Virus record (IMG/VR): IMGVR_UViG_2534681626_000018 | Strand: one strand, 5' to 3' | DNA from: a virus | Lineage: Duplodnaviria > Heunggongvirae > Uroviricota > Caudoviricetes | DNA: 30,320 bases | Shown here: positions 1 to 30,320 of the stretch, piece by piece | Layout of the letters: each line of letters starts with the position of its first letter | How positions within the stretch are numbered: position 1 is the first letter of the stretch | Notes under the pieces: model-generated | What the model saw: the letters and a program-made list of their open reading frames with translations, nothing else | What the model was told of the DNA's origin: nothing | The model's database searches: none | Position numbers and translations under genes: made by a program

Positions 1-996
1 TTATGGACGCATTATGGACATTCCTGACACCGGGTTAAGAGTCACAGCATCTTGTAAGAAATCCGGTGCAAAGTGTGCGTAGGTCATAGTTTGCTGAATG
101 TTAGAATGACCCAGGATGCGCTGCAATGTGATTATGTTACCTCCATTCATTATAAAATGTGTGGCAAATGTATGCCTCAAAACATGCACTGCCTGTCCGT
201 CAGGTAAATCGGGTTTTACTTCCCTGAGAGCATTGCGCACTTTGTAGTAACTGGCATTAAAAAGCCTGCCTGAATTTTTGGTCTTGATCCGTTTAATCAG
301 GTCCTGCGAAACGGGAATTGTCCTGCGCTTTCCGTTTTTAGTTTTCATAAACGTAACCATCTGGTTAATGATGTGTTCAGCTTTCAAATTAGACACTTCA
401 CTCCAGCGTCCACCAGTAGAAAGGCAGACCAGAGTTGCATTTAACTCATCACCATCAAGCATGGATAACAGCCGCGTAATCTCTTCACTGGACAAAAAAG
501 CCATTTCAGTAACAGCTTCACGTAACCGCTTAACCTCACGGAACGGGTTGTGAGAGTGGTATTCACCGGCGTCAATTAACTTGGTGAACATCCCGCTCAT
601 TATTGCCAGATGCCGATTTACGCTGGCTGGTTTAAGACCATCGTTCATCATTACAACGCGATAATCAGTTATCGTTTTCTTTGTTAGCTGGTCAGCTCTG
701 GACACTCCCATTTCTGCAAATTTGGCGATTATTGTCGTCAAACGCCCCCGTTCAATATTTCCACGCTCATGTGATTTTCCGTGATATATCCACCATCTGC
801 CTAACAACTCTGTAAGAGTTCGGCGGTCGGCTGGCTTCTCCAGCCACTCTTTGTTGTGGTAGTTAACCAGCACATGACGTTCGAATGCTTGAGCTTCACC
901 TTTAGTTTTAAATTTCCGCCTGATACGTTTTCCATCTGCACCCTGCGGTCTGACGTCCACTTCATAACGACCATCATCGAGCTTTTTAATAGACAT
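1..996 (-). CDS. int: Phage tyrosine integrase (site-specific recombinase)
   Basis: 331-aa ORF with C-terminal catalytic region typical of tyrosine recombinases (HVLRHTFATHF ... TMTYAHF); first gene of a P2-type early-left operon; stop codon at window position 1-3. Confidence 0.9.
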   Translation of the reverse strand: MSIKKLDDGRYEVDVRPQGADGKRIRRKFKTKGEAQAFERHVLVNYHNKEWLEKPADRRTLTELLGRWWIYHGKSHERGNIERGRLTTIIAKFAEMGVSRADQLTKKTITDYRVVMMNDGLKPASVNRHLAIMSGMFTKLIDAGEYHSHNPFREVKRLREAVTEMAFLSSEEITRLLSMLDGDELNATLVCLSTGGRWSEVSNLKAEHIINQMVTFMKTKNGKRRTIPVSQDLIKRIKTKNSGRLFNASYYKVRNALREVKPDLPDGQAVHVLRHTFATHFIMNGGNIITLQRILGHSNIQQTMTYAHFAPDFLQDAVTLNPVSGMSIMRP

Positions 997-1089
997 AAAG
1001 CCCTCCGATGACGCTGTTTACTTCTACTACTTGAAAATTAATGCAATTTTCTTTCGTACATTTACTGCACACATATGCTGAATAAATCG

Positions 1090-1389
1090 TCAGCCAGTCT
1101 TTTGGTCTGAGTGGTGCAAGGTTGTTGAGTCTTGCCCAATGTGTGCGAGAGCCGGGGCTATTTGTCCAGCTTCGGGATCTATTTCATCAAACATGAACCA
1201 GTCACGATACTTGCGAAAGCGTGGATGCTTAAACAGCTTCATACCTGCTTCCATAGGCATTTTTGATTTCCCTGATTCATATCCATGATATGTGTAGTAA
1301 TTAATTCCAATTAATTCAGCAAGTTCCTTAGTTTTAAGGCGTTCGGATTCACGAATGAGCTTTAATTTCTCGCTTTGTTCACTTGACAT
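1090..1389 (-). CDS. C: Immunity repressor, P2 C-like
   Basis: 99 aa from ATG at 1389 (ORF track offers a longer 105-aa version from 1407); C-terminus QIAPALAHIGQ...SDQKTG matches what I recall of P2 C; sits between int and cox, transcribed leftward. Confidence 0.8.
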   Translation of the reverse strand: MSSEQSEKLKLIRESERLKTKELAELIGINYYTYHGYESGKSKMPMEAGMKLFKHPRFRKYRDWFMFDEIDPEAGQIAPALAHIGQDSTTLHHSDQKTG

Positions 1390-1482
1390 AATTTTGCTAA
1401 TCTCCAATTATATGGCTACTTGGCAATTTGTGATGCACTCAAAAAGGCTCTAGATGGCTCCAGTTGGTGAATTACAAATCTT
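1390..1482. promoter_or_regulatory. Lysis/lysogeny switch region (expected Pe/Pc promoters and C/Cox operators)
   Basis: Non-coding gap between divergent C and cox; imperfect direct repeat ATGGCT(N2-4)TTGG at 1412 and 1454. Promoter hexamers were not confidently identified. Confidence 0.4.
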
Positions 1483-1854
1483 ATGGAGGATAGCAAAGTG
1501 ACGACAAATGTAGAAATTTCTTGTCAAACTAGCGATGAGGCAAGTTTCGAAAACGAAGCCAAACGCAAAAGCATTCAGATTTCAGAGCGCCCATCAGATT
1601 TGCTGTCGAAAGAGGGGTTTGCTCTTTACATCGGTAAGACACCACGCGCGGTGGCTGAAATGGCTAAAGCGGGAAAGCTGCCAGCCTTCTATATGACAGA
1701 CCCATTAAAACCAAGAGGGAAAGCTGAATTATGGGTAAATCGTCGTGAGTGGGATAAGTATGCGGCACAACTAGTCGAAGAGGCTCCGACCGAGGGGCAT
1801 GACTGGAAAAATCGCATTAGTTACAGCAAATCAAGACATGGCCGTGCGGCTTAA
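1483..1854 (+). CDS. cox: Cox-like excisionase / early transcriptional regulator
   Basis: Core ALYIGKTPRAVAEMAKAGKLPAFYMTDP...WV resembles the P2 Cox / 186 Apl helix-turn-helix region; ORF is about 30 aa longer at the N-terminus than P2 Cox, and a GTG at 1498 with GGAGGA 7 nt upstream is an alternative start. Confidence 0.6.
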   Translation: MEDSKVTTNVEISCQTSDEASFENEAKRKSIQISERPSDLLSKEGFALYIGKTPRAVAEMAKAGKLPAFYMTDPLKPRGKAELWVNRREWDKYAAQLVEEAPTEGHDWKNRISYSKSRHGRAA

Positions 1855-2035
1855 GGTGGAAAGGATGAATGAGCCGCGTTGTATTGCTCAGTTATTGCGT
1901 AACGAAAGCCCCAGGGCGATTGACTTCACCATCACCCACGGGAAGGGGCGCAAGGGAATCATTATCCGTACCAAAAAACAGAGTCCGTTAAAAAAGGCTC
2001 TGACCTTTCTGAAAAGCCGGAGGGTATGGAAATGA
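1799..2035 (+). CDS. Hypothetical small early protein (between cox and B)
   Basis: 78-aa ORF in the early-right operon; overlaps the cox 3' end; internal ATGs at 1838 and 1865 (AAGGTGG 6 nt upstream) may be the true start. Confidence 0.4.
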   Translation: MTGKIALVTANQDMAVRLKVERMNEPRCIAQLLRNESPRAIDFTITHGKGRKGIIIRTKKQSPLKKALTFLKSRRVWK

Positions 2036-2532
2036 CAGTGATGACGCTCAATCTCGTTGAAAAACAGCCAGCAACTATGCGCCGGATAATTGGTAAGCAT
2101 CTTGCCGTTCCTCGCTGGCAGGATACATGTGATTATTATAATCAGATGATGGAGCGCGAACGGCTAACGGTTTGCTTTCATGCGCAGTTAAAACAGCGTC
2201 ACGCAACGATGCGTTTTGAAGAAATGAACGACGTCGAACGTGAACGGCTGGTATGTGCAATTGATGAACTGCGTGGGGCATTCTCAAAACGCCGTCAGGT
2301 TGGCGCAAGTGAGTATGCATATATTAGTTTTTTAACAGTCAGTCAGCGTCGCACTTTATTTATGCACGCACGACTGACAGAAAAAGAATTCACCCAGCCA
2401 TACTGGCGAATTAATGAGGAATCATGTTACTGGCGTGATGCTTTATTCCGTGCATTACGTGAATTATTCAGCCTGTTTGAGTATGCACCGACAATTCTGA
2501 CGTCGGTAAAACCAGAGCAATATCTGCATTAA
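2032..2532 (+). CDS. B: Replication protein B (helicase-loading factor), P2 B-like
   Basis: 166 aa from ATG 2032; position and length match P2 B; sequence (LNLVEKQPATMRRIIGKHLAVPRWQD...) recalled as P2 B-like. Confidence 0.75.
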   Translation: MTVMTLNLVEKQPATMRRIIGKHLAVPRWQDTCDYYNQMMERERLTVCFHAQLKQRHATMRFEEMNDVERERLVCAIDELRGAFSKRRQVGASEYAYISFLTVSQRRTLFMHARLTEKEFTQPYWRINEESCYWRDALFRALRELFSLFEYAPTILTSVKPEQYLH

Positions 2533-2595
2533 GTAATTACCCAGAGTTTTTAACGCACTTAATTGTGCGGGGCTTCTTTTTGCCTGGAGAAAGTC

Positions 2596-2820
2596 ATGCA
2601 TACAGTTTCTGAAAATCAGTGCGGTAAATACGCATTACTGCTGCAACAGGCCAGAACCGAAGCACAGGCCGACGCAGCGACGCGCTTTTCTTCTCATCTT
2701 GACGCCATGATTCGCCACATCACAAAGGCGGAGTTATCCCGCGTGGAGATAGTCGAGCTGCTCAGTCAGGAGTCGGAAAAATTTCACAATATCGGATTGT
2801 CTCGCGGGGAGGGGCTTTGA
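2596..2820 (+). CDS. Hypothetical early protein
   Basis: 74-aa ORF from ATG 2596 with GGAGAAAG Shine-Dalgarno; part of the tightly packed block between B and A. Confidence 0.55.
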
Positions 2821-3122
2821 TGTCCTGTTCTCGTTCAGTTGTATTACTGAATAACGCCTTAAAAATCGCCGTTATGGAAAATGGTGATTTGTCTCTTATT
2901 CAACTTGGTCTTGATAAAGAAAAACGCGACATAACTGAATCTGTTATCGCGATTTATCAGAATGAATTAAATCTCCTGTCTGATGTGGTCAATTTACTTG
3001 TTAAACGCGCTGTATTCCACAAGCAAATTTCCTCAGTGGATGAGCTGACAAAATTAACGACAGAAATCGCCAGCTATTGCGCTGATGAATTTAAGAAGCT
3101 GAACGACAAAAGGAGCTGGTAA
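2820..3122 (+). CDS. Hypothetical early protein
   Basis: 100-aa ORF; ATG overlaps the upstream stop (TGATG); GGGGAGGGG Shine-Dalgarno upstream; translationally coupled. Confidence 0.55.
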   Translation: MSCSRSVVLLNNALKIAVMENGDLSLIQLGLDKEKRDITESVIAIYQNELNLLSDVVNLLVKRAVFHKQISSVDELTKLTTEIASYCADEFKKLNDKRSW

Positions 3123-3346
3123 TGCCGGACAACGTAGATTTTATTCAGGAACAACAGGCTGAATTACTGGAGCGCCAGATTAACGCGGCAAGGGTAAAAC
3201 ATTGCGGTGTTTCTGCGCTGGTTTGCGAAGAGTGTGACGCGCCAATACCTGTTGCCCGTCGTGCGGCTTATCCGTCAGCCACGCGTTGTGTTTCCTGCCA
3301 GTCAGTCTTTGAAGCAAAAAACAAGCATTACCGGAGAATGGCATGA
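3122..3346 (+). CDS. TraR/DksA-family C4 zinc-finger protein
   Basis: 74 aa with CxxC...CxxC (CEECDAPIPVARRAAYPSATRCVSCQ); AAGGAG Shine-Dalgarno; start overlaps upstream stop (TAATG). Confidence 0.7.
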   Translation: MPDNVDFIQEQQAELLERQINAARVKHCGVSALVCEECDAPIPVARRAAYPSATRCVSCQSVFEAKNKHYRRMA

Positions 3347-3618
3347 GTATTCGTATCGAAATTGGCGAACGTTATGTCGTTACCAGTGACAGCTTTCAGT
3401 TTATTCTCCACGAGAAAAAGAGAGCGGAAAGCGGTAAAAACGCCGGTCAGGAATGGCTGGCGGTGGTTGGTTATTACCCGAAATTAAGCCAGCTCGTTTC
3501 CGGCCTGATGCATCACGATATTCTGACCGGAAGCGCAAAGTCTTTTGCTGATTTAAACGCGCAGGTTGAGCAACTCAGCAGGCGTTGTTCAGAGGCTTTT
3601 GGCTCATATGGCCGTTAA
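3343..3618 (+). CDS. Hypothetical early protein
   Basis: 91-aa ORF; ATGA overlap with the upstream gene; its 3' end overlaps the A start. Confidence 0.5.
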   Translation: MSIRIEIGERYVVTSDSFQFILHEKKRAESGKNAGQEWLAVVGYYPKLSQLVSGLMHHDILTGSAKSFADLNAQVEQLSRRCSEAFGSYGR

Positions 3619-5893
3619 AGCCTCCGGGCGTTTTGTCCCTCCGTCAGCATTTGCTGCAGGCACCGGTAAGGCGTTTACCGGTGCTTATGCATGGAACGCG
3701 CCACGCGAGGCCGTCGGGCGCGAAAGACTCCTTACACGTGACGAGATGCGTCAGGTGCAAGGTGTTTTATCCACGATTAACCGCCTGCCTTACTTTTTGC
3801 GCTCGCTGTTTACTTCACGCTATGACTACATCCGGCGCAATAAAAGCCCGGTGCACGGGTTTTATTTCCTCACATCCACTTTTCAGCGTCGTTTATGGCC
3901 GCGCATTGAGCGTGTGAATCAGCGCCATGAAATGAACACCGACGCGTCGTTACTGTTTCTGGCAGAGCGTGACCACTATGCGCGCCTGCCGGGAATGAAT
4001 GACAAGGAGCTGAAAAAGTTTGCCGCCCGTATCTCATCGCAGCTTTTCATGATGTATGAGGAACTCTGCGATGCCTGGGTGGATGCGCATGGCGAAAAAG
4101 AATCGCTGTTTACGGATGAGGCGCAGGCGCATCTGTATGGTCATGTTGCTGGCGCTGCACGTGCTTTCAATATTTCCCCTCTCTACTGGAAAAAATACCG
4201 TAAAGGACAGATGACCACGAGGCAGGCATATTCTGCCATTGCCCGTCTGTTTAACGATGAGTGGTGGACTCATCAGCTTAAAGGCCAGCGTATGCGCTGG
4301 CATGAGGCGTTACTGATTGCTGTCGGGGAGGTGAATAAAGACCGTTCTCCTTATGCCAGTAAACATGCCATTCGTGATGTGCGTGCGCGCCGCCAGGCAA
4401 ATCTGGAATTTCTTAAATCGTGTGACCTTGAAAACAGGGAAACCGGCGAGCGCATCGACCTTATCAGTAAGGTGATGGGAAGTATTTCTAATCCTGAAAT
4501 TCGCCGGATGGAGCTGATGAACACCATTGCCGGTATTGAGCGTTACGCCGCCGCAGAGGGTGATGTGGGGATGTTTATCACGCTGACCGCGCCGTCAAAG
4601 TATCACCCGACACGTCAGGTCGGAAAAGGCGAAAGTAAAACCGTCCAGCTAAATCACGGCTGGAACGATGAGGCATTTAATCCAAAGGATGCGCAGCGTT
4701 ATCTCTGCCGCATCTGGAGCCTGATGCGCACGGCATTCAAGGATAATGATTTACAGGTCTACGGTTTGCGTGTCGTCGAGCCACACCACGACGGAACGCC
4801 GCACTGGCATATGATGCTTTTTTGTAATCCACGTCAGCGTAACCAGATTATCGAAACCATGCGTCGCTACGCGCTCAAAGAGGATGGCGACGAAAGAGGA
4901 GCCGAGCGAAACCGTTTTCAGGCGAAACACCTTAACCGGGGCGGTGCTGCGGGGTATATCGCGAAATACATTTCAAAAAATATCGACGGCTATGCACTGG
5001 ATGGTCAGCTCGATAACGATACCGGCAGACCTCTGAAAGATACTGCCGCGGCTGTTACTGCATGGGCGTCAACGTGGCGCATCCCGCAATTTAAAACGGT
5101 TGGTCTGCCGACAATGGGGGCTTACCGTGAACTACGCAAATTGCCTCGCGGCGTCAGCATTGCTGATGAGTTTGACGAACGCGTCGAGGCTGCACGCGCT
5201 GCCGCAGACAGTGGCGATTTTGCGTTGTATATCAGCGCGCAGGGTGGGGCAAATGTCCCGCGCGATTGTCAGACTGTCAGGGTTGCCCGTAGCCCGTCGG
5301 ATGACGTTAACGAGTACGAGGAAGAAGTCGAGAGAGTGGTCGGCATTTACGCGCCGCATCTCGGCGCGCGTCATATTCATATCACCAGAACGACGGACTG
5401 GCGCATTGTGCCGAAAGTTCCGGTCGTTGAGCCTTTGACTTTAAAAAGCGGCATCGCCGCGCCTCGGAGTCCTGTCAATAACTGTGGAAAGCTCACCGGT
5501 GGTGATGCTTCGTTACCGGCTCCCACACCTTCTGAGCACGCCGCAGCAGTGCTTAATCTGGTTGATGACGGTGTTATCGAATGGAATGACCCGGAGGTCG
5601 TGAGGGCGCTCAGAAGCGCATTAAAACACGGTCTGAGAAGACCAAACCGTCAGCAAAGAAACGGAAACCCGTTAAAACCGCATGAAATAGCGCCATCGGC
5701 CAGACTGACCCGGTCAGAACGATTGCAAATTACCCGTATCCGCGTTGACCTCGCTCAGAACGGTATCAGGCCGCAACGATGGGAGCTTGAGGCGCTGGTG
5801 CGTGGCGCGACCGTAAATTATGACGGGAAAAAATTCACGTATCCGGTCGCTGATGAGTGGCCGGGATTCTCAACAGTAATGGAGTGGACATGA
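3608..5893 (+). CDS. A: Rolling-circle replication initiation endonuclease, P2 A-like
   Basis: 761 aa from ATG 3608 (the ORF track's 3566 start is probably too far upstream); contains an HUH-type motif (GTPHWHMMLF) and the AGYIAKYISK region; length matches P2 A. Confidence 0.85.
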   Translation: MAVKASGRFVPPSAFAAGTGKAFTGAYAWNAPREAVGRERLLTRDEMRQVQGVLSTINRLPYFLRSLFTSRYDYIRRNKSPVHGFYFLTSTFQRRLWPRIERVNQRHEMNTDASLLFLAERDHYARLPGMNDKELKKFAARISSQLFMMYEELCDAWVDAHGEKESLFTDEAQAHLYGHVAGAARAFNISPLYWKKYRKGQMTTRQAYSAIARLFNDEWWTHQLKGQRMRWHEALLIAVGEVNKDRSPYASKHAIRDVRARRQANLEFLKSCDLENRETGERIDLISKVMGSISNPEIRRMELMNTIAGIERYAAAEGDVGMFITLTAPSKYHPTRQVGKGESKTVQLNHGWNDEAFNPKDAQRYLCRIWSLMRTAFKDNDLQVYGLRVVEPHHDGTPHWHMMLFCNPRQRNQIIETMRRYALKEDGDERGAERNRFQAKHLNRGGAAGYIAKYISKNIDGYALDGQLDNDTGRPLKDTAAAVTAWASTWRIPQFKTVGLPTMGAYRELRKLPRGVSIADEFDERVEAARAAADSGDFALYISAQGGANVPRDCQTVRVARSPSDDVNEYEEEVERVVGIYAPHLGARHIHITRTTDWRIVPKVPVVEPLTLKSGIAAPRSPVNNCGKLTGGDASLPAPTPSEHAAAVLNLVDDGVIEWNDPEVVRALRSALKHGLRRPNRQQRNGNPLKPHEIAPSARLTRSERLQITRIRVDLAQNGIRPQRWELEALVRGATVNYDGKKFTYPVADEWPGFSTVMEWT

Positions 5894-6378
5894 TGGCAAA
5901 AATTCACGAGGTAAAGCTGCACGCAAAATATTTCGACCTTGTACTGGAAGGAAAAAAACGCGCAGAGTTTCGGAAAAATGACCGTAATTATGAGCGCGGG
6001 GACACGTTGATTTTGCATGAATGGGTGCAGGGTGTGTTTACGGGGCGAAAGGTTGAAGCCCGGATAACAGATGTTACTGACCTGTCAGACTGGCTGGAAG
6101 ATTATGTCTTGCTAAGTATTGAGCTGCTTAATACGGGCGCATATAAGATTGTGAACTGGAAAGAACTTAGTGAACGTGGTCTGGTATTCAGAATTAATCA
6201 TGAAATTATGCATCAGCTCGGCCTTGCTGTTATGTATGAACCAGAGACGGGCTGTCTGGCGGGGCAGTGGTTGCTGCGGATGGGATATGGAACTATTCAG
6301 ATGAACAGGTGGAGCGTGCAAAGCAAAACGGGTGGCTTGGATAATGCACAGAATACCAGGCGAGATACCGCACCATAA
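5890..6378 (+). CDS. ASCH/PUA-like (DUF3850-type) domain protein
   Basis: N-terminal about 80 aa (KIHEVKLHAKYFDLVLEGKKRAEFRKNDRNYERGDTLILHEW) fits the DUF3850/ASCH motif as I recall it; about 80 aa C-terminal extension of unknown nature; start overlaps the A stop (ATGATGG). Confidence 0.6.
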   Translation: MMAKIHEVKLHAKYFDLVLEGKKRAEFRKNDRNYERGDTLILHEWVQGVFTGRKVEARITDVTDLSDWLEDYVLLSIELLNTGAYKIVNWKELSERGLVFRINHEIMHQLGLAVMYEPETGCLAGQWLLRMGYGTIQMNRWSVQSKTGGLDNAQNTRRDTAP

Positions 6379-6397
6379 AACTAAAAATATCAAGCTG

Positions 6398-6550
6398 ATG
6401 GCTATTGTTCAGCGTTTACAGCGGATTATGGTCAACGAAAATCTGACGCCCGATGAGCTGGTCGGGTGTGCCGAAATAGTTCGGGATAATTACGGGCGGC
6501 TTAACTATATCGGTCAGTCCAGAGTTGCGCCACCACCACGAAGACGATAG
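6398..6550 (+). CDS. Possible small ORF (50 aa), doubtful
   Basis: In-frame ATG within ORF 6332..6550; no convincing Shine-Dalgarno; proline/arginine-rich tail. Confidence 0.2.
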   Translation: MAIVQRLQRIMVNENLTPDELVGCAEIVRDNYGRLNYIGQSRVAPPPRRR

Positions 6551-6773
6551 AGAACGCCGCCAGTCGTGAAACTTGTTTTCAGGGCTGGCGGGGTTGAACA
6601 ACGAGCGTAGCGAGGCGTTAGTTGACAGACATATTTTTACTGCGTTGGTGCCGGTTTTTGACGGTTGAAAGGAGTTAGGTTGGAGAGCTAACAACTTACA
6701 AATATTCAAAAGTAAGCATCCTGTTGCTAACATGAGGTCGATTTTTTATGTGGATGATGCAAAAAGGATAGCT

Positions 6774-7505
6774 ATGGATACTATAATCGCTTTTCTATCA
6801 CTCGCTTTTTTCGTTGCTTTCTTCATCGGGTTAATCAAGCCATCACTGGTGCGAATGCCAAACCGCAAACGTGCAAGTGCGGTTTATCTCGGAGGAGGTT
6901 TTGTATTGAGCATAATTGGTTCAATACTCTATCCAACAGAAAAAAGCCAGCCAGTTGATAAAACTGAAACATCAACCGTTGCAGAACATAAAGTCCAAAA
7001 AACATTCGAATATGGTGAAAAAACACTCAAGGAATATCGGAACGAGTCAAAGAAAACACGACACGATATTGTGAATAGTTACATTGATTTTAAGGAAGTT
7101 CCAGCCACCGCGTCAGATGCGTTTTATGCCTGCATGAGTGAATATACATTTACCAAAGATGATGAGTTGAAACTCGGTGATGTTCTTGGGTGGTGCTTTA
7201 ATGATTATGAAAATGACCCGAATTCACTAAACAATAAAATCAATCTTGATACATTTCAGAGTAATTTTAGTGGTTGGGATGGTTCTTATCGTCCATTGGA
7301 AAAACTAATTAAAGATAATATGAACGATGATTCATCTTATAAACATGTATCAACGGTATATCATCTGGTTTTGAATAAAGACCCGCATGCCATTGTGAAA
7401 ACCACGTTTCGCGGAACTAATGCTTATGGCGGAGTGGTGAAACAGACGATTGCTGCGCGTGTTGATATAAAAACTGGTAAGGTGATATCAATCATAGATA
7501 ATTGA
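6774..7505 (+). CDS. Membrane-anchored protein of unknown function (two N-terminal TM helices + about 180-aa soluble domain)
   Basis: ATG 6774 preceded by AAAGGA; hydrophobic stretches IIAFLSLAFFVAFFIGLI and VYLGGGFVLSIIGSIL; about 38% GC against about 53% for the phage backbone; followed by an intrinsic terminator. Confidence 0.6.
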   Translation: MDTIIAFLSLAFFVAFFIGLIKPSLVRMPNRKRASAVYLGGGFVLSIIGSILYPTEKSQPVDKTETSTVAEHKVQKTFEYGEKTLKEYRNESKKTRHDIVNSYIDFKEVPATASDAFYACMSEYTFTKDDELKLGDVLGWCFNDYENDPNSLNNKINLDTFQSNFSGWDGSYRPLEKLIKDNMNDDSSYKHVSTVYHLVLNKDPHAIVKTTFRGTNAYGGVVKQTIAARVDIKTGKVISIIDN

Positions 7506-7513
7506 TATCTTAC

Positions 7514-7555
7514 AATGCCGACGCTGAATATTTAATTGGGTGTCGGCATTTTTTG
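7514..7555 (+). terminator. Rho-independent terminator
   Basis: Stem AATGCCGAC / GTCGGCATT with 19-nt loop followed by TTTTTT, immediately after the 6774..7505 stop. Confidence 0.5.
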
Positions 7556-7614
7556 ACTATTAGAGCGGCAGAACCGAGATTTGTTGCGTATGAGATTAGC
7601 ACTGCGAGAATGTT

Positions 7615-8397
7615 ATGAAAATTATAAACCAACTTAAGAAGTTTGATAAGAAAAGAACGCCAGATGATGGCCGTATTAGTTTGTTATATGAAAACGCGAT
7701 TAAGTATGATATGTACTCTGTATATATTAAAGATAAAAATGATACAGAATACCTCTTTGACTGTTTGGTTGATGGGAAGATAAAGGCTTTTAAATGGGAT
7801 GATGAGGAGCGTAGATTTCATATAAGTTCATGCTTGGATATTTCTGAGGTTACGCCTGATTCTTTTTTTGGTGTTTACTACTACCGTGCGCATGAGTTGC
7901 GATTTAACTCTTTAAATGATTTAACATTTTTAAGGGAGTTGTTCTTTAGAGTAAAGTCTAATTATGAAAATATAAAGTTTAGTCGTGAAAAATATATTTA
8001 TCGACAGCAAAAAAAAGAAATAACTGATGTGATGTTTGTTCTCTCAACGATTATAAGAATGTATCGTGAATGGGATGCTCAAACTGTGTTTAGTGAGTTT
8101 TCAATAATGACCGAAGTCGCTGGTAGTTTATGGGTATACCATGACGATAAAAACAGGATGCGTAAAGAGCTTCGTTTATGCCTGAATTCTCTTGTTCAGA
8201 ATGGAGATCTTGTTGAAACAAGTAGTGGATTTAGGCCAACAGGAAAGGCACTGAACACAATATCTACATTCAATAAAGATGAGGTGCGGTACAGAGAGAA
8301 TTTGAGTACTCAGAAGAAAATGTTTTGGGCTACTTTTTTCGCAGCAGTCGGCGGCGTAGGAAGTATGATTGCAGCTATAATAGGGCTTCTAAAATGA
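7615..8397 (+). CDS. Tail-anchored membrane protein of unknown function (soluble N-terminal domain + C-terminal TM helix)
   Basis: 260-aa ORF; C-terminal hydrophobic segment FWATFFAAVGGVGSMIAAIIGLL; about 33% GC, lysine/tyrosine-rich; no motif I can assign. Confidence 0.6.
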   Translation: MKIINQLKKFDKKRTPDDGRISLLYENAIKYDMYSVYIKDKNDTEYLFDCLVDGKIKAFKWDDEERRFHISSCLDISEVTPDSFFGVYYYRAHELRFNSLNDLTFLRELFFRVKSNYENIKFSREKYIYRQQKKEITDVMFVLSTIIRMYREWDAQTVFSEFSIMTEVAGSLWVYHDDKNRMRKELRLCLNSLVQNGDLVETSSGFRPTGKALNTISTFNKDEVRYRENLSTQKKMFWATFFAAVGGVGSMIAAIIGLLK

Positions 8398-8557
8398 GCC
8401 AACAAAATCGTATGATGAAGTATTGAGTGAAAAGCATTCTTTATATGCATTATTTTGCATGCAACATATGCTATACATTCTAGCTATGAATTGTCAGACG
8501 TGGCAGTACTTCTGTATGGTAATGCAACTGCATTAAAACCGCCCCATGAAGCGGGCG

Positions 8558-8576
8558 GGCGAGGCGGGGAAAGCAC
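8558..8576. other. cos: cos cohesive-end site (19-nt overhang sequence GGCGAGGCGGGGAAAGCAC)
   Basis: Sequence matches the P2 cohesive end as I recall it; located just upstream of the portal/terminase genes as in P2. Confidence 0.6.
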
Positions 8577-8718
8577 TGCGCGCTGGCGGTGGTGCTGATT
8601 TTATTTTTTCAGCGTCTGAGCGCGTCGTGAAGGCGCTTAGTCTGCCCGTTGAGGCGTTGGTGTGTCTGCGGGGTGTTTTGTGCGGTGGTGAGCGTGTGAG
8701 GGCGTGATGACGGGGTGT

Positions 8719-8740
8719 AAAAAAGCCGCCCGCAGGCGGC
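8719..8740 (-). terminator. Rho-independent terminator downstream of Q (minus strand)
   Basis: On the minus strand: GCCGCCTGCGGGCGGC hairpin followed by TTTTTT, directly after the Q stop. Confidence 0.5.
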
Positions 8741-8745
8741 GATGT

Positions 8746-9780
8746 TCAGCCGTTGTCAGTGTCCAGTGAGTAGTTTTTAAAGCGGATGACCTCCTGACCG
8801 AGCCAGCCGTTTATCTCGCGGATCCTGTCCTGTAGCGGGATAAGCTCATTACGGACAAAGACCTTTGCCACTTTCTCAATATCACCCAGCGACCCGACGT
8901 TCTCCGGCTTGCCGCCCATCAACTGAAAGGGGATACGGTGCGCGTCCAGCAGGTCAGCGGCGCTGGCTTTTTTGATATTAAAAAAATCGTCCTTCGTTGC
9001 CACTTCACTGAGCGGGATAATTTTAATGCCGTCAGCTTTCCCCTGCGGGGCATAGAGAAACAGGTTTTTAAAGTTGTTGCGGCCTTTCGACTTAACCATG
9101 TTTTCGCGAAGCATTTCGATATCGTTGCGATCCTGCACGGCATCGGTGACGTACATGATGTATCCGGCATGAGCGCCATTTTCGTAATACTTTCGGCGGA
9201 ACAGCGTGGCCGACTCATTCAGCCAGGCAGAATTAAGGGCGCTGAGATATTCCGGCAGGCCGTACAACTCCTGATTAATATCCGGCTCCAGCAGGTGAAA
9301 CACGGAGCCGGGCGTGAAGGCTGTCGGCTCGTTGAAGGACGGCACCCACCAGTAAACATCCTCCTCCACGCCACGGCGGGGATATTTTGCCGGTGAGGTT
9401 TCCAGTCTGATGACCTTACCGGTGGTGCTGTAACGCTTTTCCAGAAACGCATTACCGAAAACCAGAAAATCCAGCACAAAGCGGCTGAAATCCTGCTGGG
9501 AAAGCCACGGATGCGGGATAAATGTCGAGGCCAGAATATTGCGTTTAACGTAAATCGGTGAGCTGTGATGCACGGCAGCACGCAGGCTTTTTGCCAGACC
9601 GGTAAAGCTGACCGGTGGCTCATACCATCTGCCGTTACTGATGCACTCGACGTAATCCAGAATGTCACGGCGGTCGAGTACCGGCACCGGCTCGCCAAAG
9701 GTGAATGCTTCCATTTTCGGGGCGCTGGCAGTCATTGTTTTCACCGCTGGCTGCGGTGTTTTCCCTTTTTTCTTACTCAT
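8746..9780 (-). CDS. Q: Portal (capsid vertex) protein, P2 Q-like
   Basis: 344 aa; position and length as P2 Q; Q stop overlaps the P start region. Confidence 0.9.
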   Translation of the reverse strand: MSKKKGKTPQPAVKTMTASAPKMEAFTFGEPVPVLDRRDILDYVECISNGRWYEPPVSFTGLAKSLRAAVHHSSPIYVKRNILASTFIPHPWLSQQDFSRFVLDFLVFGNAFLEKRYSTTGKVIRLETSPAKYPRRGVEEDVYWWVPSFNEPTAFTPGSVFHLLEPDINQELYGLPEYLSALNSAWLNESATLFRRKYYENGAHAGYIMYVTDAVQDRNDIEMLRENMVKSKGRNNFKNLFLYAPQGKADGIKIIPLSEVATKDDFFNIKKASAADLLDAHRIPFQLMGGKPENVGSLGDIEKVAKVFVRNELIPLQDRIREINGWLGQEVIRFKNYSLDTDNG

Positions 9781-11552
9781 CAGTAAAACTCCAGAATGGT
9801 GGATGTCAGCGGAGTGCTGATACCGGCGGTGAGTGGCTCATTTAACAGGGCGTGCATGGTCGCCCAGGCGAGGTCGGCGTGGCTGGCTTCCTCGCTGCGG
9901 CTGGCCTCATAGGTGGCGCTGCGTCCGCTGCTGGTCATGGTCTTGCGGATAGCCATGAACGAGCTGGTGATGTCGGTGGCGCTGACGTCATATTCCAGAC
10001 AGCCACGGCGGATAACGTCTTTTGCCTTGAGCACCATTGCAGTTTTCATTTCCGGCGTGTAGCGGATATCGCGCGCGGCGGGATAGAACGAGCGCACGAG
10101 CTGGAACACGCCGACACCGAGGCCGGTGGCATCAATACCGATGTATTCGACGTTATATTTTTCGGTGAGTTTGCGGATGGATTCAGCCTGGGTGGCAAAG
10201 TCCATGCCTTTCCACTGGTGACGCTCAAGTATTCTGAATTTGCCACCGGCCACCACCGGCGGTGCCAGCACCACGCATCCGGCGCTGTCGCCACGGTGTG
10301 ACGGGTCGTAACCAATCCATACCGGACGTGAGCCGAACGGATTGGCGGCAAACGGAGCATAGTCTTCCCATTCTTCCAGCGTGTCGACCATGCAGCGTTG
10401 CAGCTCCTCGAACGGGAACACCGACGCCTTGTCGTCAACAAATTCACACATGAACAGGTTTTTAAAATCGTCGGCGCTGTTTTCACGTTTGAGCTGCTCA
10501 ATGTCGAACAGCGTGCAGCCGCCTTTCAGGGCGTCCTCAATGGTGACAATCTGCCGCCACTGGCCGTCCGCACAGAGAAGCCCACCGGCAAGGGCGTTAT
10601 GACTGACGTCGATTTCCACGCGTTCGGCGGCGCTGGCGCGTCCCCGGTTAAACAGTTCACCCGACCAGAACGGGTAGGCGTCGTGCGCCAGTGTGGACGG
10701 GGGGGAGAAATAGGTCGAGCGCAGGTGACTCTGTGAGGCCATACCTGATGCCACCTTACGCAGTACCTGAAAATTCGGGATCCAGAAAATCTCGTCGACG
10801 TACAGGTCGCCGTTATGGCTCTGCGCGGTGTTGGAGTTGGTGCCGAGAAAAATCAGTTTTGCGCCGTTATTGCCCAGGACAATTGGGTCACCGGTCAGGT
10901 CAACGTCAACCAGCCGGGCAAAGGCGATGATGTATTCGCGGAACACATACGCCTGCGTTTTACTGGCCGACAGAAAAATCTGGTTATGACCGGTTTTCAG
11001 GGCGCGCAGCAGCGCCTCGCGGGAAAAATAAAACGTCGCGCCAATCTGGCGGGATTTCAGGATATCGCGGATGCGGTGCTCAAGCCCTGCGCGATACCAG
11101 TGCAACTGATATTCGAAAGACTGCTCAAAGAAAATCTGCTCCAGCTTTTCGATGGCCTCGTCACTGAAAAAATTCTTTTTCGGTTTGCGACGCCCGCCTT
11201 TGTTGCGGTTAGCGACGTTCGGATTAAGGTCTGCCTCGTTGCCGGTCTGACTGTAACGGTTGACCCGTGCCAGTCGTTCAATCTGGCGTCCCAGCAGGTC
11301 AATTTCCTTGAAGTCACCGCCGGTTTTCTGCGGTTTGATGATGAGCTGGGTCAGCCGCGCTTCCAGACTCATTTCGACACGGCTGATGGGGGCAACGCTG
11401 TCCCAGCCGTCGCGCTGTTTCCAGCTCTGCACCGTCGGGCGTTTCATCTGCAACATGGCGGCAATCTGCGGCACGGAAAATCCCTGCCAGTACAGCAGCG
11501 CCGCCTGACGACGCGGGTCGTGTAAAAGAGTGGTGTCTGTGGTGATGGTCAT
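9780..11552 (-). CDS. P: Terminase large (ATPase) subunit, P2 P-like
   Basis: 590 aa from ATG at 11552 (MTITTDTTLL...); divergent from O as in P2. Confidence 0.9.
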   Translation of the reverse strand: MTITTDTTLLHDPRRQAALLYWQGFSVPQIAAMLQMKRPTVQSWKQRDGWDSVAPISRVEMSLEARLTQLIIKPQKTGGDFKEIDLLGRQIERLARVNRYSQTGNEADLNPNVANRNKGGRRKPKKNFFSDEAIEKLEQIFFEQSFEYQLHWYRAGLEHRIRDILKSRQIGATFYFSREALLRALKTGHNQIFLSASKTQAYVFREYIIAFARLVDVDLTGDPIVLGNNGAKLIFLGTNSNTAQSHNGDLYVDEIFWIPNFQVLRKVASGMASQSHLRSTYFSPPSTLAHDAYPFWSGELFNRGRASAAERVEIDVSHNALAGGLLCADGQWRQIVTIEDALKGGCTLFDIEQLKRENSADDFKNLFMCEFVDDKASVFPFEELQRCMVDTLEEWEDYAPFAANPFGSRPVWIGYDPSHRGDSAGCVVLAPPVVAGGKFRILERHQWKGMDFATQAESIRKLTEKYNVEYIGIDATGLGVGVFQLVRSFYPAARDIRYTPEMKTAMVLKAKDVIRRGCLEYDVSATDITSSFMAIRKTMTSSGRSATYEASRSEEASHADLAWATMHALLNEPLTAGISTPLTSTILEFY

Positions 11553-11725
11553 GAATACCTCGCCGTGATGAATACACGGCAAGGCTACTGAGTCGCGCCC
11601 CGCGATTCGCTAAGGTGCTGTTGTGTCAGTGATAAGCCATCCGGGACTGATGGCGGAGGATGCGCATCGTCGGGAAACTGATGCCGACATGTGACTCCTC
11701 TAATCACTATTCAGGACTCCTGACA

Positions 11726-12580
11726 ATGGCAAAAAAAGTCTCAAAATTCTTTCGTATCGGCGTTGAGGGTGACACCTGTGACGGGCGTGTCATCAGTGCG
11801 CAGGATATTCAGGAAATGGCCGAAACCTTTGACCCGCGTGTCTATGGTTGCCGCATTAACCTGGAACATCTGCGCGGCATCCTGCCTGACGGCATTTTTA
11901 AACGTTATGGCGATGTGGCCGAACTGAAGGCCGAAAAGATTGACGATGATTCGGCGCTGAAAGGCAAATGGGCGCTGTTTGCGAAAATCACCCCGACCGA
12001 TGACCTTATCGCGATGAACAAGGCCGCGCAGAAGGTCTACACCTCAATGGAAATTCAGCCGAACTTTGCCAACACCGGCAAATGTTATCTGGTGGGGCTG
12101 GCCGTCACCGATGACCCGGCAAGCCTCGGCACGGAATACCTGGAATTCTGCCGCACGGCAAAACACAACCCCCTGAACCGCTTCAAATTAAGCCCTGAAA
12201 ACCTGATTTCAGTGGCAACGCCTGTTGAGCTGGAATTTGAAGACCTGCCTGAAACCGTGTTCACCGCCCTGACCGAAAAGGTGAAGTCCATTTTTGGCCG
12301 CAAACAGGCCAGCGATGATGCCCGTCTGAATGACGTGCATGAAGCGGTGACCGCTGTTGCTGAACATGTGCAGGAAAAACTGAGCGCCACTGAGCAGCGC
12401 CTCGCGGAGATGGAAACCGCCTTTTCCGCACTTAAGCAGGAGGTGACTGACAGGGCGGATGAAACCAGCCAGGCATTCACCCGCCTGAAAAACAGTCTCG
12501 ACCACACCGAAAGTCTGACCCAGCAGCGCCGCAGCAAGGCCACCGGTGGTGGCGGTGACGCCCTGATGACGAACTGCTGA
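11726..12580 (+). CDS. O: Capsid scaffolding protein, P2 O-like
   Basis: 284 aa from ATG 11726 (MAKKVSKFFRIGVEGD...); coiled-coil-rich C-terminus. Confidence 0.85.
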   Translation: MAKKVSKFFRIGVEGDTCDGRVISAQDIQEMAETFDPRVYGCRINLEHLRGILPDGIFKRYGDVAELKAEKIDDDSALKGKWALFAKITPTDDLIAMNKAAQKVYTSMEIQPNFANTGKCYLVGLAVTDDPASLGTEYLEFCRTAKHNPLNRFKLSPENLISVATPVELEFEDLPETVFTALTEKVKSIFGRKQASDDARLNDVHEAVTAVAEHVQEKLSATEQRLAEMETAFSALKQEVTDRADETSQAFTRLKNSLDHTESLTQQRRSKATGGGGDALMTNC

Positions 12581-12638
12581 CCGGCGTCAGTCAGTCCGGG
12601 AAAACCTTCACGATTAACCCTTAATTTCAGGAAAAACT

Positions 12639-13712
12639 ATGCGCCAGGAAACCCGCTTTAAATTTAATGCCTACCTGTCCCGTGTTGCCGAACTGAACGG
12701 CATCGACGCCGGGGATGTGTCGAAAAAATTCACCGTTGAACCGTCGGTCACCCAGACCCTGATGAACACCATGCAGGAGTCCTCTGACTTTCTGACCCGC
12801 ATCAACATTGTGCCGGTCAGCGAAATGAAAGGGGAAAAAATTGGTATCGGTGTCACCGGCCCCATCGCCAGCACCACCGACACCGCCGGTGGCACCGAGC
12901 GTCAGCCGAAGGACTTCTCGAAGCTGGCGTCCAACAAGTACGAATGCGACCAGGTTAACTTCGATTTTTATATCCGCTACAAAACGCTGGACCTGTGGGC
13001 GCGTTATCAGGATTTCCAGCTCCGTATCCGTAACGCCATTATCAAACGCCAGTCCCTTGATTTCATCATGGCCGGTTTTAACGGCGTGAAGCGTGCCGAA
13101 ACCTCTGACCGCAACAGTAATCCGATGCTGCAGGATGTGGCGGTCGGCTGGCTGCAGAAATACCGCAATGAAGCCCCGGCGCGCGTGATGAGCAAGGTCA
13201 CTGACGAGGAAGGGCACACCACCTCTGAGGTTATCCGCGTGGGTAAGGGCGGTGATTATGCCAGCCTTGACGCACTGGTGATGGATGCGACCAATAACCT
13301 GATTGAGCCGTGGTATCAGGAAGACCCTGACCTTGTGGTGATTGTGGGACGTCAGCTACTGGCGGACAAGTATTTTCCCATCGTCAACAAGGAGCAGGAC
13401 AACAGCGAAATGCTGGCTGCTGACGTCATCATCAGCCAGAAACGCATCGGTAACCTGCCGGCGGTACGCGTCCCGTACTTTCCGGCGGATGCGATGCTCA
13501 TCACGAAGCTGGAAAACCTGTCCATCTACTACATGGATGACAGCCATCGCCGCGTGATTGAGGAAAACCCGAAACTCGACCGCGTGGAGAACTACGAGTC
13601 AATGAACATTGATTACGTGGTGGAAGACTACGCCGCCGGTTGTCTGGTGGAAAAAATTAAGGTCGGTGATTTCTCCACACTGGCTAAAGCGACCGCAGAG
13701 CCGGGAGCGTAA
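12639..13712 (+). CDS. N: Major capsid protein, P2 N-like
   Basis: 357 aa, same length and position as P2 N. Confidence 0.9.
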   Translation: MRQETRFKFNAYLSRVAELNGIDAGDVSKKFTVEPSVTQTLMNTMQESSDFLTRINIVPVSEMKGEKIGIGVTGPIASTTDTAGGTERQPKDFSKLASNKYECDQVNFDFYIRYKTLDLWARYQDFQLRIRNAIIKRQSLDFIMAGFNGVKRAETSDRNSNPMLQDVAVGWLQKYRNEAPARVMSKVTDEEGHTTSEVIRVGKGGDYASLDALVMDATNNLIEPWYQEDPDLVVIVGRQLLADKYFPIVNKEQDNSEMLAADVIISQKRIGNLPAVRVPYFPADAMLITKLENLSIYYMDDSHRRVIEENPKLDRVENYESMNIDYVVEDYAAGCLVEKIKVGDFSTLAKATAEPGA

Positions 13713-13715
13713 CCG

Positions 13716-14459
13716 ATGACGAGTCCCGCACAGCGCCACATGATGCGGGTCTCGGCAGCGATGACCGCGCAGCGGGAAGCCGCCCCGCTGCGACATGCAA
13801 CTGTCTATGAGCAGATGCTGGTTAAGCTCGCCGCAGACCAGCGCACACTGAAAGCGATTTATTCAAAAGAGCTGAAGGCCGCGAAAAAACGCGAACTGCT
13901 GCCGTTCTGGTTGCCGTGGGTGAATGGCGTGCTGGAGCAGGGCAAAGGTGCACAGGATGACATTCTGATGACGGTCATGCTGTGGCGTCTGGATACCGGC
14001 GATATTGCCGGTGCGCTGGAGATTGCCCGTTATGCCCTGAAATACGGTCTGACCATGCCGGGTAAACACCGCCGTACCCCGCCGTACATGTTCACCGAGG
14101 AGGTGGCACTTGCGGCCATGCGCGCCCACGCTGCCGGTGAGTCTGTGGATACCCGCCTGCTGACGGACACCCTTGAACTGACTGCCACGGCTGACATGCC
14201 TGATGAAGTGCGCGCAAAGCTGCACAAAATCACCGGTCTGTTTCTGCGTGACGCTGGTGATGCCGCCGGTGCGCTGGCTCACCTGCAACGTGCGACACAG
14301 CTCGACTGTCAGGCAGGCGTCAAAAAAGAGATTGAACGACTGGAGCGGGAGCTGAAACCGAAGCCGGAGCCGCAGCCCAAAGCGGCCACCCGCGCCCCGC
14401 GTAAGATCCGGAGCGTGACACCGGCAAAACGTGGACGCCCGAAAAAGAAAGCCAGTTAA
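13716..14459 (+). CDS. M: Terminase endonuclease/small subunit, P2 M-like
   Basis: 247 aa; basic C-terminus (KRGRPKKK). Confidence 0.85.
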   Translation: MTSPAQRHMMRVSAAMTAQREAAPLRHATVYEQMLVKLAADQRTLKAIYSKELKAAKKRELLPFWLPWVNGVLEQGKGAQDDILMTVMLWRLDTGDIAGALEIARYALKYGLTMPGKHRRTPPYMFTEEVALAAMRAHAAGESVDTRLLTDTLELTATADMPDEVRAKLHKITGLFLRDAGDAAGALAHLQRATQLDCQAGVKKEIERLERELKPKPEPQPKAATRAPRKIRSVTPAKRGRPKKKAS

Positions 14460-14558
14460 CAACCGAATGCGCCCCGCGCCAGGGCGGCACGCCGGTCAGT
14501 GAGGGTGAATCACCTGACACTGCACCGGCGTCCACCGCCCGACTTTTCAGAGGTAGTC

Positions 14559-15068
14559 ATGATGACGCTGATTATTCCGCGAAAGGAGGCTCCCGTGTCC
14601 GGTGAGGGTACGGTGGTTATCCCGCAACCGGCAGGCGACGAGCCGGTGATTAAAAACACGTTCTTTTTTCCCGATATCGACCCGAAGCGCGTCCGGGAAC
14701 GTATGCGCCTTGAGCAGACCGTCGCCCCCGCCCGTCTGCGTGAGGCCATCAAGTCAGGCATGGCGGAGACGAATGCGGAGCTGTACGAGTACCGCGAACA
14801 GAAAATTGCCACCGGTTTTACGCGTCTGGCGGACGTCCCGGCGGACGACATCGACGGTGAAAGCATCAAAGTTTTTTACTACGAGCGCGCCGTGTGTGCG
14901 ATGGCGACCGCGTCGCTTTATGAGCGTTATCGCGGCGTGGATGCCAGTGCGAAAGGTGACAAGAAGGCTGACAGCATTGACAGCACCATTGATGAACTGT
15001 GGCGGGATATGCGCTGGGCGGTGGCGCGTATCCAGGACAAGCCGCGCTGCATCGTGAGTCAAATCTGA
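14559..15068 (+). CDS. L: Head completion/stabilisation protein, P2 L-like
   Basis: 169 aa from ATG 14559 (MMTLIIPRKEAP...) with AGAGG upstream. Confidence 0.8.
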   Translation: MMTLIIPRKEAPVSGEGTVVIPQPAGDEPVIKNTFFFPDIDPKRVRERMRLEQTVAPARLREAIKSGMAETNAELYEYREQKIATGFTRLADVPADDIDGESIKVFYYERAVCAMATASLYERYRGVDASAKGDKKADSIDSTIDELWRDMRWAVARIQDKPRCIVSQI

Positions 15069-15271
15069 TGAAGACCTTTGCGCTACAGGGCGACACGCTC
15101 GACGCCATTTGTGTCCGGTATTACGGGCGCACTGAGGGCGTGGTTGAGACCGTGCTCGCCGCAAATCCGGGACTGGCTGAACTGGGTGCGGTGCTGCCAC
15201 ACGGCACCGCCGTCGAACTGCCCGACGTTCAGACCGCGCCCGTGGCTGAAACTGTCAATCTGTGGGAGTAA
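15068..15271 (+). CDS. X: Tail protein X
   Basis: 67 aa from ATG 15068 (MKTFALQGDTLDAICVRYYG...); start overlaps the L stop. Confidence 0.75.
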   Translation: MKTFALQGDTLDAICVRYYGRTEGVVETVLAANPGLAELGAVLPHGTAVELPDVQTAPVAETVNLWE

Positions 15272-15274
15272 CGC

Positions 15275-15556
15275 ATGACAGCAGAAGAAAAAAGCGTCCT
15301 GTCGCTTTTCATGATTGGGGTGCTGATTGTTGTCGGCAAGGTGCTTGCCGGTGGTGAACCCATCACCCCGCGTCTGTTTATCGGGCGCATGTTGCTCGGT
15401 GGTTTTGTCTCGATGGTTGCCGGTGTTGTTCTGGTGCAGTTTCCTGACCTGTCACTGCCTGCGGTGTGCGGTATCGGCTCCATGCTGGGTATCGCCGGTT
15501 ATCAGGTGATTGAGATTGCCATTCAGCGCCGTTTTAAGGGCAGGGGGAAACCGTAA
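15275..15556 (+). CDS. Y: Holin, P2 Y-like
   Basis: 93 aa with hydrophobic helices, directly upstream of the endolysin. Confidence 0.75.
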   Translation: MTAEEKSVLSLFMIGVLIVVGKVLAGGEPITPRLFIGRMLLGGFVSMVAGVVLVQFPDLSLPAVCGIGSMLGIAGYQVIEIAIQRRFKGRGKP

Positions 15557-16053
15557 TGCCGGTAATTAACACGCATCAGAATATCGCGGCCTTTCTCGAC
15601 ATGCTGGCCGTGTCCGAAGGGACGGCGAATCATCCGCTGACGAAAAACCGGGGCTATGACGTGATAGTCACCGGACTGGACGGGAAGCCGGAAATTTTCA
15701 CTGACTACAGTGACCACCCGTTCGCGCATGGCCGACCGGCGAAGGTGTTTAACCGTCGCGGTGAAAAATCCACGGCCTCCGGTCGCTATCAGCAGCTTTA
15801 CCTGTTCTGGCCGCACTACCGCAAACAGCTTGCCCTGCCGGATTTCAGTCCGTTGTCACAGGACAGGCTCGCCATTCAGTTGATCCGCGAACGCGGTGCA
15901 CTGGATGACATCCGGGCGGGACGCATTGAGCGCGCCATTTCACGCTGTCGCAATATCTGGGCGTCCCTGCCGGGAGCCGGTTACGGTCAGCGTGAGCATT
16001 CACTGGAAAAACTGGTCACCGTCTGGCGTACCGCTGGCGGCGTACCGGCTTAA
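15556..16053 (+). CDS. K: Endolysin (lysozyme), P2 K-like
   Basis: 165 aa; N-terminal MPVINTHQNIAAFLDMLAVSEGT with the catalytic-Glu context typical of phage lysozymes. Confidence 0.85.
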   Translation: MPVINTHQNIAAFLDMLAVSEGTANHPLTKNRGYDVIVTGLDGKPEIFTDYSDHPFAHGRPAKVFNRRGEKSTASGRYQQLYLFWPHYRKQLALPDFSPLSQDRLAIQLIRERGALDDIRAGRIERAISRCRNIWASLPGAGYGQREHSLEKLVTVWRTAGGVPA

Positions 16054-16067
16054 ACGGAGTAAACACC

Positions 16068-16493
16068 ATGAAGAAATTATCCCTTTCACTGATGCTGAAC
16101 GTGTCGCTGGCGCTGATGCTGGCACTGTCCCTGATTTACCCGCAGAGCGTGGCCGTCAGTTTTGTCGCCACCTGGGCGATTCTGGCGACGGTTATCTGTG
16201 TGGTTGCCGGTGGTGTCGGCGTGTATGCCACGGAGTATGTGCTGGAACGCTACGGGCGGGAGCTTCCGCCGGAATCGCTGGCCGTGAAGATTGTCACGTC
16301 GCTGTTTTTGCAGCCGGTGCCGTGGCGCAGACGGGCGGTGGCTCTGGTGGTGATGGTGGCGACGTTTATCTCGCTGGTCGCTGCCGGGGGGATTTTTACC
16401 GCGCTGATTTATCTCGTGGCGTCGGTGTTCTTCCGGCTGATACGTACGGCCTGCCGTCAGCGTTTTGAGGGGCGGGAACCATGTCAAAGCTGA
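16068..16493 (+). CDS. lysA: Lysis regulatory membrane protein LysA
   Basis: 141 aa with multiple hydrophobic helices; position as in P2. Confidence 0.7.
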   Translation: MKKLSLSLMLNVSLALMLALSLIYPQSVAVSFVATWAILATVICVVAGGVGVYATEYVLERYGRELPPESLAVKIVTSLFLQPVPWRRRAVALVVMVATFISLVAAGGIFTALIYLVASVFFRLIRTACRQRFEGREPCQS

Positions 16494-16906
16494 TGATTGT
16501 GATGGTTGTGCTGTTATCGCTGGCGGTGGCGGGGCTGTTTCTGGTGAAGCATGAAAACGCCAGCCTGCGCGCCTCGCTGGACAGGGCGAACAACGTCGCC
16601 AGCGGGCAGCAGACGACCATCACCATGCTGCAAAATCAGCTTCATGTTGCCATCACCAGGGCAGACAAAAACGAGCTGGCGCAGGTGGCACTGCGTCAGG
16701 AACTGGAGAACGCCGCGAAGCGTGAAGCACAGCGCGAGAAAACCATCACGAGGTTACTTAATGAAAACGAAGATTTTCGCCGCTGGTACGGTGCTGACCT
16801 GCCTGATGCTGTGCGCCGGTTGCACCAGCGCCCCGCCTGCACTGACGCCAGTGATTGTCCCCAACGCCTGCCCGAAAGTGAGCCTTTGCCCGATGCCGGG
16901 CAGTGA
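16481..16906 (+). CDS. lysB: Spanin inner-membrane subunit (Rz-like), LysB
   Basis: 141 aa with N-terminal TM helix and coiled-coil region. Confidence 0.7.
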   Translation: MSKLMIVMVVLLSLAVAGLFLVKHENASLRASLDRANNVASGQQTTITMLQNQLHVAITRADKNELAQVALRQELENAAKREAQREKTITRLLNENEDFRRWYGADLPDAVRRLHQRPACTDASDCPQRLPESEPLPDAGQ

Positions 16907-17051
16907 CCCGGAGACGAACGGCGATTTAAGTGCCGATATCCGGCAGCTTGAGAACGCGCTGGCACGCTGTGCCAGCCAGGTAAAAATGATTAAACACTGT
17001 CAGGACGAAAACGATGCTCAAACCCGACAGCCTGCGCAGGGCGCTGACTGA
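16761..17051 (+). CDS. lysC: Spanin outer-membrane lipoprotein (Rz1-like), LysC
   Basis: 96 aa starting MKTKIFAAGTVLTCLMLCAGC (lipobox LCAGC); out-of-frame ORF begins inside lysB and runs into the R start. Confidence 0.6.
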   Translation: MKTKIFAAGTVLTCLMLCAGCTSAPPALTPVIVPNACPKVSLCPMPGSDPETNGDLSADIRQLENALARCASQVKMIKHCQDENDAQTRQPAQGAD

Positions 17052-17481
17052 TGCCGTCACGGTGCTGAAAACTAACCCCGAGATGCTGCGGATATTCGTG
17101 GATAACGGGAGTATTGCCTCCACACTGGCGACGTCGCTGTCATTCGAAAAGCGTTACACGCTCAATGTGATTGTGACCGACTTTACCGGTGATTTTGACC
17201 TGCTCATTGTGCCGGTGCTGGCGTGGCTGCGGGAGAATCAGCCCGACATCATGACCACCGACGCAGGCCAGAAAAAGGGCTTCACGTTTTATGCAGACAT
17301 CAACAATGACAGCAGCTTTGATATCAGCATCAGCCTGATGCTGACCGAGCGCACGCTGGTCAGTGAGGTGGACGGCGCACTGCATGTGAAGAATATCCCG
17401 GAACCCACGCCGCCGGAGCCGGTCACCCGCCCGGTGGAGCTTTATATCAATGGCGAACTGGTGAGCAAGTGGGATGAATGA
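17014..17481 (+). CDS. R: Tail completion protein R
   Basis: 155 aa; position as P2 R. Confidence 0.8.
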   Translation: MLKPDSLRRALTDAVTVLKTNPEMLRIFVDNGSIASTLATSLSFEKRYTLNVIVTDFTGDFDLLIVPVLAWLRENQPDIMTTDAGQKKGFTFYADINNDSSFDISISLMLTERTLVSEVDGALHVKNIPEPTPPEPVTRPVELYINGELVSKWDE

Positions 17482-17926
17482 GTTTAAGCGTTTTGAAGAC
17501 CGGCTGACCGGACTGATTGAATCGCTGTCACCGTCAGGGCGTCGGCGACTGAGTGCCGAACTGGCGAAGCGCCTGCGGCAGAGTCAGCAGCGTCGGGTGA
17601 TGGCACAGAAAGCCCCGGACGGCACACCCTACGTGCCACGCCAGCAGCAGAGCGCCAGAAAAAAGACTGGTCGTGTTAAGCGAAAAATGTTTGCGAAACT
17701 TATCACCAGTCGTTTTTTGCATATCCGCGCCAGCCCGGAGCAGGCATCAATGGAGTTTTACGGCGGGAAGTCACCGAAAATCGCCAGTGTGCATCAGTTC
17801 GGTCTGTCGGAAGAAAACCGGAAAGACGGTAAGAAAATTGATTATCCGGCGCGCCCTCTGCTCGGCTTCACCGGTGAGGATGTACAGATGATTGAAGAGA
17901 TTATCCTGGCTCACCTCGACCGTTAG
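17474..17926 (+). CDS. S: Tail completion protein S
   Basis: 150 aa; overlaps R stop. Confidence 0.8.
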   Translation: MNEFKRFEDRLTGLIESLSPSGRRRLSAELAKRLRQSQQRRVMAQKAPDGTPYVPRQQQSARKKTGRVKRKMFAKLITSRFLHIRASPEQASMEFYGGKSPKIASVHQFGLSEENRKDGKKIDYPARPLLGFTGEDVQMIEEIILAHLDR

Positions 17927-17992
17927 TTGTGCCATTCCCGACACCTCATCGTCACATTGCCGCCGGTATGACCCGGCGGCATCCTTCCCGTT

Positions 17993-18628
17993 ATGAACAC
18001 TCTCGCAAATATTCAGGAACTCGCGCGCGCACTGCGCAACATGATCCGCACCGGCCTTGTCGTCGAAACCAACCTTAAAGCCGGTCGCTGCCGTGTGCAG
18101 ACCGGCGGCATGTGCACCGACTGGCTTCAGTGGCTGACCTGTCGTGCCGGGCGTTCGCGCACATGGTGGGCACCTTCCGTGGGGGAGCAGGTGCTGATTC
18201 TGGCCGTGGGCGGTGAACTTGACACGGCGTTTGTTCTGCCGGGGATTTATTCCGGCGATAACCCCGCGCCGTCTGCGTCGGCGGATGCCCTGCATATCCG
18301 TTTCCCTGACGGGGCGGTGATTGAGTATGAACCTGAAACCAGTGCACTGACGGTAAGCGGAATTAAAACGGCCAGCGTGACGGCTTCTGATTCTGTTACT
18401 GCCACGGTGCCGGTGGTCATGGTGAAAGCGTCAACCCGCATCACCCTGGACACCCCGGAGGTGGTCTGCACCAACAGACTGATTACCGGCACGCTGGAAG
18501 TGCAGAAGGGCGGGACGATGCGCGGCAACATTAAACATACCGGCGGTGAACTCTCATCAAACGGTAAGGTACTGCATACCCATAAACACCCCGGCGACAG
18601 CGGCGGCACAACCGGGAGTCCTCTATGA
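17993..18628 (+). CDS. V: Baseplate spike/assembly protein V
   Basis: 211 aa; position as P2 V. Confidence 0.85.
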   Translation: MNTLANIQELARALRNMIRTGLVVETNLKAGRCRVQTGGMCTDWLQWLTCRAGRSRTWWAPSVGEQVLILAVGGELDTAFVLPGIYSGDNPAPSASADALHIRFPDGAVIEYEPETSALTVSGIKTASVTASDSVTATVPVVMVKASTRITLDTPEVVCTNRLITGTLEVQKGGTMRGNIKHTGGELSSNGKVLHTHKHPGDSGGTTGSPL

Positions 18629-18972
18629 CAGCACGTTATCTCGGAATGAATCGCAGTGATGGCCAGACTGTCACTGACCTTGAGCATATCAGCCAGAGTA
18701 TCGGCGATATCCTGCGCACACCGGTCGGCTCACGAGTGATGCGTCGTGATTACGGCTCGTTGCTGGCGTCAATGATTGACCAGCCGCAGACCCCGGCGCT
18801 TGAGTTGCAGATTAAGGTCGCCTGTTACATGGCGGTGCTGAAATGGGAACCCCGCGTCACCCTGTCATCTGTCACCACGGCGCGCAGTTTTGACGGGCGA
18901 ATGACGGTCACGTTAACCGGCCAGCACAACGACACCGGCCAGCCACTTTCGTTAACCATCCCTGTGAGTTGA
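18625..18972 (+). CDS. W: Baseplate wedge protein W (GPW/gp25 family)
   Basis: 115 aa; ATGA overlap with V. Confidence 0.85.
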   Translation: MTARYLGMNRSDGQTVTDLEHISQSIGDILRTPVGSRVMRRDYGSLLASMIDQPQTPALELQIKVACYMAVLKWEPRVTLSSVTTARSFDGRMTVTLTGQHNDTGQPLSLTIPVS

Positions 18973-18976
18973 AACC

Positions 18977-19885
18977 ATGCCGATTATCGACCTGAACCAG
19001 CTACCCGCACCGGATGTGGTCGAGGAGCTGGACTTTGAAACCATTCTCGCCGAACGCAAGGCGACACTGATTTCCCTTTACCCGGAAGACCAGCAGGAGG
19101 CGGTCGCCCGTACCCTGACGCTGGAATCCGAGCCTCTCGTCAAACTGCTGGAGGAAAATGCTTATCGTGAGCTTATCTGGCGTCAGCGTGTGAATGAGGC
19201 CGCACGGGCGGTGATGCTGGCCTGTGCCGCCGGTAATGACCTTGATGTGATTGGTGCCAATTACAACACCACGCGCCTGATTATCACTCCGGCAGATGAT
19301 TCGACTATCCCGCCGACACCGGCAGTGATGGAATCTGACACCGATTATCGTCTGCGTATTCAGCAGGCGTTTGAGGGCTTAAGCGTCGCCGGGTCGGTGG
19401 GAGCCTATCAGTATCATGGTCGCAGTGCCGACGGGCGTGTCGCGGATATCTCTGTCACCAGTCCGTCTCCGGCCTGCGTCACCATCTCCGTACTGTCACG
19501 TGAAAATAACGGTGTCGCATCCGAAGACCTGCTGGCTGTGGTGCGTAACGCCCTTAATGGCGAGGACGTCAGGCCGGTGGCCGACCGCGTGACCGTGCAG
19601 TCTGCCGCCATCGTTGAATACCAGATAAACGCCACGCTTTACCTTTACCCTGGTCCCGAAAGCGAACCCATCCGCGCTGCCGCCGTGAAAAAACTGGAAG
19701 CGTATATCACGGCACAGCACCGGCTGGGGCGTGACATCCGTCTGTCTGCCATTTATGCCGCTTTGCATGTGGAAGGTGTGCAGCGTGTCGAACTGGCTGC
19801 ACCACTGGCCGACATCGTGCTCAACAGTACGCAGGCGTCTTTCTGTACCGAATACCGCGTCGTGACCGGAGGCTCGGATGAGTGA
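18977..19885 (+). CDS. J: Baseplate protein J
   Basis: 302 aa; position as P2 J. Confidence 0.85.
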   Translation: MPIIDLNQLPAPDVVEELDFETILAERKATLISLYPEDQQEAVARTLTLESEPLVKLLEENAYRELIWRQRVNEAARAVMLACAAGNDLDVIGANYNTTRLIITPADDSTIPPTPAVMESDTDYRLRIQQAFEGLSVAGSVGAYQYHGRSADGRVADISVTSPSPACVTISVLSRENNGVASEDLLAVVRNALNGEDVRPVADRVTVQSAAIVEYQINATLYLYPGPESEPIRAAAVKKLEAYITAQHRLGRDIRLSAIYAALHVEGVQRVELAAPLADIVLNSTQASFCTEYRVVTGGSDE

Positions 19886-20489
19886 TTCGCGACTGCTGCC
19901 GACCGGCTCATCACTGCTTGAAGTTGCCGCCGCAAAAGCCTGTGCGGAAATTGAAAAAACGCCGGTCAGTATTCGTGAGCTGTGGAACCCGGATACCTGT
20001 CCGGCAAATCTGCTGCCGTGGCTGGCGTGGTCATTTTCGGTTGACCGCTGGGATGATAAGTGGCCGGAAGCGACAAAACGCGCTGTTATCCGCGATGCGT
20101 ATTTCATTCACTGCCATAAGGGCACTATTGGTGCGATTCGCCGTGTGGTGGAGCCACTCGGCTATCTGATTGAGGTGAGGGAGTGGTGGCAGCTCAACGA
20201 GGAGCCGGGGACGTTCCGTATCGTTGTCGGCGTGCTTGAGCAGGGTATTACCGAGGAAATGTATCAGGAGCTGGAGCGCCTCGTTGCTGATGCAAAACCG
20301 GCAAGCCGCCATCTGACGGGACTGGCTATCAGTTTAAGTACAACCGGCAACATTTTTGCCGGTGCGGGATGCTATCACGGCGACGCCCTGACGGTTTATC
20401 CCTACACCCCGGAGGCCATTATTGTCGGAGGGGATTATTTCCCGGCCTCGGCCATTCATTTAATTGATAACCTGAGAGTAAACGCATGA
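19878..20489 (+). CDS. I: Baseplate/tail-fibre attachment protein I
   Basis: 203-aa ORF overlapping the J stop (ATGAGTGA); true start may be downstream. Confidence 0.8.
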   Translation: MSDSRLLPTGSSLLEVAAAKACAEIEKTPVSIRELWNPDTCPANLLPWLAWSFSVDRWDDKWPEATKRAVIRDAYFIHCHKGTIGAIRRVVEPLGYLIEVREWWQLNEEPGTFRIVVGVLEQGITEEMYQELERLVADAKPASRHLTGLAISLSTTGNIFAGAGCYHGDALTVYPYTPEAIIVGGDYFPASAIHLIDNLRVNA

Positions 20490-21655
20490 CAGTGAAATAC
20501 TACGCCATTCTGACTAATCAGGGCGCAGCACGGCTGGCTAACGCGACGATGCTCGGCAGTAAGCTGAATCTGACGCAAATGGCCGTTGGTGATGCGAATG
20601 GTGTCTTGCCGACACCAGACCCGGCACAGACAAAACTGATTAACCAGAAACGCATCGCGCCGCTGAATCTTCTGAGTGTTGACCCGAACAACCAGAGCCA
20701 GATTATTGCGGAGCAAATCATCCCTGAGAACGAGGGCGGATTCTGGATCCGTGAGATTGGGCTTTATGATGATGAAGGCGTACTCATTGCGGTGGCGAAC
20801 TGCCCGGAAACGTACAAACCGCAGTTGCAGGAAGGCAGCGGTCGTACCCAGACTATCCGCATGATTCTGGTTGTCACGAATACCGAAGCCATCACGCTGA
20901 AAATCGACCCGTCGGGGGTACTGGCGACCCGTAAATACGTGGATGATGAAGTCCTGGAATTAAAGCTGTATGTGGATGACCAGATGAGAAACCACATTGC
21001 CGCACAGGATCCTCATACCCAGTATGCACAGAAACATAATCCGACATTTACCGGAGAACCAAAAGCGCCGACGCCTGCCGCAGGAAATAACACCACGCGG
21101 ATTGCGACCACTGCGTTTGTACAGGCCGCTATTACCGCTCTGATTAACGGTGCGCCTGCCACGCTGGATACACTGAAAGAAATTGCCGCAGCCATTAACA
21201 ATGACCCGAAATTCAGCACCACCATTAACAATGCGCTGTCAGGTAAGCAGCCACTGGATGAGACGCTGACTCATTTGAGTGGGAAGGATGTTGCCGGTCT
21301 TCTCGCATACCTTGGTTTGGGAGAAGCCAGATATGTCATTCAGCGAGGAGCTAATGCCAATGGTGCATGGGTACGCTGGTCAGATGGTGCAATAGAAGTA
21401 TTTGGAACCGGTGGATCTAATGATAATGGACTGGCTAAAGTCGTTTACCCAATTGCACTGCCTAAACTTTCACGTTTTATCAGTATCGCAGAAAGAATAA
21501 GAACGGATTACGAGAGCACACCTAATAATGTTCACGTTTCAATGATCGTGGATGATCAGGTAACAAATACCGGCTTTTATGCCCGCTGCCAGATGTACGA
21601 CGGCAGACCATCATCAAATGCTTTTTCATGGAGGGTTTATTGTGCGCCTGTTTAA
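20486..21655 (+). CDS. H: Tail fibre protein H (constant N-terminal part + currently expressed variable C-terminal tip)
   Basis: 389 aa; N-terminus resembles P2 H; the last about 114 codons (from 21314) lie inside the invertible segment. Confidence 0.85.
   Translation: MTVKYYAILTNQGAARLANATMLGSKLNLTQMAVGDANGVLPTPDPAQTKLINQKRIAPLNLLSVDPNNQSQIIAEQIIPENEGGFWIREIGLYDDEGVLIAVANCPETYKPQLQEGSGRTQTIRMILVVTNTEAITLKIDPSGVLATRKYVDDEVLELKLYVDDQMRNHIAAQDPHTQYAQKHNPTFTGEPKAPTPAAGNNTTRIATTAFVQAAITALINGAPATLDTLKEIAAAINNDPKFSTTINNALSGKQPLDETLTHLSGKDVAGLLAYLGLGEARYVIQRGANANGAWVRWSDGAIEVFGTGGSNDNGLAKVVYPIALPKLSRFISIAERIRTDYESTPNNVHVSMIVDDQVTNTGFYARCQMYDGRPSSNAFSWRVYCAPV
21300..21325. repeat. Left crossover site of invertible segment (hix/gix-like, 26 bp)
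   Basis: TTCTCGCATACC-TT-GGTTTGGGAGAA: two imperfect 12-bp half-sites around a 2-bp core; lies inside H at codons AYLGLGEA. Confidence 0.6.
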
Positions 21656-21839
21656 TCCAGTTACTTTGACTGAAGTAATCCCCGGTCTTCATGACGTGAC
21701 CGGGGCTATTGAATTACCGGAGGACAACTGGTTTTTTACTATGACAGAAATTCCTCAGGGCATGGAGCTAACAATTAATGAGAAAGGCGAACCAATACTG
21801 ATTGAGGTTAATCAGTCTCAGGGAATACAGGCCAAATAA
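21642..21839 (+). CDS. Small ORF downstream of H (possible short or truncated tail-fibre assembly protein)
   Basis: 65 aa from GTG 21642 with GGAGGG 6 nt upstream; no recognisable Tfa C-terminal motif; overlaps the convergent Tfa' 3' end. Confidence 0.3.
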   Translation: MRLFNPVTLTEVIPGLHDVTGAIELPEDNWFFTMTEIPQGMELTINEKGEPILIEVNQSQGIQAK

Positions 21840-22413
21840 TATCAGGCGCGGTGCTGGTATCTATTGCCGTCACCGCGTCAATGTAATCCAGCACAGCGTT
21901 AAGGCGGGTTGTTTCTGCCTGCGTCAGTTTACGTCCGGCCTGCAATTTCAGCTGAATCAGACTGATGGAAGCCATAGCAGCATCAATCAGAGACTGGCGC
22001 TGTACTTCTGCTGCATCTACTGCGGCGCTATGCTGTGCCTCGGTATCTGTTACCCATTTCTCACCATCCCATTTATCGTATGGCGTTAATGGGGCAAAAG
22101 TGGTCGTATTTTCAGGGTAATCCCCCGGCACAGTAATTTCTTTTGATTCCCCCGTTTCGATGCCATAGACAATTTCACCGCGATGGTCTGGCACATATTC
22201 CCATGAGTTAAAATCTGCAGAACGGCAGATTGCATAACCAGCCTTATGTGTGCCGGGCGCATCGGTACAGGAATTGGCAGGAATACCCACCCCCACAGGC
22301 AGATACTCAACCGATGAGGATATGTATTCGCGGGTGTCGCCCCGGTAGTTGTACACAGTGATTTCTCCTGCCACGGTGGCAATAAACGCACTGTTTAATT
22401 TTGCTTTCGCCAT
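21808..22413 (-). CDS. Tail fibre assembly chaperone (Tfa family), alternative-orientation copy
   Basis: 201 aa; C-terminal motif ...AIDTSTAPDIIWPVFPE typical of lambda Tfa / Mu U-type chaperones. Confidence 0.8.
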   Translation of the reverse strand: MAKAKLNSAFIATVAGEITVYNYRGDTREYISSSVEYLPVGVGIPANSCTDAPGTHKAGYAICRSADFNSWEYVPDHRGEIVYGIETGESKEITVPGDYPENTTTFAPLTPYDKWDGEKWVTDTEAQHSAAVDAAEVQRQSLIDAAMASISLIQLKLQAGRKLTQAETTRLNAVLDYIDAVTAIDTSTAPDIIWPVFPETD

Positions 22414-22997
22414 TATGCAGCCCTCACGATGTAGTTAAATGCAATGTTGCGCGGACGGGTTTCAGATGCGTACACGGACGGATGAGTAACACCGTCTGAG
22501 GTCGATGCCCTGTAAGTCCTGAATGGTGGTAATCCGGTCGCTATTGCGTTGTTATTACCTGTTGGTGAAAGGTCCTTGCGATAAAGGATTACCTTGTCTG
22601 CCCTACTGGTTGCGTCCCATGATGTTCCTGACGACGATGGACTCAGGGCCGCACTGGGTATTTCTGGTACATCGTTGAAAACCGCATAGATATCGCTTTC
22701 CATCTGGTCTGACGGATTACCCACTCCGGTTGGCAGAGCGTGCGCATGGTCCTGGAAAGCAAAACTCTGACAACTGAGAAGTATGCGCCCCTCATCAATC
22801 CCTCGCCCGTCATCCCAGCCACGAATAAACTCACCACGTAAATCTGGCAATTTATTTGTCGGGTAAGCCTTTGCCAGTTCCGGGTATTCTTCAGCAGAAA
22901 AAGCCGCACCATTGCATTTCAGCCAGCCTGTTGGCGGAGTGGCTGAAGGCCACGGAACAGGGACACCAACAGGTAATGCAGAGCCTTCTCCCAAACC
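22413..22997 (-). CDS. Alternative tail-fibre C-terminal tip (Hv'), promoterless and startless; expressed only after inversion
   Basis: 195 codons in frame from the crossover core; the ORF's upstream part (MMPFARYFCIFINV) lies outside the segment; reading frame across the core matches H (see findings). Confidence 0.7.
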   Translation of the reverse strand, partial: GLGEGSALPVGVPVPWPSATPPTGWLKCNGAAFSAEEYPELAKAYPTNKLPDLRGEFIRGWDDGRGIDEGRILLSCQSFAFQDHAHALPTGVGNPSDQMESDIYAVFNDVPEIPSAALSPSSSGTSWDATSRADKVILYRKDLSPTGNNNAIATGLPPFRTYRASTSDGVTHPSVYASETRPRNIAFNYIVRAA

Positions 22998-23011
22998 AAC
23001 GTTTATGAAAA
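22986..23011. repeat. Right crossover site of invertible segment (hix/gix-like, 26 bp)
   Basis: TTCTCCCAAACC-AA-CGTTTATGAAAA; the half-site TTCTCCCAAACC is the exact reverse complement of the left site's inner half GGTTTGGGAGAA; core AA is complementary to the left core TT. Confidence 0.6.
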
Positions 23012-23065
23012 TGCAGAAATAACGAGCAAATGGCATCATTCCTGCTTTTGTCAGAGGGATCCACT

Positions 23066-23659
23066 ATGCTTATTGGCTATGTACGCGTGTCAACAAATGA
23101 CCAGAACACGGAATTGCAGCGTAACGCGCTGGAGTGTGCAGGATGTGAGCTGATTTTTGAGGACAAAATCAGCGGCACGAAGTCCGACAGGCCGGGACTG
23201 AAAAAACTGCTCAGGACATTATCGGAGGGGGATACACTGGTAGTCTGGAAGCTGGACCGGCTGGGGCGTAGTATGCGGCATCTGGTCATTCTGGTTGAGG
23301 AGCTGCGCGAACGCGGCATTAATTTTCGCAGCCTGACGGATGCCATTGATACCAGCACGCCGATGGGGCGTTTTTTCTTTCATGTGATGGGTGCCCTGGC
23401 TGAAATGGAGCGAGAACTCATTGTCGAGCGGACACGCGCAGGACTGGAAGCGGCCAGAGCCAAAGGTCGTATTGGTGGCAGACGACAGAAACTCACCGCG
23501 AGTGAGTGGGAGCAGGCCGGGCGTTTGCTGGCTGCAGGGGAGCCACGTCAACGCGTGGCACTGATTTTTGATATTGGTCTGTCCACGCTCTATAAAAAAT
23601 TTCCCGCCTCAGTGACAAAAAATAAATTGTGTCATCCCTTAGCCAACCGGGACAAATAG
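23066..23659 (+). CDS. Serine DNA invertase (Hin/Gin/Cin/Pin family)
   Basis: 197 aa from ATG 23066 (GAGGGA upstream); N-terminal MLIGYVRVSTNDQ with the catalytic serine context; C-terminal helix-turn-helix region. Confidence 0.85.
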   Translation: MLIGYVRVSTNDQNTELQRNALECAGCELIFEDKISGTKSDRPGLKKLLRTLSEGDTLVVWKLDRLGRSMRHLVILVEELRERGINFRSLTDAIDTSTPMGRFFFHVMGALAEMERELIVERTRAGLEAARAKGRIGGRRQKLTASEWEQAGRLLAAGEPRQRVALIFDIGLSTLYKKFPASVTKNKLCHPLANRDK

Positions 23660-23718
23660 CCTGACATCTCCGGCACAACTGAAAATACCACTCACCCATT
23701 AACCACGGAGTTAAACGG

Positions 23719-24909
23719 ATGAGTGACTATCATCACGGCGTGCAGGTGCTGGAGATTAACGACGGCACCCGCGTCATTTCCACCGTATCCACTGCCATTG
23801 TCGGCATGGTCTGCACGGCCAGCGATGCGGATGCGGAAACCTTCCCCCTCAATAAACCTGTGCTGATTACCAATGTGCAGAGCGCAATTGCAAAGGCCGG
23901 TAAAAAAGGCACGCTGGCGGCATCGTTGCAGGCCATCGCTGACCAGTCAAAACCGGTCACCGTTGTCGTGCGCGTGGAAGACGGCACCGGCGACGACGAA
24001 GAAACGAAACTCGCGCAGACCGTTTCCAATATCATCGGCACCACCGACGAAAACGGTCAGTACACCGGGCTAAAAGCCCTGCTGGCGGCGGAGTCGGTAA
24101 CCGGTGTTAAACCGCGTATTCTCGGTGTGCCGGGGCTGGATACCAAAGAGGTGGCTGTTGCACTGGCATCCGTCTGTCAGAAGCTGCGCGCTTTCGGGTA
24201 TATCAGCGCATGGGGCTGTAAAACCATTTCCGAGGTGAAAGCCTACCGCCAGAATTTCAGCCAGCGTGAGCTGATGGTCATCTGGCCGGATTTCCTCGCA
24301 TGGGATACGGTCACCAGTACCACCGCCACCGCGTATGCCACCGCCCGTGCGCTGGGTCTGCGTGCCAAAATCGACCAGGAGCAGGGCTGGCATAAAACGC
24401 TGTCCAACGTCGGGGTGAACGGTGTTACCGGCATCAGCGCCTCTGTATTCTGGGATTTGCAGGAGTCCGGCACCGATGCTGACCTGCTTAACGAGTCAGG
24501 CGTCACAACGCTGATTCGCCGTGACGGTTTCCGCTTCTGGGGTAACCGTACCTGCTCTGATGACCCGCTGTTCCTCTTTGAAAACTACACCCGCACCGCG
24601 CAGGTGCTGGCCGACACGATGGCTGAGGCGCATATGTGGGCGGTGGACAAGCCTGTCACCGCAACGCTGATTCGCGACATCGTTGACGGCATCAATGCCA
24701 AATTCCGTGAGCTGAAAACAAACGGCTATATCGTGGATGCGACCTGCTGGTTCAGCGAAGAATCCAACGATGCGGAAACCCTCAAGGCCGGAAAACTGTA
24801 TATCGACTACGACTATACACCGGTACCTCCTCTTGAAAACCTGACCCTGCGCCAGCGTATTACCGATAAATACCTGGCAAATCTGGTCACCTCGGTTAAC
24901 AGCAATTAA
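23719..24909 (+). CDS. FI: Tail sheath protein FI
   Basis: 396 aa; same length and position as P2 FI. Confidence 0.9.
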   Translation: MSDYHHGVQVLEINDGTRVISTVSTAIVGMVCTASDADAETFPLNKPVLITNVQSAIAKAGKKGTLAASLQAIADQSKPVTVVVRVEDGTGDDEETKLAQTVSNIIGTTDENGQYTGLKALLAAESVTGVKPRILGVPGLDTKEVAVALASVCQKLRAFGYISAWGCKTISEVKAYRQNFSQRELMVIWPDFLAWDTVTSTTATAYATARALGLRAKIDQEQGWHKTLSNVGVNGVTGISASVFWDLQESGTDADLLNESGVTTLIRRDGFRFWGNRTCSDDPLFLFENYTRTAQVLADTMAEAHMWAVDKPVTATLIRDIVDGINAKFRELKTNGYIVDATCWFSEESNDAETLKAGKLYIDYDYTPVPPLENLTLRQRITDKYLANLVTSVNSN

Positions 24910-24921
24910 GGAGCCTGACCG

Positions 24922-25440
24922 ATGGCAATGCCGCGCAAACTCAAGTTAATGAACGTCTTTCTGAACGGCTACAGCTATCAGGGCGTTGCAAAGTCCGTCA
25001 CGCTGCCAAAACTGACCCGTAAGCTCGAAAACTATCGCGGTGCGGGGATGAACGGCAGCGCACCGGTAGACCTCGGCCTTGATGACGATGCGCTGTCAAT
25101 GGAGTGGTCGCTCGGTGGCTTCCCGGATTCGGTTATCTGGGAGCTTTACGCCGCAACCGGTGTGGATGCCGTGCCGATTCGTTTTGCAGGCTCTTACCAG
25201 CGCGACGATACCGGCGAAACGGTGGCCGTCGAAGGGGTCATGCGTGGACGTCAGAAAGAAATCGACACCGGCGAGGGTAAACAGGGAGAAGACACCGAGT
25301 CGAAAATCTCCGTGGTCTGCACCTATTTCCGGCTGACGATGGACGGCAAGGAGCTGGTCGAAATCGACACCATCAACATGATTGAGAAGGTGAACGGCGT
25401 CGACCGGCTGGAGCAACACCGCCGAAATATCGGCCTGTGA
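24922..25440 (+). CDS. FII: Tail tube protein FII
   Basis: 172 aa; same length and position as P2 FII. Confidence 0.9.
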   Translation: MAMPRKLKLMNVFLNGYSYQGVAKSVTLPKLTRKLENYRGAGMNGSAPVDLGLDDDALSMEWSLGGFPDSVIWELYAATGVDAVPIRFAGSYQRDDTGETVAVEGVMRGRQKEIDTGEGKQGEDTESKISVVCTYFRLTMDGKELVEIDTINMIEKVNGVDRLEQHRRNIGL

Positions 25441-25496
25441 TTTTCATCCGGTCAGCCTGGCTGACCGGTTAACCCTGATTCAGAAGTGAGAAAACC

Positions 25497-25772
25497 ATGA
25501 ACAAAGAAAATGTGATTACCCTGGACAATCCGGTCAAGCGTGGTGAGCAGGTTATCGAACAGGTCACGCTGATGAAACCCAATGCCGGGACGCTGCGCGG
25601 TGTCAGTCTGGCTGCGGTCGCAAACTCCGAAGTCGATGCACTGATTAAGGTGCTGCCGCGCATGACGGCACCGATGCTGACCGAGCAGGAAGTCGCCGCG
25701 CTGGAACTGCCTGACCTTGTGGCGCTGGCCGGTAAGGTGGTCGGTTTTTTGTCGCCGAACTCGGTGCAGTAA
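25497..25772 (+). CDS. E: Tail assembly chaperone E
   Basis: 91 aa; ends VVGFLSPNSVQ; contains the slippery site near its 3' end. Confidence 0.75.
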   Translation: MNKENVITLDNPVKRGEQVIEQVTLMKPNAGTLRGVSLAAVANSEVDALIKVLPRMTAPMLTEQEVAALELPDLVALAGKVVGFLSPNSVQ

Positions 25773-25924
25773 CGTTCCCGAAAAATCTGTCGGTCGATGA
25801 GCTGATGGCGGATGTGGCAGTGATATTTCACTGGCCGCCATCAGAACTGTATCCCATGAGTCTGACCGAACTCATCACATGGCGCGAAAAGGCGCTCCGG
25901 CGAAGCGGAAACACGAATGAGTAA
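25497..25924 (+). CDS. E': E+E' fusion produced by programmed -1 ribosomal frameshift
   Basis: Slippery heptamer GGTTTTTTG at 25743..25751; the -1 frame continues open (FVAELGAVTFPKNLSVDELMADVAV...GNTNE) to the stop at 25922..25924, overlapping the T start; predicted about 142 aa, as for P2 E+E'. Confidence 0.5.
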
Positions 25925-28364
25925 CAATGTAAAATTACAGGTATTGCTCAGGGCTGTTGACCAGGCATCCCGCCCGTTTAAATCCATCCGCACAGCGAGC
26001 AAATCGCTGTCGGGGGATATCCGGGAAACACAAAAATCACTGCGCGAGCTGAACGGTCACGCATCCCGTATTGAGGGATTTCGCAAGACCAGCGCACAGC
26101 TCGCCGGGACTGGTCATGCACTTGAAAAGGCACGGCAGGAGGCCGAAGCCCTTGCCACACAGTTTAAAAACACTGAACGTCCGACCCGTGCTCAGGCGAA
26201 AGTGCTGGAATCCGCAAAGCGTGCGGCGGAGGACTTACAGGCGAAATATAACCGCCTGACGGATTCCGTTAAGCGCCAGCAGCGGGAACTGGCCGCTGTG
26301 GGAATTAATACCCGCAATCTTGCACATGATGAGCAGGGACTGAAAAACCGTATCAGTGAAACCACCGCACAGCTTAACCGGCAGCGTGACGCGCTGGCGC
26401 GTGTCAGTGCGCAACAGGCAAAACTTAATGCAGTAAAACAGCGTTATCAGGCCGGAAAGGAACTGGCCGGAAATATGGCCTCGGTGGGCGCTGCCGGTGT
26501 GGGGATTGCGGCGGCGGGAACGATGGCCGGAGTTAAGTTGCTGATGCCCGGTTATGAGTTTGCGCAGAAAAACTCAGAATTGCAGGCCGTGCTCGGAGTG
26601 GCAAAAGACTCCGCCGAAATGACCGCACTACGCAAACAGGCGCGCCAGCTCGGCGACAATACCGCCGCCTCGGCGGATGATGCGGCCGGTGCACAGATAA
26701 TCATCGCGAAAGCGGGTGGGGATGTTGATGCCATTCAGGCGGCAACGCCGGTCACGCTGAATATGGCGCTGGCGAACCGCCGCACGATGGAAGAAAACGC
26801 CGCCCTGCTGATGGGGATGAAATCCGCCTTTCAGCTTTCAAACGATAAGGTCGCTCATATCGGGGATGTTCTCTCCATGACGATGAACAAAACCGCCGCC
26901 GATTTTGACGGCATGAGTGATGCGCTGACCTATGCCGCACCTGTGGCAAAAAATGCCGGTGTCAGCATTGAAGAAACCGCCGCAATGGTCGGGGCGCTGC
27001 ATGATGCAAAAATCACAGGCTCAATGGCGGGGACGGGAAGCCGTGCCGTGTTAAGCCGCCTGCAGGCACCGACGGGAAAAGCATGGGATGCACTCAAAGA
27101 GCTTGGAGTGAAAACCTCAGACAGCAAAGGAAACACCCGGCCAATATTTACCATTCTGAAAGAAATGCAGGCCAGTTTTGAGAAAAACCGGCTCGGTACT
27201 GCCCAGCAGGCTGAATACATGAAAACTATTTTCGGGGAGGAGGCCAGCTCAGCCGCCGCCGTGCTGATGACTGCCGCCTCAACCGGAAAGCTGGACAAAC
27301 TGACCGCTGCGTTTAAAGCCTCAGACGGGAAGACCGCCGAGCTGGTAAATATCATGCAGGATAACCTCGGCGGTGACTTTAAGGAGTTTCAGTCCGCTTA
27401 TGAGGCGGTGGGGACAGACCTGTTTGACCAGCAGGAAGGCGCACTGCGTAAGCTCACTCAGACGGCCACAAAGTATGTGTTAAAACTCGACGGCTGGATC
27501 CAGAAAAACAAATCACTGGCGTCAACCATCGGCCTCATTGTCGGTGGCGCGCTGGCGCTTATTGGCATCATCGGTGCCATTGGTCTTGTAGCCTGGCCGG
27601 TTATCACCGGCATCAATGCCATTATCGCGGCAGCAGGCGCAATGGGGGCAATCTTCATGACGGTTGGCAGTGCTGTTATGACGGCCATCGGGGCGATTAG
27701 CTGGCCGGTTGTGGCCGTGGTGGCCGCCATTGTCTCCGGGGCGTTGCTTATCCGTAAATACTGGGAGCCTGTCAGCGCATTCTTTGGCGGTGTGGTTGAA
27801 GGGCTGAAAACGGCATTTGCGCCGGTGGGGGAACTTTTCACGCCACTTAAGCCGGTGTTTGACTGGCTGGGCGAAAAGTTACAGGCCGCGTGGCAGTGGT
27901 TTACAAACCTGATTGCCCCGGTTAAAGCCACACAGGACACCATGAACCGTTGCCGTGACACGGGCGTCATGTTCGGGCAGGCGCTGGCTGACGCGCTGAT
28001 GCTGCCGCTTAATGCGTTCAACAAACTGCGCAGCGGTATTGACTGGGTACTGGAAAAACTCGGTGTTATCAACAAAGAGTCAGACACACTTGACCAGACC
28101 GCCGCAAGGACTCATGCCGCCACGTATGGCACCGGTGGTTACATTCCGGCGACCAGCTCTTATGCAGGCTATCAGGCTTATCAGCCGGTCACGGCACCGG
28201 CTGGCCGCTCTTATGTGGACCAGAGGAAAAACGAATATCACATCAGCCTGACGGGTGGTACTGCGCCGGGGACACAGCTTGACCGCCAGTTACAGGATGC
28301 GCTCGAAAAATACGAGCGGGATAAACGTGCGCGCGCCCGTGCCAGCATGATGCATGACGGTTAA
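25917..28364 (+). CDS. T: Tail tape-measure protein T
   Basis: 815 aa, alanine/glycine-rich with internal hydrophobic segments; same length as P2 T. Confidence 0.9.
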   Translation: MSNNVKLQVLLRAVDQASRPFKSIRTASKSLSGDIRETQKSLRELNGHASRIEGFRKTSAQLAGTGHALEKARQEAEALATQFKNTERPTRAQAKVLESAKRAAEDLQAKYNRLTDSVKRQQRELAAVGINTRNLAHDEQGLKNRISETTAQLNRQRDALARVSAQQAKLNAVKQRYQAGKELAGNMASVGAAGVGIAAAGTMAGVKLLMPGYEFAQKNSELQAVLGVAKDSAEMTALRKQARQLGDNTAASADDAAGAQIIIAKAGGDVDAIQAATPVTLNMALANRRTMEENAALLMGMKSAFQLSNDKVAHIGDVLSMTMNKTAADFDGMSDALTYAAPVAKNAGVSIEETAAMVGALHDAKITGSMAGTGSRAVLSRLQAPTGKAWDALKELGVKTSDSKGNTRPIFTILKEMQASFEKNRLGTAQQAEYMKTIFGEEASSAAAVLMTAASTGKLDKLTAAFKASDGKTAELVNIMQDNLGGDFKEFQSAYEAVGTDLFDQQEGALRKLTQTATKYVLKLDGWIQKNKSLASTIGLIVGGALALIGIIGAIGLVAWPVITGINAIIAAAGAMGAIFMTVGSAVMTAIGAISWPVVAVVAAIVSGALLIRKYWEPVSAFFGGVVEGLKTAFAPVGELFTPLKPVFDWLGEKLQAAWQWFTNLIAPVKATQDTMNRCRDTGVMFGQALADALMLPLNAFNKLRSGIDWVLEKLGVINKESDTLDQTAARTHAATYGTGGYIPATSSYAGYQAYQPVTAPAGRSYVDQRKNEYHISLTGGTAPGTQLDRQLQDALEKYERDKRARARASMMHDG

Positions 28365-28378
28365 GGAGGTGACGAAAA

Positions 28379-28858
28379 ATGATGCTCGCGTTAGGTATGT
28401 TTGTTTTTATGCGCCAGACGCTGCCACACCAGACCATGCAGCGTGAATCAGATTATCGCTGGCCGTCAAATTCCCGTATCGGCAAACGGGATGCCTTTCA
28501 GTTTCTCGGTGTGGGTGAGGAAAACATCACGCTTGCCGGTGTGCTTTATCCTGAACTGACCGGCGGAAAGCTGACGATGACCACGCTCAGACTGATGGCA
28601 GAGGAAGGCCGGGCGTGGCCGTTGCTGGATGGCACCGGCATGATTTACGGCATGTATGTCATCAGCAGGGTGAGTGAAACAGGGAGTATTTTCTTTGCAG
28701 ACGGCACACCCCGGAAAATTGATTTTACGCTGTCGCTCACCCGCGTTGATGAATCACTGGCCGCGCTTTATGGCGATATCGGTAAACAGGCGGAATCGCT
28801 CATCGGTAAGGCTTGCAGTATGGCGACTAAATTCACGGGTATGACGGGGGCGGGATAA
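28379..28858 (+). CDS. U: Tail protein U
   Basis: 159 aa; position as P2 U. Confidence 0.85.
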   Translation: MMLALGMFVFMRQTLPHQTMQRESDYRWPSNSRIGKRDAFQFLGVGEENITLAGVLYPELTGGKLTMTTLRLMAEEGRAWPLLDGTGMIYGMYVISRVSETGSIFFADGTPRKIDFTLSLTRVDESLAALYGDIGKQAESLIGKACSMATKFTGMTGAG

Positions 28859-30021
28859 TGCTGGATGCACTGACATTTGATGCAGGCAGTACGCTGACGC
28901 CGGATTACATGCTGATGCTCGACAGCAGGGATATTACCGGCAATATCAGCGACCGTCTGATGAGTATGACCCTGACGGATAACCGGGGTTTTGAGGCTGA
29001 CCAGCTTGATATTGAACTGAACGATGCCGACGGGCAGGTCGGGCTGCCGGTTCGTGGCGCTGTCCTGACGGTGTATATCGGCTGGAAAGGTTTTGCCCTG
29101 GTATGCAAAGGGAAATTCACCGTTGATGAGGTAGAACACCGGGGCGCGCCGGATGTGGTCACCATCCGCGCCCGGAGTGCAGATTTTCGCGGGACGCTCA
29201 ATTCCCGCCGTGAAGGCTCCTGGCATGACACCACGCTCGGTGCGATTGTTGAGGCGATAGCCTCCCGTAACAGGCTGGAAGCCAGTGTCGCGCCGTCACT
29301 GGCCGGAATTAAAATCCCGCACATCGACCAGTCGCAGGAGTCTGATGCAAAATTCCTGACCCGCCTTGCTGAACGCAACGGCGGTGAGGTGTCGGTAAAA
29401 ATGGGAAAACTGTTGTTTCTCAAAGCGGGGCAGGGGGTGACGGCCAGCGGTAAAAAAATCCCGCAGGTCACCATCACCCGCAGCGACGGCGACCGTCATC
29501 ATTTTGCGATTGCTGATCGTGGAGCCTACACCGGCGTAACGGCAAAGTGGTTACACACCAAAGACCCGAAGCCGCAAAAGCAGAAGGTAAAACTGAAACG
29601 CAAAAAGAAAGAGAAACACCTGCGCGCACTGGAGCACCCGAAAGCAAAACCGGTCACGCAGAAGAAAGCGCCAAAAGTACCGGAAGCGCGCGAAGGTGAA
29701 TACATGGCCGGTGAAGCTGACAACGTTTTTGCCCTGACCACGGTATATGCCACAAAAGCGCAGGCTATGCGCGCCGCTCAGGCGAAGTGGGACAAACTGC
29801 AACGGGGCGTTGCGGAGTTCTCCATCAGCCTGGCTACTGGTCGGGCAGATATTTACACGGAAACGCCGGTCAAAGTGTCAGGCTTTAAGCGCGTCATAGA
29901 CGAGCAGGACTGGACAATCACTAAGGTGACACATTTTCTGAATAATAGCGGCTTCACGACGTCCCTGGAGCTTGAGGTCAGGCTTTCTGATGTGGAGTAC
30001 GAAACAGAAGATGATGAGTGA
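28858..30021 (+). CDS. D: Tail protein D (late-gene D)
   Basis: 387 aa; ATG overlaps the U stop; position as P2 D. Confidence 0.85.
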   Translation: MLDALTFDAGSTLTPDYMLMLDSRDITGNISDRLMSMTLTDNRGFEADQLDIELNDADGQVGLPVRGAVLTVYIGWKGFALVCKGKFTVDEVEHRGAPDVVTIRARSADFRGTLNSRREGSWHDTTLGAIVEAIASRNRLEASVAPSLAGIKIPHIDQSQESDAKFLTRLAERNGGEVSVKMGKLLFLKAGQGVTASGKKIPQVTITRSDGDRHHFAIADRGAYTGVTAKWLHTKDPKPQKQKVKLKRKKKEKHLRALEHPKAKPVTQKKAPKVPEAREGEYMAGEADNVFALTTVYATKAQAMRAAQAKWDKLQRGVAEFSISLATGRADIYTETPVKVSGFKRVIDEQDWTITKVTHFLNNSGFTTSLELEVRLSDVEYETEDDE

Positions 30022-30101
30022 TGTTTTATTTTATCTATTTGTTTTGTAAGGATAAATTAACTAAAATGGCACCATCAACAAAACCGGAAGAGGTGCTCGC
30101 G

Positions 30102-30320
30102 ATGTTTCATTGTCCTTTATGCCAGCATGCCGCACATGCGCGTACAAGCCGCTATATCACTGACACGACAAAAGAGCGTTATCACCAGTGTCAGAACGTG
30201 AATTGCAGCGCCACGTTCATCACTTATGAGTCGGTACAGCGATATATCGTGAAGCCGGGAGAAGTCCACGCCGTAAGGCCGCACCCGTTGCCATCAGGGC
30301 AGCAAATTATGTGGATGTAA
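30102..30320 (+). CDS. ogr: Late transcription activator Ogr (C4 zinc-finger)
   Basis: 72 aa from ATG 30102: MFHCPLCQHAAHARTSRYITDTTKERYHQCQNVNCSATF..., which matches P2 Ogr as I recall it; stop at the window end. Confidence 0.85.
   Translation: MFHCPLCQHAAHARTSRYITDTTKERYHQCQNVNCSATFITYESVQRYIVKPGEVHAVRPHPLPSGQQIMWM

Follow-up and report, generated by a model that had tools for sequence, protein, structure and literature searches.

P2-like phages have a cargo hotspot between genes A and Q (tin/old), which was defined by Rousset et al. 2022 (PMC9122126). One validated system of this hotspot is AC1, which is composed of "2TM + 1TM + TIR" proteins (PMC9122126), and the site also holds non-defense cargo such as partition systems and toxins (Rousset et al., PMC9122126). 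Table S5B of the same study includes two single-protein entries for which no Pfam family is given: system #12, which has two transmembrane (TM) segments and 210 occurrences, and system #68, which has one TM segment and 62 occurrences (PMC9122126). Both entries are absent from the tables of systems that were cloned and tested (PMC9122126). The locus described here carries two cargo genes, and the proteins of systems #12 and #68 are nearly identical to the products of its first and second gene (hereafter gene 1 and gene 2), respectively.

A second precedent comes from coliphage 186. The record for this phage (NC_001317) carries a note on Orf97 (accession NP_052294) stating that "expression from plasmid blocks 186 infection." The RefSeq record assigns orf97 to the p95 operon, which is under LexA control, as its second gene, with tum and the partial terminator t95a ahead of it. 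This SOS operon, with its LexA-repressed p95 and the antirepressor tum, is attributed to Brumby et al. 1996 (PMC5322425). Because orf97 belongs to a LexA-controlled SOS operon in phage 186, its product may act at induction rather than in the protection of the lysogen. Furthermore, the source of the reported block is a database note that concerns expression from a plasmid, and over-expression could account for the effect.

Several other phages encode inner-membrane superinfection-exclusion proteins that have periplasmic domains, including T4 Imm/Sp, HK97 gp15, and P22 SieA. The product of gene 1 resembles these proteins in that it is small, prophage-encoded, and membrane-anchored, with the bulk of the protein predicted to be periplasmic, and an infection block has been reported for its 186 ortholog. 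To our knowledge, however, gene 1 has no sequence or fold relationship to any of them, and 186 Orf97 also departs from this class because it is SOS-induced and is not expressed in the lysogen.

We analyzed a stretch of 30,320 nucleotides from the IMG/VR virus record IMGVR_UViG_2534681626_000018 (hereafter the window), whose relevant features are given in Table 1. The window has the gene order of a P2-type prophage, which runs from integrase, C repressor, and early genes through gpA, an orf91 homolog, and a small ORF to gene 1 and gene 2. To the right of gene 2 lies the cos-proximal region, followed by the portal and terminase genes on the minus strand. In the left flank, Pfam matches identify gpA (Phage_GPA, E = 7e-124) and the orf91 homolog (DUF3850, E = 1.4e-17). 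An identical copy is present in Escherichia coli strain E70, and near-identical copies are present in IHE3034, APEC O78, and MS7163.

Much of what the initial annotation had reported about this locus agrees with our results. The coordinates and shared strand of the two genes are borne out by the ORF list, and the slot that they occupy is the A-to-Q cargo hotspot of P2-like phages (PMC9122126), which is the tin/old site that had been proposed. The cargo is also low in GC content as claimed (37.7% for gene 1 and 34.7% for gene 2), compared to 53.6% for gpA, 52.9% for the portal gene, and 57.1% for the terminase gene. Hydropathy and AlphaFold models agree on two N-terminal TM helices in the gene 1 product and one C-terminal anchor in the gene 2 product. 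Likewise, no ATPase, nuclease, TIR, Sir2, or toxin-antitoxin signature had been visible, and searches of Pfam, NCBIfam, and PADLOC assigned neither protein to a family, yielding only sub-threshold noise. The description of the pair as an undescribed system did not survive, given that gene 1 is a homolog of 186 orf97 and that both genes are listed as Rousset systems (#12 and #68). We consider it probable that the slot between gene A and cos contains two autonomous single-gene cassettes that are neighbors by position and not by function.

Table 1. Features of the cargo locus and its flanks (positions within the window)
Feature	Position	Strand	Description or basis
Left backbone flank	3607..6550	+	Replication gene A, DUF3850/ASCH orf91 homolog, small conserved ORF; Pfam and IHE3034 RefSeq annotation
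Small conserved ORF	6344..6550	+	Within the left flank
Junction element	6553..6623	+	Left edge of the variable slot; hairpin at about 6553-6593, then box at 6593-6623
Gene 1	6774..7505	+	orf97-family inner-membrane protein (predicted), 243 aa
Terminator-like hairpin with U-run	7514..7555	+	Between gene 1 and gene 2; folding compared with shuffled sequences
Gene 2	7615..8397	+	Tail-anchored protein (predicted), 260 aa
Start of conserved cos-proximal backbone	8517..8556	.	Right edge of the variable slot; 186 identity and downstream alignment
Right backbone flank	8746..11582	-	Portal (Q) and large terminase (P); ORFs and IHE3034 annotation

The variable slot is delimited on its left by a junction element, in which the box GTTGAACAACGAGC-N3-GCGAGGCGTTAGTT lies directly 3′ of a strong conserved hairpin. 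This element occurs once per locus and was found in 49 of 60 sequences. The hairpin has a predicted folding energy of -26 to -32 kcal/mol (z of about -5.5), and 9 of its 21 predicted base pairs retain pairing through changes on both sides, with 13 distinct versions represented. On the right, the start of the conserved cos-proximal backbone shares 90% identity with the right-hand end of phage 186 DNA, and a downstream alignment revealed that it is kept at every gene 2 locus. Gene 1 and gene 2 are the only genes of the window between the junction element and cos.

The location of orf97 relative to the junction element depends on the type of phage. In phage 186 and in 186-type loci, the junction element is 3′ of orf97, whereas in the window and in other P2-type E. 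coli prophages it is 5′ of gene 1. The 186-type phages thus have orf97 in their backbone, as part of the tum-orf97 SOS operon, with the variable slot and gene 2 on its far side. In P2-type E. coli prophages such as that of the window, orf97 itself has turned into cargo. The adjacency of orf97 and gene 2 is therefore mostly positional, because orf97 is a backbone gene to the left of the junction element in 186-type phages.

At the protein level, gene 1 and 186 Orf97 have much in common. Both are 243 aa in length with two TM helices and a cysteine pair, and they align end to end (residues 1-243) with 76.1% identity (E = 8e-117, tblastn). They are also alike in position, as both are rightward genes near cos in a phage of the P2/186 family. 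However, gene 1 of the window is not located 3′ of tum, is without p95/LexA control, and, as cargo in a P2-type backbone, is found on the right-hand side of the junction element. Homology to phage 186 in the window is confined to gene 1 with about 50 bp upstream of it, the junction landmark, and the cos-proximal end, and the homology upstream of gene 1 begins inside the t95a region. We did not find tum within the window, and a LexA-box scan returned nothing credible upstream of either gene 1 or gene 2 in the window. A scan for sigma-70 sites likewise gave no convincing promoter upstream of these two genes. With no tum homolog in window-type loci and no credible LexA box, gene 1 stands outside the tum-orf97 SOS operon (p95, t95a, t95b). 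That arrangement is a trait of the 186 operon, and the membership of gene 1 in the protein family is unaffected.

The 243-aa reading of gene 1 begins at position 6774, and this start is common to all homologs, whereas an upstream ATG at position 6732 is not. A 257-aa reading from the upstream ATG is therefore unlikely. Hydropathy places the TM segments at residues 3-21 and 34-52, consistent with the AlphaFold model, and these are followed by a disordered linker and a domain of roughly 170 aa. Because the loop between the TM segments contains five basic and no acidic residues (+5), the positive-inside rule predicts that the loop is cytoplasmic and that this domain is periplasmic. Two cysteines, C120 and C141, show no variation among 45 sequences and are on neighboring helices of the AlphaFold model; they are in keeping with a periplasmic location, and the domain is probably disulfide-bonded. 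The best fold matches of the model are to the periplasmic acid-stress chaperones HdeA/HdeB.

Gene 1 also matches phrog_3403 over residues 1-243 of 243 (E = 2.8e-147). Its family comprises more than 163 clusters of homologs, in which 26 alignment columns are invariant, and is distributed in Enterobacterales, with farther members in Vibrio phage VHML and elsewhere. Profile searches with the gene 1 and gene 2 families against PDB sequences returned nothing below an E value of about 1. Judging from its alignments, gene 1 belongs to an exclusion gene family that has already been described, that of 186 orf97. The exclusion role suggested by the initial annotation is thus plausible, and for gene 1 it has a precedent in the record note on 186 Orf97.

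Two other candidate relationships were rejected. A possible link of either gene to P2 Tin had been raised, but BLASTP comparisons gave E values of at least 2.9 for gene 1 and no match for gene 2, and no P2 record was among the tblastn matches, which excludes this relationship at the sequence level. AC1, which we take to be the system called Rst_2TM_1TM_TIR by DefenseFinder, occupies the same hotspot and has superficially the same 2TM-then-1TM order as gene 1 and gene 2. However, its 2TM and 1TM proteins are 126 and 187 aa, respectively, unlike the 243-aa and 260-aa products of the window genes. The best BLASTP comparisons with AC1 proteins gave E values of 2.1 to 2.2 over 22 to 23 residues, no TIR gene was found between the junction element and cos, and there was no Pfam TIR match.

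Among 5,426 complete E. coli genomes, relatives of gene 1 were found in 95 and relatives of gene 2 in 16, and the pair as it occurs in the window was found in 6. Gene 1 can instead be followed by a gene for a 232-aa TM protein (strain BS74R-D and phage 9W) or by genes for a 198-aa protein and an FRG-domain protein (KK19-02), and these alternative 3′ neighbors are related neither to gene 2 nor to one another. Furthermore, gene 1 is carried by 33 deposited phage genomes, none of which carries gene 2. The pair is also adjacent in prophages of Enterobacter, Klebsiella, and Cronobacter, where the homologs are 67-79% (gene 1) and 55-60% (gene 2) identical.

For gene 2, we tallied the neighbors at 55 loci, drawn from both IMG/VR contigs and genomes. 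Its immediate upstream neighbor is orf97/gene 1 at 31 of these loci, tum/DinI at 8, the reverse transcriptase of a type VI retron at 8, gpA with no other cargo at 5 (L048-L052), and another gene at 3, such that 24 of the 55 loci are without gene 1 upstream. Gene 2 is always the last gene before cos. When alleles of gene 2 that are at least 90% identical were grouped, two clusters were found to mix loci with and without orf97. Ten diverged E. coli copies of gene 2 that were sampled are behind a pair of genes for an HTH protein and a reverse transcriptase, which constitute a complete type VI retron protein set (RT_VI, E = 2.5e-106; HTH_VI, E = 2.2e-31). We rejected gene 2 as a retron effector, as this protein set is complete by itself and gene 2 mostly occurs without a reverse transcriptase. 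There is no reverse transcriptase in the window, Rfam gave no retron ncRNA in locus L015, and the Rfam matches around the cargo of the window were sub-threshold and spurious only.

The confident AlphaFold model of the gene 2 product includes a beta-rich domain (about residues 32-97), a long helix (105-131), and a winged helix (about residues 139-208). Its C-terminal part is another long helix ending in a TM anchor at residues 241-259, as predicted by both hydropathy and AlphaFold. In the model, the center of the protein forms a three-helix bundle with a beta-hairpin wing, and this part can be superposed on established winged-helix domains. Conserved basic residues (R181, K184, and K211) map to the putative recognition helix and wing, and these are suggestive of nucleic-acid binding, although only as a hint. 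MarR-type regulators, kleisins (Scc1, MukF, JetA/B), and the retron Ec86 effector are similar to gene 2 at the level of the winged-helix fold, with 8-18% identity, but they do not have the N-terminal beta domain and C-terminal tail anchor of the gene 2 superfamily.

Close relatives of gene 2 form 30 clusters with 15 invariant columns, and a profile search of 1.84 billion representatives expanded this group to a superfamily of at least 583 clusters at 50% identity (E ≤ 1e-3). Almost all of the matched proteins are 250-300 aa and are aligned end to end. A C-terminal hydrophobic tail is present in all 132 full-length representatives of the superfamily, of which 128 are without any other TM-like segment. 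Comparison of 61 distant relatives with Pfam, NCBIfam, and PADLOC revealed no family and only a faint HTH_45 resemblance. A Foldseek search of the viral structures in BFVD with the gene 2 model gave no match below E = 0.009, two distant members scanned against viral contigs gave no match, and a literature search by protein accessions found no paper. Species-representative genomes yielded one gene 2 locus only, in Pantoea. We conclude that gene 2 is a catalogued, uncharacterized single-gene cargo and is the only part of the locus that has real potential for novelty.

Members of the superfamily are not restricted to P2/186-like prophages. One is encoded in the accessory region of a filamentous phage of Vibrio cyclitrophicus (hhalign probability of 94.9%), and members were found on 17 plasmids. 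The contexts of three of the plasmid genes were inspected, and two of these are beside defense genes. On an IncFII plasmid of Klebsiella, the gene is directly 3′ of a restriction endonuclease gene and is near Shedu and CcdAB, and on a Yersinia plasmid, also of the IncF type, it is between genes for an HEPN protein and a DUF2971 protein, near HigBA; CcdAB and HigBA are toxin-antitoxin modules. In the third case, a Salmonella plasmid, the gene adjoins sopAB. The distribution of the superfamily across plasmids and phages favors, but does not prove, a role against mobile genetic elements.

We weighed these data against three explanations that compete with two autonomous cassettes. Gene 1 and gene 2 might form a single co-evolving two-component exclusion system made up of a sensor and an effector, as the initial annotation had considered. 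The genes are indeed adjacent and co-directional in the window, and the gene-neighborhood check that had been proposed confirmed that the pair recurs, both at 31 of 55 gene 2 loci and as diverged homologs in the three other genera. However, the pair occurs in only 6 of the E. coli genomes, compared to 95 that have gene 1 and 16 that have gene 2, and thus the inheritance of the two genes is not obligate. Each gene is common without the other, gene 1 is elsewhere followed by unrelated proteins, and near-identical gene 2 alleles are found both with and without orf97. The adjacency that does exist can be attributed to position, given that orf97 is backbone to the left of the junction in 186-type phages, and the phenotype noted for 186 Orf97 comes from a phage without gene 2. 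Moreover, the two genes are divided by a strong terminator-like hairpin (-21.6 kcal/mol, z of -6.6, with 0 of 200 shuffled sequences folding as well) that is followed by UUUUUU, although transcription may read through it. The predicted soluble domains are on opposite sides of the inner membrane (periplasmic for gene 1 and cytoplasmic for gene 2), and Rousset et al. curated the two genes as separate systems. We therefore regard a two-component system as very unlikely, and the alternative of two independent exclusion proteins, which the initial annotation had also offered, is the better reading. With 31 of 55 loci showing adjacency, gene 1 and gene 2 may still interact functionally in a facultative manner.

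A second explanation is that one or both genes are not anti-phage genes. Gene 1 could serve an envelope function during SOS or induction, for example as a periplasmic chaperone-like protein or in the timing of lysis or induction, and gene 2 could act as a regulator tethered to the membrane or as an accessory factor of mobile elements for DNA tethering or partition. Expression of 186 orf97 from the LexA-repressed p95 operon together with the antirepressor tum (PMC5322425) and the HdeA/HdeB fold matches are consistent with such a role for gene 1. For gene 2, the resemblance of its winged helix to MarR-type regulators and to kleisin or MukF domains, the plasmid homolog that adjoins sopAB, and the presence of non-defense cargo in the hotspot (PMC9122126) point in the same direction. 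In opposition to this explanation, the 186 record note reports that Orf97 blocks infection, and gene 2 occupies a defense-dominated slot, lies beside defense genes in two of the three inspected plasmid contexts, and has a pattern of gain and loss like that of defense cargo. On balance, a non-defense role for one or both genes seems improbable. Even less credible, to the point of being nearly negligible, is the proposal that gene 2 works as an accessory or effector module for any upstream neighbor (orf97, retron VI, or tum) and is shared among them. At the five loci where gene 2 directly follows gpA, there is no other cargo for it to serve. Moreover, the proteins of the type VI retron form a full set even without gene 2, the neighbors of superfamily members are wholly different on plasmids and in the inovirus, and the winged-helix similarity is generic.

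Under the preferred explanation of two autonomous cassettes, the first would be a 186-type orf97 that has moved into a P2-type backbone. Its product is predicted to be an inner-membrane protein that has a two-helix hairpin anchor and a disulfide-bonded periplasmic domain. The most likely role, on the basis of the note in the 186 record, would be superinfection exclusion of 186/P2-like phages, and the protein would probably act by hindering the entry of the phage genome at the level of the periplasm or the inner membrane. These relationships connect 186 orf97, a gene whose exclusion phenotype is nearly forgotten, with Rousset system #12, which about 2% of complete E. coli genomes carry. The allele in the window is therefore an easy experimental entry point. 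They also illustrate that hotspot adjacency alone is no evidence of a system, as it is accounted for here by position.

The second cassette would be one of many alternative cargos in the last slot before cos. Its product is predicted to have a cytoplasmic beta domain and a winged helix that are tethered to the inner membrane through a C-terminal tail anchor. Its location and neighbors suggest that gene 2 most likely encodes a self-contained protein directed against phages or other mobile genetic elements, which would recognize nucleic acid or protein of the invader at the membrane. A more specific and rather tentative proposal is that the superfamily, as defined by its beta domain, winged helix, and tail anchor, represents a new self-contained anti-phage or anti-plasmid protein of myoviral and filamentous prophages and conjugative plasmids, which might detect the nucleic acid of an invader at the inner membrane and use its anchor to mount a response. 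If its role is indeed in defense, the family would bring a single-gene, membrane-tethered winged-helix protein into the defense repertoire. Regardless, gene 2 typifies a sizeable and structurally coherent family, as yet unannotated, that is found on both phages and plasmids.

In P2/186-like phages, a conserved junction element marks where the variable slot between replication gene A and cos has its left edge. It occurs once per locus and was found in 49 of the 60 sequences that we examined. The element consists of a strong hairpin of approximately 40 nt (ΔG of -26 to -32 kcal/mol), nine pairs of which are supported by compensatory changes, followed directly on its 3′ side by a near-invariant box, GTTGAACAACGAGC-N3-GCGAGGCGTTAGTT. 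It lacks a U-run, matches no family in Rfam, and is not annotated in the phage 186 record. It may serve as a landmark for recombination, as a site of RNA processing, or as an attenuator.

Variability begins ahead of the junction element, as indicated by the C-terminal end of the orf91 homolog (DUF3850/ASCH), where the window and a comparison prophage (L001) diverge. The prophages are otherwise near-identical (85% identity for this difference versus 98-100%), and the window's version of the protein includes a DUF7415 segment.

Downstream of gene 1 (the 186 Orf97-family protein), other E. coli prophages carry alternative cargo, encoding either a 232-aa protein or a 198-aa protein together with an FRG-domain protein. 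None of these three proteins was matched by PADLOC. P2-type prophages of a different E. coli lineage have, in the same hotspot, all the protein genes of a type VI retron (HTH_VI and RT_VI, assigned by PADLOC), and a homolog of gene 2 (the tail-anchored winged-helix protein) with 55% identity directly follows them. An Rfam search of the retron-bearing hotspot did not find an ncRNA.

Small ORFs on Pseudomonas plasmids and in an Aeromonas phage match only the last ~70-80 residues of gene 1 (~161-241) with ~50% identity, and these residues form a subdomain composed of a helix and a four-strand sheet. These sequence matches suggest that the subdomain also circulates by itself. The gene 2 superfamily is common to myoviral and inoviral prophages, since a member is carried by a filamentous (Tubulavirales) phage of Vibrio cyclitrophicus in its accessory region, downstream of a Zot-like assembly gene.

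Coordinates of features in the window and in comparison loci (L-numbers); H-numbers are homology matches
Feature	Sequence	Position	Strand	Remark
Junction element	window	6553-6623		hairpin and box; left edge of slot
Junction element	phage 186 (L018)	4241-4311		conserved hairpin and box
orf91 homolog	window	5890-6378		
orf91 homolog	L001	3293-3745		
232-aa protein	L002	6005-6703		N-terminal TM helices; 3′ of gene 1; also phage 9W
198-aa protein	L003	5990-6586		soluble; 3′ of gene 1
FRG-domain protein	L003	7002-8357		3′ of gene 1
Type VI retron protein set and gene 2 homolog	L015	4599-5835		also L019-L021, L039, L042, L046, L054
Gene 2 superfamily member, 259 aa	Vibrio phage PQ189292 (L059)	4214-4993	minus	
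Gene 1 C-terminal subdomain matches	Pseudomonas syringae and P. cerasi plasmids			H166-H170
Gene 1 C-terminal subdomain match	Aeromonas phage LPM4			H92
cox-position ORF	window	1483-1854		
GC-poor segment	window	1201-1600		38.5% GC

Elsewhere in the window, the 123-aa product of the ORF at the cox position has a long extension at its N terminus, whereas Cox in related prophages is annotated at ~91 aa. A segment in this part of the window is GC-poor.

What the first reader, a model, noticed from the sequence alone, without database searches (positions are those of the whole stretch)
21300..23011. Hin/Gin-type invertible tail-fibre switch with an in-frame crossover inside gene H
Two 26-bp sites in inverted orientation resemble hix/gix sites: 21300..21325 (TTCTCGCATACC-TT-GGTTTGGGAGAA) and 22986..23011 (TTCTCCCAAACC-AA-CGTTTATGAAAA). 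The left core TT occupies codon positions 2-3 of Leu in ...AYLGLGEA of H. The right core, read on the minus strand, occupies positions 2-3 of Val in ...INVGLGEG of the alternative tip ORF. Inversion therefore yields an in-frame fusion, H constant part (about 276 aa) + Hv' (195 aa), and brings the 201-aa Tfa chaperone under the late promoter. The system is thus likely functional and able to switch host range. A serine invertase gene (23066..23659) lies immediately outside the right site.
Basis: partly seen in the sequence, partly recalled or inferred. Interest (0 to 1): 0.6.

Follow-up and report, generated by a model that had tools for sequence, protein, structure and literature searches.

The report
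Invertible tail-fibre switch in P2-like prophage
This is a working but ordinary Gin/Pin-type DNA inversion switch in a P2-like E. coli prophage: it swaps the tip of the tail fibre, and sister isolates of the same strain carry the same element in both orientations.

Summary
The window is a P2-like prophage, 100% identical to a contig of ETEC isolate E. coli P0299917.8.

- **Sites:** two 26-bp sites (21300-21325, 22986-23011) lie in inverted orientation. They are the only hix/gix/pix-like sites in the window. The right site is identical to the invertase-proximal site of prophage e14.
- **Contents:** they bracket a 1.69-kb segment with two convergent modules. One is a short tip plus a 65-aa ORF, currently fused to H. 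The other is a collar-type tip plus a 201-aa Tfa, currently silent.
- **Invertase:** the adjacent 197-aa serine recombinase is 79% identical to Mu Gin and 88% to e14 Pin. It keeps Ser9 and the residues proposed to contact Fis and the enhancer.
- **Frame:** in-silico inversion gives an in-frame 470-aa H followed directly by Tfa.
- **Decisive evidence:** seven near-identical sibling draft assemblies carry the element, four in the window's orientation and three inverted. One inverted contig matches my in-silico inversion base for base across both junctions.

Such switches are textbook (Mu G, P1 C, e14 P), and inversion in P2-like prophages has been shown experimentally. Interest is therefore low. 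The one uncharacterised item is the conserved 65-aa ORF.

The parts
20486..21311 (+). Constant N-terminal part of tail-fibre gene H (codons 1-275 plus the first base of codon 276)
   Evidence: PF12571 Phage_tail_fib, E 2.6e-61. It follows P2 gene I (PF09684). 97.9% DNA identity to phage pro483 up to position 21327 and none beyond it.
21300..21325 (.). Left crossover site (pix/gix/hix-like, 12-2-12; core TT at 21312-21313), inside the H reading frame
   Evidence: Identical to the pro483 and FDN-9 sites; 2 mismatches to the e14 site inside stfP.
21312..22999 (.). Invertible segment, core to core (1,688 bp)
   Evidence: Found inverted, at 99.94-100% identity, in sibling assemblies L019, L021 and L023. 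Found at 99.7% in the opposite orientation in a diverged P2-like prophage, L007.
21314..21655 (+). Hv: the tip currently fused to H (113 aa), giving the 389-aa H
   Evidence: ORF. phrog_2557 and phrog_2712 structural/tail-fibre hits. Weak, below-threshold match to PF21882 Gp53-like_C (E 0.0023).
21642..21839 (+). Conserved 65-aa ORF downstream of Hv (GTG start preceded by GGAGG); function unknown, possibly a tip-specific accessory or assembly factor
   Evidence: 123 homologues, mostly 57-66 aa (a few longer calls up to 91 aa), across Enterobacterales; an identical copy sits on about 1,000 contigs. phrog_5400, unknown function. No Pfam hit. No profile link to Tfa proteins.
21808..22413 (-). Tfa': 201-aa tail-fibre assembly chaperone of the silent module
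   Evidence: PF02413 Caudo_TAP, E 2e-30; phrog_105, E 2e-96. About 84% DNA identity to e14 tfaE and 86-90% to the HK97/HK106 stf-tfa region.
22413..22997 (-). Hv': silent alternative tip (195 aa after the crossover) with a collar domain. The ORF formally runs on to an ATG at 23039, outside the segment
   Evidence: PF07484 Collar, E 1.8e-15; phrog_523 and phrog_3100. Contiguous Hc-Hv' junctions occur in about 60 complete E. coli genomes at roughly 94-98% identity.
22986..23011 (.). Right crossover site (core AA at 22998-22999)
   Evidence: Identical to the invertase-proximal site of e14 (K-12) and of pro483.
23066..23659 (+). Serine DNA invertase (197 aa), Gin/Pin/Hin/Cin family
   Evidence: Resolvase + HTH_7. 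Matches the Gin structures 3UJ3/4M6F at E 7e-95. 79% identical to Gin, 88% to e14 Pin, 95-96% to P2-like prophage invertases. phrog_125 'DNA invertase'.
23087..23150 (.). Putative Fis-dependent recombinational enhancer inside the 5' end of the invertase gene (inferred)
   Evidence: This stretch is nearly invariant at the DNA level between the window, pro483, FDN-9, e14 pin and Mu gin. A match to the Fis consensus GNNYRNNWNNYRNNC lies at 23136-23150, 144.5 bp from the site centre; the same distance holds in Mu and e14. Identical-codon use is highest in codons 1-35 (0.6-0.8, against 0.3-0.55 in codons 76-135).

Best explanation
The region is an active two-state DNA inversion switch of the Gin/Cin/Pin/Hin type, in the tail-fibre gene of a P2-like (Peduovirus) prophage of ETEC strain E. 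coli P0299917.

**Mechanism.** The 197-aa serine invertase (23066..23659) binds the two 26-bp sites as dimers. It synapses them, most likely on a Fis-bound enhancer in the first ~85 bp of its own gene. It cleaves at the 2-bp cores (TT/AA) and inverts the 1.69-kb segment.

**The two states.**
- Window state: the constant 275 codons of H are fused to a 113-aa tip, followed by a 65-aa ORF.
- Inverted state: the same constant part is fused in frame to a 195-aa collar-type tip, followed by its 201-aa Tfa chaperone.

Virions from one lysogen population therefore carry one of two receptor-binding tips.

**Shown here:** the sites, the reading frames, the family of the recombinase, and the existence of both orientations in nature for this very element.

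**Inferred:** the role of the enhancer and Fis, catalysis by the local invertase rather than one acting in trans, and a change of host range.
For: **The prophage.** Pfam finds GPA, Tail_P2_I, the fibre N-terminus, sheath, integrase and Cox. Flanks are 96-98% identical to phage pro483, which has the same gene order and an annotated DNA invertase.

**The sites.** They are unique in the window and match real e14, pro483 and Mu sites.

**The frame.** In-silico inversion is in frame and places Tfa' directly after the new H.

**The invertase.** It is intact, with Ser9. K46, K47, R50, Q150, R153 and L154 correspond to Hin residues 47, 48, 51, 151, 154 and 155. PMC3798978 reports the basic character of 47/48/51 and the identity of 151/154/155 as conserved specifically in Fis/enhancer-dependent invertases.

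**The enhancer region.** It is conserved in sequence and in distance from the site.

**Direct evidence of switching.**
- L016 (APYR01000126.1) is 100.000% identical to the window over 9,594 nt.
- L018, L020 and L022 show the same orientation.
- L019, L021 and L023 (99.94-100% identical) show the segment inverted.
- L019 equals my in-silico inversion across both junctions; its only 3 mismatches lie over 2 kb away.
- The exact H protein is named for E. coli P0299917.8.
- Sahl et al. 2015 describe nine clonal colonies from that one patient (PMC4462620).

**Between strains.** L005 and L007/L008 share backbone (96-97%) and segment (97%) but differ in orientation, with breakpoints at the sites.

**Published precedent.** Inversion in P2-like prophages and in e14 has been measured by sequencing and PCR (PMC4272514).
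Against: - No experiment or read-level data for this strain were available. Orientation differences are seen between assemblies, not within one culture.
- That all seven sibling assemblies are P0299917 colonies is inferred from consecutive WGS prefixes and near-identity. Only one is named.
- The breakpoints can be placed only within the 15-nt identical stretch 21312-21326, not at the core itself.
- Only one of the two expected Fis sites matches the strict consensus.
- No sigma-70-like promoter was found for the invertase.
- The invertase has Q141 where close relatives have P (GGRRQKL against GGRRPKL). The position varies in the family, and this exact protein occurs on 23 or more contigs.
- Host-range change is untested.
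Confidence: 0.9

Rival explanations
1. The switch does invert, but the enzyme responsible acts in trans. It would be another Pin/Gin-type invertase in the same genome (e14 or another prophage), and the local invertase would be weak or inactive.
For: The right site is identical to that of e14. Cross-complementation among Gin, Cin, Pin and Hin is established knowledge. The local enzyme carries Q141 in the minor-groove arm where its nearest relatives have P. No clear promoter was found.
Against: The gene is intact, with the catalytic Ser9 and the residues proposed to contact Fis and the enhancer. The same exact protein is kept in several different P2-like prophages (L015, L017, L024). The arm position varies among active enzymes: it is P in Gin, and from memory R in Hin.
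Confidence: 0.06
2. The two orientations in public assemblies do not come from site-specific recombination. They would be assembly artefacts, or rare RecA-dependent recombination between the short inverted repeats, and the switch would be a fossil.
For: All sibling assemblies are short-read drafts. Five of the seven have a contig end in or near the segment.
Against: The repeat is only 27 nt, with 15 nt identical, which is shorter than sequencing reads and too short for efficient RecA recombination. L019 spans both junctions in one contig and matches the predicted product exactly. Complete genomes of other strains show the same inversion. Contig breaks inside an invertible segment are what mixed orientation in a culture would produce.
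Confidence: 0.03
3. It is a multi-site shufflon-like system with more than two states, like the three-repeat P2-like locus of EPEC E2348/69.
For: Such a variant exists in another P2-like prophage (PMC4272514).
Against: Only two sites in the whole window come within 6 mismatches of the site pattern; the next best positions have 7 or more. Only two tip modules are present.
Confidence: 0.01

Closest known systems
e14 P-segment / Pin system of E. coli K-12 (stfP-tfaP / tfaE-stfE / pinE)
   Same: - The invertase-proximal site is identical, and the other site differs at 2 of 26 positions.
- Pin is 88% identical to the window's invertase.
- The segment is of similar size and has the same convergent layout, with the invertase just outside.
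- tfaE and the start of stfE are about 85% identical in DNA to the window's silent module.
- Inversion of e14 was confirmed by sequencing and PCR (PMC4272514).
   Different: e14 is a defective lambdoid element; this element sits in a P2-like prophage that looks complete up to the window's end. The second module here is a short tip plus a 65-aa ORF, not StfP/TfaP. The invertase has a tail about 13 aa longer at the C-terminus.
Phage Mu G segment / Gin (and P1 C segment / Cin)
   Same: The crossover lies inside the fibre gene. There is a constant N-terminus with two alternative C-termini, each followed by its own downstream gene. The invertase gene is adjacent. Gin is 79% identical. The sites have the same 12-2-12 design. 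The 5' coding region that holds the enhancer in gin is conserved (Kahmann 1985, as cited in PMC3798978).
   Different: The G segment is about 3 kb, against 1.69 kb here. The core dinucleotide is TC/GA in Mu and TT/AA here, as in e14. The phage family and the tips differ.
P2-like prophages and phages with invertible fibre tips (phage pro483; the two-state P2-like locus of EPEC E2348/69)
   Same: pro483 has the same backbone (96-98%), identical sites at the same place in H, and a 95% identical invertase. Inversion in a P2-like prophage of EPEC was shown by whole-genome sequencing (PMC4272514).
   Different: The cassette content differs. pro483 carries two tip + Caudo_TAP pairs. The window carries the short tip with the 65-aa ORF on one side. 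FDN-9 and UTAK-18 are the only complete E. coli genomes with this backbone joined to this tip in one contiguous alignment.
Salmonella Hin / hix flagellar phase variation
   Same: Same recombinase family, the same TT/AA core, and the same conservation pattern at the residues proposed to contact Fis and the enhancer.
   Different: Hin flips a promoter and does not fuse coding sequences. No direct sequence comparison with full-length Hin was possible here; only the 52-residue DNA-binding domain in the PDB was matched.

Membership tests
Fis/enhancer-dependent serine DNA invertase systems (Gin/Cin/Pin/Hin) | Small (~190 aa) serine recombinase: N-terminal catalytic domain with the nucleophilic Ser9/10, and a C-terminal HTH | tested here: met
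   PF00239 + PF02796. Residues 1-182 align to Gin at E 7e-95 with Ser9 present. 79-88% identical to Gin and Pin.
Fis/enhancer-dependent serine DNA invertase systems (Gin/Cin/Pin/Hin) | Two 26-bp imperfectly palindromic sites in inverted orientation with matching 2-bp cores | tested here: met
   The cores are TT and AA (TT on the minus strand). These are the only two such sites in the window.
Fis/enhancer-dependent serine DNA invertase systems (Gin/Cin/Pin/Hin) | Recombinational enhancer in cis with two Fis sites, in the 5' part of the invertase gene about 100 bp from the nearest site | tested here: inconclusive
   The homologous stretch is almost invariant across five elements, including Mu gin. 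One strict Fis-consensus match lies at the same distance as in Mu and e14. Synonymous conservation is raised. The proximal site was placed only from memory of the hin enhancer; nothing was shown for binding.
Fis/enhancer-dependent serine DNA invertase systems (Gin/Cin/Pin/Hin) | Invertase residues proposed to contact Fis and the enhancer (Hin K47, R48, K51, Q151, R154, L155) | tested here: met
   The window has K46, K47, R50, Q150, R153 and L154. The residue list comes from PMC3798978.
Fis/enhancer-dependent serine DNA invertase systems (Gin/Cin/Pin/Hin) | The segment really inverts | tested here: met
   Sibling assemblies at 99.94-100% identity show 4 in the window's orientation and 3 inverted. 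L019 equals the in-silico product. This is comparative evidence, not an experiment.
Fis/enhancer-dependent serine DNA invertase systems (Gin/Cin/Pin/Hin) | Dependence on Fis and on DNA supercoiling | not testable with these tools
   Needs in vitro or fis-mutant assays.
Phage tail-fibre tip switching (Mu G, P1 C, e14 P type) | Crossover inside the fibre gene, so that one constant N-terminus is joined in frame to either of two C-termini | tested here: met
   (389-aa and 470-aa products). The natural inverted contig L019 encodes the predicted fusion.
Phage tail-fibre tip switching (Mu G, P1 C, e14 P type) | Each alternative tip is followed by its own tail-fibre assembly (Tfa/U) gene | tested here: inconclusive
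   Hv' is followed by a Caudo_TAP Tfa. Hv is followed by a 65-aa ORF with no detectable Tfa homology.
Phage tail-fibre tip switching (Mu G, P1 C, e14 P type) | The two states give different host ranges | not testable with these tools
   Needs adsorption or plaque assays with orientation-locked lysogens.
P2-like phages (Peduovirus) | P2 gene content and order around the locus (J, I, H ... FI, FII, E, T; replication gene A; cox; integrase) | tested here: met
   Pfam hits. The ORF map. 96-98% DNA identity of the flanks to Peduovirus pro483.
Multiple-inversion systems (shufflon-like, Min, EPEC three-repeat P2-like locus) | Three or more crossover sites | tested here: not met
   Only two sites come within 6 mismatches of the pattern.

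The most novel reading that the evidence does not exclude
The conserved 65-aa ORF (21642..21839) may be a new, minimal kind of tip-specific assembly or accessory factor, unrelated to Caudo_TAP chaperones. In every locus examined it follows the short Hv tip, starting at the same place. If so, the switch toggles between two mechanistically different tip-maturation systems, not just two receptor specificities.
Probability: 0.3. Interest if true: 0.35.

Novelty: new member of a known kind. Interest (0 to 1): 0.2.

Why it matters
It matters little for basic biology. Gin/Cin/Pin/Hin inversion switches and tail-fibre tip switching are textbook, and inversion in P2-like prophages has already been measured.

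Three practical points remain:
- This prophage can release virions with two different tips, which bears on host-range prediction for P2-like phages.
- Annotation pipelines call the silent tip a separate 'phage tail protein' and miss the alternative 470-aa H.
- Contig breaks at this locus in draft genomes are a signature of the switch.

The comparison of sister colonies from one patient is a neat natural demonstration of frequent switching. The only open question is what the conserved 65-aa ORF next to the short tip does.

Tried and rejected
- **Structure of the 65-aa ORF.** The single-sequence model had mean pLDDT 51 and was not used, so no fold search was run.
- **Profile comparison of the 65-aa family.** Comparison with the window's Tfa', pro483 Tfa and Mu U gave nothing (probabilities 0.1-2.4%).
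- **Context of distant homologues of the 65-aa ORF.** tblastn against phage records found one hit only, phage S164.
- **Scan of species-representative genomes for the right site.** It found 3 loci and added nothing.
- **RNA genes.** Rfam and tRNA scans of the window were empty.
- **Promoter scan.** No sigma-70-like promoter was found upstream of the invertase.
- **Two calls failed on a wrong reading frame** and were repeated.
- **Literature.** A search for the hin enhancer sequence found only a primer list. The supplement of Sahl 2015, which would link accessions to isolates, is not held.
- **Rejected readings.** These were a shufflon-like multi-site system, the 65-aa ORF as a truncated gene (homologues are mostly the same length), and a fossil switch.
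Full report
**1. What the window is.**
The window is an almost complete P2-like prophage.
- It encodes an integrase (1..996, minus strand), Cox, replication protein A (3566..5893), and portal and terminase on the minus strand.
- The late operon follows, through baseplate J and I (19878..20489), the tail fibre H (20486..21655), then sheath FI (23719..24909), tube, tape measure and D.
- The flanks of the studied region are 96-98% identical to Peduovirus pro483. That phage has the same gene order and an annotated 'DNA invertase' between the fibre genes and the sheath gene.
- The source is identified. A contig of assembly GCA_000358795.2 (APYR01000126.1, locus L016) is 100.000% identical to the window over the 9,594 nt fetched. 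The exact 389-aa H protein is named in NCBI for 'Escherichia coli P0299917.8'.

**2. The observation.**
- The inverted repeat 21300-21326 / 22985-23011 is the best in the region (27 nt, 81% complementary).
- Each site has the 12-2-12 anatomy of hix/gix sites. The left site is TTCTCGCATACC-TT-GGTTTGGGAGAA and the right site is TTCTCCCAAACC-AA-CGTTTATGAAAA.
- The inner half-sites are identical. The outer ones differ, giving 21 of 26 matches overall.
- Against the pattern TTCTCNNAAACCNNGGTTTNNGAGAA, these are the only two positions in the window with 6 or fewer mismatches (1 and 2). Shuffled windows give 0.015 hits at 4 or fewer mismatches.
- I extracted real sites from annotated records. The right site is identical to the invertase-proximal site of prophage e14 in E. 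coli K-12 and to that of pro483. The left site is identical to pro483's and differs at two positions from the e14 site inside stfP. Mu's two G-segment boundary sites share the design but have a TC/GA core.

**3. Anatomy of the segment (21312..22999).**
- Plus strand: the last 113 codons of H (Hv, 21314..21655). They hit phage structural and tail-fibre PHROGs. They match Pfam Gp53-like_C only weakly and below threshold.
- Overlapping the H stop by 14 nt, and preceded by GGAGG, is a 65-aa ORF (21642..21839).
- Minus strand: a 201-aa tail-fibre assembly protein (21808..22413; Caudo_TAP, E 2e-30). Upstream of it is a 195-aa collar-domain tip (22413..22997).
- This silent module is about 85% identical in DNA to e14 tfaE/stfE. 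It is 86-90% identical to the side-tail-fibre tip and tfa region of HK97 and HK106.
- Just outside the right site lies a 197-aa serine recombinase (23066..23659).

**4. Reading frames.**
- The left core TT is positions 2-3 of Leu276 (CTT) of H.
- The right core, read on the minus strand, is positions 2-3 of a Val codon (GTT).
- In-silico inversion between the cores gives a 470-aa H (275 constant + 195). The Tfa' ATG overlaps the new stop (TAATG).

**5. The recombinase and its cis element.**
- The protein aligns over residues 1-182 with the crystallised Mu Gin (E 7e-95) and has Ser9.
- It is 79% identical to Gin, 88% to e14 Pin and 95-96% to the invertases of pro483 and FDN-9.
- McLean et al. 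(PMC3798978) list features conserved specifically in Fis/enhancer-dependent invertases. [quoted passage not shown] The window has K46, K47, R50, Q150, R153 and L154 at the corresponding positions.
- One difference from close relatives is Q141 (GGRRQKL against GGRRPKL). That position varies in the family, and the same exact protein is found on at least 23 contigs in several prophage backgrounds.
- The DNA of the first ~30 codons is almost invariant between the window, pro483, FDN-9, e14 pin and Mu gin.
- A strict Fis-consensus match lies at 23136-23150, 144.5 bp from the centre of the right site. The distance is the same in Mu and e14.
- Identical-codon usage among ten invertase genes is 0.6-0.8 in codons 1-35, against 0.3-0.55 in codons 76-135.
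- This fits the known location of the enhancer inside gin (Kahmann 1985, cited in PMC3798978). It is conservation evidence only.
- No sigma-70-like promoter for the invertase was detected.

**6. Does it switch? Same element, sibling isolates.**
I looked up the exact invertase protein in public assemblies and aligned the loci to the window. This gave a group of seven draft assemblies with consecutive WGS prefixes (APYK to APYR). Their prophage is 99.94-100% identical to the window.

| Orientation | Locus (WGS prefix) | Junctions covered |
|---|---|---|
| As in the window | L016 (APYR) | both |
| As in the window | L018 (APYP) | both |
| As in the window | L020 (APYM) | right only |
| As in the window | L022 (APYL) | right only |
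| Inverted | L019 (APYQ) | both, in one contig |
| Inverted | L021 (APYO) | right only |
| Inverted | L023 (APYK) | right only |

- L019 is identical to my in-silico inversion over 7,117 nt, except for three substitutions at window positions 25235, 25601 and 26717. It encodes the predicted ...AYLGLGEGSALP... fusion followed by Tfa'.
- The breakpoints fall within 21312-21326 and 22985-23002. That is the core plus the identical inner half-site.
- Sahl et al. 2015 (PMC4462620) sequenced multiple colonies from single patients. They report nine closely linked isolates for subject P0299917.
- That all seven assemblies belong to that set is inferred; only APYR is named.
- Five of the seven contigs end in or near the segment. 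That is what mixed orientation in the sequenced cultures would cause, but this too is an inference.

**7. Does it switch? Between strains.**
- The exact 65-aa protein is found in P2-like prophages in both arrangements.
- L005 and L007/L008 share backbone (96-97%) and segment (97%) but differ in orientation, with alignment breaks at the sites.
- About 60 complete E. coli genomes contain a contiguous Hc-Hv' junction. Seventeen contain the Hc-Hv junction.
- L007 carries the window's segment at 99.7% identity in a backbone only 68-78% identical. Mu-like prophages (L009/L010) carry a 91% identical cassette. The cassette therefore moves between phage families, with homology ending at the sites.

**8. 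Comparison with what is known.**
- The system works like, and passes the testable membership criteria of, the Gin/Cin/Pin/Hin invertase family and the Mu G / P1 C / e14 P type of fibre-tip switch. Its closest relative is e14 Pin.
- Fis dependence and host-range change could not be tested.
- It is not a multi-site shufflon.
- Inversion of e14 and of P2-like prophage fibre loci in EPEC has been shown by sequencing and PCR (PMC4272514).

**9. What remains unexplained.**
- The 65-aa ORF belongs to a well-conserved family. Homologues are mostly 57-66 aa and all begin MRLFNP. They occur in Escherichia, Enterobacter, Salmonella, Citrobacter, Hafnia, Xenorhabdus and Erwinia.
- It has no Pfam domain and only a PHROG of unknown function.
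- It shows no profile similarity to Tfa proteins.
- No usable structure model was obtained.
- By position it is the counterpart of Tfa for the short tip. That is a guess.

**10. Verdict.**
The element is an active member of a well-known kind of switch. Interest is low (0.2). Novelty: new member of a known kind.

Noticed in passing
window 21642..21839 (+): A conserved 65-aa ORF overlaps the stop of H and has a GGAGG ribosome-binding site. Homologues, mostly 57-66 aa, occur across Enterobacterales, always starting MRLFNP. There is no Pfam domain and no detectable relation to Tfa chaperones. Among phage records it is found only in phage S164.
   Followed up: partly
window 6732..7505 (+) and 7615..8397 (+): Two cargo ORFs (257 and 260 aa) lie between replication gene A / a DUF3850-ASCH ORF and the portal gene. 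From memory, this is the position of the P2 tin/old accessory hotspot. They have no Pfam or PADLOC hit and only PHROGs of unknown function (phrog_3403, phrog_7611). The first has homologues of about 243 aa across Enterobacterales, all 'hypothetical'. They may be an undescribed defence or accessory pair.
   Followed up: partly
L007 3668-5370; L009/L010 3654-5243 (compared with window 21309..23011): The whole invertible cassette occurs at 99.7% identity in a P2-like prophage whose flanks are only 68-78% identical. It occurs at about 91% in Mu-like prophages (Mu Gp45/46/48-type baseplate genes). Homology ends at the crossover sites, so the cassette is exchanged as a unit between phage families.
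   Followed up: partly
window 23012..23039 (-) and 23030..23041: The silent tip ORF continues past the right site to an ATG at 23039. This gives a 208-aa ORF that RefSeq annotates as a separate 'phage tail protein'. The block ATGGCATCAT that supplies this ATG is nearly conserved even in Mu, with one base different. It could be part of the invertase promoter rather than a start codon.
   Followed up: no
L012 3263-3676 (compared with window 23266..23576): A related P2-like prophage (GCA_023238365.1) has the cassette in the Hv'-expressed orientation, but no invertase gene is called there. The alignment skips about 310 nt of the invertase. This looks like a switch locked by deletion.
   Followed up: no
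window 23606..23659: The invertase of this prophage group has a C-terminal tail about 13 aa longer than e14 Pin. The tail ends 60 nt before the sheath gene, so it runs into the region where the FI late promoter would be expected. The window's copy also has Q141 where relatives have P.
   Followed up: partly
L019-L023 contig ends (window 21043, 21894, 22034, 22190, 22290): Five of the seven sibling draft assemblies have a contig end in or just upstream of the invertible segment. This is consistent with mixed orientation in the sequenced cultures breaking the assembly graph.
   Followed up: no
window 21808..21839: The 65-aa ORF and the convergent Tfa' gene overlap by 32 nt at their 3' ends. The same overlap is present in every related locus examined.
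   Followed up: no

What the first reader, a model, noticed from the sequence alone, without database searches (positions are those of the whole stretch)
21314..21839. Asymmetric arms of the invertible segment: currently expressed tip is short and AT-rich, with only a 65-aa downstream ORF in place of a full chaperone
In the present orientation the H variable part is about 114 aa followed by a 65-aa ORF (GTG 21642, good Shine-Dalgarno). The silent arm encodes a 195-aa tip and a full-length 201-aa Tfa chaperone. The expressed arm is visibly more AT-rich, and the two chaperone genes overlap convergently by about 30 bp. The expressed arm may be a more recently acquired tip that folds without a canonical Tfa, or a decayed copy.
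Basis: seen in the sequence. Interest (0 to 1): 0.4.

Follow-up and report, generated by a model that had tools for sequence, protein, structure and literature searches.

The report
Lectin fibre tip with half-size chaperone
The currently expressed arm of this P2-like prophage's invertible tail-fibre switch is an intact, widely conserved module, a small lectin-type fibre tip plus a 65-residue protein that is only the fibre-binding front half of a normal tail-fibre chaperone, and not a decayed copy.

Summary
In detail: a 113-aa tip, a 65-aa ORF (GTG 21642, GGAGG upstream), a 32-nt convergent overlap with a 201-aa Tfa gene, and lower GC (0.44 against 0.51).

The arm is not decaying. The tip and the small ORF occur together in all 68 complete related loci. 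The ORF is always intact at 57-69 aa. It begins about 11-14 nt before the tip's stop codon. Its dN/dS is about 0.15. In at least 10 P2-like prophages with no invertase, the small ORF is the only gene between H and the sheath gene, in the P2 gene G position. No Caudo_TAP gene appears anywhere in their intact late regions.

The tip model matches the lectin "foot" of R-pyocin fibres and AP22 gp53. The 65-aa protein is predicted all-beta. It is homologous to the N-terminal module of small two-domain Tfa chaperones (Cronobacter phage JK004 gene_1, Pseudomonas phiCTX-type Tfa) but lacks their conserved helical C-terminal domain. That module is the fibre-binding one in TfaMu and Pam3 gp25.

My best reading is a tip-specific binding accessory for a lectin knob that trimerises on its own. 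Function is inferred, not shown. The family has no Pfam or NCBIfam model and PHROGs lists it as unknown. I rate it a new variant of a known kind, of moderate interest.

The parts
20486..21313 (+). Constant N-terminal part of tail-fibre gene H (Phage_tail_fib domain plus shaft), outside the invertible segment
   Evidence: Pfam PF12571 E 2.6e-61; ORF list
21300..21326 (.). Left crossover site of the invertible segment
   Evidence: 27-nt inverted repeat with 22985-23011, 81% complementary, inner 15 nt identical; no further copies in the window
21314..21655 (+). Currently expressed variable tip of H: 113 aa, all-beta lectin-type 'foot' knob
   Evidence: AF2 pLDDT 82, pTM 0.72, 8 strands. Foldseek hits to R2/R1 pyocin fibre foot and AP22 gp53, E 1e-4 to 1e-3, TM 0.60-0.66. 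Weak Pfam Gp53-like_C hit, E 0.0023
21629..21633 (+). GGAGG Shine-Dalgarno-like motif, 7 nt before GTG 21642 and inside the last codons of H
   Evidence: Sequence; a GGAG-type motif is kept in nearly all related loci
21642..21839 (+). 65-aa ORF: stand-alone homologue of the N-terminal module of small Tfa chaperones. Conserved core is residues 1-56; the last 9 residues are read antisense to the other Tfa gene
   Evidence: phrog_5400 positions 1-66 of 145, E 1.4e-25. 123 homologues of 46-91 aa. BLASTP 3e-13 to the N half of JK004 gene_1. hhalign to small Tfa proteins, E 2.4e-5. dN/dS 0.14-0.16. AF2 all-beta, pLDDT 78.5, tail residues 60-65 below 50
21808..21839 (.). 32-nt convergent overlap of the 3' ends of the small ORF and the silent Tfa gene
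   Evidence: ORF coordinates. In related loci the same junction is an overlap of 14-32 nt or a gap of 26-87 nt, so the overlap itself is not conserved
21808..22413 (-). Silent-arm canonical tail-fibre assembly protein, 201 aa
   Evidence: Pfam Caudo_TAP E 2.1e-30; phrog_105
22413..22998 (-). Silent alternative tip of H (about 194 aa, Collar domain). It joins the constant part after inversion to give a 470-aa H'
   Evidence: Pfam PF07484 E 1.8e-15; in-silico inversion
22985..23011 (.). Right crossover site
23057..23659 (+). Serine DNA invertase of the Gin/Cin/Pin/Hin type. The conserved start is MLIGYVRVS at 23057; the longest ORF starts at 23030
   Evidence: Pfam Resolvase E 3.9e-52 plus HTH_7; phrog_125 DNA invertase E 1.2e-100

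Best explanation
The segment 21314-21839 is one complete, self-contained receptor-binding cassette of a Gin/Cin-type invertible tail-fibre switch in a P2-like prophage. It has two parts.

1. A 113-aa C-terminal knob for fibre protein H, with the discoidin-like lectin 'foot' fold of R-pyocin fibres and phage AP22 gp53. It presumably binds a surface sugar such as LPS.
2. A 65-aa protein whose start overlaps the end of H by 14 nt, an arrangement consistent with translational coupling. This protein is a stand-alone version of the N-terminal beta module of small two-domain tail-fibre assembly (Tfa) proteins. It lacks the conserved helical C-terminal domain that trimerises and nucleates fibre folding.

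Proposed mechanism (inferred): as H is made, copies of the small protein bind the nascent lectin knob. They keep it soluble, shield it, or both. The jellyroll knob supplies its own trimerisation, so the Tfa C-terminal domain is dispensable. Inversion by the adjacent invertase replaces this cassette with the Collar-type tip and its full 201-aa Tfa.

Shown here: the anatomy, the homology, conservation under purifying selection, the strict tip and small-ORF pairing, and occurrence as the sole accessory gene in complete prophages. Inferred: binding of the small protein to the tip, its role, and the self-sufficiency of the knob.
For: - **Pairing.** The tip and the small ORF are adjacent in 68 of 68 complete related loci from viral and genome contigs. 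The ORF is 57-69 aa and starts about 11-14 nt before the tip's stop codon.
- **Selection.** NG86 dN/dS of the 55-codon core is 0.14 over all usable pairs and 0.16 for the 82 pairs with dS below 1. The set holds 45 unique sequences, 44 of them compared.
- **Co-divergence.** Tip and small-ORF distances correlate (Mantel r 0.63, p 0.0005).
- **Spread.** The family is found in Escherichia, Enterobacter, Salmonella, Citrobacter, Hafnia, Xenorhabdus, Erwinia and Pantoea.
- **Sole accessory gene.** At least 10 loci have no invertase and no Tfa, with the order H, small ORF, sheath. Three 20-kb loci have gene calls showing a complete P2 late region (capsid scaffold gene O through gene D and ogr). In these the 58-aa homologue sits in the gene G position and no Caudo_TAP gene is present.
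- **Homology to chaperone N-modules.** JK004 gene_1 (128 aa) has the same N part plus the Caudo_TAP C part. A profile search of 1.8 billion representatives finds the same module alone. It also finds it fused to Caudo_TAP, Phage_tail_APC or DUF4376 C-terminal domains. The Phage_tail_APC-type relatives are annotated Tfa proteins of Pseudomonas phiCTX-like phages.
- **Role of the N-module.** In TfaMu and Pam3 gp25 the variable N-terminal beta domain binds the fibre and the conserved C-terminal helices trimerise (PMC9608196).
- **Structure.** The small ORF is predicted all-beta. The tip model matches 6ct8, 6cl6, 6cxb and 4mtm.
- **Independent precedent.** Lytic Pantoea phage LIMEzero has a Gp53-like_C fibre (32.9 bits). 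It is followed by a 60-aa protein that aligns only to the N part of small Tfa proteins (hhalign 94.5%, E 8e-8).
- **Active switch.** Both orientations exist in E. coli genomes with identical arm sequence.
Against: - There is no direct evidence that the 65-aa protein is made, binds the tip, or is needed.
- No cultured phage in the phage collection carries this exact arm in the expressed orientation. Only S164 has it, and there it is silent.
- R-pyocin foot-type fibres needed co-expression of their full-length cognate chaperones for soluble yield (PMC6363177, PMC6116203). A foot fold therefore does not by itself imply chaperone independence.
- Fold searches with the small-ORF model found no significant match, including to the TfaMu N domain. 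The profile link to generic small Tfa N parts is only moderate (hhalign 76%).
- The Pfam Gp53-like_C score of the tip (18.8 bits) is below the gathering threshold of 24.9.
- The conserved GGAG motif also lies in conserved tip codons, so its conservation is not independent evidence of translation.
Confidence: 0.6

Rival explanations
1. Decayed arm: the 65-aa ORF is a functionless remnant of a full Tfa gene that lost its 3' half, and fibres made in this orientation are defective.
For: The ORF equals only the N-terminal half of two-domain relatives. It lacks the domain regarded as the conserved functional core of Tfa proteins (PMC9608196). Its last 9 codons are antisense read-through into the other Tfa gene and are predicted disordered. 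Truncation intermediates exist in the sister subfamily: P0162 retains the start of the C domain. IS3 has disrupted the ORF in E. coli W.
Against: The ORF is intact in 68 of 68 complete loci with the same end point. It has diverged to about 60% identity across genera with dN/dS of about 0.15. It is the only accessory gene in otherwise complete P2-like prophages. A second subfamily of N-only ORFs occupies the other arm in L044 and L045. An N-only homologue follows a Gp53-like_C fibre in the plaque-forming phage LIMEzero.
Confidence: 0.05
2. Split chaperone: the 65-aa protein supplies tip specificity only. It needs the helical C-terminal domain of another Tfa in trans, either leaky expression of the silent 201-aa Tfa or the Tfa of a co-resident prophage, to assemble the fibre.
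For: In most invertible loci a Tfa with the conserved C domain lies tail-to-tail with the small ORF. Enterobacterial genomes commonly carry several Tfa genes (my own knowledge). Chimeric pyocin fibres need two chaperones (PMC6116203).
Against: Class II prophages have no Tfa gene anywhere in their late region. L044 and L045 have N-only ORFs on both arms. No promoter-like site above chance drives the silent Tfa. The N and C modules would lack a covalent link, and nothing in the sequence suggests an interaction surface.
Confidence: 0.12
3. Virion-bound cap or co-adhesin: the small protein is not mainly a folding helper. It stays on the mature knob, where it gates or contributes to receptor binding, as proposed for TfaMu and for the Alteromonas 'transient cap' chaperones.
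For: TfaMu stays on virions and its N domain contacts the fibre tip (PMC9608196, PMC10579305). The Alteromonas A5 lectin-headed fibre folds without its chaperone, which was proposed to act as a cap (PMC10579305). The small ORF is more conserved (mean distance 0.32) than the tip (0.41), as expected if it binds a conserved face while the receptor loops vary.
Against: There are no virion proteomics. The protein is very small and has no recognisable sugar-binding features. This reading overlaps the best explanation rather than excluding it.
Confidence: 0.2

Closest known systems
Tail-fibre assembly proteins of the Caudo_TAP family (lambda Tfa, P2 gpG, Mu U/TfaMu; PF02413)
   Same: The gene lies directly after the fibre gene. 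The 65-aa ORF is homologous to the N-terminal part of small members (JK004 gene_1 BLASTP 3e-13; hhalign to small Tfa proteins E 2.4e-5). That part is the fibre-binding module in TfaMu and Pam3 gp25.
   Different: It lacks the whole conserved helical C-terminal domain that defines the family. It is about one third to one half the size and does not reach the Pfam threshold.
R-type pyocin and phiCTX fibre with cognate chaperone (PA0620/PA0621; PDB 6CL6, 6CT8, 6CXB)
   Same: The tip model has the same lectin jellyroll 'foot' fold (TM 0.60-0.65). Long relatives of the small ORF carry Phage_tail_APC C domains. Their closest matches are annotated Tfa proteins of Pseudomonas phiCTX-like phages.
   Different: Pyocin chaperones are full two-domain proteins and were needed for soluble fibre. 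Here only the N module remains. The fibre is on a P2-like enterobacterial phage and its tip is switchable.
Invertible tail-fibre segments: Mu G (gin), P1 C (cin), e14 P (pin), and P2-like prophages of E. coli
   Same: It has a serine invertase next to the segment, two inverted crossover sites, a constant fibre N part outside, two alternative C parts each with a downstream accessory gene inside, and convergent arms. Both orientations are seen in nature.
   Different: The two arms are of unrelated types and unequal size. One accessory gene is a 65-aa N-module-only protein instead of a U/U'-type full Tfa.
Pantoea phage LIMEzero ORF46/ORF47 (NC_015585)
   Same: A fibre with a Gp53-like_C tip is followed by a 60-aa protein that aligns only to the N part of small Tfa proteins and ends where the linker to the C domain would begin. 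It is annotated 'tail fiber assembly protein'.
   Different: It is a different subfamily (hhalign to the 65-aa family only 11%). It is a podovirus with no invertible segment.
Alteromonas phage A5 gp8/gp9 (chaperone-independent lectin-headed fibre with a 'transient cap' chaperone)
   Same: It is a precedent for a lectin-tipped fibre that folds without its chaperone, with the accessory protein proposed to cap the tip.
   Different: The A5 chaperone is a full-size protein resembling intramolecular chaperone domains. No sequence relationship was tested or claimed.

Membership tests
Caudo_TAP / Tfa tail-fibre assembly proteins (PF02413) | Encoded immediately downstream of the fibre gene whose tip it serves | tested here: met
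   The ORF starts 14 nt before the H stop codon. The arrangement is the same in 68 of 68 complete loci.
Caudo_TAP / Tfa tail-fibre assembly proteins (PF02413) | N-terminal variable beta module that binds the fibre | tested here: met
   Met by sequence homology only: BLASTP 3e-13 over 56 aa to JK004 gene_1, hhalign E 2.4e-5 with prob 76% to small Tfa proteins, and an all-beta model. Binding itself was not tested.
Caudo_TAP / Tfa tail-fibre assembly proteins (PF02413) | Conserved helical C-terminal domain (the linker PPPT motif, then the conserved W...Y...VD...WP motif) | tested here: not met
   The ORF ends 9 codons after the N module. A custom Tfa C-domain HMM finds the domain only on the opposite strand. 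There is no Pfam hit.
Caudo_TAP / Tfa tail-fibre assembly proteins (PF02413) | Score above the Pfam gathering threshold (22.1 bits) | tested here: not met
   Caudo_TAP is not reported for the 65-aa ORF even at E up to 1.
Gp53-like_C / R-pyocin foot lectin domain (PF21882) | Sequence score above the gathering threshold (24.9 bits) | tested here: not met
   18.8 bits, E 0.0023, for the 113-aa tip. Relatives score 20.9-23.4 bits.
Gp53-like_C / R-pyocin foot lectin domain (PF21882) | Eight-stranded jellyroll beta-sandwich at the extreme C terminus of a fibre | tested here: met
   The AF2 model has 8 strands, pLDDT 82. Foldseek gives prob 1.0 and TM 0.60-0.66 to 6ct8, 6cl6, 6cxb, 6cl5 and 4mtm.
Gp53-like_C / R-pyocin foot lectin domain (PF21882) | Trimeric assembly with a sugar-binding distal loop network | not testable with these tools
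   Only a monomer model could be made; no ligand or oligomer prediction is available.
Gin/Cin/Pin/Hin-type invertible tail-fibre segment | Adjacent small serine recombinase with a C-terminal HTH | tested here: met
   Resolvase E 3.9e-52 plus HTH_7 E 2.6e-12; phrog_125 DNA invertase.
Gin/Cin/Pin/Hin-type invertible tail-fibre segment | Two inverted crossover sites, one inside the fibre gene | tested here: met
   21300-21326 and 22985-23011. Zero matches are expected by chance for the 26-mer.
Gin/Cin/Pin/Hin-type invertible tail-fibre segment | Inversion creates an alternative intact fibre ORF, and both states occur naturally | tested here: met
   In-silico inversion gives a 470-aa H' plus the Tfa. 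Strain Combat2C1 has the arm silent and NCTC9064 has it expressed, with 100% identical arm DNA.
Gin/Cin/Pin/Hin-type invertible tail-fibre segment | Fis-dependent recombinational enhancer in the 5' part of the invertase gene | not tested
   Not examined.
PHROG 5400 (unknown function) | Profile match | tested here: met
   E 1.4e-25, but the match covers only profile positions 1-66 of 145. The profile also includes two-domain members.

The most novel reading that the evidence does not exclude
The 57-69-aa proteins are a distinct, unrecognised class of fibre accessory protein: a Tfa N-module that works without the supposedly essential conserved C-terminal domain. On this reading the protein remains on the virion as a stoichiometric cap or co-adhesin of lectin-type knobs. 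That would show that the fibre-binding and trimerisation functions of Tfa proteins are separable in nature, and that foot-type fibre tips need only the former.
Probability: 0.25. Interest if true: 0.6.

Novelty: new variant of a known kind. Interest (0 to 1): 0.42.

Why it matters
The current model of Tfa chaperones places the conserved function in the helical C-terminal domain and treats the N-terminal domain as a variable adaptor. This is my recollection of North et al. 2019, as summarised in PMC9608196.

This arm belongs to a widespread natural family that keeps only the adaptor. The family is under purifying selection, and in some complete P2-like prophages it is the sole accessory gene. 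That makes it a ready-made natural separation-of-function case for asking what the N module does alone, and whether lectin 'foot' tips can assemble without a trimerising chaperone.

There are also practical uses:
- These about 60-aa genes are annotated as hypothetical and could easily be dropped when fibre tips are transplanted into engineered phages or tailocins.
- The tip plus small ORF is a compact cassette of about 520 bp that could be tried for retargeting.

For the invertible switch itself the result is ordinary. It is a standard Gin/Cin-type two-state switch whose arms are of different evolutionary origin.

Tried and rejected
- **Internal crossover sites.** I looked for a site that could fuse the small ORF to the neighbouring Tfa C domain, as in a shufflon or Min-type system. 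Only the two outer sites exist, so I rejected this.
- **Sequence and profile searches of PDB.** Neither the small ORF nor the tip gave a significant hit.
- **NCBIfam.** It has no model for the small ORF, H or the Tfa.
- **Promoter and terminator scan of 20300-23800.** Counts were at chance level and there was no convincing terminator between the convergent genes.
- **Xanthomonas phage DIBBI.** It has a 32%-identical tip but no adjacent small ORF. It is too distant to be informative.
- **tblastn with P0126.** It did not link the family to LIMEzero ORF47. That link holds only through the generic small-Tfa N profile.
- **Fused-chain AF2 model of tip plus small ORF.** I considered it but did not run it. 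The tool returns no inter-chain confidence and accepts only window or database sequences.
- **Literature.** My searches found no paper describing Tfa proteins that lack the C domain. The library excludes most subscription journals.
- **Scripting error.** The 'alttip' query was translated out of frame, so its hits reflect DNA similarity only. I did not use them.
Full report
**Context.** The window is the late region of a P2-like (Peduovirus-type) prophage. Gene H (20486-21655, 389 aa; Phage_tail_fib N domain E 2.6e-61) is followed by an invertible segment and a serine invertase (23057-23659; Resolvase plus HTH_7, phrog_125), and then by the sheath gene. The segment is bounded by the only two copies of a crossover-site motif in the window, at 21300-21326 and 22985-23011. 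They form a 27-nt inverted repeat whose inner 15 nt are identical.

**Check of the observation.**
- The variable part of H in the present orientation is 113 aa (21314-21655).
- A 65-aa ORF starts at GTG 21642, 7 nt after GGAGG, and overlaps the end of H by 14 nt. It ends at 21839.
- On the other strand lie a 201-aa Caudo_TAP protein (21808-22413) and a tip of about 194 aa with a Collar domain (22416-22998).
- The 3' ends of the two accessory genes overlap by 32 nt.
- GC is 0.439 in the expressed arm, 0.508 in the silent arm and 0.529 overall. GC3 of the tip is 0.325 against 0.576 for the constant part of H.
- Inverting 21314-22997 in silico gives an intact 470-aa H' followed directly by the 201-aa Tfa.
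- The arm occurs in 116 of 5426 complete E. coli genomes. Sequence-identical copies are found in both orientations: silent in strain Combat2C1 and expressed in NCTC9064. The switch is therefore active in nature.

**What the 65-aa ORF is.**
- *Family hits.* Pfam and NCBIfam have no family for it. It matches PHROG 5400 (unknown function) at E 1.4e-25, but only over profile positions 1-66 of 145.
- *Two-domain relative.* Cronobacter phage JK004 gene_1 (128 aa) has the same first 56 residues (34% identity, BLASTP 3e-13). These are followed by a canonical Tfa C-terminal domain (Caudo_TAP E 1.4e-20). It sits behind a fibre fragment with a Gp53-like_C tip.
- *Short homologues.* A search of 5.8 billion proteins returned 123 homologues, all 46-91 aa. 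They come from Escherichia, Enterobacter, Salmonella, Citrobacter, Hafnia, Xenorhabdus, Erwinia and others. All end within a few residues after a conserved GEPxLxDI motif.
- *Profile search.* A search of 1.8 billion cluster representatives found 47 families. Some are short stand-alone proteins (53-85 aa). Others are longer proteins (103-180 aa) in which the same N module is fused to three different C-terminal domains: the Caudo_TAP C part, Phage_tail_APC (PF16778) or DUF4376.
- *Pseudomonas relatives.* The Phage_tail_APC-type relatives are most similar to annotated tail-fibre assembly proteins of Pseudomonas phiCTX-like and PB1-like phages.
- *Link to generic small Tfa proteins.* A profile-profile comparison aligns residues 21-57 of the family to the stretch of ordinary 126-154-aa Tfa proteins just before their PPPT linker (hhalign E 2.4e-5, probability 76%).
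- *Structure.* The AF2 model (pLDDT 78.5) is all-beta with five strands and a disordered tail at residues 60-65.
- *Role of the module.* According to PMC9608196, in TfaMu and Pam3 gp25 the variable N-terminal beta domain binds the fibre, while the conserved C-terminal helices trimerise and nucleate assembly.

The 65-aa ORF is therefore the N-terminal module on its own, the one that binds the fibre in those solved relatives.

**Is it a decaying remnant?** No.
- *Intact everywhere.* I collected 72 related loci. In all 68 with a complete copy the ORF is intact at 57-69 aa and starts about 11-14 nt before the stop codon of a homologous tip. ATG is the start in 36 of the 70 loci examined and GTG in 33.
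- *Selection.* Pairwise Nei-Gojobori dN/dS on codons 2-56 of 44 of the 45 unique sequences is 0.14. It is 0.16 for the 82 pairs with dS below 1.
- *Co-divergence.* Tip and small-ORF distances co-vary (Mantel r 0.63, p 0.0005). The small ORF is the more conserved partner, with mean distance 0.32 against 0.41.
- *The overlap is incidental.* Residues after about 56 differ with whatever lies antisense. The junction with the neighbouring gene ranges from a 32-nt overlap to an 87-nt gap.

**Contexts.**
- *Class I (most loci).* An invertible segment, with the small ORF tail-to-tail with a Tfa that carries the C domain. Both orientations are seen.
- *Class II (at least 10 loci: L007, L043, L049-L052, L054, L055, L066, L067).* No invertase and no second arm, with the order H, small ORF, sheath. 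I retrieved three 20-kb loci with gene calls and Pfam annotation. They show a complete P2 late region (O, N, M, L, X, holin, lysozyme, R, S, V, W, J, I, H, the 58-aa ORF, FI, FII, E, T, U, D, ogr) and no Caudo_TAP gene anywhere. There the small ORF sits exactly in the P2 gene G position.
- *Class III (L044, L045).* Both arms end in N-module-only ORFs. The second is a truncated JK004-gene_1-type protein.

These contexts argue that the tip plus small ORF is a self-sufficient cassette.

**The tip.** Pfam gives only a sub-threshold Gp53-like_C hit (18.8 bits, E 0.0023). The AF2 model has pLDDT 82, pTM 0.72 and eight strands. It matches the C-terminal 'foot' of the R2 and R1 pyocin fibres (6ct8, 6cl6, 6cxb, 6cl5) and AP22 gp53 (4mtm), with Foldseek probability 1.0, E 1e-4 to 1e-3 and TM 0.60-0.66. 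[quoted passage not shown] The same papers report that pyocin fibre fragments needed co-expression of their full-length cognate chaperones, which co-purified. A foot fold therefore does not by itself imply chaperone independence. PMC10579305 describes the converse case: a lectin-headed Alteromonas fibre folds without its chaperone, and the chaperone was proposed to act as a transient cap.

**Independent precedent.** The best, though non-significant, BFVD hit of the small-ORF model was a 60-aa 'tail fiber assembly protein' of the lytic Pantoea phage LIMEzero. That gene (ORF47) follows a fibre whose tip passes the Gp53-like_C threshold (32.9 bits). ORF47 aligns only to the N part of small Tfa proteins (hhalign 94.5%, E 8e-8) and stops where the linker would begin. 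The architecture 'lectin tip plus N-only Tfa' thus also exists in a plaque-forming phage, in a different subfamily (hhalign to the 65-aa family only 11%).

**Composition.** The module is AT-rich wherever it occurs, with mean GC 0.46 against 0.51 for the 700 nt upstream. It is lower than the flank in 31 of 36 unique loci. Low GC therefore marks the cassette's foreign ancestry, not a recent acquisition by this prophage.

**Mechanism proposed.**
- *Shown.* The anatomy of a two-state Gin/Cin-type switch. One arm is a Collar-type tip with a full Tfa. The other is a lectin-foot tip with a conserved N-module-only protein.
- *Inferred.* The 65-aa protein is translated with H and binds the nascent knob as the homologous N modules do. 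It acts as a minimal holdase or shield, while the jellyroll knob trimerises without a helical nucleator.

**Rivals.**
- A functionless remnant. Selection and context data disfavour it (confidence about 0.05).
- A split chaperone that needs a Tfa C domain in trans. Classes II and III disfavour it, but co-resident prophages are not excluded (about 0.12).
- A virion-bound cap or co-adhesin rather than a folding helper. This is compatible with all the data and overlaps the best explanation (about 0.2).

**Origin.** Two-domain and N-only forms coexist in both subfamilies. One intermediate, P0162, retains the first residues of the C domain. The N-only form most likely arose by loss of the C domain, possibly more than once, and was then maintained.

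**Verdict.** The arm does lack a canonical chaperone, but it is a normal, conserved cassette and not a decayed or newly acquired one. The switch is ordinary. The unannotated family of Tfa N-module-only proteins paired with lectin-foot tips is a new variant of a known kind. I found it undescribed in the literature I could search. It is of moderate interest because it naturally separates the two proposed Tfa functions.

Noticed in passing
L003 3362-4539 (E. coli W, NC_017635.1 985479-986656): An IS3-family element is inserted at the 5' end of the small ORF in E. coli W, leaving residues 8-65. The same disrupted arrangement is in viral contig L028 and in records labelled DH5alpha and hubt-sl.
   Followed up: partly
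L044 481-895 and L045 4001-4382: These invertible segments have N-module-only small ORFs on both arms: a 61-aa ORF of the window's family, tail-to-tail with a 71-82-aa truncated JK004-gene_1-type ORF. Each sits behind its own Gp53-like tip, and no Tfa C domain is present in the segment.
   Followed up: partly
L032 4167-5167 (also L033, L035-L038, L040, L042): A different partner arm pairs a 244-aa glycine-rich tip with an 88-aa ORF. That ORF retains only the last 20 or so residues of the Tfa C domain (…DTSTAPGVIWPVPPE). It looks like another minimal accessory protein.
   Followed up: no
L077 6836-8459 (Pantoea phage LIMEzero NC_015585 34835-36458): ORF46 is a fibre with a Gp53-like_C tip (32.9 bits). 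It is followed by ORF47, a 60-aa protein annotated 'tail fiber assembly protein'. ORF47 aligns only to the N part of small Tfa proteins (hhalign 94.5%).
   Followed up: yes
window 6541-8580: A strongly AT-rich two-gene insert (GC down to 0.31): ORFs 6732-7505 (257 aa, hydrophobic N terminus) and 7615-8397 (260 aa, hydrophobic C terminus). It lies just before the large minus-strand ORF 8746-9780 (possibly the portal gene; not checked). Neither ORF has a Pfam or PADLOC hit. It may be unknown cargo at a P2 variable hotspot.
   Followed up: partly
window 5857-6378: A 173-aa ORF with DUF3850/ASCH and DUF7415 domains lies next to the AT-rich insert.
   Followed up: no
window 20486-21313 compared with L002 1951-3342 and L004 4102-5517: The constant part of H varies in length between otherwise close prophages. 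H is 389 aa here, 463 aa in NCTC9064 and 471 aa in S164. S164 carries a second copy of the unit of about 80 aa TTAFV…LDTL…NDP.F.TT..NAL..K.
   Followed up: no
window 23030-23059: The longest invertase ORF starts at ATG 23030 and would overlap the start of the silent-arm ORF (22413-23039, minus strand). Homologues are annotated from the conserved MLIGYVRVS, which is 23057 here, 46 nt from the right crossover site.
   Followed up: no
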